NCBI GenBank assembly: GCA_042572045.1
Contig: JBHPFI010000003.1
Location: 6,342-70,341, forward strand
DNA from: Candidatus Omnitrophota bacterium
Lineage (GTDB): Bacteria > Omnitrophota > Gorgyraeia > Gorgyraeales > Gorgyraeaceae
Reading direction: 5' to 3'
DNA length: 64,000 bases
The position numbers and the translations under genes are program-made. This document shows positions 1-64,000 of this stretch, piece by piece (position 1 is the stretch's first letter; every line of letters begins with the position of its first letter). The notes under the pieces were generated by a model. That model was not told the origin of the DNA, ran no database searches, and saw only the letters and a list, made by a program, of their open reading frames with translations.

Positions 1-215
1 AATATTCCAGGGCCCTTGACGTAATAAGAAGCTCTAAGAAAAAATCTCCAAAACAGGATTACACGCTGTTAGAGTTGGAGCGGAATATAAAGAACAAAAT
101 AAAGGAGGAAAGGATAGAAGACCATTATAACGAAGGCCTTATGCGCTATCGCCAGAAAAATTTTGCAGGTGCAAGAAAAGAATTCGAGGCAATACTTAAT
201 ATTTTGCCAGAATAA
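1..215 (+). CDS. 3' end of a truncated ORF, TPR-like C-terminus
   Basis: Open frame from the window edge to TAA at 213-215. The tail ...YNEGLMRYRQKNFAGARKEFEAILNILPE looks like a tetratricopeptide repeat. Confidence 0.4.
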   Translation, partial: YSRALDVIRSSKKKSPKQDYTLLELERNIKNKIKEERIEDHYNEGLMRYRQKNFAGARKEFEAILNILPE

Positions 216-445
216 TTCTCCTGAATCCTAAATGCAAGACATATCCTTCCATTTTTATACAGAAATCACCCTATAATTAGATAATAGCCGGGCATTACAA
301 TAATGACATATAAACTGCAAAAAGTTCGTAGATTAGCCATGCATAATAGCTATATGAAAGACTAGAAATGTGTGCCAAACGTTAAATAATAAACGGCCCG
401 CCTCGTCAACCTTTGCATATTGTGACAGCGAATACAGATTATGGT

Positions 446-3199
446 ATGAAAAAATCATCGAAAGATTCTAAGGATCCTAATCTTAAGAAAAAAGGGAAAA
501 AGAGGCTTTTTCTGATCGATGGGAATTCTTATTGCTATCGGGCTTATTATGCCATAAAAGAACTCAGGAATTCAAAAGGCCTTCCTACCAACGCGATCTA
601 TGGCTTTATATTGATGCTTAAAAAATTACTCGACACGCAAAATCCTGATTACCTGGCCGTGGCATTTGATTTAAAAGGACCTACGTTTAGACATAAAAAA
701 TTCAAGGAATATAAAATCAAAAGAAAACCTATGCCTGACGACCTTGTTTTACAGCTGCCTATGATAAAGGAGATAGTGTCCGCTTACAATATACCCATAT
801 TTGAAAAAGAGGGATTTGAGGCAGACGACATCCTAGCCACGATTGCCAAGAAGGTTTCCAAAGAGAAGCATATCGATGTATGCATAGTGACAGGCGATAA
901 AGACATATTGCAGCTTGTGGATGAAAATATAAAGATATACAGCACTCACAAAGAAGGACTTGTGTATGACGAAAATGCGGTAAGGGAAAGATTTTCCGGA
1001 TTAGGGCCAGAGAGCATGGTTGATCTAATGGCCTTGGCCGGAGATGCGACTGACAATATTCCTGGCGTGCGCGGCATAGGAGAGAAAACAGCCATTAACT
1101 TGATAAAGGAGTTTAATAATATAGAAAATTTATATAACAACCTGGACAGGATAACGAATGAGTCAAAGAAAAAAATATTAGCAGATGATGAAGAGAGCGC
1201 CCGCATGTCAAAGGAGCTTAGCGCCTTGGACCTCTCTGTAGGCATAGACATTGATGTTGAGACTATGCGCGTGATAGCGCCTGATACAAAAAAACTTTCA
1301 GGACTTTTTAAAGAATGGGAGTTTAAGGGTTTTGCAAAAGAGATCGCATCCTGTGATTCTGACATACGTCGCGAGGCATGTTACAAGACGATTTTGACGC
1401 AAAAGGAATTTGATCTTTTTCTTGGAGAATTAAAGAAGCAGAAAGAGCTTGTCCTGGATTTTGAAACAACGAGTGAAAACCCGTTAAAAGCAATGCCGGT
1501 AGGCATATCTTTTTGCTGGAAGAAGGCCAATGCCTATTATGTCCCGCTGGTTAATAAAAACCAGGCGCATGCTGCCGGAGCGCATAAAGACATTGAGATA
1601 GGACGCGCGCTAGAGGCATTGAAGCCCGTCCTAGAGAGCGAGGACATAAAAAAGATAGGGCAGAATCTAAAATATGAAAAATTGATACTTTCGGAACGCG
1701 GCATAGAATTAAAGGGGATATATTTTGATACCATGATAGCGTCTTATTTGTTGAATCCGTCGAAAATCAGCCATAATCTGGACGATATGGCATTTGAGAG
1801 GCTTGACCATAAGATGATATCGCTGGACGAGGTTTTGGGCACAGGCAAGAAAAGAATGACAATGGATATGGTTTCCCTGGATAAGGTTTCTGAATATTCT
1901 TGCGAAGATAGCGATGTGACATTCAGGCTCAAAGAGATTTTCGAAAAGCAACTTTTCGATAAAGATCTGAGCGGCCTTTTTCAAGAGATAGAGGTCCCGC
2001 TCATAGAGGTGCTGTCAGATATGGAGAAAAACGGCGTAAAGATAGACAAGGGCTTGTTGAAAGATACATCAAAGATCATGGAAAAGGATCTATCTCACAC
2101 CGTAGCCAATATCTACAAGATGGCAGGGGTGGAATTTAATATAAACTCGCCAAAGCAGCTGAGCGAGATATTGTTTGAGCGATTAGACCTGCCAGTAATA
2201 AGAAGGACAAAAACCGGCATCTCTACTGACATGGGTGTCCTTGAAAGGTTATCCCTGGTCCACCCATTACCAAAAGAACTTTTGCGATACAGGGAATTAT
2301 CCAAATTAAAATCAACATACATAGATGCATTACCTGAGCTCATAAACAAAAAAACAGGAAGACTACATACGTCCTTCAATCAAACAGTTACCGCGACCGG
2401 CAGGCTTTCATCCAGCAAGCCAAATCTGCAGAATATACCTATAAAAACAGAGCAAGGCAAAGGCATAAGAAAGGCCTTTATAGGTGAACATGGCGCGTAT
2501 ATTATATCCGCGGATTATTCCCAGATAGAATTGAGAATTCTGGCGCATTTGTCCAAAGACGAACAGCTGATGATGGCGTTTGAAAAAGACAAGGACGTGC
2601 ATGTACACACCGCTTCCTTGATATTTGACGTTAAAGAAAAAGACGTGACACATGAGATGAGGGCAAACGCAAAGACGGTAAATTTTGGAATAGTCTACGG
2701 CATGAGCGCATTTGGCTTATCGAGAGGGCTTTCTATTGACCCAGCGAGCGCGCAGCGTTTTATAGATTCTTATTTCGAGAGGTACCCTGGGGTAAGGATG
2801 TACATGGAGGACAAGATAGAAGAGGCCAGAGACACAGGTTATGTTACTACCCTTTTTAATAGACGCAGGTATATACCAGAAATAACAACCGGGGGCATAA
2901 AAGGGCAGCAGCAGGCCGAAAGGATAGCGATCAATACACCAATACAAGGCTCGGCAGCAGATCTTATAAAGATAGCCATGGTCAATATACATAGAGAGAT
3001 AAAAGAGAGAAAGCTCTCCTCGAAGATGATACTGCAGGTGCATGACGAGCTCGTCTTCGAGACCCCTAAAGAACAACTCGAACCTATGTGTTCCCTGGCA
3101 AGAAAGAGCATGGAATGTGCTGTAAAATTGCGCGTGCCGATAAAGGTAAGCATAAAGTACGGGAAGAACTGGCTGGAGACAGAAGAAGCGCAATTTTAA
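446..3199 (+). CDS. polA: DNA polymerase I
   Basis: 5'-nuclease N-terminus LFLIDGNSYCYRAYYA, ExoI LDFETTS, pol motif A DYSQIELRILAH, motif C QVHDELVFE. First ATG in the ORF is at 446 (track start 413 is TTG). Confidence 0.95.
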   Translation: MKKSSKDSKDPNLKKKGKKRLFLIDGNSYCYRAYYAIKELRNSKGLPTNAIYGFILMLKKLLDTQNPDYLAVAFDLKGPTFRHKKFKEYKIKRKPMPDDLVLQLPMIKEIVSAYNIPIFEKEGFEADDILATIAKKVSKEKHIDVCIVTGDKDILQLVDENIKIYSTHKEGLVYDENAVRERFSGLGPESMVDLMALAGDATDNIPGVRGIGEKTAINLIKEFNNIENLYNNLDRITNESKKKILADDEESARMSKELSALDLSVGIDIDVETMRVIAPDTKKLSGLFKEWEFKGFAKEIASCDSDIRREACYKTILTQKEFDLFLGELKKQKELVLDFETTSENPLKAMPVGISFCWKKANAYYVPLVNKNQAHAAGAHKDIEIGRALEALKPVLESEDIKKIGQNLKYEKLILSERGIELKGIYFDTMIASYLLNPSKISHNLDDMAFERLDHKMISLDEVLGTGKKRMTMDMVSLDKVSEYSCEDSDVTFRLKEIFEKQLFDKDLSGLFQEIEVPLIEVLSDMEKNGVKIDKGLLKDTSKIMEKDLSHTVANIYKMAGVEFNINSPKQLSEILFERLDLPVIRRTKTGISTDMGVLERLSLVHPLPKELLRYRELSKLKSTYIDALPELINKKTGRLHTSFNQTVTATGRLSSSKPNLQNIPIKTEQGKGIRKAFIGEHGAYIISADYSQIELRILAHLSKDEQLMMAFEKDKDVHVHTASLIFDVKEKDVTHEMRANAKTVNFGIVYGMSAFGLSRGLSIDPASAQRFIDSYFERYPGVRMYMEDKIEEARDTGYVTTLFNRRRYIPEITTGGIKGQQQAERIAINTPIQGSAADLIKIAMVNIHREIKERKLSSKMILQVHDELVFETPKEQLEPMCSLARKSMECAVKLRVPIKVSIKYGKNWLETEEAQF

Positions 3200-3220
3200 T
3201 CTAAAGAAAGAACCTGTTTT

Positions 3221-3811
3221 ATGGTCATTGGCGTTACAGGTAGTTTTGGAAGCGGCAAGAGCTTTGTCGCAAAGATGTTTGCGCAGCGAGGCGCTTATAT
3301 TGTTGATGCGGATGGAATATGCCACTCGTTGATGAAGCCATCAAAAAAGGCTTACAAAAAAGTCCTCAGGCATTTTGGCCGCAGTATACTCAAAAAAGAC
3401 AAGACCATCGATAGAAAAAGGCTGGCAGGTATTGTTTTTGAAAAAGGAGGCGAGATAAAGCTGCTCAATAGGCTCGTTCACCCAGAGGTCATAAAGGAAA
3501 TGGTGAGGCTTATACGGACAAACAAAAAGAACGCTCTTATAGTTGTTGATGGACCTCTTTTGGTGGAAACGGGTTTTTATAAAAAAATGGATAGGTTGAT
3601 AGTTGTAAAAACTGGGAGACACATACAGACCAACAGGATGATCAAGGCAAAAGGTATGTCCAGGAATGAGGTATTGGACAGAATAAGGATGCAGGCGCCT
3701 TTGAAAAAGAAACTAGCGCTTGCCGACTTTGTTATAGATAATAGCGGTTCGAAAAAGGAAACTTTATCTCAGGTTGAAAAAATTTGGAAAACAATAAGTT
3801 TGTCCGCCTGA
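3221..3811 (+). CDS. coaE: dephospho-CoA kinase
   Basis: P-loop IGVTGSFGSGKS, about 195 aa, typical position after polA. Confidence 0.9.
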   Translation: MVIGVTGSFGSGKSFVAKMFAQRGAYIVDADGICHSLMKPSKKAYKKVLRHFGRSILKKDKTIDRKRLAGIVFEKGGEIKLLNRLVHPEVIKEMVRLIRTNKKNALIVVDGPLLVETGFYKKMDRLIVVKTGRHIQTNRMIKAKGMSRNEVLDRIRMQAPLKKKLALADFVIDNSGSKKETLSQVEKIWKTISLSA

Positions 3812-3818
3812 GGCGGAC
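3802..3818. repeat. GC-rich hairpin GTCCGCC-TGA-GGCGGAC; the coaE stop codon is the loop
   Basis: 7-bp perfect stem read directly. The same 17-mer occurs in reverse complement at 44285-44301. Confidence 0.7.
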
Positions 3819-3838
3819 TCATTTGAGGAGGATGGGTT

Positions 3839-5104
3839 ATGGCTGTAAATGAAAGATTGGATATTGAAAAACTGAAGTCTCTCAAGATATCAGAGCTCAG
3901 TAAGGTTGCGCGTGAAATGAAGGTAAACGGGGTGAGCAGCTTGAGAAAAGAAGAGCTGATTTTTAAAGTGCTCCAGGCTCAGACAGAAAAGATCGGTCTC
4001 ATATTTGGAGAGGGTGTTCTTGAAAGGCTCCCTGACGGGTTTGGTTTTTTGCGTTCTTCAAATTACAGCTACCTTCCTTGTCCCGACGACATATATGTCT
4101 CTCCTTCGCAGATTAAAAAATTCAGCCTGCGTACCGGGGATACAGTGAGTGGGCAGATCAGGCCTCCAAAAGAAGGTGAAAAGTACTTTGCCTTGTTAAA
4201 AGTGGAGGCAGTGAATTACGAAAGCCCTGAAGCGGCAAAGGATAAGATCCTGTTCGATAACCTTACACCTCTTTATCCTAACGAGAGATACGTTCTAGAG
4301 TTGGACCAAAAAGAGCTTTCCATGCGCGTGATGGATCTATTGACGCCTATGGGAAAAGGTCAGAGAGGTACGATTGTCGCGCCGCCTTACAGTGGAAAGA
4401 CCATAATCATGCAAAAGATAGCAAACAGCATTGCGACAAATCATCCAGAGACCATTATTATCGTGCTTCTTATAGACGAGAGGCCTGAAGAGGTCACAGA
4501 TATGGAACGTTCCGTAAAAGGCCAGGTTGTCAGCTCTACGTTTGACGAGCCTGCCGAAAGGCATGTCCAGGTTGCAGAGATGGTGCTTGACAGGGCGAGG
4601 AGGCTTGTTGAGCACAAGAGGGACGTCGTGGTGCTCTTAGACAGCATAACGCGTCTGGCAAGAGCATACAATACAATTGTCCCGCATTCCGGAAAGATAC
4701 TTTCGGGAGGCGTTGATTCAAATGCCCTGCACAAGCCAAAGAGGTTTTTTGGGGCAGCCAGAAATATAGAAGAAGGGGGTAGCTTGACCATTATAGCAAC
4801 GGCACTCGTGGATACAGGCAGCAGGATGGATGAGGTTATATTTGAAGAATTTAAAGGGACAGGAAATATGGAATTGCAGCTTGACAGAAACCTGTTTCAG
4901 AGAAGGGTCTATCCCGCCATTGATATAAAGAGATCGAACACAAGAAAGGAAGAACTTCTTTTGGATGAGAAAGAGCTTCAAAGGGTATGGGTACTGAGAA
5001 AGGTCTTAAACGAACTGAATACTGTGGAGGCAATGGAGCTCCTTCTTTCAAAACTTCGGAAAACAAAGACAAATAAAGAATTTTTAGAAAGCATGAACCA
5101 GTAA
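3839..5104 (+). CDS. rho: transcription termination factor Rho
   Basis: N-terminal [16 protein letters not shown]-binding DGFGFLRS, Walker [10 protein letters not shown]-terminal RKEELL motif. Confidence 0.95.
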
Positions 5105-5115
5105 AGGAGGAAGCT

Positions 5116-5322
5116 ATGAAAGCAAAGATTCATCCAGAATACAAAGACACAACGGTTATATGCGCATGCGGAGAGGCCATACATACCCGATCCACAAAGC
5201 AGAATATACGCGTGGAGATATGCTCTAAATGCCATCCCTTTTTCACGGGCAAACAAAAGTTCGTTGACTCTGCCGGAAGAGTGGAGAAGTTTTTAAAGAA
5301 ATACAAGAAGAAAGAGTCGTAA
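5116..5322 (+). CDS. rpmE: 50S ribosomal protein L31 (Zn-binding type)
   Basis: MKAKIHPEY..., Cys pairs CAC / [12 protein letters not shown]. Confidence 0.95.
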
Positions 5323-5356
5323 GGCGAGAGATTAGGATCAGAAGACTTAAAAAGCC

Positions 5357-6433
5357 ATGTTTGATAAATTAGATTCCATATTAGCGAGATACACAGAAAT
5401 TCAGCGTCTTTTGGCAGACCATGGAGTAGTCTCTGATTTAGAGCGATGCCGGAAACTTGCAAAGGAGCTTTCCGGCATAGAGGATGTGGTAAAAAAATAC
5501 AAAGAATACAGGAAGGCGGTCTCTGACATAGAAGACACAAAAAGGCTTTTAGAGAAGGAGACGCATTCAGAGCTTATCGAGATGGCAAAAAAAGAGATCA
5601 AGGAACTGGAGGATAAGAAAAAGACGCTGGAGGCTGAACTGGAAGAGAGAGTGCTCGAAGAAGATGGAGACGCCGCCAAAGACGTGATTATGGAAATAAG
5701 GGCCGGCACAGGAGGAAAAGAGGCGTCTTTATTTGCGGGAAATCTATTTAGGATGTATTCCAAATATGCCGCAAAAAAGGCATGGAAGATAGATGTAATG
5801 GACAGTCATATTGCAGATGGAGGCGGTTTTAAGGAAGTAATATTCTCCGTAAAAGGTAAAAATGTCTATAAAAATTTAAAATACGAAAAGGGCACGCACA
5901 GGGTGCAGCGCGTTCCTCTTACAGAGTCATCCGGCAGGATACATACGTCTGCGGCTACAGTCGCTGTGCTTCCTGAGGCAGAAGATGTTGATGTGGAGAT
6001 CAATCCCCAGGATTTGAAGATAGACACATATCGGGCGAGCGGCGCAGGCGGCCAACACGTAAACGTTACAGATTCTGCGGTGAGGATTACGCATTTGCCC
6101 ACAGGTATCGTGGTACAGTGCCAGAACGAAAGGTCTCAACATAAAAACAAGGCCTCGGCAATAAAGGTTTTGAAGGCAAGAATCTTGGAAGATTCAAGGA
6201 TCAAGCGCGAAAAAAAGATGGCAAGCGACAGAAAAAATCAGGTAGGTTCAGGCGACCGCAGCGAAAAGATACGCACGTATAATTTTCCTGATAGGCGCGT
6301 GACAGATCATAGGATAGGGTTTACTATCCATAAACTAGACAGTGTGATGGAGGGCGAGATCGACGAGATCATAGACGCATTGATGCTAACAGAGAAGAGA
6401 TTGAAATTAAGCAATCCCCAAGGTCAGGGTTGA
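5357..6433 (+). CDS. prfA: peptide chain release factor 1
   Basis: GGQ motif [10 protein letters not shown]-x-T type tripeptide (VPLTES) indicates RF1. Confidence 0.95.
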
Positions 6434-6455
6434 TCAGATTAAAAGAAGGCCAGGC

Positions 6456-7385
6456 ATGGAAACTGAGACAAAAGCCGTTTTTCCCCAAAAAGATATTTTT
6501 TATTTGCTGAATAAATATTCGGATATAGTCTCCAGAATAGATGCGGAGATTTTATTGTCTCACATATTTAGATGCGCCAGGACAGGGCTTTATACAACCA
6601 GTCATAACGCAGATAGAGGCATTGAAAAACTATATGACTCTTTTATAAAAAGACGCTTGTCAGGAGAGCCTATCCAATATATCACCGGCACTGTGGAATT
6701 CATGGGATTGGCTTTTGCTGTAAACAGGCGCGTGTTTATACCCAGGCCAGAGACAGAGATTCTGGCGAACGAGGTTTTGTTATCTACGCAGCCTCGCGCA
6801 AAAGGCGGTAGATTGCGTATATTGGACTTATGCACAGGTTGTGGTAATATAGCGATCAGCCTAGCGCGATTAATTCCAGACACAGAGATTGTTGCCATGG
6901 ATATATCAGGGCCTGCGTTAGAAGTGGCTCAAAAAAACTCTATTCTTCACGGAGTGGATAAATACATAACGTTTTTAAAGGGCGACGCTTTTCAGGTTTT
7001 ACCGGGCTCCAGATATCAGACACCCAAATCGAAAGATAAAAGCTTGGGGCAGGGTTTATTGTTTGATAAAAAGGCTAAATTTGATATAATAGTGTGCAAC
7101 CCGCCGTATATAAAGAGTCTTGAAATAGGATTTTTGCAAAAAGAGGTGCGACTCGAGCCTGAAGCTGCTTTGGACGGAGGCCCTGACGGCTTAGAGTTTT
7201 ACAGGCTAATAGCAGATGTGTCTCCGGATTATTTAAAAGAAAGAGGCTCTTTGTTTTTAGAAATAGGCTTTGGCCAGGCACAGCATGTAGTGGATATTTT
7301 TAACTCAAGGAATTTATTTGAGATACATAAAGTGAAGAAGGATTTTACAGAGATAGACAGGGTGGCATGGATAGATTTATTATAG
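6456..7385 (+). CDS. prmC: release-factor glutamine N5-methyltransferase
   Basis: NPPY motif (IVCNPPYI), SAM-binding LDLCTGCGNIA, position after prfA. Confidence 0.9.
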   Translation: METETKAVFPQKDIFYLLNKYSDIVSRIDAEILLSHIFRCARTGLYTTSHNADRGIEKLYDSFIKRRLSGEPIQYITGTVEFMGLAFAVNRRVFIPRPETEILANEVLLSTQPRAKGGRLRILDLCTGCGNIAISLARLIPDTEIVAMDISGPALEVAQKNSILHGVDKYITFLKGDAFQVLPGSRYQTPKSKDKSLGQGLLFDKKAKFDIIVCNPPYIKSLEIGFLQKEVRLEPEAALDGGPDGLEFYRLIADVSPDYLKERGSLFLEIGFGQAQHVVDIFNSRNLFEIHKVKKDFTEIDRVAWIDLL

Positions 7386-8632
7386 AAGGTGGCATAAAAC
7401 TCAAGGGTTCCACGGAATTGAGCGGCTCGAAAAATGCAGCCCTTCCTATACTGGCCGCAACGCTTCTGACGGACTCCAAATGTATAATAAAAAATGTGCC
7501 GCCTCTGCGAGACGTCTATACAATGCTCAGGATTATGCGAGGTCTGGGCGTTAAGGTCAACATGGAAGAAGATGCGGTCCATGTGGAGCCGCGCGGTTAT
7601 TCAAAATATACTGCGCCATATAAGCTTGTCAGCACTATGAGGGCATCTATATGCGTGCTGGGACCGATGCTGGCTAAATTAAAGCATGCGAAGGTTTCGA
7701 TGCCGGGCGGTTGCGTTATTGGACCGAGGCCTATCGATTTGCACATAAAAGGTCTGCGCTCAATAGGCGCTGACATAAAGATAGAACACGGGTATATTAT
7801 CGCTGCCACAAAACGCCTGGAAGGCAGCCGGGTCTATTTGGGCGGGAATTTTGGTTCAAGCGTATTGGCAACAGCAAATCTTATGATGACTGCTACGCTT
7901 GCAAAAGGTAAGACCGTGATTGAAAGTGCGGCATGCGAACCAGAGATATACGACCTTGCGAATTTTCTTATTAAGATGGGGGCAAAGATAAAAGGCCATG
8001 GCACGCCTATTATAGAAATAGACGGCGTCAAGTCGCTTGGCGGCGCCGAGCATTCTGTGATCTATGACAGAATAGAAGCCGGCACATTTATGATAGCAGC
8101 GGCTATTACCGGAGGCGACATAATAATAAAGCATGCTAAAATAGAGTACTTGGGCGCCATTGTAGATAAATTGCAAGACGCAGGCGTTAAGATTGCAAAG
8201 GTAAAGGACGGTGTACGCGTAAAAAAAATGCGCTCCGCAAAACCAGTGGATGTCACAACCCTTCCTTATCCAGGATTTCCTACTGATATGCAGGCTCAGA
8301 TGACAGCCCTTATGAGCACAACCAAAGGCATTAGCGTTGTCACAGAAAAGGTATATCCTGAGAGGTTTATGTATGTGAGCGAGCTCGCAAGAATGGGCGC
8401 TCAGATTATGCGCGAAGGCCCAAGCGCAATAGTTAAAGGTGTGTCCCATCTTAGCGGCGCGCCTGTGATGGCGTCAGATTTACGTGCCTCAGCAGCTCTG
8501 ATACTTTCAGGATTGGTTGCCAAAGGCAGGACAGAAATATCAAGGATTTATCACTTGGATCGTGGATACCATAACATCGAAGAAAAACTAGAGAGGTTGG
8601 GCGCAAGAATAAAGCGCGAAAAAGAAGATTAG
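7367..8632 (+). CDS. murA: UDP-N-acetylglucosamine 1-carboxyvinyltransferase
   Basis: MDRFIIEGG.KLKG N-terminus, active-site Cys loop GGCVIGPRPIDLH. Overlaps prmC by 19 nt. Confidence 0.95.
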   Translation: MDRFIIEGGIKLKGSTELSGSKNAALPILAATLLTDSKCIIKNVPPLRDVYTMLRIMRGLGVKVNMEEDAVHVEPRGYSKYTAPYKLVSTMRASICVLGPMLAKLKHAKVSMPGGCVIGPRPIDLHIKGLRSIGADIKIEHGYIIAATKRLEGSRVYLGGNFGSSVLATANLMMTATLAKGKTVIESAACEPEIYDLANFLIKMGAKIKGHGTPIIEIDGVKSLGGAEHSVIYDRIEAGTFMIAAAITGGDIIIKHAKIEYLGAIVDKLQDAGVKIAKVKDGVRVKKMRSAKPVDVTTLPYPGFPTDMQAQMTALMSTTKGISVVTEKVYPERFMYVSELARMGAQIMREGPSAIVKGVSHLSGAPVMASDLRASAALILSGLVAKGRTEISRIYHLDRGYHNIEEKLERLGARIKREKED

Positions 8633-8739
8633 TTGAATGAGGACATGATTTATGGAGGCTGCAGGCCGACATAAACCGTGCGTCCGAATTTAACCCGCCT
8701 TGTGGGCGGATAAAATACCAATTAAACGAGGAGGAAAAG

Positions 8740-8982
8740 ATGGCGGTAAGAATCAGATTGAAGAGGTTTGGCACAAAAAAGAAACCACATCGCAGGATAG
8801 TCGTATGCGATAAAAAGCGCGCAAGGGACGGCAAGACCATAGAGGAGATAGGTTATTATGATCCTTCTAAAAATCCAGCGGTTATAGTAGTGGACAAGGA
8901 AAGGGCCAAATACTGGATATCCAATGGCGCTACCCCGTCCGAGACAGTGAAGACCCTGCTAAAAAAACAAAACGCTATTTAA
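8740..8982 (+). CDS. rpsP: 30S ribosomal protein S16
   Basis: MAVRIRLKRFGTKKKPHRRIVV, SD aggagg upstream. Confidence 0.95.
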   Translation: MAVRIRLKRFGTKKKPHRRIVVCDKKRARDGKTIEEIGYYDPSKNPAVIVVDKERAKYWISNGATPSETVKTLLKKQNAI

Positions 8983-9025
8983 ATGCTTTGAGCGCGCGAA
9001 ATAATCACGCCGTCTTGTTGATTTT

Positions 9026-9712
9026 ATGCGAATAGACGTCCTGACCATCTTTCCGAAAATGTTCGATGCCGTGATGGGCGAGTCTATAATAAAAAGGGCT
9101 CAGAAAAAAGGCGTGGTCAGGTTAAACATTGTTGATCTGAGGGTTTTTTCAAAGGATAAACACAAAAAGGTAGATGACAAGCCTTTTGGTGGAGGCCCTG
9201 GGATGGTCATGAACGTTGAGCCATTTTTTGAGGCTATAAATTATATACGCCGCAAGACCAAAGACGAAAGGCTTAAGACCAGGATTATCCTTATGAGCCC
9301 AAAAGGGCCTGGATTTAACCAGAGAAACGCCTCAAGGCTGGCGCGACGCGAGCATCTGATATTACTTTGCGGGCATTACGAAGGCGTTGACGAGAGGATC
9401 AGGGAACACCTGGTCGATGAGGAAATATCAATAGGGGATTTTGTCTTAACAGGCGGTGAGCTTGCGGCAATGATAGTCATAGACAGCGTTGTAAGGCTTT
9501 TACCAGGATGTTTGGGCAATAAAGATTCTTCCAGCGAGGAATCTTTTGCAAAGGGCCTATTGGAATACCCGCACTACACCCGGCCTGCTGAGTATAAGGG
9601 CATGAAAGTCCCGGATGTGCTTTTGTCCGGAGACCATAAGAAGATAAAAGGGTGGAGAAGAAAAGAATCCTTGAAGACAACAAAAAGAAAAAGACCGGAT
9701 CTTATAAAATAA
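9026..9712 (+). CDS. trmD: tRNA (guanine37-N1)-methyltransferase
   Basis: [32 protein letters not shown] motifs. Confidence 0.95.
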
Positions 9713-9745
9713 GTCAAGATTAAAACTATTAAGGAGGAGGCTATC

Positions 9746-10135
9746 ATGAAGGAGATTCTTGAGATCGAAGCAGGTTTTATGAAAAAAGATATACCGAGTT
9801 TTAAGGTCGGGGATACGGTAAAGGTATTTGTAAAAATAAAAGAGGGTGACAAGACGCGCCTGCAGGCCTTTGAGGGGATTGTTATTGCAAAGAAGGGCTC
9901 TGGCGTCAGGGAGAGTTTTACTGTAAGGCGCATATCCTATGGCGAAGGCGTGGAGAGGGTTTTTCAATTGCATGCCCCTTCAATAGACTCTGTTGTCGTT
10001 GCAAAAAAGGGAAAGGTTAAAAGATCCAAACTTTATTACCTAAGAGGAAAGATTGGAAAAGATACGAAAGTCGAAGAAGAGAGGACGTTTGATAAAAAGG
10101 AAGATGCTTCTTTGGGAAAAAAAGGCGTTTCTTGA
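9746..10135 (+). CDS. rplS: 50S ribosomal protein L19
   Basis: FKVGDTVKV..KIKEGDKTRLQAFEG..RRISYGEGVERVF. Confidence 0.95.
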   Translation: MKEILEIEAGFMKKDIPSFKVGDTVKVFVKIKEGDKTRLQAFEGIVIAKKGSGVRESFTVRRISYGEGVERVFQLHAPSIDSVVVAKKGKVKRSKLYYLRGKIGKDTKVEEERTFDKKEDASLGKKGVS

Positions 10136-10760
10136 TGGCGCCTCTCTGATCCTTGGCCTGGATGAAGCAGGCCGCGGGCCCTTGGCCGGACCTGTAATAG
10201 CGGCAGCTGTTTTGTTAAAGCCATCGCCTTTAAAAAGATTTACCTTTCCCCGTTACGCCGAAAGGCTGGATGATTCCAAAAAATTGTCCTTTGCACAAAG
10301 GGAAAGGTCTTACAGGGAGATCTTAAAAAAATCCCTGTTCGGCGTAGGATTAAAAGACCCTAGATTTATAGACAGGCAAAATATACGCATAGCGACGCTT
10401 CTGGCTATGAAGGAGGCGGTAGAAAAGGTTGTAACCAAGTATTGCCGGCTGAACAACAAACTAGAGGCGAGGATAAGAGACAGTATCTGCGTGTTGGTTG
10501 ACGGCGATTGCGACCCTGATGTCCCTTACCGGAAGATCCCGATAATAAAAGGCGACTCGAGGAGCGTTTCAATTGCTGCGGCATCAATAGTTGCCAAAGT
10601 TACGCGCGACAGGATGATGGTATCTTATGACAAAAGGTATCCTGGGTATGGATTTTCAAGACACAAGGGATATGGCACAAGATTTCATATAGAGACAATA
10701 CAAAAACGCGGTCCGTGCCCTATTCACAGAAAGAGCTTTGCGCGCGTTAAGATAAAATGA
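10104..10760 (+). CDS. rnhB: ribonuclease HII
   Basis: GLDEAGRGPLAGPV catalytic motif. Internal ATG at 10104 chosen because the track start 10053 lies deep inside rplS. Confidence 0.9.
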   Translation: MLLWEKKAFLDGASLILGLDEAGRGPLAGPVIAAAVLLKPSPLKRFTFPRYAERLDDSKKLSFAQRERSYREILKKSLFGVGLKDPRFIDRQNIRIATLLAMKEAVEKVVTKYCRLNNKLEARIRDSICVLVDGDCDPDVPYRKIPIIKGDSRSVSIAAASIVAKVTRDRMMVSYDKRYPGYGFSRHKGYGTRFHIETIQKRGPCPIHRKSFARVKIK

Positions 10761-11140
10761 GCCTTGCAAGAATAGACACAGGAAAACGCGGAGAGGATCT
10801 AGCTGTATCTTACTTGAAAAAGCAAGGATACAAAATAATAGAGAAAAATTATAAGACAAAACAGGGTGAGATAGACATAATAGGCCGCCACAGGGGTTGT
10901 GTTTGCTTTGTGGAGGTTCGCGCCAGAAACACAAGAAGGTTCGGTTTGCCAGAAGATTCGATTAACAGAAAAAAACAGACACAGATTGCAAAGGTAGCCT
11001 TGTCGTATATAAAAAGGTTTGGATTAGAAGAGGAGAATTGCAGATTTGACGTAGTGAGCGTGGAGAACGTAAATAGCATTTCTCCAAAGCTAAAGCTGCT
11101 CAGGAACGCGTTTGAGTTAGTCGATCAGTACAAATATTGA
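10757..11140 (+). CDS. yraN: YraN/UPF0102 family endonuclease
   Basis: GEDLAVSYLKKQGYKIIEKNYKTKQGEIDII...VEVRAR pattern, position after rnhB. Confidence 0.85.
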   Translation: MSLARIDTGKRGEDLAVSYLKKQGYKIIEKNYKTKQGEIDIIGRHRGCVCFVEVRARNTRRFGLPEDSINRKKQTQIAKVALSYIKRFGLEEENCRFDVVSVENVNSISPKLKLLRNAFELVDQYKY

Positions 11141-11192
11141 GGCAGGATCTTAATAAGGGGCTTTGCCTCGAACAAAAACCTGGAGGTGGATA

Positions 11193-12902
11193 TTGAAAAA
11201 GGTTCCTAGCGATCTTGAGATTGCGCAAGCTGCAAAGATAAAACCCATCCTTGAAATCGCCCGTCAGATAGGAATAAAAGAAGACTATCTGGAGCTGTAC
11301 GGAAAATATAAGGCCAAGATATCCCTTTCTGTTTTGGACCACCTGAAAGATAAACCACAAGGAAAATTTATAGACGTTACCGCGATTACGCCTACGCCTC
11401 TAGGAGAAGGCAAGACCGTGACCACCATAGGTCTGAGCCTGGGACTTGCAAAGATCGGTAAAAGCGTCATAACAACTCTAAGGCAGCCCTCTATGGGGCC
11501 TGTGTTTGGAATAAAAGGAGGGGCAGCAGGTGGAGGGTATTCTCAGGTTTTGCCTATGGAAGATATTAATCTACATTTCACGGGGGACATCCATGCAGTA
11601 GGCGCGGCAAATAACCTCCTTGCGGCATTTATCGACAATCATTTATTAAAAGGGAACAAGCTCGACATAGACCCGGATTCAATTGTTGTCAGAAGGGTAG
11701 TTGATATAAGCGACAGGGCATTACGCCAGATCAGGATCGGTCTTGGCGGAAAAGAAAACGGCGTGCCCAGGGACACCGGATTTGATATAACAGTTGCAAG
11801 TGAAGTAATGGCAATACTTGCCTTAACAACAGGCCTGGATGATTTGAGAAAAAGATTAGGGAGAATGGTGGTTGCCTCTACTAAGGCAGGCAGGGCTGTT
11901 ACCGCAGAGGATTTAAAATGCGCGGGAGCGATGACCGTGCTTTTAAAAGATGCCATAAAGCCAAATCTTATTCAAACTACGGAGAACACGCCTTGCATTA
12001 TGCATGCAGGCCCTTTTGCCAACATTGCTCACGGAAACAATTCTGTGTTGGCCGACCTCATAGCTTTAAGGCTCGCGGATTACGTGGTAACTGAAAGCGG
12101 CTTTGGGGCTGATTGCGGGGCAGAGAAATTTTTGGATATAAAATGCAGGGCCAAAGGCCTTAAGCCACCTGATGGCATAGTGCTTGTATGCACTGTAAAG
12201 GCGCTGAAGATGCATGGAGGCGCCTTCCAAGCCATTCCTGGAAGGCCAATGGACATGGAGCTAGTGAAAAAAGAAAATGTAGAGGCAGTAATAAAAGGCT
12301 CGGGGAATCTTGTAAAGCATATAGAAAACTTAAAGTTGTTCGGCGTGCCGGTAGTGGTTGCTGTAAATAAATTTCTCTATGACGCCGAGAGGGAGATAAA
12401 TGCAATAAAAGATATAGCCAAAAAAGCGGGCGCAATGGATGTTGTTTTGAGCGAGGTCTGGGAAAAAGGCGGAGAAGGCGGAAAGGATCTGGCAAGGGCC
12501 GTAGTCAAGATGTGCGAACAAAAATCTAATTTTAAATTCCTATACGAGCTAGACTTGCCTATAAAAGAAAAGATAGAAAAAATCGCGAAAAAGATTTACG
12601 GGGCTAAGGGCGTAGAGTATTCGGAGGAGGCTGAAAAGAAAATAGCTTGTTACACAAAACTGGGCTATGATAAATTGCCTATAAACATGGCAAAGACCCA
12701 TCTTTCACTTTCGCATGACCCTAGCTTAAAAGGAAGGCCCGAAGGCTTTACCCTTCCGGTCAGGGATATCAGGATTTCAGCAGGCGCAGGATTTTTGTAT
12801 CCATTGTGCGGAACAATGCGCACTATGCCAGGCTTACCGTCAGTACCCGCTGGAACAAAGGTGGATATAGACAAAGACGGGAAAGTGGCAGGGCTATTTT
12901 AA
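11193..12902 (+). CDS. fhs: formate--tetrahydrofolate ligase
   Basis: PTPLGEGKTVTTIGL nucleotide loop, full-length similarity to FTHFS. TTG at 11193 is preceded by GGAGGTGG. Confidence 0.95.
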   Translation: MKKVPSDLEIAQAAKIKPILEIARQIGIKEDYLELYGKYKAKISLSVLDHLKDKPQGKFIDVTAITPTPLGEGKTVTTIGLSLGLAKIGKSVITTLRQPSMGPVFGIKGGAAGGGYSQVLPMEDINLHFTGDIHAVGAANNLLAAFIDNHLLKGNKLDIDPDSIVVRRVVDISDRALRQIRIGLGGKENGVPRDTGFDITVASEVMAILALTTGLDDLRKRLGRMVVASTKAGRAVTAEDLKCAGAMTVLLKDAIKPNLIQTTENTPCIMHAGPFANIAHGNNSVLADLIALRLADYVVTESGFGADCGAEKFLDIKCRAKGLKPPDGIVLVCTVKALKMHGGAFQAIPGRPMDMELVKKENVEAVIKGSGNLVKHIENLKLFGVPVVVAVNKFLYDAEREINAIKDIAKKAGAMDVVLSEVWEKGGEGGKDLARAVVKMCEQKSNFKFLYELDLPIKEKIEKIAKKIYGAKGVEYSEEAEKKIACYTKLGYDKLPINMAKTHLSLSHDPSLKGRPEGFTLPVRDIRISAGAGFLYPLCGTMRTMPGLPSVPAGTKVDIDKDGKVAGLF

Positions 12903-13501
12903 TGTACATTTCCGGATCCATTAAAAGATACGTTGAAGATCTGGCGGCTCGTAAACCAGCGCCAGGAGGGGGAAGCGCTGCGGCTTTTTCAGGAGCGCTT
13001 GGGGTAGCGTTACTTGAGATGGTGTGCAACTTCACGCTTGGAAACGAAAAATATAAAGACCTTGGAGTGGACATGCAAACTTACCTCGCATCTTTAAGGA
13101 AGATAGAAAAAGAGTTTTGTTCATTAATAGACGATGATGTAAAATGCTATTCGGTTATACGAGATGCCTTTAAGTCAAAAGATAAAAAAGTTATTGATAA
13201 GGCCCTAAAAGACGGCTATCGTACCTCTTTAAAAACATGCAAGGTATCTATCGAGGCCTTGAAAATAGCTGTCTTGCTCCCGGAAAAAGGCAACCCCAAC
13301 TTAATAACAGATGTTGGCTGTGGCGCTGAGCTCTTAGAGGCCTCTTTTAACTCCGGAATTTTTAATGCTGAGATAAACCTAAAAGGCTTAGAGGATGAGG
13401 ATTTTATAAAAAAAGAACGGGCTTTGCTGGAAGAAATAAAAAAAGAAAGTACTTTTTTATACAAGGACGCGATAAGTAAAACCCAAAATAAAATGAGGTG
13501 A
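12902..13501 (+). CDS. fchA: methenyl-THF cyclohydrolase / cyclodeaminase-family protein (FchA-like)
   Basis: RKPAPGGGSAAAFSGALG motif. ATG shares one base with the fhs stop (TAATG). Confidence 0.85.
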   Translation: MYISGSIKRYVEDLAARKPAPGGGSAAAFSGALGVALLEMVCNFTLGNEKYKDLGVDMQTYLASLRKIEKEFCSLIDDDVKCYSVIRDAFKSKDKKVIDKALKDGYRTSLKTCKVSIEALKIAVLLPEKGNPNLITDVGCGAELLEASFNSGIFNAEINLKGLEDEDFIKKERALLEEIKKESTFLYKDAISKTQNKMR

Positions 13502-13503
13502 CC

Positions 13504-14364
13504 ATGGCTGCAAGTCTCTTGGACGGAAAAACCCTTTCAAAAAACATCAAGGAAGAAATAAAAAAAGAGGTCGAGCTTCTAAAAACAAAATACAATAAAA
13601 CGCCTAAATTGGTCAGTATCCAGGTTGGCGAGAACCCTGCCTCAGAGGTATATTTGAAATCCCAGAAAAAAAACGCTGAAAACCTCAGCATAGAATACCG
13701 CCTTGAGAAGTTAGACCAAAAGATATCTCAGGATGAGCTTGTAAAGGTAATCGACGGGTTTAACAAGGATAAATCAGTAAACGGTATCATGATTCAGATG
13801 CCGCTTCCTTCCCAGGTAGACGCTAAATTGATTTCGCGATATATATGTCCTTTAAAGGATGTTGAGGCTGTGCACCCTGAGAACATGGGGGAGATCGTGT
13901 TTGGAAACGCAAAGATCTTGCCGTGCACAGCTGCCAGCTGCATGGAGCTTTTGAATTCAATAGAATCGCTTGAGCTGTACGGAAAGGAAGTGGTTATCGT
14001 CGGTCACAGCGAAATAGTTGGAAAACCATTGGCATTAATGCTCTTGAATAAATTTGCCACTACCACTGTCTGTCATATCGCGACTGGCGAAAGGGGTAGG
14101 CTTCCGGAATTTGTTAAAAACGCGGAGATATTGGTCGTGGCCGTTGGTAAGGCAGAACTTATCAAAGGCGAATGGGTGAAGGATGGCGCTATTGTAATTG
14201 ATGTTGGGATAAACAGGGTTGAGGGAAAGCTCGTAGGCGATGTAGAATTTGACAGCGCTCAGGAAAAGGCTTCTTATATTACCCCTGTGCCGGGCGGCGT
14301 AGGACCGCTGACTGTGGCAATATTAATGAAAAATCTTGTGACGGCATATAAACTACAACAATAA
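13504..14364 (+). CDS. folD: bifunctional methylene-THF dehydrogenase / methenyl-THF cyclohydrolase
   Basis: LLDGK N-terminus, PVPGGVGPLTVA C-terminal motif. ATG 13504 follows GAGGTGA. Confidence 0.95.
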   Translation: MAASLLDGKTLSKNIKEEIKKEVELLKTKYNKTPKLVSIQVGENPASEVYLKSQKKNAENLSIEYRLEKLDQKISQDELVKVIDGFNKDKSVNGIMIQMPLPSQVDAKLISRYICPLKDVEAVHPENMGEIVFGNAKILPCTAASCMELLNSIESLELYGKEVVIVGHSEIVGKPLALMLLNKFATTTVCHIATGERGRLPEFVKNAEILVVAVGKAELIKGEWVKDGAIVIDVGINRVEGKLVGDVEFDSAQEKASYITPVPGGVGPLTVAILMKNLVTAYKLQQ

Positions 14365-14376
14365 GAGGTGTGTAAA

Positions 14377-15243
14377 ATGTCCTTATGCGATAAAACCAAA
14401 GCAGGAAAATTCATCCTTACCTCTGAGATAGGCCCGCCAAAAGGCACTGACATCGAAGAGGTGTTAAAAGACGCCCTCCTTATCAAAGACAGGGTAGATG
14501 CCGTAAACGTGACTGACCTGCAGAGTTCTGTCATGCGCGTTGGGTCTTTGGCCATCTGCAAACTTTTGATAGAACGCGGGATAGAGCCTGTATTTCAGAT
14601 TACCTGCAGAGACAGGAACAGGCTCGCCCTGCAATCAGATCTCTTGTCCGCATCTGTTTTTGGGATAAAGAATGTGCTGGCGCTCACAGGGGATCATCCT
14701 GCTCTTGGCGACCATCCGCAGGCAAAGCCTGTGTTTGACATGGATTCAGTGCAGTTGCTTGATGCAATCAGGGGACTGGCCTCAGGAAAAGATATGGCAG
14801 GAAAAGAATTAAAAGGCTCTCCTGAATTCTGCGTAGGAGCGGTTGTGAACCCCGGGGCCGACCCAATAGAACCCGAGATCATAAAGATGGAAAAAAAGAT
14901 TGATAGGGGCGCGCAGTTTTTTCAGACCCAGGCGATTTACGATATAGATTTATTTAAAAAATTTATGGAGGCCACAGGGCATTTAAAAACCACGATTATC
15001 GCGGGCATTGTGCTTTTAAAATCCGCCGGCATGGCCAGATTTATGAACAAAAACGTCAGCGGGGTGTTCGTGCCCGATCACCTTATAGAGGAAATGGACA
15101 AGACGCAGGATAAGAGCGCCAAGTCGATAGAGATAGCGGCGCGGCTTATAAAGGAACTCAAGCCCATGTGTCAGGGCATTCACGTCATGCCCATTGGGTG
15201 GGATAAGAAGGTCCCTTTGGTCCTTGACGCAGCTGGATTATGA
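14377..15243 (+). CDS. metF: methylenetetrahydrofolate reductase, acetogen/anaerobe type
   Basis: TSEIGPPKG, ALTGDHP, FFQTQAIYD blocks typical of MetF of anaerobes. ATG 14377 follows AGAGG. Confidence 0.85.
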   Translation: MSLCDKTKAGKFILTSEIGPPKGTDIEEVLKDALLIKDRVDAVNVTDLQSSVMRVGSLAICKLLIERGIEPVFQITCRDRNRLALQSDLLSASVFGIKNVLALTGDHPALGDHPQAKPVFDMDSVQLLDAIRGLASGKDMAGKELKGSPEFCVGAVVNPGADPIEPEIIKMEKKIDRGAQFFQTQAIYDIDLFKKFMEATGHLKTTIIAGIVLLKSAGMARFMNKNVSGVFVPDHLIEEMDKTQDKSAKSIEIAARLIKELKPMCQGIHVMPIGWDKKVPLVLDAAGL

Positions 15244-15974
15244 AAATAGCCATTACTGGAAAAGGCGGCGCGGGAAAGACTTCTATTGCGGCAGGGCTTG
15301 CTTTTATTTTTAGAGATCAAGGCAAGAAGGTAATAGCGATAGATGCCGACCCTGATGCAAACCTTGCGACAGCGATAGGGCTTCCTGAAAGGCCTACGCC
15401 GATCGCTGAATTAAAAAAAATAATACTTGAGCGCACGGGAGAAGTCGGCGCATTTTTTAAGCTGAACCCCAAGGTAGACGATATCCCGGATAAATTTTCA
15501 AAACTTTATAACGGCATCAGGCTTATAGAGATGGGGACTGTAAAAAAAGGCGGGAGCGGTTGCGTTTGTCCGGAAAGCGCATTTCTAAAGGCATTGTTGA
15601 GTCATGTATTTTTAAACAGGGATGAAGTTATCGTGGTGGATATGGAGGCCGGGGTAGAGCACTTAGGAAGAGGTACGGCTGGGGCAGTGGATAAATTTAT
15701 AATAGCGGTAGAGCCGAATTTTACATCGCTGGATACTGCCAGCAAGATAAAAAATCTGGCTGAGAATTTGAAAGTGAAAGAGGTATTTGTCATAGGGAAC
15801 AAGATCCGTTCCGGCCAGGACAAGGATTTTATAAATAAGAATATAAAGGGCTTGAGGGTCGAAGGGTTTATAGACCTGGATGAAAATCTTTTAGCTGCAA
15901 GAGGCGCCCTGCCGAGTGATTCGCAATTCATAAAAGATCTGGAGGAGGTCATAAATGTCAAAACCAACGGGTAA
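15240..15974 (+). CDS. cooC: CODH nickel-insertion accessory ATPase CooC
   Basis: P-loop GKGGAGKT and metal-binding C-x-C (GSGCVCPE). 4-nt overlap with metF. Confidence 0.9.
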   Translation: MKIAITGKGGAGKTSIAAGLAFIFRDQGKKVIAIDADPDANLATAIGLPERPTPIAELKKIILERTGEVGAFFKLNPKVDDIPDKFSKLYNGIRLIEMGTVKKGGSGCVCPESAFLKALLSHVFLNRDEVIVVDMEAGVEHLGRGTAGAVDKFIIAVEPNFTSLDTASKIKNLAENLKVKEVFVIGNKIRSGQDKDFINKNIKGLRVEGFIDLDENLLAARGALPSDSQFIKDLEEVINVKTNG

Positions 15975-17877
15975 TCCTGTAAATGATAAGCTGATAGAAC
16001 TTGCCAAAAAGAACAACATCGCTACAGTATGGGATCGCTTTGCAGAGCAGGAACCGCAATGCGGTTTTGGTGCGCTAGGGGTGTGTTGCAAGATATGTAA
16101 TCTGGGCCCTTGTCGCATAGACCCATTTGGTGAGGGCGCACAAGTCGGTACATGCGGGGCAGATGCCGATATCATAGCCGCGAGAAACCTTGTACGCAAC
16201 GCTGCTGCGGGCGCCGCGTGTCACTCTGATCACGGCCGTGATCTTGCCAGGACTTTACTTGAATTAGGCAGGGGGCAGGCAAAGGATTATCAGATAAAAG
16301 ACCCAAAAAAATTACGAACCATGGCTCAAGAGTTTGGATTAAAGATAGATGGCAAAAATGACCTTAAGATAGCTGAAGAATTAGGTGAAAAGATCTTGAA
16401 GGAATTCGGCAATCAGGAAGGCGAACTCACGCTTCTCAAGAGAGCTCCAAAAAAACAGCGTGAAAACTGGAAAAAATTTAACGTGACTCCTGTAGGCATT
16501 GATATAGAAGTGGTCCAGGCTCTCTCGCGTACTCATATAGGGTGCGATAACGAATATAAACATGTGACTGAGCAGGGTATCAAAGCATCGCTTGCAGACG
16601 GCTGGGGCGGGTCCATGATAGCGACTGACCTTAGCGACATCCTTTTTGGCTCACCGCAGCCTATACGCGCGGAAGTAAATCTCGGCGTATTAAAAGAAGA
16701 CGAGGTGAATATTTTGGTCCATGGGCATGAGCCCACATTGTCAGACATGATAGTTACTGCCAGTCAAGACAAGGAAATCAGAGAGCTGGCAAAGAAAAGC
16801 GGCGCAAAAGGTATTAACCTTGCGGGCATATGTTGTACTGCCGCAGAGATTTTGATGAGGCATGGCATGCCTATGGCAGGAGGCTTCCTGCAGCAGGAGC
16901 TGGCAATAATTACGGGCGCAGTCGAAGCAATGGTCGTGGACATACAATGCATCATGCCTTCGCTTTCAGAGGTTGCCAAAAATTACCACACAAAACTCAT
17001 CTCTACTTCGCCAAAGGCAAAGTTTAAAGGAATAGAGCATATTGAGTTTCATGAAAAAGAGGCACTAAAAATCGCTAAAAAGATCTTGACCGAGGCTATT
17101 GAAAATTATAAAAATAGAGACAAGACCAAGGTGAATATCCCCAAAGAAAAAATGACTATCGTGGCTGGGTTTACCATGGAAAATGTCTTTTACAATCTCG
17201 GAGGCACTTTTAGAGGCACCTACAGGCCTCTCAATGACGCGATAATAAGCGGAAGGATAAGGGGCGTAGCAGGCGTTGTAGGTTGCGATAACCCTAAAAA
17301 TGAATCAAGCATGTGCCACGCTGATATGGTAAAACACCTTATAAAGAATGACGTGCTTGTAGTACAGACAGGTTGCTCTGCTGGCGCGTGCGGAAAGGCA
17401 GGGCTTTTGACGCCTGAGGCCGCATTTAAATATGCGGGGGACGGGCTTAAGGAGATCTGCGAAACAGTCGGCATACCGCCAATACTTCACACAGGTTCCT
17501 GTGTTGATAACACGAGGATCTTAACGGCATGCTGTGAAATGGTAAAAGAAGGCGGTATTGGCGCTAGCATTGACGAACTTCCTGTTGCAGGCGCAGCGCC
17601 CGAGTGGATGTCAGAAAAGGCAATAGCAATAGGGTGGTATTTTGTTACATCAGGCATTTTTGTCGTTATAGGCTCTCCTTTAAGGGTCCTTGGCAGCAAG
17701 AATGTCTCAAACTATATCTGTAATGAGATCGAGCCTATGTTTGGCGGTAAATGGGCATTTGAAAGCGATCCTGTAAAGGCAGCGCAACTTATGATCGAAC
17801 ATATTAATAAGAAGCGCGAGGCGCTTAAACTTGGGTCTATGATGTATGCTGAGGCAACAGTTGGAGCAAGGACATGA
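15955..17877 (+). CDS. acsA: anaerobic Ni,Fe carbon-monoxide dehydrogenase catalytic subunit (CooS/AcsA)
   Basis: N-terminal B/D-cluster cysteines CGFGALGVCCKICNLGPCR, 640 aa, conserved HGHEP and GSCVDN blocks. Confidence 0.95.
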   Translation: MSKPTGNPVNDKLIELAKKNNIATVWDRFAEQEPQCGFGALGVCCKICNLGPCRIDPFGEGAQVGTCGADADIIAARNLVRNAAAGAACHSDHGRDLARTLLELGRGQAKDYQIKDPKKLRTMAQEFGLKIDGKNDLKIAEELGEKILKEFGNQEGELTLLKRAPKKQRENWKKFNVTPVGIDIEVVQALSRTHIGCDNEYKHVTEQGIKASLADGWGGSMIATDLSDILFGSPQPIRAEVNLGVLKEDEVNILVHGHEPTLSDMIVTASQDKEIRELAKKSGAKGINLAGICCTAAEILMRHGMPMAGGFLQQELAIITGAVEAMVVDIQCIMPSLSEVAKNYHTKLISTSPKAKFKGIEHIEFHEKEALKIAKKILTEAIENYKNRDKTKVNIPKEKMTIVAGFTMENVFYNLGGTFRGTYRPLNDAIISGRIRGVAGVVGCDNPKNESSMCHADMVKHLIKNDVLVVQTGCSAGACGKAGLLTPEAAFKYAGDGLKEICETVGIPPILHTGSCVDNTRILTACCEMVKEGGIGASIDELPVAGAAPEWMSEKAIAIGWYFVTSGIFVVIGSPLRVLGSKNVSNYICNEIEPMFGGKWAFESDPVKAAQLMIEHINKKREALKLGSMMYAEATVGART

Positions 17878-18389
17878 AAGGGATCATTGTAATTGATCCG
17901 AAAAAATGTTTGGCATGCAGGACCTGTGAGCTTCAATGCGCAATAGCGCATTCGGAGTCAAAGGACCTGGCAAAGGCAATTTGTGAAGACCCTCTTCCTC
18001 AGACAAGGGTCAAGGTCGAGGGAATGGATGATTTAGCAATGCCTCTACAATGTCGGCACTGTGAAGATGCGCCTTGTGTTAAGATCTGTCCGACAGAAGC
18101 CACGATAAAATCAGAAGACGGCGGGCCCGTCCTGATAAAAGACAAGCTCTGCATCGGGTGCAAGTGGTGCGTACTGGTCTGTCCGTTTGGCGTGATTCGC
18201 ATGGCTAGAGGAGGCGCAGCTGTAACCAAATGCGACCTCTGCTTTGAAAGGCTTGAAAAAGGCGAAGCGCCTGCATGCGTAGCAGCGTGTCCGAGCAAGG
18301 CCATGCAGTTTAAGTCCATAGAAGAGGTATCCAAAGGCAAGAAAAGAGAGTATTTGGTCAAATTCAAAAAGGAGAAAGAGCTGATCTAA
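17874..18389 (+). CDS. CooF-like polyferredoxin with four CxxCxxCxxxCP-type motifs
   Basis: CLACRTCELQC, CRHCEDAPCVKICP, CIGCKWCVLVCP, CDLCF...ACVAACP. 4-nt overlap with acsA. Confidence 0.85.
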   Translation: MKGIIVIDPKKCLACRTCELQCAIAHSESKDLAKAICEDPLPQTRVKVEGMDDLAMPLQCRHCEDAPCVKICPTEATIKSEDGGPVLIKDKLCIGCKWCVLVCPFGVIRMARGGAAVTKCDLCFERLEKGEAPACVAACPSKAMQFKSIEEVSKGKKREYLVKFKKEKELI

Positions 18390-18844
18390 TGGCAAAGACC
18401 AGGGAATCTGAAAAAGTCGATGTGATTTGCATGCTGCAGGAGATCCAAAATAAACATAATTATCTGCCAAAAAAAGATCTTGAGCGCATAACAAAAAAAT
18501 TAAACATCCCCCTCAGTCAGACCTATAGCCTGGCTACATTTTATAAGGCGTTTAGCCTGAAGCCGCGCGGCAAGTTTTTGATCTCTGTATGCATGGGGAC
18601 TGCGTGTCATGTGCGCGGAGCCGAGAAGATCCTGGGTGAAATTCAAAGGACGCTAAAGATAAAACCTGGCCAAACATCAGAAGACCAGAAATTTACACTA
18701 GAGACTGTTAATTGTTTAGGGGCTTGCGCATTAGGCCCCTTAATGGTGGTTAATGGTGAATATTATGGCAGCATGAATGCCAAAAAGGTAAGCGCAGTTT
18801 TGAAAAAATATATTGCTCAAAAGAAAAATGCCCAAAAAAGCTAA
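18389..18844 (+). CDS. NuoE/HydC-like thioredoxin-fold [2Fe-2S] protein
   Basis: CMGTACHVRG ... CLGACALGP cysteine pattern. ATG overlaps the upstream stop by 1 nt. Confidence 0.85.
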   Translation: MAKTRESEKVDVICMLQEIQNKHNYLPKKDLERITKKLNIPLSQTYSLATFYKAFSLKPRGKFLISVCMGTACHVRGAEKILGEIQRTLKIKPGQTSEDQKFTLETVNCLGACALGPLMVVNGEYYGSMNAKKVSAVLKKYIAQKKNAQKS

Positions 18845-20636
18845 AAAATCTGCTTTATCCAAAAAAGATTCTGACAAGCCTTGTATTGCGATATGCAAAG
18901 GCACAGGATGTTCTGTATCCGGCGCGGCTGGACTGGAAGAGGCATTCAAGAAAGAGATAGCTGTAAAAAAGATATCTCAAAAGGTGACTGTCCGCACCAC
19001 TGGTTGCCATGGGTTCTGTGAAAGAGGTCCGGTGGTCGTGATACATCCAAGCAAGATCTTTTATCAGAGAGTACAAGCAAAAGATGCGCCAGATATAATC
19101 CAGACAACGATCATCGAAAATAAAACAGTCGATCGCTTATTATATAAAGATCCGGCAACCGGAGAAAAAATAACCCATGAACATGAAATACCTTTTTATA
19201 AAAAACAGCTAAGGCTTATTTTTGGCAATAATGGCAAGATCGATCCTACACAGATCGAAGATTATATCGCAATAGGCGGCTATAGCTCCCTATCTAAAGC
19301 AAGAACCAAGATGTCTTCTGAGGCGGTGATTGAGGAAATAAAAAATTCTGGATTGCGAGGTCGTGGTGGCGGCGGCTTTCCTACTGGCAGAAAATGGGAA
19401 TCATGCTACAAAGCCGAAGGCAAAATTAAATATGTGATCTGTAATGCGGATGAAGGGGATCCTGGCACTTTTCAGGATAGGAGCATTCTTGAAGGAAATC
19501 CTCATGCTGTCATAGAGGGCATGCTGATAGGCGCCTATAGTGTTGGAGCAAAAGAAGGCTATATATATGTGCGCAATGAATATCCTTTGGCAATAAAACA
19601 CGTTGAGATCGCCTTGCGCCAGGCGCGAGAACACGGGTTCCTTGGTAAGGATTTTAATATTTACATACAGAGGGGCGGAGGCGCATTTGTATGCGGTGAG
19701 TCCTCTGCATTAATGGCTTCCATAGAAGGCAGGCTTGGTGAGCCCAGATTTAAGCATGCTCATGCAACTGAAAAGGGTCTTTGGGACAGGCCTACGACTT
19801 TAAATAATGTTAAGACATGGGCAGCTGTGCCATTGATCATAAATAAAGGCGCTAGGTGGTTTGCAAAGATAGGGACTGAAAAAAGCAAAGGCACAATGAT
19901 ATTTTCTCTGGTAGGAAATATTAATAATACCGGCCTCGTTGAAGTGCCAATGGGCATAACATTGCGCAAGTTGATCTATGAAATAGGTGGCGGCATACCC
20001 GGCGGAAAAAAACTAAAGGCGGTCCAGACAGGCGGCCCATCAGGCGGATGTATTCCAGAAAAACTATTGGACCTGCCAGTAGACTATGAAAGACTGTCTG
20101 ATGCAGGCTCAATGATGGGGTCCGGCGGCATGATAGTCATGGATGAGGCCACCTGCATGGTCAATATAGCCAGGTACTTTTTATCGTTTACCATAAATGA
20201 ATCCTGCGGAAAATGCACGCCCTGTCGCGAAGGCACAACTCATATGTTAGATACGCTTACCAGGATTACTAAGGGCCAGGGAATAACTGGAGACGTTGAG
20301 CTCCTAGAGGAATTAGGAAACTTGACCAAGGCAACTTCTTTGTGCGCATTGGGTAAAAGCGCGCCAAACCCTGTATTGACTACTATAAAATATTTTCGCG
20401 ACGAGTATGAATCGCATATCAATGATAAAAAATGTCCAGCTGGCACCTGTACCGCGCTGATACAGTATTCTATCGATGAATCCAGGTGCACTGGCTGCGG
20501 TGTTTGCAAAAACGAATGTCCTGAAAAGGTTATTTCCGGAGAAAAGAAAAAGAAACATAAGATAGACCAGCTTAAGTGCATTAAATGCGGAATCTGCAAC
20601 GACGTCTGTAAATTCGAGGCTGTCAAGATATCATGA
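18828..20636 (+). CDS. NuoF/HydB-like NAD(P)H-binding FMN flavoprotein with N-terminal 2Fe-2S domain and C-terminal 2x[4Fe-4S] domain
   Basis: CKGTGC...GCHGFCERGP (N-terminal 2Fe-2S), GLRGRGGGGFPTGRKW (FMN), ESCGKCTPCREG, C-terminal CTGCGVCKNECP + CIKCGICNDVC. Start could be 18813 or 18828. Confidence 0.85.
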   Translation: MPKKAKKSALSKKDSDKPCIAICKGTGCSVSGAAGLEEAFKKEIAVKKISQKVTVRTTGCHGFCERGPVVVIHPSKIFYQRVQAKDAPDIIQTTIIENKTVDRLLYKDPATGEKITHEHEIPFYKKQLRLIFGNNGKIDPTQIEDYIAIGGYSSLSKARTKMSSEAVIEEIKNSGLRGRGGGGFPTGRKWESCYKAEGKIKYVICNADEGDPGTFQDRSILEGNPHAVIEGMLIGAYSVGAKEGYIYVRNEYPLAIKHVEIALRQAREHGFLGKDFNIYIQRGGGAFVCGESSALMASIEGRLGEPRFKHAHATEKGLWDRPTTLNNVKTWAAVPLIINKGARWFAKIGTEKSKGTMIFSLVGNINNTGLVEVPMGITLRKLIYEIGGGIPGGKKLKAVQTGGPSGGCIPEKLLDLPVDYERLSDAGSMMGSGGMIVMDEATCMVNIARYFLSFTINESCGKCTPCREGTTHMLDTLTRITKGQGITGDVELLEELGNLTKATSLCALGKSAPNPVLTTIKYFRDEYESHINDKKCPAGTCTALIQYSIDESRCTGCGVCKNECPEKVISGEKKKKHKIDQLKCIKCGICNDVCKFEAVKIS

Positions 20637-21415
20637 AGACAAATAAAATGATAAAGATAACCATTGATGACAGGCAAGTAGAGGTCGCCTCCGGCGCGAC
20701 TATATTAGAGGTAGCGAATAGTTTAGGCATAGACATACCTACCTTGTGTCATCACGAGGCGCTTGAGCCTTATGGTGCGTGCCGGGTCTGTCAGGTCGAG
20801 ATAGTTACACCCAGGCGCTCGAGCGTTATTACCGCGTGCACTTACCCGGTATGGGACGGGCTTATTATAAAGACTGAATCGGAAAAGGCAAAAACGGCCC
20901 GGAAATTTGTCGTGGAGCTTTTACTGGCGCGCTGCCCAAACTCAGAAAGGATACAGAAACTTGCAAAAGACATGGGTGTTGAGGCGAAAAGATTAAAGAG
21001 CGCGAATGAAAAGGAAGAGTGTGTCCTTTGCGGACTCTGCGTACGCGCATGTAAGGATATAATATGTAAAAGCGCTATTAGTTTTGTAAGTCGCGGCGCG
21101 GACAGGAAGATTGATACACCGTTCGCAGAGCATTCTGAGGACTGTATTGGGTGCGGCGCATGCGCATTTGTCTGCCCTACAGGCGCGATAAAGATGGAGG
21201 ATATACTAAAGGTACGCAAAATACATGACCGTAAGACAGAGCTTGAGCTGGCCGGTTGCAAGTGTTGCGGCGCCAGATTTGCCACTATAAAAGAATTAGA
21301 CCATCTTAAAGGGAAAATAGATATACTTCAGGACATATTCGAACTTTGTGAAAATTGCAGACGTAAAAAATTAAAAGAAAAAATATCTAAAGTGGAGGGG
21401 GCATGTCAAAGATAA
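20633..21415 (+). CDS. short FeS protein resembling only the N-terminal [2Fe-2S]+2x[4Fe-4S] part of HydA/NuoG/FdhA, with no catalytic domain
   Basis: CHHEALEPYGACRVCQVE, CVLCGLCVRAC, CIGCGACAFVCPTGA, plus a Cys-rich tail CKCCG...CENC. 260 aa; ATGA overlap with the NuoF-like gene. Confidence 0.75.
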   Translation: MKTNKMIKITIDDRQVEVASGATILEVANSLGIDIPTLCHHEALEPYGACRVCQVEIVTPRRSSVITACTYPVWDGLIIKTESEKAKTARKFVVELLLARCPNSERIQKLAKDMGVEAKRLKSANEKEECVLCGLCVRACKDIICKSAISFVSRGADRKIDTPFAEHSEDCIGCGACAFVCPTGAIKMEDILKVRKIHDRKTELELAGCKCCGARFATIKELDHLKGKIDILQDIFELCENCRRKKLKEKISKVEGACQR

Positions 21416-23580
21416 TTGCATCAGCTGCCATAAGAGGCGCGCAAAAAATTTACAAAGAGGCAGAGGATTTTCTGAATAAGGCAATTAAAGAAAAGAACGA
21501 AGACTGCGAGGTCAAATTTCCAGAGACCGCTTTTTATTTCCCAATGGCCTACGCTCTTCTTGGGAAAGAAGTGAAGACTCTCGCAGAGGCCAAAGAGGTG
21601 CTGCAGTTTTCAAAGACGCTCCTCCATGATGAACCTACTGAAAAGATATGGCTGCCTTATCTGGGGGATACTCTGGATTCAGGTGTCGCAACGTTATTGT
21701 GCGAAGAGATCATAATGGCATTACGATACCTATATAACCAGGAGCCACAGAAGGACTGTAATGGTTTTTTCTCAGACACCATTCTGCGCACACTTGGTAT
21801 TCAGCTTGTGGATGGAAGAATGCCAGGATTCGCAGCTATTTTAGGCGCAGCGCCTGACAATAAGACCGCTGTTAATATTGTACGCGAGCTTCAAAAACGC
21901 AGCATAATGACATTTATTGGTAGTTCAGTAAATGACCGAAGTATTATTGACCAGCTCATAGAAGAGAAGGTAGAGATGGGATGGGATACCTATATAGTAC
22001 CCTATGGCAGGGATAGCTTGAGCGCAATATATCCTTTAAACTGGGCAATTCGCGGCGCTCTTACATTTGGTGGCCATAAAAAAGGGGAGGCGCTTAAATG
22101 CCTGAAGTATTGTAAAGACAGGGTGTTTGCGTTTGGCATGGTTTTGGGCGAGTTGGATGATATAAAATACGCAACTGGCGCAGGCGCTATAAATATGGGA
22201 TTTCCTATCATAGCCGATACTAATATTCCTGAGATACGACCAACCGGCATATGTACCTATGAACACGTGATAAAAGAGCTAGACCACAAAAAAATAGTCC
22301 CGACAGCTATTGAATTAAGGGGAATAAAATTAAAGGTCTCAGAGATACCGATACCTGTGTCTTATTCTCCGGCGTTTGAAGGCGAACGCGTTAGACGCGA
22401 GCAAATGTTTGCGCAATTTGGCGGCAAATATTCAACCGCATTTGAATATGTCAAAATGGTGGGTGCGGATAAGATAGAGGATGGCAAGATCGAAGTCATT
22501 GGTCCGGAAGTGGACGATATCAAAGAAGGAGACGCTGCTCCTTTAGGAATAGTCGCAGAGGTCGCCGGCAGAAAGATGCAAAAGGATTTTGAACCTATAC
22601 TGGAGAGACAGATGCACAGCTTCTTGAATGAAGCGATGGGCATATTCCACATGGGCCAGAGAGACATGTGCTGGATAAGGATCTCCAAGGACGCAAAAGA
22701 TAAAGGGTTAAAACTCAAACATTTTGGCGTAATACTGCATGCGCGTTTTCACGATGTGTTCAGCGCGATAGCTGATAAAGTGCAGGTAACGATTTACACA
22801 AAACAGGAAGATGTGGAGAAAAAAATAAAAGAGGCGCAAAAATCATATAATGAAAGAGACGCGCGCGTTGCAGGCATGACAGATGAAAACGTTGATTTAT
22901 TCTGGACATGCACGCTTTGTCAGAGTTTTGCGCCAAACCATCTTTGTATAATAAAACCTGAAAGGATCGGATTGTGCGGAGCGTACAACTGGCTGGACGC
23001 CAAGGCGTCTTATGAGTTGAATCCGACAGGGCCCAATCAGCCTATCAAAAAAGGGGAATGCCTTGATCCTGTAAAAGGCGAGTGGAAAGGCGTGAATGAA
23101 ATTCTATCGCAGAAATCCAATCGCACGCTTGAGAGGTTTTGCGGATATTCTATCATAGATTCACCTGAGACCAGCTGCGGGTGCTTTGAATGCATAATAG
23201 CCATATTGCCGGAGGTAAACGGGTTTATGGTGGTAAACAGGGAATACGCGGGCGCAACGCCGGCTGGCATGGGCTTTTCAACCCTGGCAGGAACAATCGG
23301 CGGGGGTCAGCAAACTCCGGGTTTCATGGGCATAGGAAGGCTTTATATCACAAGTAAAAAATTTATCTCTGCGGAAGGCGGTATTAAAAGAATAGTATGG
23401 ATGCCCAAGGAGCTAAAAGAGGCGCTTAGCGATAAACTAAAAGAACGAGGCAAGGAATTGGGAGAGCCTGACTTAATAAATAAAATAGCAGATGAGACAG
23501 TAGCTACGTCTAGTGAAGAGCTATTGCCTTATCTAGAGAAGGTCGGCCATCCAGCATTGACAATGGAAGTAGTAATGTAA
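21403..23580 (+). CDS. acsB: acetyl-CoA synthase (A-cluster subunit, AcsB/CdhC type)
   Basis: 725 aa. A-cluster ligands WTCTLCQSFAPNHLC and Cys-Gly-Cys (SCGCFECI). Confidence 0.95.
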   Translation: MSKIIASAAIRGAQKIYKEAEDFLNKAIKEKNEDCEVKFPETAFYFPMAYALLGKEVKTLAEAKEVLQFSKTLLHDEPTEKIWLPYLGDTLDSGVATLLCEEIIMALRYLYNQEPQKDCNGFFSDTILRTLGIQLVDGRMPGFAAILGAAPDNKTAVNIVRELQKRSIMTFIGSSVNDRSIIDQLIEEKVEMGWDTYIVPYGRDSLSAIYPLNWAIRGALTFGGHKKGEALKCLKYCKDRVFAFGMVLGELDDIKYATGAGAINMGFPIIADTNIPEIRPTGICTYEHVIKELDHKKIVPTAIELRGIKLKVSEIPIPVSYSPAFEGERVRREQMFAQFGGKYSTAFEYVKMVGADKIEDGKIEVIGPEVDDIKEGDAAPLGIVAEVAGRKMQKDFEPILERQMHSFLNEAMGIFHMGQRDMCWIRISKDAKDKGLKLKHFGVILHARFHDVFSAIADKVQVTIYTKQEDVEKKIKEAQKSYNERDARVAGMTDENVDLFWTCTLCQSFAPNHLCIIKPERIGLCGAYNWLDAKASYELNPTGPNQPIKKGECLDPVKGEWKGVNEILSQKSNRTLERFCGYSIIDSPETSCGCFECIIAILPEVNGFMVVNREYAGATPAGMGFSTLAGTIGGGQQTPGFMGIGRLYITSKKFISAEGGIKRIVWMPKELKEALSDKLKERGKELGEPDLINKIADETVATSSEELLPYLEKVGHPALTMEVVM

Positions 23581-23588
23581 GTGAGGTC

Positions 23589-23620
23589 GCGACTTACACA
23601 ACGAAGTGAACGTAAGTCGC
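23589..23620. other. 9-bp stem hairpin GCGACTTAC-N14-GTAAGTCGC just after the acsB stop
   Basis: Perfect inverted repeat read directly; no adjacent U-tract. Confidence 0.6.
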
Positions 23621-23624
23621 TGAC

Positions 23625-23661
23625 CGAACTTATCCTTGAGGGTTTTTGGGGTTATTAAGAA
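23625..23661 (+). repeat. shared intergenic motif CGAACTTATCCTTGAsG-T-run-GGTTATT, copy 1
   Basis: Aligns with 44301-44339 (first 14 nt identical, the rest with small indels). Both copies follow a hairpin at the 3' end of an acs block. Confidence 0.6.
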
Positions 23662-23753
23662 GATAGCGGGAGAAGAGTTAGTTTTATGATAACAAAAAAT
23701 GTCAAGGGTCAGATTTGTTCGAACGAAGCGGACTCATTAAAGGAGATGACTAA

Positions 23754-25097
23754 ATGGCTCTATCGGGTTTAGATATTTACAAATTGCTACCAAAGACAAA
23801 CTGCAAAAAGTGCGGTTCGCCGACATGTCTTGCCTTTGCGATGAAGCTGGCAATGAAAAAGACATCTCTGGATCAATGCCCTGATATTTCAGAAGAAGCA
23901 AAGGCTTCTCTGGCTCAGGCTTCACGTCCGCCTATCGCGACGATAACTATTGGTTCGGGCGACAACAAAGTAGAAACAGGAGGGGAAACGGTTTTATTCA
24001 GGCATGAAAAAACCTTTTATCATCAGACCGCGATAGCAATAAGCGTAGAGGACACGCTTTCCGATTCTGAATTAACAGAAAAGGTTAAATCAATAGAAGG
24101 GCTTAGCTTTGAAAGAGTCGGCCAGCATATTGAGATTGACATGATAGCCCTGGTCAATACCAGCGCATCCAGCGAAAAATTTATCAATACGCTGGATAAA
24201 CTTGTTGCTGCCTCGGGTAAACCGATAATATTGATAAGCGACAACGTAAAGGCGATCGAAGATGCCCTGAAAAAATATCCTGACAAGAAACCTTTGATAT
24301 ATGCGGCAACGAGCGCCAATTTAAAAGACATGTCTCGGATAGCAAAGAGCTATAAGGCACCGCTCGCCTTAAAAGCCGATGGATTAGAGGAGCTTGACAA
24401 GCTTTCTCAGGAAGCAGCCTCGTCAGGCATAGAGGAGTTGGTTTTAGACCCAAACCCGTCAACGCTAAACCAGGCCATAAATGATTTTACTCAGATCAGA
24501 AGGCTCTGTCTGAAAAAAAATTACCGGGCCTTTGGTTATCCCATTATCGCATTTGTAAAGAGCAAGGAAAAATACCAGATGGTGCAGGAGGCGTCTACCT
24601 TTATCGCAAAATACGCGAGCTTAATCGTGATAGATTCTTTAGACAAAGAGGTGTTGCTTCCGGTCGTCACCCTGCGGCAGAATATTTATACAGACCCGCA
24701 GAAGCCGGTTACTGTTGAGCCAAAACTGTACGCCTTTGGCGCGGTTGACAAAAATTCGCCCGTTATGGTAACGACTAATTTTTCCCTTACATTTTATACT
24801 GTCTCGCCTGAGATAGAGGCAAGTAAAAATCCGGCATATCTTCTTGTCACGGATTCAGAAGGCATGAGTGTTCTTACGGCGTGGGCAGCGGAAAAATTTA
24901 CGCCAGAAGGTATATCCGAGTCAATGAAAAAATTCGACGTAGAAAGCGCGGTTTCGCATAAAAAAATCATTATTCCCGGGTATGTCTCGGTCTTGAGCGG
25001 AAAACTGGAGGACGCTTCTGGATGGCAGGTGCTTGTAGGCCCTAAAGAGGCGTCGGGCCTGCCAAAGTATTTGAAAGAGGTTTGGACTAAATCATGA
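23754..25097 (+). CDS. acsC: corrinoid iron-sulfur protein large subunit
   Basis: N-terminal [4Fe-4S] motif LPKTNCKKCGSPTCLAFA, 447 aa. Confidence 0.9.
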   Translation: MALSGLDIYKLLPKTNCKKCGSPTCLAFAMKLAMKKTSLDQCPDISEEAKASLAQASRPPIATITIGSGDNKVETGGETVLFRHEKTFYHQTAIAISVEDTLSDSELTEKVKSIEGLSFERVGQHIEIDMIALVNTSASSEKFINTLDKLVAASGKPIILISDNVKAIEDALKKYPDKKPLIYAATSANLKDMSRIAKSYKAPLALKADGLEELDKLSQEAASSGIEELVLDPNPSTLNQAINDFTQIRRLCLKKNYRAFGYPIIAFVKSKEKYQMVQEASTFIAKYASLIVIDSLDKEVLLPVVTLRQNIYTDPQKPVTVEPKLYAFGAVDKNSPVMVTTNFSLTFYTVSPEIEASKNPAYLLVTDSEGMSVLTAWAAEKFTPEGISESMKKFDVESAVSHKKIIIPGYVSVLSGKLEDASGWQVLVGPKEASGLPKYLKEVWTKS

Positions 25098-25645
25098 ACC
25101 TTGCCAACAAGATAACGCTGCTGCGCATACTTTTAATACCTTTTTTTATTGCCTGTATTTTATATTACGGGGAAGCGAGGCCATATCTTAGACTTGTGGC
25201 GCTTGTCATATTTGCGATAGCCATGCTAACGGACGCGATTGACGGAGGCTTTGCCCGAAGCCGCTCTCAGGTAACAGACCTAGGCATAGTCCTGGATCCG
25301 ATAGCGGATAAGCTGCTTATAATAAGCGCGTTCATATCTTTATCCACCATAAAAAGCATCCCTGAAGACCTGCGCATTCCTGCATGGGCAGCTTTAACCG
25401 TGATAAGCCGGGATATCATCATTATCCTCGGTTCTTTAATAATATATTTTTTAAAAGGCCATTTGGCAATAAAACCCAGCTGGCTCGGCAAGATAACAAC
25501 CTTCTTTCAGATGATGGCCATACTGACAATTCTCGTAATATTTAAATATAATAAATTTCTCATATATCCAGCGGTTTTCTTCACCATCCTTTCCGGAATA
25601 GACTACATCTGGCGCGGTTCAAGGCAGTTAAATGAAGCCTCATAA
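25094..25645 (+). CDS. pgsA: CDP-diacylglycerol--glycerol-3-phosphate 3-phosphatidyltransferase (CDP-alcohol phosphatidyltransferase family)
   Basis: DAIDGGFAR...G...DPIADK signature, multiple TM helices. ATGA overlap with acsC. Confidence 0.85.
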   Translation: MNLANKITLLRILLIPFFIACILYYGEARPYLRLVALVIFAIAMLTDAIDGGFARSRSQVTDLGIVLDPIADKLLIISAFISLSTIKSIPEDLRIPAWAALTVISRDIIIILGSLIIYFLKGHLAIKPSWLGKITTFFQMMAILTILVIFKYNKFLIYPAVFFTILSGIDYIWRGSRQLNEAS

Positions 25646-26942
25646 GCATAACCCCCCTCAGATAGTTATCATAGGTAGGCCTAATGTAGGCAAATCCACC
25701 CTGTTTAACAGGATCACGGGAAAGCGCAAGGCAGTTGTGGAAAAAGCGGAATCCACGACGCGCGACAGGCTTAGCGAAAGCGTAAATTTCTCAGGAAGCA
25801 TTTTTAAATTAATAGACACGGGAGGGATGCGCTTTAATAGAAGCGAAGAAATGGCATCCCTTGTTGAAAAGCAAGTGATGTTTGCCATAAAAGAAGCGAA
25901 TAAGATACTTTTTGTGTGCGACGTGAAAGATGGCGTATTGCCTCTTGACCAAAAGATATGCGACCTTATTAGAAAATTTAGCAAGCCCGTCGTCCTGGTT
26001 GTAAATAAGGTAGACAATAAACAGCTTCTGCAGCATTGCCATGAGTTTTATAATCTGGGACTGGGCGAACCGGTGGCAGTATCCAGCCTGCATGGATCAG
26101 GCATAAGAGACTTGATGGAGGTCATTGTCAAGGAGCACCCTTACCCTACAGAAGAAGACCGAGGATTGAAAAACACCGTAAGATTGGCGGTAGTCGGCAA
26201 ACCCAATGCCGGCAAGTCGTTGTTTGTAAATGCCATACTCGGCGAGGAAAGGGTTATTGTGAGCCCTGAGCCAGGCACAACAAGGGATTCGATAGATACC
26301 TATTTTGAAAAAGACAAGAAAGGTTTTGTTGTAATCGATACTGCGGGAATCCGCTCGAAAAAAAAGATCAAAGACGCTGTCACCTATTTCAGCATATTGC
26401 GCACCGAGCAGAGTGTAAAAAAAAGCGACGTGTGCGTGATTTTGATAGACGGGATGGCTGGAATAGACAAAGAGGATTACAAAATAATAGACATCGTCCA
26501 GAAGAAATTAAAGCCTTTTGTGTTGACGGTGAACAAGTGGGACCTTTGTAAAAAAGAAGATATTAAGATGAAAGACTATGAGGCAGTAATAAGAAAAAAC
26601 CTGCGATTTATTTATAACGCTCCCATCTTATTTGTATCTTCCTTGACTGGGCAGAATATTTTGGATACGTTGGATTGGGCGTACGAACTTGCGCAAAGGT
26701 CCAGAACCAATTTTTCAACAGACCGCCTTAATCTGATATTGAAGCGCATCATAATAAAGGAAACAAGGCTATATTCGATAAGACCGATAAAAAATTCGCC
26801 TCCTGAGTTTGAAATTATCGCTAAGAACCCTGATGTAATAAATGGACAGAGCAGGAATCAGATTGTCAATAGGTTAAGAAGCGAATTAGCATTAGAGGGC
26901 GTCCCGATAAAGCTAAATTTTAGAAAAAAGGTTTTTAAATAA
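25632..26942 (+). CDS. der: ribosome-biogenesis GTPase Der (EngA)
   Basis: Two GTPase domains (GRPNVGKST, GKPNAGKSL; DTGG/DTAG; NKVD/NKWD). Confidence 0.95.
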   Translation: MKPHKHNPPQIVIIGRPNVGKSTLFNRITGKRKAVVEKAESTTRDRLSESVNFSGSIFKLIDTGGMRFNRSEEMASLVEKQVMFAIKEANKILFVCDVKDGVLPLDQKICDLIRKFSKPVVLVVNKVDNKQLLQHCHEFYNLGLGEPVAVSSLHGSGIRDLMEVIVKEHPYPTEEDRGLKNTVRLAVVGKPNAGKSLFVNAILGEERVIVSPEPGTTRDSIDTYFEKDKKGFVVIDTAGIRSKKKIKDAVTYFSILRTEQSVKKSDVCVILIDGMAGIDKEDYKIIDIVQKKLKPFVLTVNKWDLCKKEDIKMKDYEAVIRKNLRFIYNAPILFVSSLTGQNILDTLDWAYELAQRSRTNFSTDRLNLILKRIIIKETRLYSIRPIKNSPPEFEIIAKNPDVINGQSRNQIVNRLRSELALEGVPIKLNFRKKVFK

Positions 26943-27008
26943 CTGACCTTTTGGGGTCTTTTGATATTCAAAAGCCCTGGGAAGGTTGATGGCGAGGAGA
27001 AGTCAAAT

Positions 27009-27638
27009 ATGTCTTATTTTATATTATCTTTAGGTGTACTTGCCGCCTATTTAATCGGTTCAACGCCAACCGCTTACATCTTTGGCCGCTTGTTAAAAGG
27101 CGTTGATATACGACAGTTGGGAAGCGGCAACGTAGGCGCGACAAACACCTTCAGGGTTATTGGCAGGATTCCGGGTCTAATGGTTCTGGCAATAGATATC
27201 CTAAAAGGGTTTGTGTGCGTTACCTATATTGCGAATTGTGTTATGTATGTCTCTCCGGCGCCAAGGCCTGAATTTTATAGAGTGCTTATGGGCTTGGTCG
27301 CCATACTGGGACATAATTGGCCTGTATTTTTGAAGTTTAAAGGCGGCAAAGGCGTTGCTACAAGCGCAGGGGTCGTGATAGGGCTTATACCAGGGATATT
27401 CTGGATAGGGTTCCTGGTATGGTGCATTGTATTCTCTATAACAGGGTATATATCCCTAGCCTCTATCATAGCATCTGTTTCAGTGCCGTTATTTACCCTG
27501 ATCTTCGGGCAATCAACAGAAGTCGTTGTGTTTATGAGCATCCTCTGTGTTGTGATAACATACAAGCACAGGCCAAATATAAAGCGCTTAAAAAAAGGGG
27601 AAGAAAAAAGAATATCCTTGTTTGGCAAATCAAGATAG
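27009..27638 (+). CDS. plsY: glycerol-3-phosphate acyltransferase PlsY
   Basis: GSGNVGATN motif, polytopic membrane protein. ATG 27009 follows GAGGAG. Confidence 0.9.
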   Translation: MSYFILSLGVLAAYLIGSTPTAYIFGRLLKGVDIRQLGSGNVGATNTFRVIGRIPGLMVLAIDILKGFVCVTYIANCVMYVSPAPRPEFYRVLMGLVAILGHNWPVFLKFKGGKGVATSAGVVIGLIPGIFWIGFLVWCIVFSITGYISLASIIASVSVPLFTLIFGQSTEVVVFMSILCVVITYKHRPNIKRLKKGEEKRISLFGKSR

Positions 27639-27675
27639 CTTGACAAATCAGTCAATGAGAAATGTGTCAAGTTAG
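27639..27675 (+). repeat. CTTGAnAAATC..TCAATGAnAAA palindromic element, copy A
   Basis: 37 nt identical to 47391-47427 except one base. Nested hairpins TTGAC-N6-GTCAA and CTTGACA-N19-TGTCAAG. Confidence 0.8.
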
Positions 27676-27700
27676 CATGGGTTGCGCTTTCATTTTTCAC

Positions 27701-29665
27701 ATGGACAGGTTTATAACTAATATTTTTGACATATCCGGCCCTATCGCAAAGATCCTGCCGAACTACGAGATAAGAAAAGAGCAGATAGAGATGGCTGATG
27801 CTACGAGTAAAGCCATCTCTAACTCAGAGATCCTCGTGGTCGAGGCGGGAACAGGCGTTGGCAAAAGCTTTTCTTATCTTACGCCTATCGCGCAACATGT
27901 CTTTGAGACCGAATCCGTTGCGATAATCTCTACAAATACAATAAGCCTCCAGGAACAGATCATCCACAAAGACATCCCTTTTCTCCAAAAGGCCATGGAT
28001 AAGGATTTTAAGGCAGTGCTTGTAAAAGGCAGACATAATTACCTTTGCCTGAGAAGATTACACAGGTCTAATTTTAAACAAAAAGACCTTTTTGCTGACG
28101 AGTACGAAATGCGGCAGTTTGCCAAGATCGTGGCATGGTCATATAAAACAGAAGATGGTTCGCTTTACGATCTGGACGAGGCGCCAGATCCAAGGGTATG
28201 GGACATGGTTTCGGCCAATAGAGAGAGCTGTCTTAGCAAGAAATGTCCTTATTACAAGCAATGTTTTTTTCAAAGGGCCAGAGAAAATATGCGCGAGGCC
28301 AGTATATTGATCGTAAACCATCATCTCTTTTTTTCAAATCTGGCGATAGAGGATGAGCAGAAAAGCATCCTTCCTGAATGTGACGTGCTCGTGTTTGATG
28401 AGGCGCATAGCATAGAAAATGTGGCAACAGAGCATCTAGGAGCAACTGTTAGTAATTCAGGCATCAGATATTTAATGGAGCTTTTATTCAATCCCAGAAA
28501 ACAAAAAGGGTTTTTATTGACTATCGGCGCCCATGATAGCATGGAATGGGTGGAGCTTGTTCGAAAAAAATCAGAATCCTTTTTTAAGGAAATAAAGGAG
28601 TATTTTCAGGGCAGAAAACTGCAGGGGGAATCTGACTCCTTAAGAATAAGAAAACCCGATTTTGTGGATAATTGCCTGCAGATACCTCTTTCCAAGCTTG
28701 CGGAATCCTTGATGGACGCAAAAAAGAATACCTCCAACAAGGAGGATGAGATAGAGATATCGTCGTTCGTTAAAAAAATAAACGCACTTAATGATTCCTT
28801 GGACGTTATTTTAAATCAGGCCCTTGATGATTATGTATACTGGACAGAGTGCTCGAAAAACAAGAACGTTAATAAGGTTTCTATTAACGCCGCGCCAATA
28901 AACATAGGAAATATTTTAGGTGCCAGGCTCTTTTCCGCGCACAAGCCAATGATCCTGACCAGCGCAACGCTCTCGGTGGATAAGGGCACTTTTAAATATT
29001 TTAAGGGTCGCCTGGGCATAGGGGATTCGAAAGAACTAAGGCTTGGCTCACCTTTTGATTATAAAAATCAGGTCAGGATGTATATAGCTAAAAACATGCC
29101 GTTGCCGTCTAATCTCATAGAGTATTCCCATGCTCTAGCAGAAAAAATCAAGAAGTATATCGAGCTTACAAACGGCAGCGCGTTTGTGCTGTTTACAAGC
29201 TATGCCCTTATGAACATTGTCTACGAAGAACTTGAAGGCTACCTGACTGAAAAAGGGCTTAATGTCCTCAAGCAAGGAGGTGGGCTCGGAAGAAGCAAAA
29301 TGCTGTCGAGATTCAAAGACAATGCGGGCTCTGTTCTTTTTGGCGTGGACAGTTTTTGGCAGGGAATAGACGTGCAGGGCAAGGCGCTTTCAAATGTGAT
29401 AATAACAAAATTGCCGTTTGCAGTCCCGGATTATCCTGTCATAGAAGCCAGAATCGAAGATATGCAGAAAAAAGGGAAAGACGCCTTTTTGGAATACAAT
29501 CTTCCTGAAGCTGTATTAAGGTTTAAACAGGGGTTTGGCAGGTTGGTCAGAAGCAAGCTGGATACAGGCATAATCGCCATCCTTGATAGCCGCATAATAA
29601 ATAAATCCTACGGCCGGCAGTTTTTGAATTCTATCCCAAAGTGTGAAATAATCATAGATAAATAA
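27701..29665 (+). CDS. dinG: DinG/XPD-family ATP-dependent helicase (Fe-S type)
   Basis: Walker A EAGTGVGKS, DEAH box VFDEAHS, Cys cluster CLSKKCPYYKQC. Internal ATG 27701 chosen because the track start lies inside repeat copy A. Confidence 0.85.
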   Translation: MDRFITNIFDISGPIAKILPNYEIRKEQIEMADATSKAISNSEILVVEAGTGVGKSFSYLTPIAQHVFETESVAIISTNTISLQEQIIHKDIPFLQKAMDKDFKAVLVKGRHNYLCLRRLHRSNFKQKDLFADEYEMRQFAKIVAWSYKTEDGSLYDLDEAPDPRVWDMVSANRESCLSKKCPYYKQCFFQRARENMREASILIVNHHLFFSNLAIEDEQKSILPECDVLVFDEAHSIENVATEHLGATVSNSGIRYLMELLFNPRKQKGFLLTIGAHDSMEWVELVRKKSESFFKEIKEYFQGRKLQGESDSLRIRKPDFVDNCLQIPLSKLAESLMDAKKNTSNKEDEIEISSFVKKINALNDSLDVILNQALDDYVYWTECSKNKNVNKVSINAAPINIGNILGARLFSAHKPMILTSATLSVDKGTFKYFKGRLGIGDSKELRLGSPFDYKNQVRMYIAKNMPLPSNLIEYSHALAEKIKKYIELTNGSAFVLFTSYALMNIVYEELEGYLTEKGLNVLKQGGGLGRSKMLSRFKDNAGSVLFGVDSFWQGIDVQGKALSNVIITKLPFAVPDYPVIEARIEDMQKKGKDAFLEYNLPEAVLRFKQGFGRLVRSKLDTGIIAILDSRIINKSYGRQFLNSIPKCEIIIDK

Positions 29666-29701
29666 AACGCCATGCGCCTTATCAAGCTTTCTTCAGTATC
29701 T

Positions 29702-29727
29702 CTTTTTGTCATTGAGGATTTATCAAG
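29702..29727 (-). repeat. CTTGAnAAATC..TCAATGAnAAA element, copy D (reverse orientation)
   Basis: The reverse complement, cttgaTaaatcctcaatgacaaaaag, matches 39557-39582 at 25 of 26 nt. Confidence 0.8.
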
Positions 29728-29739
29728 TTGCGTTGCCTA

Positions 29740-29768
29740 TTGACACCTTAGATTTTTTACTATATACT
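29740..29768 (+). promoter_or_regulatory. sigma70-like promoter upstream of trpB
   Basis: TTGACA-N17-TATACT; ATG is 26 nt downstream of the -10, after GGAGAT. Confidence 0.6.
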
Positions 29769-29793
29769 TTATATCTTATATTGGAGATAGAGT

Positions 29794-30969
29794 ATGTTGC
29801 CGGATAAGAATGGGAAATTTAAAGGCTTTGGCGGAAAATTCGTGCCTGAAACTCTAATGGTAGCCCTTGAGGAGCTCGAGCGAGAACACAAAAAAGCCCT
29901 TAAGGATCCTAGGTTTAGGCGAGAATTGGACCGATTGTTGAATAGTTACGCGGGTCGACCTACCCCGCTTTATTTTGCCGCTAATCTCTCAAAAAAAACA
30001 GGTATAAAAATCTACCTTAAAAGAGAAGATCTGCTGCACACAGGCGCCCACAAAATCAATAATACGCTTGGCCAAGTGCTTCTGGCAGTTCGAATGGGTA
30101 AGTCGCGCATAATAGCAGAGACAGGCGCTGGCCAGCACGGGGTCGCTACTGCGACTGCCGCAGCTATGTTCGGGCTTCCGTGCGATATATACATGGGCGT
30201 GGAAGACATCCAGCGCCAGTCGCTAAATGTGTACAAGATGAAGCTCCTGGGCGCGAGGGTTATGCCTGTTTGCTCGGGCAGCAAAACCCTTAAGGACGCT
30301 ACTAACGAGGCCATAAGAGATTGGGTCACAAACGTGCGCACAACGCACTACGTGCTGGGTTCTGTTGTGGGCCCGCATCCTTATCCAACAATGGTAAGAG
30401 ACTTCCAGTCTATAATCGGAAGGGAGACAAAAAGAGCTATTTTAAAATGTGAGAAAAGACTGCCTGATTACTTAGTCGCTTGTGTCGGCGGCGGGAGCAA
30501 TTCAATAGGATTTTTCCACGCCTTTTTTAAATCAAAAGTAAGATTTATAGGCGTGGAGGCGGGGGGCTTGGGTTTGACTACAGGAAGGCATGGAGCTGCG
30601 CTTTGCAAGGGCAAGCCAGGCATCTTGCACGGAAGCAAGAGCTACCTGCTTCAGGACAAAGATGGTCAAATAAAAATTGCCCACTCTATATCTGCCGGAC
30701 TTGATTACCCTGGAGTAGGCCCGGAGCATTCATATTATAAAAAGATCTCCAGGGCCGCCTATGTAGCTGTAAATGACAAAGAGGCTCTTGAAGGATTTAA
30801 GATGCTGTCTGAGATAGAAGGCATTATACCTGCGTTGGAACCGAGCCATGCGATATATTATGCTATAAGAAAATTGGCACCAATATTAAAGAAAAACAAT
30901 ATCGTGATTATTTGTCTCTCTGGGAGAGGCGATAAGGATATTGATATAGTTAAAGCCCTCGGTCTTTAA
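29794..30969 (+). CDS. trpB: tryptophan synthase beta chain
   Basis: PLP-lysine motif [23 protein letters not shown]. Confidence 0.95.
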
Positions 30970-30989
30970 AGGGCGTGCCGCAATGCGCT

Positions 30990-31778
30990 ATGGCAAATCG
31001 TATTGATAGAAAATTCAGGGAATTAAAAAAGAAGCGAAAAAAGGCGTTTATATCATTCATAATGGCCGGCGACCCCTCTCTGGATATTACAAAAAAGCTG
31101 GTTTTTGAATTAGAAAGACAAGGGTCTGATATTATCGAGCTTGGGGTGCCTTTTTCCGATCCTCTTGCAGACGGCCCAACCATACAAAGGTCCTCTGAGC
31201 GAGCGCTAAAGAACAGGATTAACATGGATTCTGTTTATGGCGCAGTCAGGGATGTCAGGCTGAAGTCAGAGGTGCCGATAGTTTTTTTAACATATTACAA
31301 TTTGATACATCATTACGGGCTCAAGAGGTTCGTTCATGAGGCAAAAGCCGCGGGGGTTGACGGCGTGATCGTGCCTGACCTGCCTCCTGAGGAATCAAGC
31401 GAGCTGCGATCTATTGCAAAAAGCAAAGGATTTTCAATCGTCCATCTTGTAGCTCCCACGAGCTCAACAGAGAGGATAAGAAAGATAGCTCTCTCATCAA
31501 GCGGATTTATTTATTATGTCTCGCTTACAGGCACAACGGGCGAAAGAAAAAAATTGCCGCGCGAGATTTCTGATAGCCTGAAAGATGTGAAGAAGGTGAC
31601 GAATAAGCCTGTATGTGTTGGCTTTGGTATTTCCAAGCCAAAACAGGTACAGTCAATTTCAAGATTTGCCGACGGCATCATCGTAGGGAGTGCCATTATA
31701 AAAGTGATTGAAAAAAACATCGGCAAGAAAGATTTGGTGAAAAAAGTAGGCAGGTTTGTAAAAAAGCTCATACTGTAA
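30990..31778 (+). CDS. trpA: tryptophan synthase alpha chain
   Basis: ELGVPFSDPLADGPTIQ, YYVSLTGTTG. ATG 30990 preferred over GTG 30975. Confidence 0.9.
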   Translation: MANRIDRKFRELKKKRKKAFISFIMAGDPSLDITKKLVFELERQGSDIIELGVPFSDPLADGPTIQRSSERALKNRINMDSVYGAVRDVRLKSEVPIVFLTYYNLIHHYGLKRFVHEAKAAGVDGVIVPDLPPEESSELRSIAKSKGFSIVHLVAPTSSTERIRKIALSSSGFIYYVSLTGTTGERKKLPREISDSLKDVKKVTNKPVCVGFGISKPKQVQSISRFADGIIVGSAIIKVIEKNIGKKDLVKKVGRFVKKLIL

Positions 31779-31816
31779 GGTTCGGATTTTTATTTAAGGA
31801 CTCAAGGGGGCAAAAA

Positions 31817-32866
31817 ATGTATGCGATAATCATGGCTGGCGGAAAAGGCGAGAGATTGTGGCCGAAGAGCGCAAAGGGTAGGTCCAAACACGTCCTTGCC
31901 TTTGGCACAAAAAATGTGATGATCAAGGAGACCATAAAAAGACTGAATCGGCACATCTCTTTGCAAAACATATTTCTTGTGACAACCAAAAAACAATACC
32001 CTGCTTTAAAACCTTATATTGCGCTTCTTGAAAAACGCAACATTATCTTGGAGCCGGAGGGGAAAGACACTGCCGCGGCTATTTGTCTATCGGCATTGCT
32101 ATTGAAGAAAAGGGCTCAGAGACCCACAATGGTAATACTGCCGGCAGATCACATAATAAAAAATTCAGAGAGCTTTTTTAAAGACCTTTTGCTTGCCGAG
32201 AGAATAGCCAACGCTGATTCTGGACTAGTGACAATAGGCATAAAACCAAAACATCCTTCTGTTGGATATGGGTATATCGAAACAGGGGAAAAGCTATCAG
32301 GCTATTACAGAGTAAAAAGATTTACAGAAAAGCCAAAAAAGAAAACGGCGGAGAGATTTTATAAACACAAAAATTACTTCTGGAATAGCGGAGTTTTTGT
32401 GTGTAAGGTTGATTCTGTGCTGGCTATGCTAAAGAGGTACATGCCGACTTTATATTACAGCCTAAAAGATGCCGTGAGGTTTGAGGGGAAAAAAGGTTAT
32501 TCGTTAAGGTTGTCAAAGGAATATTCGAGATTTAGGCCTGTATCTATAGATTATGGCGTTATGGAACTCGCTGCAAAAGATAGGATGCAAAAGGTGTTTT
32601 GCGTAAAAGCGGGCTTTGATTGGGTGGACATAGGATCTTGGTCCAGTATAGAAGAGATATATGACAAGGACAGTAAAGGCAATATCGTTCTCTCCAACAG
32701 CGCGCTCATAGATGTCAAGAACTCTACTATAATAGGAGAGAGGGACCAGAAGATCGGCGTAATAGGGGTAAATGGCCTGATAATAATTCAGACCAAATCA
32801 GGGACCTTGGTTTGCAATAAAAGCAGGGCTCAAGAAGTAAAGGAGCTTGTAAGGAGTTTCAAATGA
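31817..32866 (+). CDS. mannose-1-phosphate guanylyltransferase-like nucleotidyltransferase
   Basis: IIMAGGKGERLWP N-terminal nucleotidyltransferase motif, LPADH, YGYI blocks. Confidence 0.8.
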   Translation: MYAIIMAGGKGERLWPKSAKGRSKHVLAFGTKNVMIKETIKRLNRHISLQNIFLVTTKKQYPALKPYIALLEKRNIILEPEGKDTAAAICLSALLLKKRAQRPTMVILPADHIIKNSESFFKDLLLAERIANADSGLVTIGIKPKHPSVGYGYIETGEKLSGYYRVKRFTEKPKKKTAERFYKHKNYFWNSGVFVCKVDSVLAMLKRYMPTLYYSLKDAVRFEGKKGYSLRLSKEYSRFRPVSIDYGVMELAAKDRMQKVFCVKAGFDWVDIGSWSSIEEIYDKDSKGNIVLSNSALIDVKNSTIIGERDQKIGVIGVNGLIIIQTKSGTLVCNKSRAQEVKELVRSFK

Positions 32867-33291
32867 GGATACTGGCTCTTGATGTCGGGCAAAAACGCAT
32901 AGGCGTTGCGGTCAGCGACGCACTAAATCTTATTGCCCAGGGTATAGAGACTATAAAACGCGAAGACCTATCAGGCACATTAAATAGAATCAGCTCTTTA
33001 GTAGAAGAATACGATGTTTCAAAGATAATCGTCGGACTGCCTTTTAATATGAACGGGACAAAAGGCACTAGTGTAAAACTGACGGAAGAATTTATAGACG
33101 AGCTAAAGAAGAAAACAGGCGTCACCATAGAAACAAGGGACGAGCGGCTTACCACGCTACAAGGAGAACGCGTGTTGCTGGAAGCGAATGTTTCAAGAAA
33201 AAAACGTAAACTAGCCATTGATAAGATCGCAGCCCAGCTAATTTTGCAGTCATATCTGGAAGAGCATGTACAAAAAAATAAACCTGAATAA
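32863..33291 (+). CDS. ruvX: Holliday-junction-resolvase-like nuclease YqgF/RuvX
   Basis: ILALDVGQKRIGVAVSD, DERLTT motifs. Confidence 0.9.
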   Translation: MRILALDVGQKRIGVAVSDALNLIAQGIETIKREDLSGTLNRISSLVEEYDVSKIIVGLPFNMNGTKGTSVKLTEEFIDELKKKTGVTIETRDERLTTLQGERVLLEANVSRKKRKLAIDKIAAQLILQSYLEEHVQKNKPE

Positions 33292-34534
33292 CGGCGTTCG
33301 AATCGTGTTGAACCATATACCGCGCATGGAATCAGCGGCAATAGGAATATGGATTGGTGTAGGTTCGAGAATCGAAAGCGAGCGTTCTTCAGGAATCTCT
33401 CACTTTTTAGAACACATGATCTTTAAAGGCACGCCTACCAGGAGCTGCCGCAGTATCAAAGAAGAGATAGAGGGTAGAGGTGGGTCGTTAAATGGCTTTA
33501 CGTCTGAAGAGGTGACTTGCTATCTAGCCAAAGTTGGCAGACGCCACACGGATGTAGCGCTTGACGTTCTTTCTGATATGGTCCTTAATGCCCATATACC
33601 TGAAAAGGACATCGAGCGCGAACGCACGGTTATTGTGGAAGAAATAAAGATGTACAGGGACCTGCCAAATCATTACGTGCAAGACATGCTGAGCGAATTG
33701 ATGTGGCCAGGACATGCCCTGGGCCTGTCTGTTGCTGGAAACATCGAGTCCGTAAGCGGGGTTACGCGCCAGAATCTTTTGGAATACAAAAAAATAAACT
33801 ATGCACCTAAAAACATCGTTGTAGCCCTGTGCGGAAATTTGAATCATGACGCTCTCATCCGAAAGATCAAGAAAATATTCTGCGTAAATCCGAAAAATAA
33901 GGCTGTTTTTTTTACCGGGTTTAACAATACGCAATCAAGGCCGCGCATAAAGATCTTATATAGAGACACAGAGCAAACGCGTCTCTCTATGGGAGTGCAT
34001 ACATTCGGAAGGATGCATGAAGACAGGTACGTATTGAGTCTCTTACATATTATATTAGGCGCAAACATGTCTTCAAGGCTTTTTGAGAATGTAAGGGAAA
34101 AAAGAGGACTTGCTTATGAAATAGGAACAGGTGTAAAAAGATATCAAGGCACGGGCGGCTTTATTGTAAACGCAGGCATAGACCACAAAAAGGCTAAAGA
34201 GACGGTCGCGCTTATAATAAAAGAACTGAGCAAGATTAAAGACAAACTTGTTCCTGAAAAGGAGCTAAAAAGGGCAAAGGAATTTTTAAAGGTGCAGCTC
34301 CTGCTCGCCCTGGAAGATACTCTGGAACGCATGCTGTGGCTGGGTGAACACGTAGTCTCCTCAGGCAAGCTGCCTGATAAAAACAATATCATCAGGAGAG
34401 CGAATTCTGTATCCAGTCGCGACTTGCAACGTGTCGCGAGAGCCATATTTAACTCCAAGGACCTTAATCTCGCTATTATAGGGCCTTTGAAAGACAAGCA
34501 AAAAGAAGAACTAGAGAAGGAATTAAGCTTATAG
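33266..34534 (+). CDS. M16-family zinc peptidase
   Basis: HxxEH motif (HFLEH) + downstream E, 422 aa. Confidence 0.85.
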   Translation: MYKKINLNNGVRIVLNHIPRMESAAIGIWIGVGSRIESERSSGISHFLEHMIFKGTPTRSCRSIKEEIEGRGGSLNGFTSEEVTCYLAKVGRRHTDVALDVLSDMVLNAHIPEKDIERERTVIVEEIKMYRDLPNHYVQDMLSELMWPGHALGLSVAGNIESVSGVTRQNLLEYKKINYAPKNIVVALCGNLNHDALIRKIKKIFCVNPKNKAVFFTGFNNTQSRPRIKILYRDTEQTRLSMGVHTFGRMHEDRYVLSLLHIILGANMSSRLFENVREKRGLAYEIGTGVKRYQGTGGFIVNAGIDHKKAKETVALIIKELSKIKDKLVPEKELKRAKEFLKVQLLLALEDTLERMLWLGEHVVSSGKLPDKNNIIRRANSVSSRDLQRVARAIFNSKDLNLAIIGPLKDKQKEELEKELSL

Positions 34535-34558
34535 CTAAATTACCCTGGGAGAGCCCGG

Positions 34559-35281
34559 ATGAAAAAAAACATACTTGTAGCGCCAAGCATATTATCAGCT
34601 GATTTTTCAAGACTGGGGCAAGAAATAAAAAAGATTGAAGACGCCGGAGCTGACATGATACACATCGATGTAATGGACGGACATTTCGTGCCAAACATCA
34701 CCATCGGCCCTTTCATTGTCGAGGCAGCGAGAAAGGTAACGACTTTATTGCTTGATGTGCATTTGATGGTCGAAAACCCGCATAGATTCATAAGACAATT
34801 CGTAGATGCCGGAAGTGATATTATCACCGTACACCTGGAGGCATATTCTTTAATGGAAGGCGAGAATCAAAAAACTCGCCAAGGGAATAAGAAAGGCCTT
34901 TCAAGATCGACAGACAGGATAGATGAAGACATGGTGAAAGAAGCGCTCGGGCAAATAAAAAAATTCGGAAAAAAGGCAGGGATATCCTTGAATCCTGACT
35001 CGCCGTTTTCTTGCATACAGGGCGTGCTCGGCGAAACAGACATGGCTTTATTTATGTCAGTACACCCTGGCTTCGCAGGCCAGAAATTTATTGATAGCGT
35101 GGTGTCGAAGATAAAAGAGGCAAGGAGGCTTTACTCCGGAGACATTGAGGTTGATGGCGGCATAAACGACAAGAATGCGGGTCTGGTTATAGATGCCGGC
35201 GCGAACATAATCGTAGCAGGCTCTTATTTTTTTAGCTCAAAAGACCCGAAAGAGGCTGTGAAAAAATTACGCAACTATTAA
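34559..35281 (+). CDS. rpe: ribulose-phosphate 3-epimerase (with an internal insertion of about 27 aa)
   Basis: APSILSADF, HIDVMDGHFVPN, MSVHPGFAGQKF. Confidence 0.9.
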   Translation: MKKNILVAPSILSADFSRLGQEIKKIEDAGADMIHIDVMDGHFVPNITIGPFIVEAARKVTTLLLDVHLMVENPHRFIRQFVDAGSDIITVHLEAYSLMEGENQKTRQGNKKGLSRSTDRIDEDMVKEALGQIKKFGKKAGISLNPDSPFSCIQGVLGETDMALFMSVHPGFAGQKFIDSVVSKIKEARRLYSGDIEVDGGINDKNAGLVIDAGANIIVAGSYFFSSKDPKEAVKKLRNY

Positions 35282-35305
35282 AGATTAGAAAGGGTAGGGG
35301 AATGT

Positions 35306-36709
35306 ATGTCTGTCAAATTTGGCACCGATGGCTGGAGGGCAATCATATCAGATGATTTTACATTTGAAAACGTGCGCCTTGTTTCTCAGGCGATAGCGGA
35401 TCATTTTAAAGGTAAAGGCGTTACCTTTGCAGTCGGTTACGATTGGAGGTTTTTGTCTGACAGATACGCTGAATTGGTGACCGAGGTGCTTGCGGCAAAC
35501 GGGATCAAGGTATTGCTTTCAGATAAGGCTGTGCCAACGCCTCTTGTAAGCCTGGCAATAAAAAACAAGAAACTTTCCGGCGGCATCGTGATAACTGCCA
35601 GCCATAACCCCCCTATCTATAACGGGATCAAAATAAAGGCGGCCTATGCAAGCTCTGCAGATGAAGGCATTACCAAATCAGTGGAGGCCCTTCTTGGTAA
35701 AAACTCTGTAAAAAATATTTCTTTGCAACAAGGTATTGCCTCCGGCTCCATAGAACTCGTTGATCTAAAACCCGATTACATGAAATTTGTAACCTCATAC
35801 ATAGATATGGGCCTCCTGAAGGATTCAAGGCTCAAGGTTTTAGTTGACTGCATGCACGGGGTAGGCGACGGCTATATAAAAGAAATCTTGGAAGGAACAA
35901 ATATTGAAGTTGCACAGATGAGGGCTGGTCGCGACCCGCTTTTTGGCGGAGTGAATCCAGAGCCGATCCCTAAAAACCTTGAGGCGGTATTTCAGGAAAT
36001 GAAAAAAGGCAGCTATGATATTGCGATCGTAAATGACGGGGATGCGGACAGGATCTCTGCTGTTACGCCAAAAGGAGAGCACATCAGTGCTGGCCAGATA
36101 ATGGCATTGCTTTTACTGCACTTTGTTGAAGACAAGAAGTGGAAAGGTTCGGTGGTTAAGACGATTTCAAATACCACGCTTATAGAACGCATTGCAGAAA
36201 AATACAAGCTCAAGCTACACGAAACCCCCGTGGGCTTTAAATACATATGCCGGCTTATGCTCGATGAGGACGTACTCATAGGAGGAGAGGAATCAGGCGG
36301 CATTGGCGTCAGGGACTACATGCCTGAAAGAGACGGTATGCTTTTGGGCATATTGCTTATAGAGATGATGGCGCATAGAAAAAAGGGCATATTGGCTATC
36401 ATGGATGATGTGGAAAGCGAGTACGGGAAGTTTTGCTACGCAAGGATCGACATGGAATATCCCGACGACAAAAAGAAGGCCCTTATGCAGTTCCTTAAGG
36501 CCAACCCACCCAAAGAAGTCCTGAAAAAGCCAGTAAAGCAAACTAAATCATACGACGGATATAAATTTATACTGGGGGATGGCAGCTGGCTTATCCTGAG
36601 GCTTTCCGGCACCGAACCTATACTCAGGATATACGCGGAGGCACCCACTAAAGACCTGGCCAAAAAATATCTGGAATTCGGAAAGAAGATTGCCGTTAGC
36701 ATTTCCTGA
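35306..36709 (+). CDS. phosphoglucomutase/phosphomannomutase family protein
   Basis: Phosphoserine loop TASHNP, metal loop NDGDADR, GGEESGG sugar loop. Confidence 0.9.
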   Translation: MSVKFGTDGWRAIISDDFTFENVRLVSQAIADHFKGKGVTFAVGYDWRFLSDRYAELVTEVLAANGIKVLLSDKAVPTPLVSLAIKNKKLSGGIVITASHNPPIYNGIKIKAAYASSADEGITKSVEALLGKNSVKNISLQQGIASGSIELVDLKPDYMKFVTSYIDMGLLKDSRLKVLVDCMHGVGDGYIKEILEGTNIEVAQMRAGRDPLFGGVNPEPIPKNLEAVFQEMKKGSYDIAIVNDGDADRISAVTPKGEHISAGQIMALLLLHFVEDKKWKGSVVKTISNTTLIERIAEKYKLKLHETPVGFKYICRLMLDEDVLIGGEESGGIGVRDYMPERDGMLLGILLIEMMAHRKKGILAIMDDVESEYGKFCYARIDMEYPDDKKKALMQFLKANPPKEVLKKPVKQTKSYDGYKFILGDGSWLILRLSGTEPILRIYAEAPTKDLAKKYLEFGKKIAVSIS

Positions 36710-36730
36710 AATTGCAAAAGATAAGAGATC

Positions 36731-38524
36731 ATGAAAAGGGACAGGATAAGAAATTTCTGTATAATCGCTCATATAGACCACGGAAAATCTACGCTTGCCG
36801 ACAGACTGCTTCAGTTTACGAATACGGTAAATGAAAGGCAGTTCAGGGAGCAGCTTTTAGATGACATGGACCTGGAAAGGGAACGCGGTATCACTATCAA
36901 GGCAAGTGCGGTAAGGATGTCCTATAAGGCAAAAGATAACCATGTCTATGAGTTGAATCTTATAGATACGCCCGGGCACGTTGATTTTAGCTATGAGGTC
37001 TCAAAGTCTCTTTCTGCGTGCGAGGGCGCTGTTCTTCTGGTCGATGCCGCGCAGGGCGTAGAGGCGCAAACTGTTGCAAATCTTCAACAGGCGCTTGAAA
37101 AAGGGTTAAAGATCATACCTGTTGTAAATAAGATTGACTTGCAGAATGCTGAGCCAGAAAGGGTAAAGGGAGAAATCAGGAGCATCCTGAAACTGGAAGA
37201 GGACACCGTAATAATGACCAGCGCCAAGGAAGGCATAGGAACAGAAGAAGTTCTTGAAAGGGTAGTCAGAGACATACCCTGCCCCGAAGGAAACGAAACC
37301 GAGCCTCTGCAGGCCCTGATATTTGATTCTAAATACGACAGCTATAAAGGGGTTATTATTTATATAAGGGTTGTGAACGGACATATAGAAAAAGGCTTAC
37401 ATGTGATCATGATGTCATCTTCCAAACGATACGAGGTGCAGGAAGCGGGGATGTTTACACCTCACATGAAACCCGTGGAGTCTCTTTCCTGCGGAGAGGT
37501 CGGCTACATCACCTGCCAGATCAAAGACGCAAAGGATGTCATTAATGGCGACACAATTACAGAAGCAAAACATCCTGCGGACAAGGCCTTGCCCGGCTAT
37601 AAGCAGCTAAAACCAATGGTATTTTGCGGAGTGTATCCGGTAAACGCCAAAGACTTTGACGCATTAAAAAGCGCTGTTGAAAAATTGAAATTGAGCGACG
37701 CATCTTTTATATATGAAGTCGAAAGCTCTAGGTCTCTCGGGTTTGGATATAGATGCGGCTTTCTCGGGCTTCTCCACATGGAGATAGTCCAGGAACGCCT
37801 TGAAAGGGAATATGATCTAAACTTAGTGCTTACGACCCCGAGCGTTGTGTATAGGGTTAAAGATAAAAAAGGTAAGACTATTGAGGTGGACAACCCAAGC
37901 CGGCTTCCCGAGCCTCAGAACATCATTGAAATACTAGAGCCATACACGACTACCTTTATCATGATACCCCATGATATGTTAAGCGCGATAATAGATTTTT
38001 GTAAATCAAAACGAGGAGAGTACAAATCAACGGAATACATCTCGCAAGATAAAATAAAACTGACCTTTGAGACGCCTCTGTCTGAACTCATAGTGGATTT
38101 TTACGATAAGATAAAATCCATGACAAAGGGGTACGGCTCGCTTGATTATGAGATAATAGGTTACAGATCCGGCGATCTCGTAAAACTTGACATACTGATA
38201 AACGGCCAGCCCTGCGAAGCGCTTTCATTCATTGTGCATAAAGAAAAAGCGCAGTTTAAAGGCAGGGCGCTTGCTGAAAAATTAAAGGAACTTATCCCGA
38301 GACAGCTTTTTGAGGTAGTGATACAGGCTGCCATAGGAAGCAAGATTCTCGCAAGGACAAGGGTAAGACCGCTTTCTAAAAATGTAACCGGAAAGTGTTA
38401 CGGCGGGGATATCACGCGAAAGCGCAAGCTCTGGGAAAAGCAAAAGGCGGGAAAGAAGCGCCTGAAGCAATTTGGCAAAATACAGATTCCGCAAGAGGCC
38501 TTTTTGGCGGCATTAAAAATCTAA
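36731..38524 (+). CDS. lepA: elongation factor 4
   Basis: [28 protein letters not shown], LepA-specific C-terminus. Confidence 0.95.
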
Positions 38525-38532
38525 GGAGATAT

Positions 38533-39075
38533 ATGAACGACAGGATGCGTTATTTTATAAAAGAGTGGATCGAGCCGGTAGTTATAGCTGTAATCCTCGC
38601 ATTGATAATAAGGGCCTTTGTTGTGCAGGCCTTCAAGATACCAACAGGGTCTATGAGGCCTACGCTGATCGAAGGCGACAGGATACTAGTAAATAAATTT
38701 ATCTACAAATTCAAAGAGCCGGAAAGAGGGGACGTTATTGTTTTTCGTTCTCCCGAAGACAAGAAAAAGGATTTTATAAAAAGGCTTATAGGATTGCCTG
38801 GTGAGAATATTGAGATATCAAACGGCACCGTGCTTATCGATGACAAGGCCGCTGACGAGGATTCCGTGATAAGAGAAAGATATTATTACAATAGGGGCGC
38901 GTTTGGTAAAGACGACCAAGTCACCCTGATACCTAAGGACGCGTATTATGTGTTGGGCGACAATAGCATTTCAAGCCGCGATAGCAGATACTGGGGGTTT
39001 ATGCCAAAAAAATATTTAAAAGGAAAGGCGTTTTTGATTTATTGGCCTCCAACACGGATAAGATTGCTTAAATAG
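38533..39075 (+). CDS. lepB: signal peptidase I
   Basis: GSMRPTL (Ser), KRLIG (Lys), GDNSISSRDSRYWG. ATG 38533 follows AAGGAG. Confidence 0.9.
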   Translation: MNDRMRYFIKEWIEPVVIAVILALIIRAFVVQAFKIPTGSMRPTLIEGDRILVNKFIYKFKEPERGDVIVFRSPEDKKKDFIKRLIGLPGENIEISNGTVLIDDKAADEDSVIRERYYYNRGAFGKDDQVTLIPKDAYYVLGDNSISSRDSRYWGFMPKKYLKGKAFLIYWPPTRIRLLK

Positions 39076-39077
39076 TC

Positions 39078-39105
39078 TTGTTTTATTGATATAAGGTGCT
39101 ATAAT
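39078..39105 (+). promoter_or_regulatory. extended -10 promoter upstream of the lipoprotein gene
   Basis: TTGTTT-N16-(TGc)TATAAT. Confidence 0.5.
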
Positions 39106-39177
39106 TAAAAGTGGGAGAGATGTGTCAGAGTAATCAGTCGGGCGTTTTAAGACAAACTAGTTGAGGAGGTAGGTGAA

Positions 39178-39480
39178 ATGAAAAGGTATGCCATTCTAAC
39201 GGTTCTATGTTTGCTGATATTTGCGGTTGGTTGCACTGGCACGCAGAAAGGCGCTGGTGTTGGCACATTAATAGGTGCAGGCGCTGGGGCAATCATAGGT
39301 CATCAGTCAGGCCATGCAGCTGAAGGCGCGCTTGTAGGCGGCGCAGTAGGCGCGGCAGGAGGGGCTTTAGCAGGCGATGCGATGATGACAACGTTCTGTC
39401 CTGCATGCGGAAGGGATTTTGGCTCGGATGTCCAATATTGTCCGTTTGACGGCGCTGAACTAAAGGCAAAACAAAAGTAA
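39178..39480 (+). CDS. small lipoprotein: Gly-zipper segment plus C-terminal CPxCG/CPxDG zinc-ribbon-like motif
   Basis: Lipobox LIFAVGC, G/A-rich GAGVGTLIGAGAGAIIG...GGAVGAAGGALAG, then FCPACG...YCPFDG. Strong SD GAGGAGG. Confidence 0.75.
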   Translation: MKRYAILTVLCLLIFAVGCTGTQKGAGVGTLIGAGAGAIIGHQSGHAAEGALVGGAVGAAGGALAGDAMMTTFCPACGRDFGSDVQYCPFDGAELKAKQK

Positions 39481-39515
39481 GGTTATTTTCAATTTTAATG
39501 CGGCGTGGATATAAT

Positions 39516-39551
39516 AGGGGTCTTACATTTTTTGTAAGACCCCTTTATTTT
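39516..39551 (+). terminator. rho-independent terminator
   Basis: 12-bp stem AGGGGTCTTACA / TGTAAGACCCCT, 5-nt loop, followed by TTATTTT. Confidence 0.85.
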
Positions 39552-39556
39552 GCTAA

Positions 39557-39582
39557 CTTGAGAAATCCTCAATGACAAAAAG
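39557..39582 (+). repeat. CTTGAnAAATC..TCAATGAnAAA element, copy C
   Basis: cttgaGaaatcctcaatgacaaaaag. Inner hairpin TTGAG-N5-CTCAA covaries with TTGAC/GTCAA of copies A and B. Confidence 0.8.
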
Positions 39583-39614
39583 TTATTCGCCCTAGTATAT
39601 TATTTGACGAATAA

Positions 39615-39629
39615 TCCGCCTTTGGCGGA
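39615..39629. repeat. GC-rich hairpin TCCGCC-TTT-GGCGGA
   Basis: Same stem as the 3802 and 44285 hairpins but a different loop. Confidence 0.55.
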
Positions 39630-39697
39630 TGCATCAATTTCATGTGTAAAGTTAGAAGGCGCTCGGGTCCGCGAATAAGCCTCTCTTTCTATTTTCC

Positions 39698-39726
39698 TTG
39701 ACCGTCCCTTTTTACCATGTTAAAAT
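39698..39726 (+). promoter_or_regulatory. sigma70-like promoter upstream of acsV
   Basis: TTGACC-N17-TAAAAT. The acsV ATG is only 11 nt after the -10 and has no SD. Confidence 0.6.
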
Positions 39727-39736
39727 TCTATTTATT

Positions 39737-41668
39737 ATGGAAGAGTTTACCATTACATTCCTGCCTGAAAAGAAAACCATTTTAGTGGACAGGGGAACAG
39801 ATCTCCTGACAGCCGCTATTAAAGCTGGCATACATATATATAATAGCTGCGGGGGAGAAGGTGTGTGCGGCAGATGCAAGGTGATTGTAAAGAAGGGCAG
39901 GTACGCAACAGAGTATAGCGGAAGGATTTCTGAAAAAGAGCGCAAAAAGGGTTACGTGCTTGCCTGCAGGACAACGCCTGGCTCTAACATGGCTATACTG
40001 GTCCCCCCGGAATCCAGGTTAGGGGATATCGAGGTCCTTACGGATGAAGTAAGGGCAAAGCGCCTCGCAGGCCTTTATACCCCTGCTGAGAAAATAAAGG
40101 AAGAAACGCGTAAAGCGGAAATAAAGATATTCAAACACGGCCCTTTGTCCACAAAATTATTTCTAAAACTCCATCCCCCTTTAATAGATGACAACTGTGG
40201 CGATGTAGAAAGGCTTTTTAGAGAGATAAGAAGAGGCAGAAATATTCCTGTGATGCAGATGGGCTTGGGCAATATAAAAAAATTGCCTCATCTTTTAAGA
40301 GAAAGCAACTGGCTAGTCACAGCGACGCTGGGGAACAGGAACGGCACCATAGAAGTGGTGTTGATCGAACCAGGCGATACTGCTGGCAAAAACTTCGGCA
40401 TAGCCCTGGATATCGGCACAACTACCGTAGTGGCGTATTTAGTAGATTTAAAATCGCAGAAGGTATTAAGCGCAAAGGCGAGCTATAACCCTCAGATTGA
40501 TTTTGGAGAGGATGTGATTTCCAGGATTGTATATGCGCAAGAAGGAAGAGGCCTTGAAAAATTGCATCATGCGGTAATAGATGTGGTAAATACGCTTATA
40601 TGCGGCCTTGCGAAAGAGCAAGATTTGACCTTGGACGACATTACGGCAGTAGTGTGCGCGGGCAACACCACTATGACCCACCTTTTGCTAAAAATAGAAC
40701 CGGCGTATATAAGAAAAGAACCTTACGTGCCTGCTGTAAATTTTATGCCTGTGATCAGGGCTGCGGAGGCCGGGATAAAGGTGCATCCGCGAGGGCTTCT
40801 TTCCTGCCTACCTTCCATAGGAAGCTATGTCGGCGGCGATATAATTAGCGGCGTTCTTGCATCTGGCATAGATGACACAAGCGAAACCTCACTTTTTATA
40901 GACCTGGGCACGAATGGCGAGGTTGTTCTTGGGAATAAAGAGTATTTTATGGCGTGTTCCACATCTGCCGGTCCTTGTTTTGAAGGAGGAGGGTTAACTT
41001 CGGGCGTCAGGGCAATGAAGGGCGCAGTACAAAGCGTTTCTATAAAAGATAACAAGCTATTCGCAGAAACCATAGGCGAGGCGGCACCGATAGGCATATG
41101 CGGCTCCGGCATAATAGAGGCGATCAGTGTATTCTTGCAATATAAGATCATAGACCGCTCTGGAAAAATAAAGGATAATGACGTTTGCAAAGTGCGTGAT
41201 GCCGACGGGGTAAACGAAATTGTTCTCGTGGATAAGGAAAATTCAGCCACCGGCAAAGATGTGACCATTGACGAAAACGACATTAAAAACGTTATTCATT
41301 CAAAAGGCGCCATCTACACAGGGATAGAAACCCTATTGAGAGAATCCGGCTACAAGAACTCTGATTTAAAGCATGTTTTTATTGCCGGGGGCATGGGTAC
41401 GGCGTTAAATATAAGATCTGCCATAAACATCGGGCTTTTGCCTGATTTACCCGAGGACAAATTCGAGTTTTTAGGGAATACTTCGATAACAGGTGCAAAG
41501 ATGTGTATACTTTCGAACGAGGCAATGGAAAAAGCGCATTCAATTGCCAACAAAATGACGTATCTTGATTTGAGCACAAATTCATCTTTTATGAATAATT
41601 ACAGCGCGACACTTTTTTTACCGCATACTGATATAGAGTTATTTCCGACAGTAAAGAAGATATTATAG
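39737..41668 (+). CDS. acsV: reductive activator of the corrinoid Fe-S protein (RACo/AcsV; 2Fe-2S ferredoxin + ASKHA ATPase)
   Basis: N-terminal plant-type ferredoxin CGGEGVCGRCKV, ASKHA phosphate loop ALDIGTTTV, DLGTNGE. Confidence 0.85.
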   Translation: MEEFTITFLPEKKTILVDRGTDLLTAAIKAGIHIYNSCGGEGVCGRCKVIVKKGRYATEYSGRISEKERKKGYVLACRTTPGSNMAILVPPESRLGDIEVLTDEVRAKRLAGLYTPAEKIKEETRKAEIKIFKHGPLSTKLFLKLHPPLIDDNCGDVERLFREIRRGRNIPVMQMGLGNIKKLPHLLRESNWLVTATLGNRNGTIEVVLIEPGDTAGKNFGIALDIGTTTVVAYLVDLKSQKVLSAKASYNPQIDFGEDVISRIVYAQEGRGLEKLHHAVIDVVNTLICGLAKEQDLTLDDITAVVCAGNTTMTHLLLKIEPAYIRKEPYVPAVNFMPVIRAAEAGIKVHPRGLLSCLPSIGSYVGGDIISGVLASGIDDTSETSLFIDLGTNGEVVLGNKEYFMACSTSAGPCFEGGGLTSGVRAMKGAVQSVSIKDNKLFAETIGEAAPIGICGSGIIEAISVFLQYKIIDRSGKIKDNDVCKVRDADGVNEIVLVDKENSATGKDVTIDENDIKNVIHSKGAIYTGIETLLRESGYKNSDLKHVFIAGGMGTALNIRSAINIGLLPDLPEDKFEFLGNTSITGAKMCILSNEAMEKAHSIANKMTYLDLSTNSSFMNNYSATLFLPHTDIELFPTVKKIL

Positions 41669-41676
41669 GCCTCTAT

Positions 41677-42450
41677 ATGACGAATGTCAGGGCGCCATAT
41701 ATAATCGCGATTGCAGGAAAGGGTGGGGTTGGAAAAACAACCATTAGCGCGCTTTTGATTCGGCATCTTGTGAAAATCAATAGCCCGGTGCTAGCTGTTG
41801 ACGCTGATCCGAATTCTAATCTTAATGTATTGCTGGGCTTTGATTACGATAAGACTATTTCGGATATACGGGAAGAGGCGAAAAAACTTTCCTCCTCAAG
41901 TTTTTCAAAAAGCGATTTCTTTAATCTAAGGTTGCAAGAAATACTTTTCGAAGGCGACGGCGTGGACCTTCTTGTCATGGGACGACCGGAAGGACCTGGT
42001 TGCTATTGCGCTGTTAATAATATTTTAAGAGAGCACCTGTCCAAGCTGAGCAAAAATTATAACTTTGTCGTAATAGACAATGAGGCTGGCATGGAGCATC
42101 TGAGCCGACGCACAGCAAATAATATAGATAGGCTTCTTTTGGTCAGCGACACAACACCTGTCGGCATACATTCGGCCATAAATGCCTTTCAGGCCGCGCA
42201 AAAGATCGATTTAAAAATAAAGCGCGCCTCGTTATTGATTAATAAATCAAAAGTGCCGCTCAAGGAGGATGGAATAAGACTGATAGAGGGATCTGGCTTA
42301 GGCATAGCTGGCTACATTCGCTTTCAAGAAGAGATACAGCAAAATAGCGAATCAGGGGCATCGATCTCAAACATTAAGATCAAGGGCATGAATAGTGTTT
42401 TTGACAATTTAATATGCGAGAGCGAGGCCATCTCTCGCCACAACAAATAA
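41677..42450 (+). CDS. acsF: ACS nickel-insertion accessory ATPase (CooC/AcsF family)
   Basis: P-loop GKGGVGKTT, C-x-C motif GPGCYCA. Confidence 0.85.
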   Translation: MTNVRAPYIIAIAGKGGVGKTTISALLIRHLVKINSPVLAVDADPNSNLNVLLGFDYDKTISDIREEAKKLSSSSFSKSDFFNLRLQEILFEGDGVDLLVMGRPEGPGCYCAVNNILREHLSKLSKNYNFVVIDNEAGMEHLSRRTANNIDRLLLVSDTTPVGIHSAINAFQAAQKIDLKIKRASLLINKSKVPLKEDGIRLIEGSGLGIAGYIRFQEEIQQNSESGASISNIKIKGMNSVFDNLICESEAISRHNK

Positions 42451-42469
42451 ACCAATGCGCGGAGGCACG

Positions 42470-43429
42470 ATGGAAAGAGCGATTGAAAAATGGCAGGATA
42501 AGATATGCGAGGTTGCGCTCGGGGCATCAAAGGAAGAAGGGGGCTCTCGAACAGGAACGATTAAAGTCGGAGGAGAAACAGGGATCTACTTCATAAAAGG
42601 CGAAGATGCCTGTCCTAATTCTCCTGTGATAGCCATGGAGGTGTGGGACATGGAGCCGGAATCCTGGCCAGTATCTTTAAAGGCGAATTTTGGCAGCGCA
42701 TTAAAAAACCCTACTGAATGGGCAAAGATATGCGTTGAGAAATTTTCAGCGGACTTAATATGTCTGAGGCTCGCCAGCGTGCATCCAGACGCAAAGAACG
42801 CTTCTTCGGAAGAGGCAGGAAAAACGCTTGAATCGATCCTTAAGGCAGTAAGCGTGCCTTTGATTGTGCTAGGGAGCTCATCGCCTGAAAAAGACAACGA
42901 GGCAATGGTGCACTGCGCTGAAGTCGCAAAAGGGGAGAATTGCCTCTTTGGAATCGCTACCCAGGGAAATTACAAGACATTAACTGCCGCGTGTATAAGC
43001 GGAGGGCACTCTATTATTTCAGAGGCGCCAATAGATATAAACATCGCCAAACAGCTAAACATACTCATATGCGACATGCAATTTTCGGCAAATAAGATTG
43101 TTATACATCACGCTACAGGGGCGCTAGGGTATGGCTTAGAGTATACATACTCTATAATGGAAAGAACAAGGCTTGCGGGTCTTTCAGGGGATAAGATGCT
43201 TTCTATGCCATTGATAAATTTTGTAGGGCAAGAGGTCTGGCGCACAAAGGAGGCTAAGACAGGGGACGAGGTTTCTAAGGACTGGGGTCCGGCAAAACAT
43301 AGAGGGGCGTTGCTGGAAATGGCAACAGCCGTTGCTTATTTAAATGCCGGTTCTGACATACTCGTTATGAGCCACCCAAAGGCCGTCGAGGAGACAAAAA
43401 AAGTAATAAACGATCTGTGCAAAAATTAG
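42470..43429 (+). CDS. acsD: corrinoid iron-sulfur protein small subunit
   Basis: Length and position between acsF and acsE, overall resemblance to AcsD TIM-barrel subunits. ATG 42470 follows GGAGG. Confidence 0.8.
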   Translation: MERAIEKWQDKICEVALGASKEEGGSRTGTIKVGGETGIYFIKGEDACPNSPVIAMEVWDMEPESWPVSLKANFGSALKNPTEWAKICVEKFSADLICLRLASVHPDAKNASSEEAGKTLESILKAVSVPLIVLGSSSPEKDNEAMVHCAEVAKGENCLFGIATQGNYKTLTAACISGGHSIISEAPIDINIAKQLNILICDMQFSANKIVIHHATGALGYGLEYTYSIMERTRLAGLSGDKMLSMPLINFVGQEVWRTKEAKTGDEVSKDWGPAKHRGALLEMATAVAYLNAGSDILVMSHPKAVEETKKVINDLCKN

Positions 43430-43485
43430 AGCATCAAGCAACATAAAAATCATGATGCCTGGCATCTAACCTCAAGGGAGAACAT

Positions 43486-44280
43486 ATGTTTATCATCGGC
43501 GAGCGAATAAATGGGATGTTTAATGACGTGGCGGATGCCCTAAAGAAAAAGGATGAATCGGTCATACAGGGTCTTGCGGAAAAACAGATTGCATGCGGCG
43601 CAAATGCGCTGGATGTAAATGTAGGGCCGTCTTCTGACAGCCCAAAAGAGGCCATGCAGTGGCTTGTAAGAACCATTACCGCAGTCACTGATATAACGCT
43701 TGCCATCGATACCACAAAAAACGATGTAATGGAGGCCGGGCTTTCGTTGTGCAAGTCAGAGCCTATAATCAATTCTGTAAACGCCAATCAGGATAAAATG
43801 AATTCGCTTTTTGCGCTCGCAAAAAAATACAACGCGTCTATTATAGGGCTAACTATGGATAAGTCTGGCATACCAAAAGACGCTGAAGGTCGGTTAGAGC
43901 TCGGCATGAAGATAGTGGCATTTGCTCTTGAGCAGGATTTTGATATATCTAAACTTTACATCGACTCTGTGATCCTGCCTGTAAATGTCGCGCAGGTTCA
44001 CGCAAAAGAAGTGTTAAAAACAATAAGGGATTCGAAGATGTTGGCAGCCCCTCCGCCAAAGACAATGCTTGGCCTGTCTAACGTGTCCCAGGGCGCGCCA
44101 TACGAAAACAAGCCCCTTATAAACAGAACGTTTATGGTAATGGCAATAGCTTCGGGCCTAGACGGAGCCATTATGGATGTTACTGACAAAGAATTAGTCG
44201 ATGCGGGAATAACCGCAGAGCTTTTAATGGAAAAACAGCTTTACTGCGACTCTTATATCGAGGCATACAGAAAAAAGTAA
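43486..44280 (+). CDS. acsE: methyl-THF:corrinoid/iron-sulfur protein methyltransferase
   Basis: MFIIGERING N-terminus, pterin-binding barrel blocks (LDVNVG, INSV, GLSNVS). Confidence 0.9.
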   Translation: MFIIGERINGMFNDVADALKKKDESVIQGLAEKQIACGANALDVNVGPSSDSPKEAMQWLVRTITAVTDITLAIDTTKNDVMEAGLSLCKSEPIINSVNANQDKMNSLFALAKKYNASIIGLTMDKSGIPKDAEGRLELGMKIVAFALEQDFDISKLYIDSVILPVNVAQVHAKEVLKTIRDSKMLAAPPPKTMLGLSNVSQGAPYENKPLINRTFMVMAIASGLDGAIMDVTDKELVDAGITAELLMEKQLYCDSYIEAYRKK

Positions 44281-44305
44281 GTTCGTCCGCCTCAGGCGGA
44301 CGAAC
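44281..44305. repeat. 11-bp stem hairpin GTTCGTCCGCC-TCA-GGCGGACGAAC immediately after the acsE stop
   Basis: The core 17-mer is the reverse complement of 3802-3818. Confidence 0.7.
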
Positions 44306-44339
44306 TTATCCTTGACGTTTTTTTTGAGGTTATTGGGAA
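44301..44339 (+). repeat. shared intergenic motif CGAACTTATCCTTGAsG-T-run-GGTTATT, copy 2
   Basis: Aligns with 23625-23661. Confidence 0.6.
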
Positions 44340-44758
44340 TGACGGTTATTACTAAAAAAATAAAATTAAATACAAAGGGCTCTACGGACATTATTAACAT
44401 TACGGATCAGACGAGAGAGATTGTGTCCAAGACTGCGACAAAAAACGGGATTGTCCTTATTTTTGTGCCTGGTTCAACCGGAGGGCTCACTACCGTAGAA
44501 TACGAACCGGGGCTTGTCCAGGATCTAAAGAAGTTTTTTGAAAAGATAGCCCCTGAGTCCAGCACATATCAACATGATTTACGCTGGCACGATGGCAATG
44601 GGCACGCTCACGTAAGGGCCTCTTTTTTAGGGCCTAGCATATCAGTTCCATTTGTTAACAAGACCTTGCAGCTCGGCACATGGCAGCAGATTATATTCAT
44701 AGATTTTGACAACAGGCCAAGATCGAGAGAGTTGATATTTCAGATAGTGGGGGACTGA
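44339..44758 (+). CDS. yjbQ: YjbQ/UPF0047 family protein (secondary thiamine-phosphate synthase-like)
   Basis: About 139 aa, DITD..., HDLRWHDGNGHAHVRASFLGPS, tail RPRSRELIFQIVG typical of the family. Confidence 0.8.
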   Translation: MTVITKKIKLNTKGSTDIINITDQTREIVSKTATKNGIVLIFVPGSTGGLTTVEYEPGLVQDLKKFFEKIAPESSTYQHDLRWHDGNGHAHVRASFLGPSISVPFVNKTLQLGTWQQIIFIDFDNRPRSRELIFQIVGD

Positions 44759-44783
44759 TATTGTTGTTCGGGATGGAGAATAC

Positions 44784-46070
44784 ATGAAGCCGATATTACA
44801 AGTTGCCCTGGATTTTGTGAATTTAAAACGGGCTCTTAAGTGCGCCGAAGAAGCGGTGAAAGGCGGGGCGGATTGGATAGAAGCAGGCACCCCTCTTATA
44901 AAAAGCGAGGGCCTGAATGCAGTAAGGAAATTACGTGAAAGATTTCCGAGAAAAACAATAGTTGCTGACATGAAGATAATGGATACTGGTCGCACAGAAG
45001 TAGAGATCGCTGCCAAGGCAGGCGCAAACGTGGTTTGTGTTCTCGGTGCCAGCAGTGACTCAACCATAAAGGAATGCGTTGAGGCAGCGCGTAATTACGG
45101 GGCGAAGATACAGGTAGATCTGATTGCGATAAAGAATGCGGGGAAACGCGCCGCGGAAATACAAAAATTCGGAATTGATTATATAGGCGTTCATTGCGCA
45201 ATTGACGACCAGATGCGGGCAAAGGATCCCCTTGGCCAGTTAAGGGAAATCTCAAAGAAAATAAGCGTACCGATAGCGGCTGCAGGTGGAATAAACTCTG
45301 AAACAGCTCCTGAGGTGATAAAGTCCGGGGCAAGCATTGTTATTGTTGGTGGGGCGATCAGCAAGGCAGGCGATGCGGAAAAAGCCACCCGCCGCATAAA
45401 ACAATCGATCTTGAGCATGAAGAAGATAAAGACAGAGTTTTTCAAGAGGGTATCCGAAAAAGATATAGAAAAGATTTTAAAAAATGTCTCTACAGCAAAC
45501 TTGTCAGACGCGATGCACAGGAGCGGGGATTTAAAAAATTTGCAGGCGATTAGCCCTGGAATAAAGATGTATGGTAAGGCGCTTACGGTGAGGACCTATC
45601 CTGGGGATTGGGCAAAGGCGGTAGAAGCAGTTGAGGTGGCTGATGCCGGTCAGGTTATTGTCATTGACGCAGGAGGCGTTGGTCCTAGTGTATGGGGGGA
45701 ACTGGCGACGCATGGAGCGATTCAAAAAAAGATATCAGGCGTTGTAATAGATGGGGCCATTCGGGACGTTCAGGAAATAAGACGCCTTAAATTCCCCGCG
45801 TTCGCCAAGATCATATCGCCTACGGCGGGAGAACCGAAAGGGTTTGGAGAGATCGGTGTCCCCGTGAACATAAGCGGCACAAAAATATTCCCGGGAGATT
45901 ACATTGTAGGGGACGGCGATGGCGTGATCGTCGTTCCCGGACAAAAGGCCATAGAGTTGACCAACAGGGCCATGGGCATTCTTGAGATGGAAGACCGATT
46001 AAGAAAAGAAATAGACGACGGAAACACGCTGGCAAATATAATAGAGCTTTTGAAATGGGAAAAAAAGTAG
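44784..46070 (+). CDS. fusion protein: 3-hexulose-6-phosphate synthase domain + RraA/HMG-aldolase-like domain
   Basis: N-terminal half aligns along its length with HxlA-type HPS (LQVALDF..IEAGTPLIK..ADMKIMD..GGI..VIVGGAI). C-terminal half has RraA-type blocks (ANLSDAM, VIVIDAGG...VWGELAT, DGAIRD, GDGDGVIVVP). Confidence 0.8.
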   Translation: MKPILQVALDFVNLKRALKCAEEAVKGGADWIEAGTPLIKSEGLNAVRKLRERFPRKTIVADMKIMDTGRTEVEIAAKAGANVVCVLGASSDSTIKECVEAARNYGAKIQVDLIAIKNAGKRAAEIQKFGIDYIGVHCAIDDQMRAKDPLGQLREISKKISVPIAAAGGINSETAPEVIKSGASIVIVGGAISKAGDAEKATRRIKQSILSMKKIKTEFFKRVSEKDIEKILKNVSTANLSDAMHRSGDLKNLQAISPGIKMYGKALTVRTYPGDWAKAVEAVEVADAGQVIVIDAGGVGPSVWGELATHGAIQKKISGVVIDGAIRDVQEIRRLKFPAFAKIISPTAGEPKGFGEIGVPVNISGTKIFPGDYIVGDGDGVIVVPGQKAIELTNRAMGILEMEDRLRKEIDDGNTLANIIELLKWEKK

Positions 46071-47167
46071 CTCAAAATAAGATATTCATAGCAGCCACGA
46101 GACAGAATGACGGAAAAACTACTTTGTCCATGGGTCTTATTAATACCCTTAAGAAAAGATTAAAAAGCGTTGGTTTTATAAAACCTGTTGGCCAAAGATA
46201 TGTTATCGATGGAGGATTTAAGGTTGACGAAGATTCGGTCCTCATCGAAAATGTTTGTGGCATGAAGTGCCGATTGAAAGACATGAGCCCCGTGGCTATA
46301 GAGAGAGGTTTTACAGAAAAATATATAAGGACAGGGGGTTACGAAAAATTGGTCGATGACATCGTCGGGTCATTTAAGCGCGTGTCCAAAGGAAAAAGTC
46401 TTATTGTAATCGAAGGCACTGGTCATGCAGGCGTTGGGGCCGTGTTTGATCTTTCCAACGCAAAGATAGCAAAGCTTCTGGGCGCCAAGGTAATACTCAT
46501 AACATCAGGGGGAATAGGCAGACCTATAGACGAGATAGAGCTCAACATGGCCTTGTTTGAAAAAGAAGGCGTTGAGGTGATAGGCGTCATCGTTAACAAG
46601 GTCATACCGTCAAAATATAAAAAAATACAGCAGGTGCTCAAGCTTGGTTTTAAGCGTAAAGGCGTTGATTTGCTGGGCACCATACCATATATGCCACTAT
46701 TATCAACGCCTACTATGCAGCATATTTTAGAAGAAACAGATGTAGAGCTTATTTCAAAAAAAGTTGGCATGCGCAATAAGATTCAAAAGATACTGATAGG
46801 GGCCATGGAGCCACACAATGCGTTGTCTTATATAGAAAACGACTGCCTTCTGATAACGCCCGGAGACAGGGAAGACATGCTTATGACCCTATTAAGCGTG
46901 CATCTTCTGAAAAAATCTAAAAAGAGTTTTTCGATTTCAGGAATAATCCTGACAGGGGGCATAATCCCTAATCAAAAAATAATGACACTTATACAAAGCG
47001 CAAAGATACCTGTTTTTCTGAGCAAAAAACACACCTATGCGGCTGCGTCCCAGATATATGACTTGGCTATAAAAATAAGGCCTGAGGATAAAGAAAAAAC
47101 AAAAATGGCAACAAGGTTAGTAGAAGAGTACGTGGATATAGACAAGATACTATCTAAAATTAAATAA
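46055..47167 (+). CDS. protein homologous to the N-terminal (BioD-like P-loop + DRTGG) region of class II phosphotransacetylase, lacking the catalytic PTA domain
   Basis: IFIAATRQNDGKTTLSMGL, VIEGTGHAGVG, VIVNKV, LITPGDRED..ILTGG pattern as in the E. coli Pta N-terminus. 370 aa; overlaps the upstream gene by 16 nt. Confidence 0.7.
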   Translation: MGKKVAQNKIFIAATRQNDGKTTLSMGLINTLKKRLKSVGFIKPVGQRYVIDGGFKVDEDSVLIENVCGMKCRLKDMSPVAIERGFTEKYIRTGGYEKLVDDIVGSFKRVSKGKSLIVIEGTGHAGVGAVFDLSNAKIAKLLGAKVILITSGGIGRPIDEIELNMALFEKEGVEVIGVIVNKVIPSKYKKIQQVLKLGFKRKGVDLLGTIPYMPLLSTPTMQHILEETDVELISKKVGMRNKIQKILIGAMEPHNALSYIENDCLLITPGDREDMLMTLLSVHLLKKSKKSFSISGIILTGGIIPNQKIMTLIQSAKIPVFLSKKHTYAAASQIYDLAIKIRPEDKEKTKMATRLVEEYVDIDKILSKIK

Positions 47168-47207
47168 CAAGGGCTATTAAACGTTTCTAAGATAAAAAGG
47201 GGGTTAT

Positions 47208-47375
47208 ATGTTTGGTATTGGCATGCCAGAGCTTATTCTGATACTTCTAATATGTCTGCTTGTATTTGGGGCAAGCAAGCTCCCGGAAATAGCCAAAAAT
47301 CTCGGTAAAGGCATAAAAGAATTCAAGAATGAAATGAAGGACGAGGGCAAAAAAGAAGGGGAAGACAAAAGGTAA
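47208..47375 (+). CDS. tatA: twin-arginine translocase subunit TatA/E
   Basis: 55-aa ORF not in the track: [40 protein letters not shown]... SD AAAGGGGG upstream. Confidence 0.85.
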
Positions 47376-47384
47376 GGCCCCTCG

Positions 47385-47429
47385 CCCTAACTTGACAAAT
47401 CAGTCAATGATAAATGTGTCAAGTTAGGG
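47385..47429 (+). repeat. CTTGAnAAATC..TCAATGAnAAA element, copy B, with 13-bp perfect outer inverted repeat
   Basis: CCCTAACTTGACA-N19-TGTCAAGTTAGGG. The interior matches copy A. Confidence 0.85.
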
Positions 47430-47448
47430 CGTGCAGCTGATATTGTCC

Positions 47449-47477
47449 TTGACAATAGAGATGTTTTTGGATAAAAT
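47449..47477 (+). promoter_or_regulatory. sigma70-like promoter upstream of rpsU
   Basis: TTGACA-N17-TAAAAT, about 90 nt upstream of the rpsU ATG. Confidence 0.6.
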
Positions 47478-47566
47478 GCACATTAATTAATCGCCTGTTA
47501 GGCATTGAATAGTCTTAACTACCTAAGGGGGCGAGATTACGATTAACGAAAAGGGGTGAAATTCAA

Positions 47567-47740
47567 ATGTCAAAAGTAGTAATTGCACCTGGCGAACCAT
47601 TAGAGAGAGCTCTTAGGCGTTTTAAAAAGAAAATAGAGCGGGATGGCGTGTTAAAACAGTTAAAGGCGCGCAAGCACTACGAAAAGCCAAGTGAAAAAAA
47701 GAGAAAACGACGAAGAACTACAAAAATCCCCAGGTATTAG
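47567..47740 (+). CDS. rpsU: 30S ribosomal protein S21
   Basis: 57-aa ORF not in the track: MSKVVIAPGEPLERALRRFKKKIERDGVLKQLKARKHYEKPSEKKRKRRR... Confidence 0.9.
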   Translation: MSKVVIAPGEPLERALRRFKKKIERDGVLKQLKARKHYEKPSEKKRKRRRTTKIPRY

Positions 47741-47772
47741 TTTTAAAATATAAAAGAGAAATACAAGGTCAA

Positions 47773-50376
47773 GTGTCCAAGATAATAAAACTTCTTTTAA
47801 TCTGCGTCTTGGCATTTTTTATTTTAGATGGCCTCATGTTGTCACGGTCATCAAATGCGCAAGACACAAAACCCCTCAAAAACGGTCTGAAGACCATAAT
47901 CAGAGAAGATCACAGAAATCCTATTGTGGTCTTTTCTGCTTTTATAGACGTCGGAGCTGCCTCTGAAGGTAAGTATTTTGGAAGCGGCATCAGCCATTTG
48001 ATAGAGCACATGCTTTTTAAGGGCACCCAAAAATATCCTCCCGGCGCCATAGCAGATATATTACATAAATATGGCGGCAAGATAGATGGTTTTACTTCAT
48101 ATGATTATACCGGGTTTCGGATAACCATTCTAAAAGAGCACAGGGCTATAGCGCTGGATATATTGAAAGAGATGCTCTCTTCCCCAAGCTTTGACGCCAA
48201 AGAATTAGAAAAAGAAAAAGCCGTGATAGAAAGAGAGATGGCATTAAACAGGGATGATCCTGGGCGGAGGGTCTCAAGGTTAACATTTTCTAACGCGTTC
48301 ACCAGACATCCTTACAAGGTACCTGTGATAGGGTACAAACAGAGTTTTAGAAGACTGAGCAGAAACGATCTTTTGGAATTTTTTAAATCAAACTATATCC
48401 CTGAAAAAACTATAATAGCGGTTATAGGGGACATAGAGCGCGATACAATGTTTTCCGAGATAGAAAAGCTCTTTGGGGAGACACCTAGGGGGAGGGGCGC
48501 ATCCCTGGCTGTGCCGCAAGAGCCGCAACAAACAGCACAAAGACGCGTTGAGGAAAAATCAGATACAAGCGGCGCGTATCTGAATATCGCTTTTCACTCT
48601 ACGAGTTTATTAGACAGGGACCTTTATGCCATGGATCTCCTTTCTTTCATATTAGGGCAGGGCGAAAGTTCGATATTGAACCAGGAGATTCGGATAAACA
48701 AGGGTCTGGCGCTATCCGTATCCGCCTATAACTACACCCCTAAAGACCCCGGCCTTTTTATTATCTCAAGCGTATTAAAAGAGGAAAACCTGAAAAGGGC
48801 TATGGATGAGATAATGAAAGAAGTGGATGTCATAAAAGAAAAAGGTGTGACTGACAAAGATCTGCTGAAGGCAAAAAATAATTTCATAACAGGCTACCTG
48901 TATCAAAAAGAAACCATTGGATCCCAGGCCAACGACTTTGCCCTTGGCCAACTATTGGCCGGAAATCCTAGTTTTTTCAAGCAATACACAGAGCGCATTA
49001 AATCAGTAACGCTGGATGACATACGGAGCGTGGCAAGGAAATACCTAACAAAGGAAAGCATGACAGTGGCAGCCTTGTCCAGATCAGGCAATGCCCTGGG
49101 TTTTGGTTTTGAAACTGTTGCGCAAAAACAAGAAAGAAAGATAAAAAAAATAACACTCAAAAACAAGCTTCCTGTCCTGATATCTGAGAACCCATCGCTC
49201 CCCATCTTATCCATTTTTCTGTTGCTGGAAGGCGGCGTAAGGCTGGAAACGGAAGAAAACAATGGGATCTCAAAGATTGTAAGCCTCATGTTTACAGACG
49301 GGACAGGCTCTATGTCAAGACAAGAGATCGCGCAGCTTTACGAGTCAAAGGCCATGTCATTTAATGCCTATTCCGGAAACAGCAGCCTTGGGATCTCTAT
49401 AACATGCTTGAAGGAATACACTGAAGACGCCATGATGCTTTTGTCTAGCTTGTGCTCCCTATCTCTCTTTCCTGAGAATGAATTAGAAAGAGAAAGAAAA
49501 GAACTCGAGGCCTCGATAGACATGCAAGACGATCAGATATTCAATCAAGGTCACAGGCTCTTAAAAGAGCTCCTCTTTAAAACACACCCCTATAGGTTTC
49601 AAATAATAGGGACACGCGATAGCATCGGTAAAACACAAAGGAATGATGTCTTAGAGTTTTATGAGGACATATTCTCATCGGATAATATGGTTTTGGGCAT
49701 ATGCGGCGATTGCAGCATAGAAGAAATAAAGGCATTGATAGAAAAATATTTCTCGGGAATCCCTCTTAAAAAAAAGGACCTTGTTTTTCCTGAAAAAGAG
49801 CGACCTATGACCAAAATCAGAGAATCCTTGATAGCGACAGATAAGGAGCAGTCCCTGGTCTTGATCGGGTTTCACGGTATAGATGTTTATGACAAAGATA
49901 GATACTCTGTTGAAATAATGATGGATATGCTTTCTAGGGAATCAGGCGTTTTGTTTAAGAGCATAAGAGAAAAACAAGGGCTTTCATATGCGACAGGAGC
50001 GTTCCAGGTTTTAGGCACAGATCCCGGATATATAGCGGCCTACGCATTGACCTCAAAGAAGGATGTCGATAAGGTTAAATTCATGATGTTTAACGAAATA
50101 GGCTCTTTTGTAAAAAACGATATACCCGATGAAGAATTAAAAAGATCCAAGAATCATCTCAAGGCAATGCGCCAGCTCGCAATGCAGACGAATTCAAGTT
50201 TTATTTTTACATCCTGCCTGGATGAACTTTATGGGCTTGGATATAACGCTTATAAGGATTATAATATAAAGATAGACAGCGTTAGCAAGGAGGATGTCGA
50301 AAGGACGGCAAAAAGACTTTTAACTCTTGATAAATGCGCTGTTGTGATATTAAAAAGTCAGGACGATCTTGATTAG
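47773..50376 (+). CDS. secreted double-module M16-family zinc peptidase
   Basis: Signal peptide, HxxEH (HLIEH) in the first module, second inactive-like M16 module, 867 aa. Confidence 0.85.
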   Translation: MSKIIKLLLICVLAFFILDGLMLSRSSNAQDTKPLKNGLKTIIREDHRNPIVVFSAFIDVGAASEGKYFGSGISHLIEHMLFKGTQKYPPGAIADILHKYGGKIDGFTSYDYTGFRITILKEHRAIALDILKEMLSSPSFDAKELEKEKAVIEREMALNRDDPGRRVSRLTFSNAFTRHPYKVPVIGYKQSFRRLSRNDLLEFFKSNYIPEKTIIAVIGDIERDTMFSEIEKLFGETPRGRGASLAVPQEPQQTAQRRVEEKSDTSGAYLNIAFHSTSLLDRDLYAMDLLSFILGQGESSILNQEIRINKGLALSVSAYNYTPKDPGLFIISSVLKEENLKRAMDEIMKEVDVIKEKGVTDKDLLKAKNNFITGYLYQKETIGSQANDFALGQLLAGNPSFFKQYTERIKSVTLDDIRSVARKYLTKESMTVAALSRSGNALGFGFETVAQKQERKIKKITLKNKLPVLISENPSLPILSIFLLLEGGVRLETEENNGISKIVSLMFTDGTGSMSRQEIAQLYESKAMSFNAYSGNSSLGISITCLKEYTEDAMMLLSSLCSLSLFPENELERERKELEASIDMQDDQIFNQGHRLLKELLFKTHPYRFQIIGTRDSIGKTQRNDVLEFYEDIFSSDNMVLGICGDCSIEEIKALIEKYFSGIPLKKKDLVFPEKERPMTKIRESLIATDKEQSLVLIGFHGIDVYDKDRYSVEIMMDMLSRESGVLFKSIREKQGLSYATGAFQVLGTDPGYIAAYALTSKKDVDKVKFMMFNEIGSFVKNDIPDEELKRSKNHLKAMRQLAMQTNSSFIFTSCLDELYGLGYNAYKDYNIKIDSVSKEDVERTAKRLLTLDKCAVVILKSQDDLD

Positions 50377-50400
50377 GATTAGACGTGTAGGCTTATTGCT

Positions 50401-51204
50401 ATGATTAGAAAACCTGTAGTTGCCGGACAATTTTATCCGCAGACCGAGGCAAGCCTCAAAAAAATGCTTTCCAATCTCATCAACACTGAATCAGAAAAGC
50501 AGGAGGTAAAAGGCATTATCATGCCTCACGCCGGCTATGTCTATTCAGGCTATGTGGCAGGCGCGACTATTTCAAAAGTAGCTATCAAAAAAACAGCCAT
50601 TATTCTAGGGACTGACCACACTGGCGCAGGCAAGCCATTTAGCATTATGACCAAGGGAAGTTGGTCAACTCCTCTGGGTGAAGTTAAAATAGATATTGAG
50701 ATCGCAGAGTCGATCCTGAAAGAAAGTGCGCTTTTAGAAGAAGATACCGCCTCTCATTTATACGAACACTCGATAGAGGTAGAGCTCCCTTTCTTACAGT
50801 ATCTAAGAAACGACCTAAAGATTGTACCGATTGGCATTTCCCGGGGGGACATAAAAGAGTACAAGCAGCTCGGAAAAGAGATAGCGGAGGGGTTTAAAAA
50901 AATAGGTAGATCTGCTCTTTTTATGGCAAGCACTGACTTTACTCACTACGAGACAAAGGGCTCTGCAGAAGAAAAGGACAGGCTTGCCATAGACGCAATA
51001 TTAGACCTTGACGAAGAGAAGCTCTTTAGAATTGTAAACGAAAATAATGTTTCAATGTGTGGCATTGCTCCGACATGCACACTCATAAGCGCGTGCAGAA
51101 ATTTAGGCGCTACAAAGGCAGGCCTTGTAAAATACCAGACAAGCGGAGATATATCAGGAGATTATACCTCTGTCGTAGGCTACGCGGGGTTAGTGATATG
51201 GTAA
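50401..51204 (+). CDS. MEMO1 / AmmeMemoRadiSam system protein B family
   Basis: PVVAGQFYP N-terminus, MPHAGYVYSG, GTDH, His/Asp/Cys metal-site pattern. Confidence 0.8.
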   Translation: MIRKPVVAGQFYPQTEASLKKMLSNLINTESEKQEVKGIIMPHAGYVYSGYVAGATISKVAIKKTAIILGTDHTGAGKPFSIMTKGSWSTPLGEVKIDIEIAESILKESALLEEDTASHLYEHSIEVELPFLQYLRNDLKIVPIGISRGDIKEYKQLGKEIAEGFKKIGRSALFMASTDFTHYETKGSAEEKDRLAIDAILDLDEEKLFRIVNENNVSMCGIAPTCTLISACRNLGATKAGLVKYQTSGDISGDYTSVVGYAGLVIW

Positions 51205-52166
51205 AGAGAGAGAAAATATCCTTTTTTGTAAAGATTGTGATAAGCTTTGGTCTGCTTTTAGGTTTATTGTGGATTATGCGCCACAATATAGGCGATGTTA
51301 TTGATATTCTGAAAAAATCCAACAAGGTATTTTTTGCAGTGGCGCTGTTGATAAGCCTGCCCCTTACGGTGGCTACATCCTTTCGTTTAAAAGTCGTCAT
51401 GTCAGGGCAGGGCATATCCCTGCCCTTAAAGGATTTTATTTATCTGACATTTATAGGGTATTTTTTTAATAATTTTTTTCCAACAGCCATCGGAGGCGAC
51501 GTTGCAAAGGGCTATTATGCTTCCAAAAAGACCAATAATGCTACCGCCTCTTATGCTGCAATATTGGTTGACAGAATGATCGGGGCCCTGTCTTGTTTGT
51601 CCATAGCTGTCATAGGCATCATTTTTGTCGGAAAAGAGATTGGAAACAACAAGGTTATTTTAGCCGTCCCTTTGATGCTGGTTGCATTGGTATCATTTTT
51701 CTTCCTCCTGGCCAATAAAGAAAGAGTTAGATTCATGCTTCCTATTTTCGAAAAAATCGGCCTGTTAAACAAAATAAAAAACACTATCTCCAAGCTGTAC
51801 AATGCCATTAATTCTTACAAACATAATGTCGGATTTCTGACAAAGGCTTATTTTTTAGGGGTGTCTACGCAGTTTTTTGCTATACTGTCAGTCTACTTTT
51901 TTGTGCTCAGTGTAGGGGGGAACATGCCCTTACTAAAGCTTTTTTTGATTATACCGCTTGTATGGGCCTTAAGCATGTTGCCTTCGCTAAATGGATTAGG
52001 CGTCAGAGAAAGTGCCTTTGTTTACTTTTTAAAAGGCGATATCGGAGCGGATAAGGCATTTTCTATCTCCATTCTGTGGCTTAGCGTAATCATCTTGTAC
52101 GGCATTATAGGAGGCGTGCTGCATTTAGCCTATCCGCTTAAGGTTAAAAAACCAGCAATAACATAG
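51198..52166 (+). CDS. flippase-like / lysylphosphatidylglycerol-synthase TM-region family membrane protein
   Basis: About 8 predicted TM helices, FFPTAIGGDVAKGYY motif. ATG 51198 overlaps the upstream stop. Confidence 0.65.
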   Translation: MVKREKISFFVKIVISFGLLLGLLWIMRHNIGDVIDILKKSNKVFFAVALLISLPLTVATSFRLKVVMSGQGISLPLKDFIYLTFIGYFFNNFFPTAIGGDVAKGYYASKKTNNATASYAAILVDRMIGALSCLSIAVIGIIFVGKEIGNNKVILAVPLMLVALVSFFFLLANKERVRFMLPIFEKIGLLNKIKNTISKLYNAINSYKHNVGFLTKAYFLGVSTQFFAILSVYFFVLSVGGNMPLLKLFLIIPLVWALSMLPSLNGLGVRESAFVYFLKGDIGADKAFSISILWLSVIILYGIIGGVLHLAYPLKVKKPAIT

Positions 52167-52176
52167 GAGGGGTCCA

Positions 52177-52338
52177 ATGATAGACAAAGAACTTTTGGAA
52201 ATACTGGCCTGCCCGGCTTGCAAGGCGAGCGTCGAGTTAAAAGAGAATAAAATTTGCTGCACCAAGTGCAAAAGAAAATACCCCGTCAGAGACGGCATTC
52301 CCATAATGTTGATAGAAGAGGCGGAGGTTGGTAGTTGA
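52177..52338 (+). CDS. Trm112-family small zinc-ribbon protein
   Basis: 53-aa ORF not in the track: LLEILACPACK...CTKCKRKYPVRDGIPIML. SD GGAGGGG upstream. Confidence 0.8.
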   Translation: MIDKELLEILACPACKASVELKENKICCTKCKRKYPVRDGIPIMLIEEAEVGS

Positions 52339-52394
52339 CAACTCTAAAAACCCACTAAATTACACATTGCTGATTTCTAAAAGAAGGAGACCTT

Positions 52395-52829
52395 ATGCTT
52401 AAGATATTAGTAATCCATGGGCCAAACTTAAATCTGCTAGGTAAAAGAGAGCCTGATGTTTATGGAAAGATTACCATCGAGGAGATCAACGAAAAACTTT
52501 GCCAACTGGCAAAGGCAAAAAAGGTTGAACTCGATATATTTCAATCGAACCATGAGGGCGAAATTGTAGATAAAATAGGCGAGACCAAAAATAAATACGG
52601 CTCCTTGCTCATAAACCCTGCCGCTTATACACATACAAGCGTTGCGATACGCGATGCGATAATGGCCACTGATATACCCACAGTAGAAGTGCATCTTTCA
52701 AACATACATTCCAGGGAAGAATTCCGACGCGCCTCACTGGTCGCACCTGTCGCAAAAGGTCAGATATCCGGATTTGGTATTGATAGCTACATATACGGCT
52801 TGGAGGCGGCGATAAAACTGGGGCTATGA
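52395..52829 (+). CDS. aroQ: type II 3-dehydroquinate dehydratase
   Basis: [44 protein letters not shown]. Confidence 0.95.
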
Positions 52830-53902
52830 ATTATAGCAAAAGACGAGACGGATTAATAAGATCGCTTGAATCCAAATCCCTGCACGCGCTCATTGTAAGA
52901 AAAAAGCAGAACATATCCTACCTGGTAGGCGCAAAGGGTGAAGACGCGGCCCTTTTTATTTCTAGCAAAAAAAACTTTCTTGTTACTGATTCAAGATATC
53001 AGGAAGAATACAAATGTCCTGTTAAAGATTATCAGCTAGAGGTTGTCAACGGCGAAGATCTTTGGCCATGTGTAGAACGCATCTCTAAAAAGACGAGCTC
53101 GAAGCGCATAGGATTTGAATCCCATAGTTTCTCGTATTCAGAATACCTTGATTTAAAGAAACGCGTGAAGAACGTTGCGCTTGTACCAGTGAAGAATATG
53201 GTAGAATCTCTCAGGATGCTCAAAGACGACGATGAGGTCGCATGCATTAAAAAGGCGTGCGAATATGGCTGCGATATAATGGATTACGGGCTTAAGATGC
53301 TAAGGCCTGCTCGCAGCGAGATTGCCGTAAAGACTATGATAGAGGGCTATATTGCAAAAAAACGCTTAAAGGCCGCGAGTTTTGATATTATTGTCGCGTC
53401 CGGGAAAAACGCGTCCATGCCACACGCGAGCGCATCAAAAAAGAAAATCAAGGACGGGGAGATGGTCATAATAGATTTAGGGGCAATGAATTACGGATAT
53501 AATTCTGACTTGACAAGGACTGCTTTCTTGGGTAGAATTAACCGCAAGTATCTACGCATCTACAACATTGTACTGGATGCCCAGAAAAAGGCTATAGAGC
53601 ATATCAAACCCGGGGTTCCGGTTAAGTATATAGACGCTATATCCCGTAAATATATATTAGATAAAGGCTTTGGCAGGCATTTTATACATAGCCTTGGGCA
53701 CGGGATAGGGTTAGAGACGCATGAGCTGCCGCGTGTTTCCAGGCATACTACGGCAACGTTAAAGAAAAACATGACTGTGACTATTGAGCCTGGTATTTAC
53801 ATCCCTGGGTGGGGCGGCATAAGGATCGAGGATGTCGTGCTTGTTACCGAAGACGGAAGCGAAATATTAACACAAAGGTGCGAAAAAACATTATGCAGAT
53901 AG
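52826..53902 (+). CDS. pepP: M24-family Xaa-Pro aminopeptidase
   Basis: [36 protein letters not shown]. Confidence 0.9.
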
Positions 53903-54453
53903 GCCTGAACCAGATGAAGAATGGCTTAAGCATAGGGCTGGATGGCGAGATTTACTCTGTCGTAAGCTGTAAACATGTAAAGCCTGGAAAAGGCGGGGCC
54001 TTCATGCGCACAAAACTAAAGAATTTAAGGTCAGGAGCGGTTGTTGACAAAACATTCAGGCCTAATGAAAAAATTGAAATCGCTTATATAGAAAAGAAGA
54101 CTATCCAGTATTTGTATTCGTCCAAGGATCTTTATGAATTTATGGACCATGACACATATGATCAGATAACCCTGCATCGGGAACAACTGGGCGACGTGGT
54201 CAACTATCTTAAGGAGAACGCGGAAGTATCCGCGCTTGTGTATAAAAATAAGATCATAGCGCTCGAGCCGCCTATTTTTATTGACTTGAAAATAGTTTCA
54301 ACTGAGCCTGGGATAAGGGGCGACACATCAAGGTCCGGGACAAAACCCGCAAAGACAGAAAGCGGCATGACCGTCTTGGTGCCGCTCTTTATAAACGAAG
54401 GGGATGTTGTGCGCATAGACACCAGAACAAAGGAATACACAGGTCGCGCGTAG
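53893..54453 (+). CDS. efp: elongation factor P
   Basis: KNGLSIGLDGEIY, HVKPGKGGAFMRTKLKNL. The internal ATG 53893 removes an arginine-rich overlap with pepP. Confidence 0.9.
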   Translation: MQIGLNQMKNGLSIGLDGEIYSVVSCKHVKPGKGGAFMRTKLKNLRSGAVVDKTFRPNEKIEIAYIEKKTIQYLYSSKDLYEFMDHDTYDQITLHREQLGDVVNYLKENAEVSALVYKNKIIALEPPIFIDLKIVSTEPGIRGDTSRSGTKPAKTESGMTVLVPLFINEGDVVRIDTRTKEYTGRA

Positions 54454-54508
54454 CATTGTCGGGGGGCCATCGTCATAAGGCCTTCACTTGTAGTCAAAGG
54501 AGCCGAAT

Positions 54509-54967
54509 ATGAATCTAAAAGAGATAAAAGAGCTGATCAATCTGATGAACGAAAACGATCTTACTGAATTAGAGGTCGAGCGCGAGGGAGCAAAGATAAG
54601 AATTAGAAAATCCTCGTCGGGAAAATTTGAGGCAGTTGCCGAAGGTCCGGCCATGCCGAGAAGGGTTCAGACGATCAATGTGGATCAAGAAGCGCTTGAC
54701 AAAAAAGAGGAAAAGCCAGAGAAAGATCTTGTGGCAATAAAAGCGCCCATGGTGGGGACATTCTACAGGAGCCCTTCGCCAGAAGCAAAGCCATGCGTAG
54801 AGATCGGTCAGGCAATAGACGTCGGTGATGTAGTTTGCATTATTGAGGCGATGAAGCTTATGAATGAAATAAAATCAGAAGTAAAAGGAAAAATAGCAGA
54901 GGTCCTTGTAGAAAACGCCAACCCCATCGAATACGGCGAATCCTTATTTATGGTAGAATCCGTATAG
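54509..54967 (+). CDS. accB: acetyl-CoA carboxylase biotin carboxyl carrier protein
   Basis: Biotinyl-lysine motif CIIEAMKLMNEI. Confidence 0.95.
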   Translation: MNLKEIKELINLMNENDLTELEVEREGAKIRIRKSSSGKFEAVAEGPAMPRRVQTINVDQEALDKKEEKPEKDLVAIKAPMVGTFYRSPSPEAKPCVEIGQAIDVGDVVCIIEAMKLMNEIKSEVKGKIAEVLVENANPIEYGESLFMVESV

Positions 54968-54975
54968 CAAAAAAT

Positions 54976-56322
54976 ATGTTTTCAAAGATATTGATAGCAA
55001 ATCGCGGAGAGGTAGCTGTAAGAATAATACGCGCCTGCAAAGAAATGGACATCAGGACGGTTTCAGTGTATTCAGACGCCGACTCAGACTCGTTGCACAC
55101 GAGATTGGCAGATGAGGCTGTTTGTATAGGCCCGCCCAGCCCTTCCGAGAGTTATCTGAATATTCCTGCCATTATAAGTGCCGCTGAGATAACAGATGTA
55201 GACGCAATACATCCGGGCTATGGATTTCTAGCAGAAAATTCGCATTTTGCGGAGATATGTGAGTCTTGCGACATTGCATTTATCGGACCTACGCCTGAGA
55301 ACATGAGGTTGTTAGGGGATAAAATGACAGCCCGTCAGACCATGCAAAAGATCGGCATACCTGTCATACCAGGCAGTCCTAATATATTGAAGACAAAAGA
55401 AGACGCGATGAAAATAGCCAAAAAATTAAAATACCCAGTAATCATCAAGGCATCCGCGGGAGGAGGCGGCAAGGGCATGAGGGTTTGTCATAATGATGTG
55501 CGTCTCGTGAGCGCTTTTATGACAGCGCAACAAGAGGCAGAATCAGCTTTTGGCAAATCTGACGTATATCTTGAAAAATACATTGAAAGACCTAGGCACA
55601 TAGAGGTTCAGATTTTAGCGGATAAATTTGGCCATATCTTTCATCTTGGCGAAAGGGATTGCACCATCCAAAGGCGCCATCAAAAATTAATAGAAGAATC
55701 CCCATCTCCTGCAATAAGGCCTAAGCTAAGAAAAAAAGTAGGAGATATGGCTGTAAAGGCTGCCAGGGCGTGCAATTATTTAAACGTCGGCACCGTGGAG
55801 TTTTTGTTTGACAGATATGAAAATTTTTACTTCTTAGAAGTGAATACAAGGATTCAGGTCGAACACCCTGTAACAGAAATGGTGACAGGGATAGATTTAG
55901 TAAAAGAACAGATAAAGATTTCTGCCGGCATTAGACTCCCGTATAAAAAACAAGACGACATAGAAATCAAGGGCGCTGCTATCGAATGCAGAATAAATGC
56001 TGAAAATCCTGAGAAAGATTTTATGCCGTGCCCGGGCAAGATAGATATGTTTTTGCCTGCGGGAGGGCCCGGTGTAAGGGTAGACTCGCATGTCTATCCC
56101 GGTTACACCATATCCCCTTATTATGACTCTATGATAGCAAAGATCATCTGCTACGGAAAAAACAGACAGCAAGCAATAAAAACCATGAAGAGGTCTTTAG
56201 ATGAGTTTTTAGTGGGCCCGATAAAGACAACAATACCTTTTCATAAGCATGTCATGGCTGATGCATTGTTTTTGCGGGGAGATTTTGCAACTGATTATGT
56301 GGAAAACTTGACCTCAAAGTAA
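54976..56322 (+). CDS. accC: acetyl-CoA carboxylase biotin carboxylase subunit
   Basis: ILIANRGEVAVRIIRA, ATP-grasp GGGGKGMR, EVNTRIQVEHPVTE. Confidence 0.95.
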   Translation: MFSKILIANRGEVAVRIIRACKEMDIRTVSVYSDADSDSLHTRLADEAVCIGPPSPSESYLNIPAIISAAEITDVDAIHPGYGFLAENSHFAEICESCDIAFIGPTPENMRLLGDKMTARQTMQKIGIPVIPGSPNILKTKEDAMKIAKKLKYPVIIKASAGGGGKGMRVCHNDVRLVSAFMTAQQEAESAFGKSDVYLEKYIERPRHIEVQILADKFGHIFHLGERDCTIQRRHQKLIEESPSPAIRPKLRKKVGDMAVKAARACNYLNVGTVEFLFDRYENFYFLEVNTRIQVEHPVTEMVTGIDLVKEQIKISAGIRLPYKKQDDIEIKGAAIECRINAENPEKDFMPCPGKIDMFLPAGGPGVRVDSHVYPGYTISPYYDSMIAKIICYGKNRQQAIKTMKRSLDEFLVGPIKTTIPFHKHVMADALFLRGDFATDYVENLTSK

Positions 56323-56365
56323 TAAAATATGGCTCAGGCGGGCACATATAGACGGAGGTGTTATT

Positions 56366-56977
56366 GTGAAAATATTTAATATAATCGCGATATTTCTATA
56401 CACCCTTTTATTTTCTATGGTCGGGGCTGTGCTTATGGCGCTTTCGCTTTACCCGTCATCTCTTGAATCAGCAATAAAGATGATAAATAGTTTATCGGAG
56501 ACGGATAATATAAGAATGGGCATGGCGTTAACAGGATTGGCGCTGATTTTTGTAAATATATCCATAGCGCAGCTTTCCATAAGAAGGCTTCGGAGGCATA
56601 AGACGGTTGCCTTTGAGAATCCATACGGACAGGTAACCCTGTCTTTGTCAGCAATAGAAGACTACATAAAAAAACTCACGCACACAATGACAGAGTTAAA
56701 CGAATTCAAGGCTAACATAAGCGCTGGTAAATCCGGCATTGAAGTTGCTGCAAAAGCAGAGCTTTATTCTGATGTGAACATTCCTGAGGTTACCGAAAAG
56801 GTGCAGAATGCGATACGAATACGCTTGCAGGAGATCCTGGGCATAGAAGAAAAGGTCGCAATAAAGATCCATGTCACAAAGATAATCCAAAGGGAAAGAG
56901 GCGTTGAGCAAAAATACACAAAAAAAGAAACCCGGCAAGGTGGTTTCAAGGGAGAAATTGAATATGGCAAGCAGTAA
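56366..56977 (+). CDS. membrane-anchored Asp23/AmaP-like (alkaline-shock-type) protein
   Basis: Two N-terminal TM helices, then a segment like Asp23-family proteins (ENPYGQVTLSLSAIEDYI). GTG start after GGAGGTG. Confidence 0.5.
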   Translation: MKIFNIIAIFLYTLLFSMVGAVLMALSLYPSSLESAIKMINSLSETDNIRMGMALTGLALIFVNISIAQLSIRRLRRHKTVAFENPYGQVTLSLSAIEDYIKKLTHTMTELNEFKANISAGKSGIEVAAKAELYSDVNIPEVTEKVQNAIRIRLQEILGIEEKVAIKIHVTKIIQRERGVEQKYTKKETRQGGFKGEIEYGKQ

Positions 56978-58034
56978 ACTAAAAAAGAGAAAAAATAAAG
57001 GCGTTGTAAAAAAAGTTGGGGTATTGACCGGCGGAGGAGATTGTCCTGGCTTAAATTCTGTTATAAGAGCGATTGTGAGATATGCGATCAGAGAAGGGTA
57101 TCGGATAACAGGAATAAAGAACGGCTGGAAAGGGTTGATTGAAAAGAATTCCATGCCCTTGGACCTTGATTCAGTCTCAGGTATCTTGCGAAGGGGCGGA
57201 ACTATATTAGGGACTTCAAGAACAAACCCGTACAAGAAAAAGGGAGATGTGGGCAAGGTAAAAGAAAACTTCAAGAAATTAGGGCTTGAGGCGTTGATAG
57301 CTATCGGAGGCGAGGACACGCTCGGGGTCGCTGCCAAACTATACAAAGAAGGTTTAAACGTGGTGGGCGCGCCAAAGACGATTGACAACGACCTTTCGTG
57401 TACAGATGTTACATTTGGCTTTGACACAGCAATAAACATCGCTACTGATGCCATTGACAGGCTCCATACCACGGCAGAGTCTCATAACAGGATCATGGTT
57501 GTTGAGGTGATGGGCAGGCATGCGGGCTGGATTGCCATAGAAGCTGGGATAGCAGGAGGGGCTGACGTAATCTTGATACCAGAGTTGCCCATAGACGTGA
57601 ATGAAGTATGCAAACTCTTAGAGAAACGTCATTCAAGGGGGAAAAGCTTTAGTATTATTGTGGTAGCAGAAGGCGCAAAGTTTAAAAAAGGCACCCTGGT
57701 CAAACAGGAAGAAAAGCTGGATTCATTTGGCCATGTTAGACTGGGCGGGATAGGTCATAATTTGGGCGAGATAATAGAAAAGAAAACAGGGTTTGAAACA
57801 AGGGTGACTGTTCTCGGGCACATACAAAGGGGCGGCACGCCTACTGCCTTTGACAGGGTGCTGGGAGCGCGCTTTGGCGTAAAGACAATGGAGCTTGTGC
57901 TCAAAAAAGATTACGGAAAGATGGCTGCTTTAAACGGCAATAAAATAGAGGCCGTCTCCTTAAAAAAGGCTGTTTCTAAACTAAAAACAGTTGATATGGA
58001 GCTTTATGATATTGCCAAGCTATTCTTTGGTTGA
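56964..58034 (+). CDS. pfk: 6-phosphofructokinase, predicted pyrophosphate-dependent
   Basis: GVLTGGGDCPGLN, IGGEDT (Asp at the E. coli Gly104 position), PKTIDND (Lys at the Gly124 position), MGRHAG. Confidence 0.85.
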   Translation: MASSKLKKRKNKGVVKKVGVLTGGGDCPGLNSVIRAIVRYAIREGYRITGIKNGWKGLIEKNSMPLDLDSVSGILRRGGTILGTSRTNPYKKKGDVGKVKENFKKLGLEALIAIGGEDTLGVAAKLYKEGLNVVGAPKTIDNDLSCTDVTFGFDTAINIATDAIDRLHTTAESHNRIMVVEVMGRHAGWIAIEAGIAGGADVILIPELPIDVNEVCKLLEKRHSRGKSFSIIVVAEGAKFKKGTLVKQEEKLDSFGHVRLGGIGHNLGEIIEKKTGFETRVTVLGHIQRGGTPTAFDRVLGARFGVKTMELVLKKDYGKMAALNGNKIEAVSLKKAVSKLKTVDMELYDIAKLFFG

Positions 58035-58087
58035 ATATTAAATCGGCAGCTAGTGAGAACTGCTGTCAAAAAAAGAGGTCGCCAGGC

Positions 58088-58651
58088 ATGCGAAAAAAAA
58101 TAGCCAGCCGGATACATGAAAGCGTATATGTAAAACAGGCCCTTTTAAAAACTCAGGTCAGCGCCATTGAAGAGCTTGCCAGGACAATGTCGCATACCAT
58201 AAAAAGAGGCAACAAGATCATAATATTCGGTAACGGCGGGAGCGCTTCTGACAGCATTCATATAGCTGCGGAGCTTGTCGGCAGATTTCACAAGGAAAGA
58301 AAGGCACTTCCTGCTGTCGCTCTGGCAGCCAACATATCTTCGCTTACTGCCCTTGGCAACGATTATGGATTTGACTATATTTTTGAAAGGCAGATAGAAG
58401 CCCTTGGAAAAAAAGGAGACCTGGCGCTGGGTATCTCCACGAGTGGAAAATCAAAAAACGTAATACGCGGGATACTAAAGGCCTCGAAGATGAAAATGAA
58501 GACAGCTGTATTAACAGGCAAGGCCAAAGAAAGACTTTCGCAAATAGCCGACATCTCTATAAAGGTGCCGTCAAATAATACGCCCCGGATACAAGAAGCC
58601 CATATCCTGATCGGACACATTGTCTGTGAAATCGTCGAAGATGCTTTATAA
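58088..58651 (+). CDS. gmhA: SIS-domain phosphoheptose isomerase
   Basis: GNGGSASDSIHIAAEL, ISTSGKSKN, EAHILIGH. Confidence 0.85.
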   Translation: MRKKIASRIHESVYVKQALLKTQVSAIEELARTMSHTIKRGNKIIIFGNGGSASDSIHIAAELVGRFHKERKALPAVALAANISSLTALGNDYGFDYIFERQIEALGKKGDLALGISTSGKSKNVIRGILKASKMKMKTAVLTGKAKERLSQIADISIKVPSNNTPRIQEAHILIGHIVCEIVEDAL

Positions 58652-59117
58652 TAAGATAAAAAATCTGCCTGAGTTGACAAAGGCCTTAAAAAACCTTAAG
58701 GTTAGAAACAAAACCATTGTATTTACAAATGGTTGCTTTGATATCCTGCACGTCGGCCATGTCAGCTATTTAACAAAGGCAAAATCAATGGGCGACGTGT
58801 TGGTAGTTGGATTAAACAGCGATTCTTGTACAAGAAAATTAAAAGGTAAGAAAAGGCCTATAGTTTCACAAAAAAACAGGGCCAAGATTCTTTCAGCGTT
58901 GAGCGCTGTGGATTTTATAGTTATATTCGATAGTCTTACCCCTTACAAGTTGATAAAGACCTTGAGGCCGGACGTGCTTGTAAAGGGCGGGGATTGGAAA
59001 ATAAAAACCATTGTCGGAGCTGATTTTGTCCGCTCTTACGGCGGCCTTGTAAAAAGCCTGCCCTATAAAGAAGGGTTTTCTACAAAAGGGCTTATTAAGA
59101 AAATAAAATCGTCTTGA
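58641..59117 (+). CDS. D-glycero-beta-D-manno-heptose 1-phosphate adenylyltransferase (RfaE domain II only)
   Basis: Cytidylyltransferase motif FTNGCFDILHVGHVSYL, RPDVLVKGGDW. Confidence 0.85.
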   Translation: MLYNKIKNLPELTKALKNLKVRNKTIVFTNGCFDILHVGHVSYLTKAKSMGDVLVVGLNSDSCTRKLKGKKRPIVSQKNRAKILSALSAVDFIVIFDSLTPYKLIKTLRPDVLVKGGDWKIKTIVGADFVRSYGGLVKSLPYKEGFSTKGLIKKIKSS

Positions 59118-59140
59118 TTGCGCGTAAGGCGCCTGAACGC

Positions 59141-59563
59141 ATGGACAAAAAAATCTTTCAAATAATAGACGCTAATTTAAACAGGACCCGGGAGGGGTTA
59201 AGGGTCTGCGAGGATATAGCTAGATTCATGATTCCCGATAAGAATTGCGCAAAGGCCTTAAAGATCATAAGGCATGCCGCAACAAAGGCGCTTTTAGATT
59301 CAAAGGACCTGTCGTTAAAAAAACTTCTACGGTCAAGGGACACAAAAAGAGACTTGCTAAAATTCGTTGATTTTAAGAAGCAACGTAATGACGGCGTTGC
59401 GGATATCTTTATGTCCAACATCGAACGCGTAAAAGAATCTCTCAGGGTACTTGAAGAATGCTGCAAGATTATAGATGAAAACGCAAGCCGTAAATATAGA
59501 AGGTTGAGATTTAATGCGTACGCTGTTGAAAAAATGGCTGTTGGAAAAATCATAGGGTCATGA
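59141..59563 (+). CDS. small protein resembling the N-terminal extension of long-form thiamine-phosphate synthases (ThiD2-like)
   Basis: IIDANLNRTREGLRVCEDIARF motif, recalled from ThiE N-terminal extensions. Overlaps the thiC start by 4 nt. Confidence 0.4.
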   Translation: MDKKIFQIIDANLNRTREGLRVCEDIARFMIPDKNCAKALKIIRHAATKALLDSKDLSLKKLLRSRDTKRDLLKFVDFKKQRNDGVADIFMSNIERVKESLRVLEECCKIIDENASRKYRRLRFNAYAVEKMAVGKIIGS

Positions 59564-60834
59564 CACAGTTAAAACTCGCAAAACTGAATAAAATATCTTC
59601 TGAGATGCGGTATATTGCTAAGCATGAAGGCATTCCTTCGGACATATTGAGAAAGCGCATTAAAGACGGCCGCATTGCGCTCATTAAAAATTCAAAAAGA
59701 GAGGCAAGGCCGTGTGCGGTTGGCGAAGGTTTGCGGACAAAAGTAAATGCAAATCTTGGCACATCCCAGGATAAGGCGCAACTGAAAACTGAGCTGAACA
59801 AGCTGCGCGTCGCCATACGCTCAGGCGCTGACACGGTAATGGATTTGAGCACAGGCGGAGACATAAAAAGGCTGCGCAGGGCTATTTTAAAACACTCGAG
59901 CGTGCCCGTAGGTACTGTTCCTGTATACCAGGCAGCTATAAAAGCGCATAAAGAAAAAGGGCATATATCCCGCATGAGGAAAGAGGATATCGTGGAGGCC
60001 TTTGAAGAACAGGCATCTGACGGCGTAGATTTTTTTACAGTCCACTGCGGAGTAACGCAAGCCACGCTTACGCTGTTAAAAAGAAAAAGGCGCCTTATGC
60101 CTATCGTCTCCAGAGGAGGCGCTTTTCTCGCAGAATGGATGATCGTGAACAAAAAAGAAAACCCGTTATATGAATATTTCGACGATATTATTGCTATCGC
60201 AAAGAAATATGACATAACATTAAGCCTTGGCGACGGCATGAGACCAGGTTCATTGATAGACGCTACTGACAGGCCTCAGATACAAGAACTTATTATTCTC
60301 GGGGAGCTGGCAGAAAGGGCAAGAAAACGCGATGTGCAGGTAATAATAGAAGGGCCCGGCCATATACCAATAGACCAGATAGAATCAAATGTACTTATAG
60401 AAAAAAAGATGTGCAACCATGCGCCTTTTTACGTATTGGGTCCTCTTGTGACAGATGTCGCGCCTGGCTATGATCACATAGTAGGGGCAATAGGCGGCGC
60501 CATGGCAGCCTTTTATGGCGCAGATTTCTTATGTTATGTGACCCCGTCAGAACACCTAAGGATACCGGATAAAAACGATATAAAAGACGGAGTTGTGGCC
60601 TCTAGGATAGCTGCTCATGTGGCTGACATAGCCAAGCGGATACCAGGCGCCCTGGATTGGGATAGAGAAATGTCAAGATGTCGTTCTGCAAGAGACTGGG
60701 AAGGCCAAATAAAGAGATCCATAGATCCCGCAAAACCAACTTATTATAGAAAATCCGCCAAGTCTAAAAATAAAGACGTATGCACGATGTGCAGCAACTA
60801 CTGCTCGATGAAAATAATGGAAAGATATCTTTAG
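59560..60834 (+). CDS. thiC: phosphomethylpyrimidine synthase
   Basis: Radical-SAM-like C-terminal CxxCxxxxC (CTMCSNYCSMK), conserved EGPGH, GDGMRPG blocks. Confidence 0.95.
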   Translation: MTQLKLAKLNKISSEMRYIAKHEGIPSDILRKRIKDGRIALIKNSKREARPCAVGEGLRTKVNANLGTSQDKAQLKTELNKLRVAIRSGADTVMDLSTGGDIKRLRRAILKHSSVPVGTVPVYQAAIKAHKEKGHISRMRKEDIVEAFEEQASDGVDFFTVHCGVTQATLTLLKRKRRLMPIVSRGGAFLAEWMIVNKKENPLYEYFDDIIAIAKKYDITLSLGDGMRPGSLIDATDRPQIQELIILGELAERARKRDVQVIIEGPGHIPIDQIESNVLIEKKMCNHAPFYVLGPLVTDVAPGYDHIVGAIGGAMAAFYGADFLCYVTPSEHLRIPDKNDIKDGVVASRIAAHVADIAKRIPGALDWDREMSRCRSARDWEGQIKRSIDPAKPTYYRKSAKSKNKDVCTMCSNYCSMKIMERYL

Positions 60835-61743
60835 ATGAGCAAAATACTCGTAATAGGCTCTGTTGCCCTGGACACCATCAGGACCTCTCTAGGCATATCA
60901 AGAGACGTATTGGGCGGTTCTGCCATGTATTTCTCGGTAAGCGCGAGCTTTTTTGCCCAAGTCAATCTTGTAGCTACGGTCGGAAAGGATTTTCCTGATA
61001 AACACAGGTCACTTATAAAATCTTTTGGCGTAAACATAAACGGGTTAGAGACAAAAGAGGGCAAGACATTTCGATGGGAAGGTTCTTACGTGGACGACCT
61101 AAACTGCGCAAAGACAATAAATACGCAACTGAATGTATTTGCTGATTTTAAGCCCGAGATACCGCGGGAATACAGAGACAGCAAATTCCTTTTTCTTGCT
61201 AACATAGATCCTGACCTTCAGCTGTTTATATTGAGAAACTTTAAGCATCGGCAATTTGTCGGATGCGATTCAATGAATTACTGGATTCAGAACAAAGGTC
61301 CGACCTTGAAGAGATTAATGAAAGAAACCTCGATTATTTTTTTAAACGACGCGGAAGCAAAACTCTTTTCCGGAGAGACCAATGTCCTTAAGGCCGGGAG
61401 GTATCTGATTTCGTTGGGGCCAAGATTTGCAATAATAAAAAGAGGCGAATACGGCGCGATTTTATTTAGCAAGGGGGTGGATACCCCTTTTTCAATACCT
61501 GCCTATCTTTTGGATACCATCTCTGACCCAACCGGCGCAGGAGATACATTCGCCGGCGGGTTTATGGGGTACATGGCTAAAACGAACAGAATAAATGACC
61601 AGATTATGCGCAAATCTCTTTTGTATGGCTCGACAATGGCTTCGTTCACCGTTGAAAATTTTAGCATTAATAGATTTCTAACGCTGAAAAGGAAAAATAT
61701 AGAGGCTAGGTACAAGCGGTTCGAAAAATCGATCACGCTTTAA
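60835..61743 (+). CDS. PfkB/ribokinase-family carbohydrate kinase
   Basis: C-terminal DPTGAGDTFAGGF motif. Starts one base after the thiC stop. Confidence 0.8.
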   Translation: MSKILVIGSVALDTIRTSLGISRDVLGGSAMYFSVSASFFAQVNLVATVGKDFPDKHRSLIKSFGVNINGLETKEGKTFRWEGSYVDDLNCAKTINTQLNVFADFKPEIPREYRDSKFLFLANIDPDLQLFILRNFKHRQFVGCDSMNYWIQNKGPTLKRLMKETSIIFLNDAEAKLFSGETNVLKAGRYLISLGPRFAIIKRGEYGAILFSKGVDTPFSIPAYLLDTISDPTGAGDTFAGGFMGYMAKTNRINDQIMRKSLLYGSTMASFTVENFSINRFLTLKRKNIEARYKRFEKSITL

Positions 61744-61805
61744 AAAATAGGGCTTTTGTCAGGGCGCGCGATTTAGGATAGCTCCTAGATCTTTATGGGC
61801 AGGCC

Positions 61806-61879
61806 GCGGGTGTAGTTCAATGGTAGAACACGAGCTTCCCAAGCTCGCAGCGTGGGTTCGATTCCCATCACCCGCTCCA
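61806..61879 (+). tRNA. tRNA-Gly (anticodon CCC), CCA encoded
   Basis: Manual cloverleaf: acceptor GCGGGTG/CACCCGC, D arm GTTC-AATGGTA-GAAC, anticodon arm CGAGC-TTCCCAA-GCTCG, T arm GTGGG-TTCGATT-CCCAT, discriminator T + CCA. Confidence 0.9.
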
Positions 61880-61888
61880 TTCAAGAAT

Positions 61889-62188
61889 ATGAAAAACGTT
61901 AAAAAGATCATTAAAAACCTGACTTCTTCCGGCTCCAAGAAAGTATTCTATGCGTCGGTAAAGTGCTCTGGGTGCGAAGAAGAGGTAAAAATAAGAATAA
62001 ACCGTCCTTCAGATTTTCAGGAAGAGTATAATCCGCATAACCCAGAACACTGTTACACAGTAAAAAAAGAGATAATCGGAAAAAAATGTTTCAACCTTAT
62101 GAAATTGACGCTCGCCCTGACAAAAAAGATAAATGTTTTATTCGCTGATGCCGAATCATGTGAATTCATGGCATTCGATAGGGAGTAA
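61889..62188 (+). CDS. hypothetical small Cys-containing (possible zinc-ribbon) protein
   Basis: 99 aa from the first ATG beyond the tRNA. CSGC...HC...C pattern; no family recognised. Confidence 0.45.
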   Translation: MKNVKKIIKNLTSSGSKKVFYASVKCSGCEEEVKIRINRPSDFQEEYNPHNPEHCYTVKKEIIGKKCFNLMKLTLALTKKINVLFADAESCEFMAFDRE

Positions 62189-62192
62189 CGTT

Positions 62193-63815
62193 ATGCCGTA
62201 TTATAGAACCGCTATCCTCAATAACCTGATACATCGCGTAAACTCCTTCTCCGAAGGGTACAGACAGAATATAGCTATCATCGGAGAGCCCTGCATAGGG
62301 AAAACCTCTCTTATAAAAAACCTTTTGTCTTCGGATAAAATAAAAAAAGATGCGGTTATACCAATATATCTTGAGATAAAAATAGAGCCTTTTGAGTTTT
62401 GCGCAAAGCGCTTTATAAAGTCAGCTCTTTTTCAACTCTTGCAATCCGATCCTCTCCTGGCAACGTCGCACGATACAGTGTTATTAATAGAAGATCTCCG
62501 CGGGCAATATCCAAAGACCGCGCAAATATGCATAAGGGTCTTGCAGGACATAGAAAAGAACAGGTTCGACGAGGCCTTTTCTTTTATGATGGATATTACG
62601 GCAACGATTTTTGAAGAGAGTAAAAAGCGATGCATACTTATTCTCGATGAATTTCACAACCTAGGCAACTTTATGCTGAAGCACCCCTTTGGAACACTTG
62701 CAAAAAAGATCATGCTGCAGAAGGGTACTATGTATCTTCTGGTAAGCTCTAAGAATACAATCTCTCAGCGGCTATTGAGTGAAAAGCTCTCAATGCTTTT
62801 CGGCAATTTTGAAAAAGTTCTTCTACCGCCTTTCGACCTTAACGCAAGCCGGTCTTTTCTTCAGGAAAACATAAAGGGGGTAACCTTCCCCCAGGCATAT
62901 CTTGACTTTATCGCGTCTTTTACAGGCAGCAGGCCTTTATATATGCAACTAATATGCGATGAGATCGAGAGGATTGTTTTTTCCAAAAAGGCCTTCCCCG
63001 AAGATTATGTCGGGCTTATAGAATGCGCGCTGACAGAGGCCATCTTTAAGAAAACAGGGACAATAAACCAGCATTTTTACAACCTTTTCTTTAAGATCTC
63101 GGATGGGAAATTATTGTCTAAAAGCGCCGCGGTCCTTATCGCGCTCTCGTCTGAAAACAAGAAACAACAGGACATCGTTAAATCTTCCAACTTGCAGGCT
63201 CGGGACGTTTCCAGGATATTGAGCAGACTGCTGGAAATGGACGTTATCGCGCGAAATGGCTCGTTCTACAGGTTTAAGGACAAGCTTTTTAGCTTCTGGC
63301 TCCAGTCTGTTTACCTGAAAAGGCTCCTGTCGTTCAGTATAGATGAATCGTTGGAAAAAAACATTTTTAAAAAAGCTGCGATGAATAAACTCAACGTGTT
63401 CATGCAAGAGCTGGAAAAAGAGCTTTCCTCAAGGGTCATAGAACTCTTCAGATTGTTCAAAAACGACGTAATACAGTTAAACGGCAGAAAGCACAAGTTT
63501 CCTTTGTTTGGCAATGTTCAAAAGCTCGAGGACAGTGCCTCTCGTAAGACAACAAGCATCCTGGCCACAGAAGGCAAGCTTAAATGGTTATGCACGATTA
63601 AAAAAGAATATGTGACAGAAAATGACATAACAGAGGCTATAAAAAAGATTGGGGAAGATAAGCAGAACAATAGGATAAATAGGCATGTGCTTGTTTCGCT
63701 TGCTGGCATAAACGAGAACGCCTATCTTTTGGCAAAAGAGGCAAAGTTCTGGGTATGGGACCCGGAGAGCCTTAATGTGTTAATGGAACTTTACGGCAAA
63801 CCGCACATAGCTTGA
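62193..63815 (+). CDS. archaeal-type P-loop ATPase (COG1672-like) with DUF234-like C-terminal region
   Basis: Walker A GEPCIGKTS, Walker B ILILDEFH, central winged-helix-like segment (QQDIVKSSNLQARDVSRILSRLLEMDVI). ATG is 5 nt after the upstream stop. Confidence 0.65.
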   Translation: MPYYRTAILNNLIHRVNSFSEGYRQNIAIIGEPCIGKTSLIKNLLSSDKIKKDAVIPIYLEIKIEPFEFCAKRFIKSALFQLLQSDPLLATSHDTVLLIEDLRGQYPKTAQICIRVLQDIEKNRFDEAFSFMMDITATIFEESKKRCILILDEFHNLGNFMLKHPFGTLAKKIMLQKGTMYLLVSSKNTISQRLLSEKLSMLFGNFEKVLLPPFDLNASRSFLQENIKGVTFPQAYLDFIASFTGSRPLYMQLICDEIERIVFSKKAFPEDYVGLIECALTEAIFKKTGTINQHFYNLFFKISDGKLLSKSAAVLIALSSENKKQQDIVKSSNLQARDVSRILSRLLEMDVIARNGSFYRFKDKLFSFWLQSVYLKRLLSFSIDESLEKNIFKKAAMNKLNVFMQELEKELSSRVIELFRLFKNDVIQLNGRKHKFPLFGNVQKLEDSASRKTTSILATEGKLKWLCTIKKEYVTENDITEAIKKIGEDKQNNRINRHVLVSLAGINENAYLLAKEAKFWVWDPESLNVLMELYGKPHIA

Positions 63816-63822
63816 TTAAGAA

Positions 63823-64000
63823 ATGAAAATCGGGATTATTTCTGATACACACATACCTATCAATAGCCGCGAGTTATCTGCGGATCTCCTGGATGCGCTT
63901 AAGGGTTGCGACCTAATACTTCATGCAGGCGATTTGATAGAGCTATCACCGCTTGAGAGCTTAAGGAAAATATCAAAAGTAGAAGCTGTTTGGGGCAATA
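63823..64000 (+). CDS. YfcE/MJ0936-type metallophosphoesterase, 5' part (truncated by the window end)
   Basis: MKIGIISDTHIP and HAGDL motifs. Confidence 0.75.
   Translation, partial: MKIGIISDTHIPINSRELSADLLDALKGCDLILHAGDLIELSPLESLRKISKVEAVWGN

Follow-up and report, generated by a model that had tools for sequence, protein, structure and literature searches.

The ATPases of the PF01637 (COG1672) type are often fused to DUF234 (PF03008), which belongs to the nuclease-fold class (PMC3424549). In the DUF1703-type proteins a PF01637-like AAA+ module is fused to an active PD-(D/E)XK nuclease domain (PMC1913061). An AAA+ module followed by a winged helix is also found in Orc1/Cdc6 of Sulfolobus and Aeropyrum, and in the STAND NTPases, amongst them Apaf-1, CED-4, the plant NLRs, the MalT/IniR-type proteins and Avs. 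The co-transcription of tRNA genes with a protein-coding gene is seen in the tufB-type operons of E. coli. Here we describe a locus from the Omnitrophota, a phylum of very small cells that is widespread but uncultured, in which an ATPase resembling these proteins lies downstream of a tRNA gene. Although a variable or defence module was originally suggested as one possibility, we find that the locus opens a block of core genes in the Omnitrophota chromosome that has been inherited vertically.

Organisation of the locus

The locus lies at the 3′ end of a window of 64,000 nucleotides, by which we mean the whole stretch of DNA that was analysed. The tRNA, the 99-aa ORF, the 540-aa P-loop ATPase and the truncated YfcE gene of the original prediction could all be confirmed in the sequence, with the following coordinates:

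61806..61879, + strand: tRNA-Gly(CCC), identified by ARAGORN and Rfam RF00005 (72.5 bits), with the CCA end encoded
61889 (ATG) to 62188 (TAA), + strand: ORF of a 99-aa basic CxxC protein, from the ORF list and the sequence
62180..62185, + strand: AGGGAG, Shine-Dalgarno sequence of the ATPase, inside the end of the 99-aa ORF and 7 nt before the ATG, read from the sequence
62193 (ATG) to 63815 (TGA), + strand: 540-aa AAA+ ATPase of the PF01637 ("archaeal ATPase") type, from Pfam, AlphaFold and Foldseek
62283..62306, + strand: Walker A, G31-E-P-C-I-G36-K37-T38, from the alignment of 40 orthologues
62634..62651, + strand: Walker B, I-L-I-L-D152-E153, from the alignment of 40 orthologues
63108..63332, + strand: winged helix-turn-helix segment, aa 306-380, from the model secondary structure and the HTH matches of orthologues
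63459..63812, + strand: predicted C-terminal restriction-endonuclease-like (PD-(D/E)xK) fold domain, aa 423-540, from the domain model and Foldseek
63823..64000, + strand: 5′ part (59 codons) of a YfcE-family metallophosphoesterase gene, which starts with the ATG at 63823 and runs past the window end

The gene order and tight spacing are as first described, though the gaps between the tRNA, the 99-aa ORF, the ATPase and the phosphoesterase are 9, 4 and 7 nt rather than 10, 5 and 8 nt, which is a difference in counting only. On the 5′ side of the locus the window contains DHquinase, M24, EF-P, AccB, AccC, PFK, SIS, ThiD2, ThiC and PfkB genes, in the same order as in relatives.

The assignment of the third gene as a YfcE-type phosphoesterase was borne out. 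The 59-aa fragment matches Metallophos_2 with 51.3 bits (cutoff 27) and, while it scores 45.9 bits against TIGR00040, under the cutoff of 56.25, because the window end truncates the gene, the full-length orthologue at locus L003 reaches 119.2 bits. The genes after position 64000 were inferred from orthologous loci rather than read on this contig, and in those loci the phosphodiesterase is followed by genes for a HIT protein, a dGTP triphosphohydrolase, a (GAF)-HD-GYP-type phosphodiesterase and a SPOR protein.

For the 99-aa protein, which has the locus tag ACFL0P_02150, a CSGC...HC...C pattern had been noted. Cys26, Cys29 and Cys67 of this pattern are invariant in 18 homologues, but the cysteine of the HC element, Cys55, is replaced in many of them. 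The homologues are 52-71% identical, with both the length and the N-terminus conserved, and this conservation indicates that the ORF is a real, lineage-specific gene. In a profile search it was found in only 13 of the fetched loci; the protein is restricted to one subclade and one distant genome, and the gene is absent from many close relatives and from nearly all distant ones. The three genes do not, as had been suggested, form a unit: the 99-aa gene is patchy and the only stable pair is that of the ATPase and the phosphoesterase. No Pfam, PADLOC, NCBIfam or PHROG family was found for the 99-aa protein and a PDB sequence-profile search returned nothing, though 10 of the 18 members gave sub-threshold matches to PF05907 (CXXC_Zn-b_euk). 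That the ORF might be the remnant of a lost M23 gene, such as is found at the same position in other loci, was ruled out, as L037 carries both.

Conservation of the ATPase and its neighbours

A relative of the ATPase is encoded by at least 570 species genomes, with 375 cluster representatives at E<1e-30. The homologue search found full-length homologues confined to the Omnitrophota, with a length of ~540 aa in every member, and the ATPase is apparently near-universal in this phylum.

Synteny was surveyed over 80 fetched loci, with the phosphodiesterase neighbour scored in 79 of them and the tRNA in the 65 that were testable. In the common order tRNA-Gly(CCC) comes first and may be followed by an NlpD-like M23 gene or the 99-aa gene; next come the ATPase, the YfcE phosphodiesterase, HIT, dGTPase and HD-GYP. 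This order is retained from 79% down to 30% identity of the ATPase. The phosphodiesterase adjoins the ATPase in 74 of 79 loci; L037, L065 and L083 have the ATPase without an adjacent metallophosphoesterase (MPE). In L004 the gene call of the ATPase overlaps by 4 nt with that of M23 on one side and with that of the phosphodiesterase on the other. The tRNA-Gly(CCC) is a conserved landmark 5′ of the ATPase across the Omnitrophota, being present in 59 of the 65 testable loci at a distance of up to 1.3 kb upstream. The distances between the ATPases correlate with those of the dGTPase, MPE and HIT proteins (r 0.84-0.88, Mantel p 0.001). Since the syntenic region extends over ~20 kb as a whole, gene order says little about functional linkage within it.

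Architecture of the ATPase

Both of the nucleotide-binding motifs originally noted could be confirmed, Walker A as GEPCIGKTS (aa 31-39) and Walker B as ILILDEFH (aa 148-155). Gly31, Gly36, Lys37 and Glu153 are invariant in 40 orthologues and Asp152 is at least 90% conserved. In Pfam the protein from the window matches AAA_22 with 33.4 bits (cutoff 27), and scores 26.5 bits against ATPase_2, for which the gathering cutoff is 33.2; 30 of the 40 orthologues match ATPase_2 at E≤0.1, the best with 8.8e-13. A PDB sequence-profile search with the ATPase gave nothing below E 0.04. The AlphaFold model has a pLDDT of 90.4, and when submitted to Foldseek gave 2fna (E 1.1e-10) and 2qen (E 3.1e-10) as the best matches, followed by Orc1/Cdc6 and STAND proteins. 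With a Parabacteroides PF01637 protein, hhalign gave an alignment of residues 2-380 with 98% probability and an E of 1e-13, ending at the winged helix.

The winged-helix-like middle of the original description is supported by weak HTH matches at aa 311-361, which are better in the orthologues (HTH_45, HTH_5 and MarR), and is visible in the AlphaFold model. It is consistently basic, with a mean net charge of +7.9 over the 40 orthologues (range +2 to +13), and conservation of its recognition helix is no more than moderate. The winged helix of STAND and ORC proteins can have a structural role instead of binding DNA.

The model of the isolated C-terminal domain has a pLDDT of 90.3, and Foldseek matched it to nuclease-fold proteins only, with EndoMS/NucS, AF1548, MspJI, the Rpb5 N-domain, Cap4, AspBHI and VC1899 amongst the top matches. 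The matches have probabilities of 0.9-1.0 but are weak, with E from 1.2e-3 for the best to 5e-2 and a TM of about 0.4. Some members also score below threshold with Mrr_cat (18.7 bits against a cutoff of 21). Weak but consistent, these matches suggest a restriction-endonuclease-like fold with an alpha-beta-beta-beta-alpha-beta core. The domain had been described as a DUF234-like tail, which holds for the fold class but not for the family itself: the PF03008 model was matched neither by 40 full-length members (E≤0.1) nor by 10 isolated C-terminal domains (E≤1). On the strands at 453-460 and 463-470 there is no conserved catalytic Asp or (D/E)xK motif in the 40 orthologues, nor any conserved acidic or Lys column, and the only strongly conserved residues are Ala458 and Trp465. 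An active restriction-type nuclease was rejected as this motif is not conserved, and the domain is apparently inactive as a nuclease, its catalytic residues having been lost.

In the ATPase as a whole an AAA+ module of the PF01637 type, in which both Walker motifs are intact, is followed by a helical lid, a basic winged helix and the C-terminal nuclease-like domain. As predicted, an uncharacterised COG1672/PF01637-type NTPase stands at the centre of the locus, its gene closely spaced with that of a YfcE-type phosphoesterase. The family to which the NTPase belongs is one without known function rather than a known housekeeping family, and a literature search found no functional study of it.

Possible roles of the ATPase

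It would seem probable, and is the best explanation of the locus as a whole, that this is a core, vertically inherited block in which the ATPase serves as a housekeeping, ATP-gated nucleic-acid-binding switch. The tRNA and the genes would be read as one transcript, because spacers of 4-9 nt leave no room for a promoter, and processing would then release the tRNA. A sigma-70 promoter and terminator scan gave fewer sites than shuffled sequences and no convincing promoter before the tRNA, and such a scan is uninformative for this phylum. The winged helix would bind DNA or another nucleic acid, and the dead nuclease-like domain may act as a binding or oligomerisation module and not as an enzyme. 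Judged from the architecture alone, the ATPase would most likely be a housekeeping ATP-gated DNA-binding switch.

The original prediction allowed for a variable, tRNA-adjacent defence module, in which an NTPase-centred nucleic-acid surveillance system would have been acquired at a tRNA integration site. The position next to a tRNA would be consistent with this, as would the frequent occurrence in defence systems of AAA+ or STAND-like ATPases that carry a fused nuclease-fold domain. Weak matches can also be cited, to LeoA (0.0025) and mad8 (0.0053) in PADLOC and to a PHROG of unknown function (4.8e-7) that covers the AAA region of the ATPase. However, the PADLOC matches are confined to the P-loop segment and are noise; no significant match to a defence model was found in PADLOC-DB for any of the three proteins, including Avs or any other defence model for the ATPase, the best match of the phosphoesterase fragment being PDC-S10 at 1.4e-4. 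A viral fold library gave generic AAA+ matches only, no phage relatives of the ATPase were found, and the only plasmid matches were two remote ones with 22-24% identity. Nor does the locus look like an island or a prophage remnant. There is no integrase ORF between the tRNA and the window end, and none is listed amongst the genes of the orthologous loci; with up to 3 mismatches allowed, the 64-kb window contains a single copy of the last 25 nt of the tRNA, leaving no att repeat there; and the GC content is flat at 0.41-0.46 on either side of the tRNA. The degenerate nuclease motif of the ATPase also counts against a surveillance role. Above all, the same gene order is found around the tRNA and the ATPase across the phylum, as the survey of 80 loci shows, and the divergence of the ATPase parallels that of its housekeeping neighbours. 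In the relatives this stretch belongs to the syntenic core, and the island reading fails. We consider acquisition as a surveillance module extremely unlikely. For those searching for mobile or defence elements the locus is a false lead, and here the adjacency to a tRNA is no sign of an integration site.

Two further explanations would give the ATPase a role tied to its neighbours. It could be an ATP-dependent transcription factor like MalT or IniR, in which the C-terminal domain acts as the sensor of a ligand such as a nucleotide or a nucleic-acid fragment, and ATP-driven oligomerisation allows the winged helix to control the YfcE, HIT, dGTPase and HD-GYP genes. The order of NTPase, helical domain, winged helix and C-terminal domain is that of the STAND proteins, modules from Apaf-1, CED-4 and plant NLRs are matched in Foldseek about equally to ORC, there are weak matches to nSTAND6 and AAA_16 in orthologues, and an ATPase module resembling SSO1545 is present in the regulator IniR (PMC5760070). 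The four nucleotide hydrolases that follow the ATPase in the same orientation would be plausible targets, but the synteny reaches well past these genes, which makes their adjacency weak evidence. There is also no TPR, WD40 or LRR repeat sensor, no operator or promoter was identified, and the regulator would sit mid-way in the transcription unit that it controls, so that this explanation seems unlikely. Alternatively, by analogy with Rad50-Mre11 and SbcC-SbcD, the ATPase might be the DNA clamp or sensor of a two-part DNA-processing machine, with its dead nuclease fold, and recruit the YfcE-type phosphoesterase as the catalytic subunit. This would fit with the pairing of the ATPase and MPE, which is the most stable adjacency, with the overlap of the two genes in L004, which suggests translational coupling, and with a nuclease-like domain in the ATPase that has no catalytic residues of its own. 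Yet the enzymes of the YfcE family are small phosphodiesterases for which neither nuclease activity nor an ATPase partner is known, and the three loci that keep the ATPase without an adjacent MPE also speak against such a machine, which we regard as very unlikely. It is also quite unlikely, though marginally less so, that the 540-aa protein is a phylum-specific and possibly essential chromosome factor of the Omnitrophota, an ORC/Cdc6-like ATP switch with a dead nuclease fold recruited for the recognition of DNA structure, which might work with the coupled YfcE-type phosphoesterase in replication, repair or nucleoid organisation. If true, its mode of action would be without counterpart in the model bacteria.

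Comparison with known systems

The housekeeping switch that we favour can be set against each of the related systems. With the STAND NTPases the ATPase shares not only the domain order, with Foldseek E values of about 1e-7 to 1e-8, but also a GxP-like motif in the lid (G-x-P248-x-Y250). Unlike in those proteins, however, the winged helix is followed by a single compact alpha/beta domain, with no repeat-domain Pfam matches and without a catalytically intact effector domain, and the ATPase is single-copy at a fixed core locus where STAND proteins are patchy.

The likeness to Orc1/Cdc6 of Sulfolobus and Aeropyrum (Foldseek E 6.5e-10 to 1e-7) is at the level of the fold only, with an identity of 12-14% and a score of 16.7 bits against the NCBIfam ORC1 model NF001624, for which the cutoff is 354. 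The ATPase has an extra C-terminal region of 160 residues, and nothing points to an origin context. Membership of the Orc1/Cdc6 or DnaA-type initiators was rejected, as the curated models were not matched.

The DUF1703-type proteins have the same two-part design, an AAA+ module and then a restriction-endonuclease-like domain. They retain all of the nuclease signature motifs, whereas the family described here does not, and Pfam scans of its members gave no sequence match to DUF1703.

The closest relationship is with the PF01637/COG1672 proteins SSO1545 (2fna) and PAB2304 (2qen), with which the AAA+ core, the helical lid and the winged helix are held in common; these are the best structural matches, with a TM of 0.67 normalised to the target over ~400 aligned columns. 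The alignment with the Parabacteroides protein includes its terminal FYRF..LF.FW motif, and a search for homologues of that protein returned only near-identical proteins of 379 aa without DUF234. Where PF01637 members often carry DUF234, the tail of the present family neither matches it nor has a conserved D...(D/E)xK motif, and the family differs further in being confined to one bacterial phylum and a fixed core locus. The combination of an AAA+ module, a basic winged helix and a degenerate nuclease fold is an architecture without an assigned function in any organism, and this well-delimited, highly conserved family offers an entry point to the function of the PF01637/COG1672-type ATPases.

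The position of the tRNA resembles that in the tufB-type operons, being directly 5′ of the coding sequence on the same strand with a spacer, 9 nt here, that is too short for a promoter. In the Omnitrophota the arrangement is conserved across the whole phylum, and this juxtaposition of tRNA and mRNA would provide a clean case for the study of putative tRNA-mRNA co-transcripts.

Gene arrangement at the tRNA-Gly(CCC)

The tRNA-Gly(CCC), the sole tRNA called in the window by ARAGORN, is followed on the same strand by three closely packed open reading frames:

61806-61879, + strand: tRNA-Gly(CCC) (ARAGORN; Rfam, 72.5 bits)
61889-62188, + strand: 99-codon reading frame, ATG to TAA
62180-62185, + strand: AGGGAG ahead of the ATPase reading frame, read from the sequence
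62193-63815, + strand: 540-codon reading frame of the P-loop ATPase, ATG to TGA
from 63823, + strand: YfcE-type phosphoesterase, from ATG, open at the window end

The layout of the original prediction, including the Walker A (GEPCIGKTS) and Walker B (ILILDEFH) motifs, is confirmed in the sequence; the spacing is as tight as it had described, though each count was off by one, the spacers measuring 9, 4 and 7 nt.

The 9-nt spacer between the tRNA and the 99-aa reading frame (TTCAAGAAT) is without a Shine-Dalgarno sequence. Distances of 9-20 nt from this tRNA to the next coding start are seen in the window (61806-61891) and in three orthologous loci from other genomes, L005 (7244-7327), L010 (5616-5699) and L013 (1406-1493), the next gene being the 99-aa reading frame in the window, L010 and L013 and an NlpD-like M23 gene in L005. 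The order of tRNA then gene is phylum-wide, with spacers of 9-60 nt, which implies a tRNA-mRNA co-transcript. As spacers of 4-9 nt are too short for a promoter, it would seem likely that a single transcript carries the tRNA together with the genes after it, and its processing would leave an almost leaderless mRNA.

All long reading frames not overlapped by longer ones in window 1-64000, some 60 consecutive genes, lie on the + strand, an extreme case of co-orientation, and the cumulative GC skew climbs steadily across 52000-64000, the last 12 kb profiled. No TPP riboswitch was found in 1-64000 at the Rfam gathering threshold, despite the thiamine-biosynthesis genes. ThiE is missing from thiD2-thiC at 59114-60834, as it is in L003; in L001 and L004 it separates ThiD2 from ThiC.

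A conserved ATPase of the Omnitrophota

The homologue search returned a database entry identical to the window ATPase, from Candidatus Omnitrophota bacterium, about 90 full-length homologues (~540 aa) at 53-79% identity and a second tier at 31-45%; the named matches are from Omnitrophota without exception. Among 1.84 billion cluster representatives searched with a profile, 375 matched at E<1e-30, with a length of ~540 aa in almost all of the best 150. Scanning one genome per GTDB species confirmed at least 570 relatives, the best 80 of which are from Omnitrophota or from 'uncultured Planctomycetia/Planctomycetales' MAGs with the same locus. Many such species-representative MAGs carry the Omnitrophota-type locus in full synteny (L011, L012, L015, L016, L025, L029, L036, L037, L040 and others), and their titles probably reflect coarse automated taxonomy.

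The locus is core chromosome and vertically inherited

Gene tables were drawn up for loci where the ATPase shares 64%, 70%, 45% and 34% identity with that of the window, and context was surveyed by tblastn and ARAGORN at 87 loci. Both give a single conserved gene order centred on the tRNA-Gly(CCC) and the ATPase, with which the upstream genes of the window agree; the window contig was read to 64000 and genes past this point are taken from orthologous loci:

Upstream: EF-P, AccB, AccC, PFK, SIS, cytidylyltransferase, ThiD2, (ThiE), ThiC, PfkB, then tRNA-Gly(CCC)
Between tRNA and ATPase: variable, with a LysM-M23/NlpD-like protein, the 99-aa protein, or empty
Downstream: YfcE phosphodiesterase, HIT, dGTP triphosphohydrolase, (GAF-)HD-GYP-type phosphodiesterase, SPOR protein, SH3, M50, DHQ synthase

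RNase III ends the downstream order in L001 and L003. Among the downstream genes, YfcE (119 bits) and the dGTPase equivalog (513 bits) are named above their NCBIfam cutoffs; HIT, HD-GYP and NlpD-like matches fall under theirs. Of 79 testable loci, 74 have the phosphodiesterase no more than 300 nt from the ATPase, and at 59 of 65 testable loci the tRNA is found no more than 1.3 kb upstream of the ATPase. Gene calls for M23, ATPase and phosphodiesterase run into one another by 4 nt in L004. Across loci, the pairwise distances between ATPases are correlated with the distances between the dGTPase, MPE (phosphodiesterase) and HIT proteins encoded alongside them (r 0.88, 0.84 and 0.87; Mantel p 0.001), as expected under vertical co-inheritance. 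The locus is thus part of the core chromosome and is vertically inherited.

The original prediction had suggested here an NTPase-centred module, possibly for surveillance or defence, whose status as a tRNA-linked island it left unproven; it had named core synteny in all relatives as grounds for refutation. Within the 64-kb window the tRNA 3' end has no second copy that could be an att repeat, and composition does not shift at the tRNA, GC being 0.41-0.46 on either side. PADLOC gave P-loop-level noise only for the locus proteins, PHROGs and the viral fold library generic AAA+ matches only, and tblastn no match in phage genomes and two remote Bacteroidales matches in plasmids. Taken with the phylum-wide synteny, which contradicts a defence module, this refutes the island and defence reading: the locus is ordinary core genome, and the defence-island idea is closed.

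YfcE, HIT, dGTPase and HD-GYP make four consecutive nucleotide-directed phosphohydrolases or transferases after the ATPase. The HIT gene of L003 (12363-12818) scores best, at 145 bits where the cutoff is 290, with a model for ATP adenylyltransferase (Ap4A phosphorylase-type) and not with a Hint-type one. Some 8 kb past the ATPase, one close and one distant Omnitrophota genome (L001 19159-20431, L004 16539-17650, both on the - strand) carry a second conserved pair, on the opposite strand, a ~270-aa AAA_22/AAA_16 ATPase (nSTAND1, SLFN-g3-helicase-like) and a 155-187-aa protein without a family.

The 99-aa protein

Homologues of the 99-aa protein (window 61889-62188) were found at 13 fetched loci (L003, L008-L014, L016, L017, L022, L025 and L037) and in five further database proteins. 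Identity is 52-71% (36% for the L037 copy) and length and N-terminus are kept; judged by this conservation, the reading frame is a genuine gene. In the 18 members only C26, C29 and C67 of the predicted CSGC...HC...C pattern are invariant; the 'HC' cysteine falls outside the conserved columns and is replaced in many homologues. No family could be assigned. Near full-length, sub-threshold matches to PF05907 (eukaryotic CXXC zinc-binding protein, C1orf123/DUF866 family) in 10 of the 18 (best score 21.7 bits, cutoff 22.9) offer a lead only.

When the sequence ahead of each ATPase was searched with a profile, the gene turned up only in a subclade with ATPases at least 65% identical to that of the window and in the distant L037, with the M23 gene before it and the ATPase after it. 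In L001 and other close relatives the tRNA and the ATPase are just 110-390 nt apart. The trio therefore does not form a conserved unit. Distant Omnitrophota carry a LysM-M23 (NlpD/EnvC/ActS-like) amidase-activator gene in this slot (L004 7315-8000; L037 2559-3554); in the window clade (window 61880-62192) it is gone, with the 99-aa gene or nothing instead, and L037 has both.

Domain structure of the ATPase

In Pfam the window ATPase matches AAA_22 above the cutoff and ATPase_2 (PF01637) under it; 30 of 40 orthologues match ATPase_2 (best 8.8e-13). An AlphaFold model from a 40-sequence alignment (pLDDT 90.4, pTM 0.87) was compared with the PDB using Foldseek. The solved PF01637 proteins 2fna and 2qen came top (E 1e-10). 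Orc1/Cdc6 ranked next and STAND proteins (Apaf-1, CED-4 and plant NLRs) after that; each of these alignments covers the first ~400 residues. A bona fide Parabacteroides PF01637 protein aligned with positions 2-380 of the ATPase profile at 98% probability, ending at a common FYRF..LF.FW motif. On the Foldseek ranking and this alignment, residues 1-380 are a PF01637-type module of AAA+ core, lid and winged helix. The predicted winged-helix-like middle is borne out by this module and by matches to winged-helix families in about a quarter of the 40 orthologues; the segment is basic throughout (mean net charge +7.9, range +2 to +13), the others being near neutral. G31, G36 and K37 of Walker A and E153 of Walker B are invariant in the orthologue alignment and D152 nearly so, and because of this conservation ATP binding and hydrolysis have probably been kept. 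By the model and fold tests the ATPase does not qualify as Orc1/Cdc6, as a canonical member of the STAND proteins or as a defence protein.

Residues 380-540, modelled alone (pLDDT 90.3), gave weak top matches (E 1e-3 to 5e-2), mostly of restriction-endonuclease-like fold, including EndoMS/NucS, AF1548, MspJI, the Rpb5 N-terminal domain, Cap4, AspBHI and VC1899. Sub-threshold matches to Mrr_cat came from three of 40 full-length orthologues and from a few isolated C-terminal domains. On strands 453-460 and 463-470, where the catalytic Asp and (D/E)xK would be expected, the only strongly conserved residues are A458 and W465; the most plausible reading of the domain is a degenerate nuclease fold without catalytic activity. 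PMC3424549 lists DUF234 among the PD-(D/E)XK families, in fusion with COG1672 ATPases, and DUF1703 provides another fusion of this kind (PMC1913061). The 'DUF234-like tail' was thus right as to fold class but wrong as to family, DUF234 being matched in Pfam by none of the 40 orthologues; a homologue search started from the Parabacteroides protein returned no proteins carrying DUF234.

Possible function and relation to known ATPases

The ATPase is packed tightly with the tRNA and the YfcE gene, and combines intact nucleotide-binding motifs and a basic winged helix with a nuclease-like fold that has no catalytic motif. We infer that it acts as a housekeeping ATP-gated switch that would bind nucleic acid, the dead nuclease fold presumably serving as a binding or oligomerisation module. 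Alternatively, it could be a STAND-like regulator acting on the downstream nucleotide hydrolases, or pair with the YfcE phosphoesterase in a two-part machine in which the phosphoesterase would be the catalytic subunit.

Whether or not it is such a switch, the family is a phylum-wide 'conserved unknown', a variant of the functionally uncharacterised PF01637/COG1672 ATPases that merits biochemistry. These ATPases are its closest functional likeness, and fold and profile comparison place the window protein in the wider family. It differs from them in that the DUF234 domain is absent, a degenerate nuclease fold is present, and the gene has a fixed place in the core genome of a single bacterial phylum.
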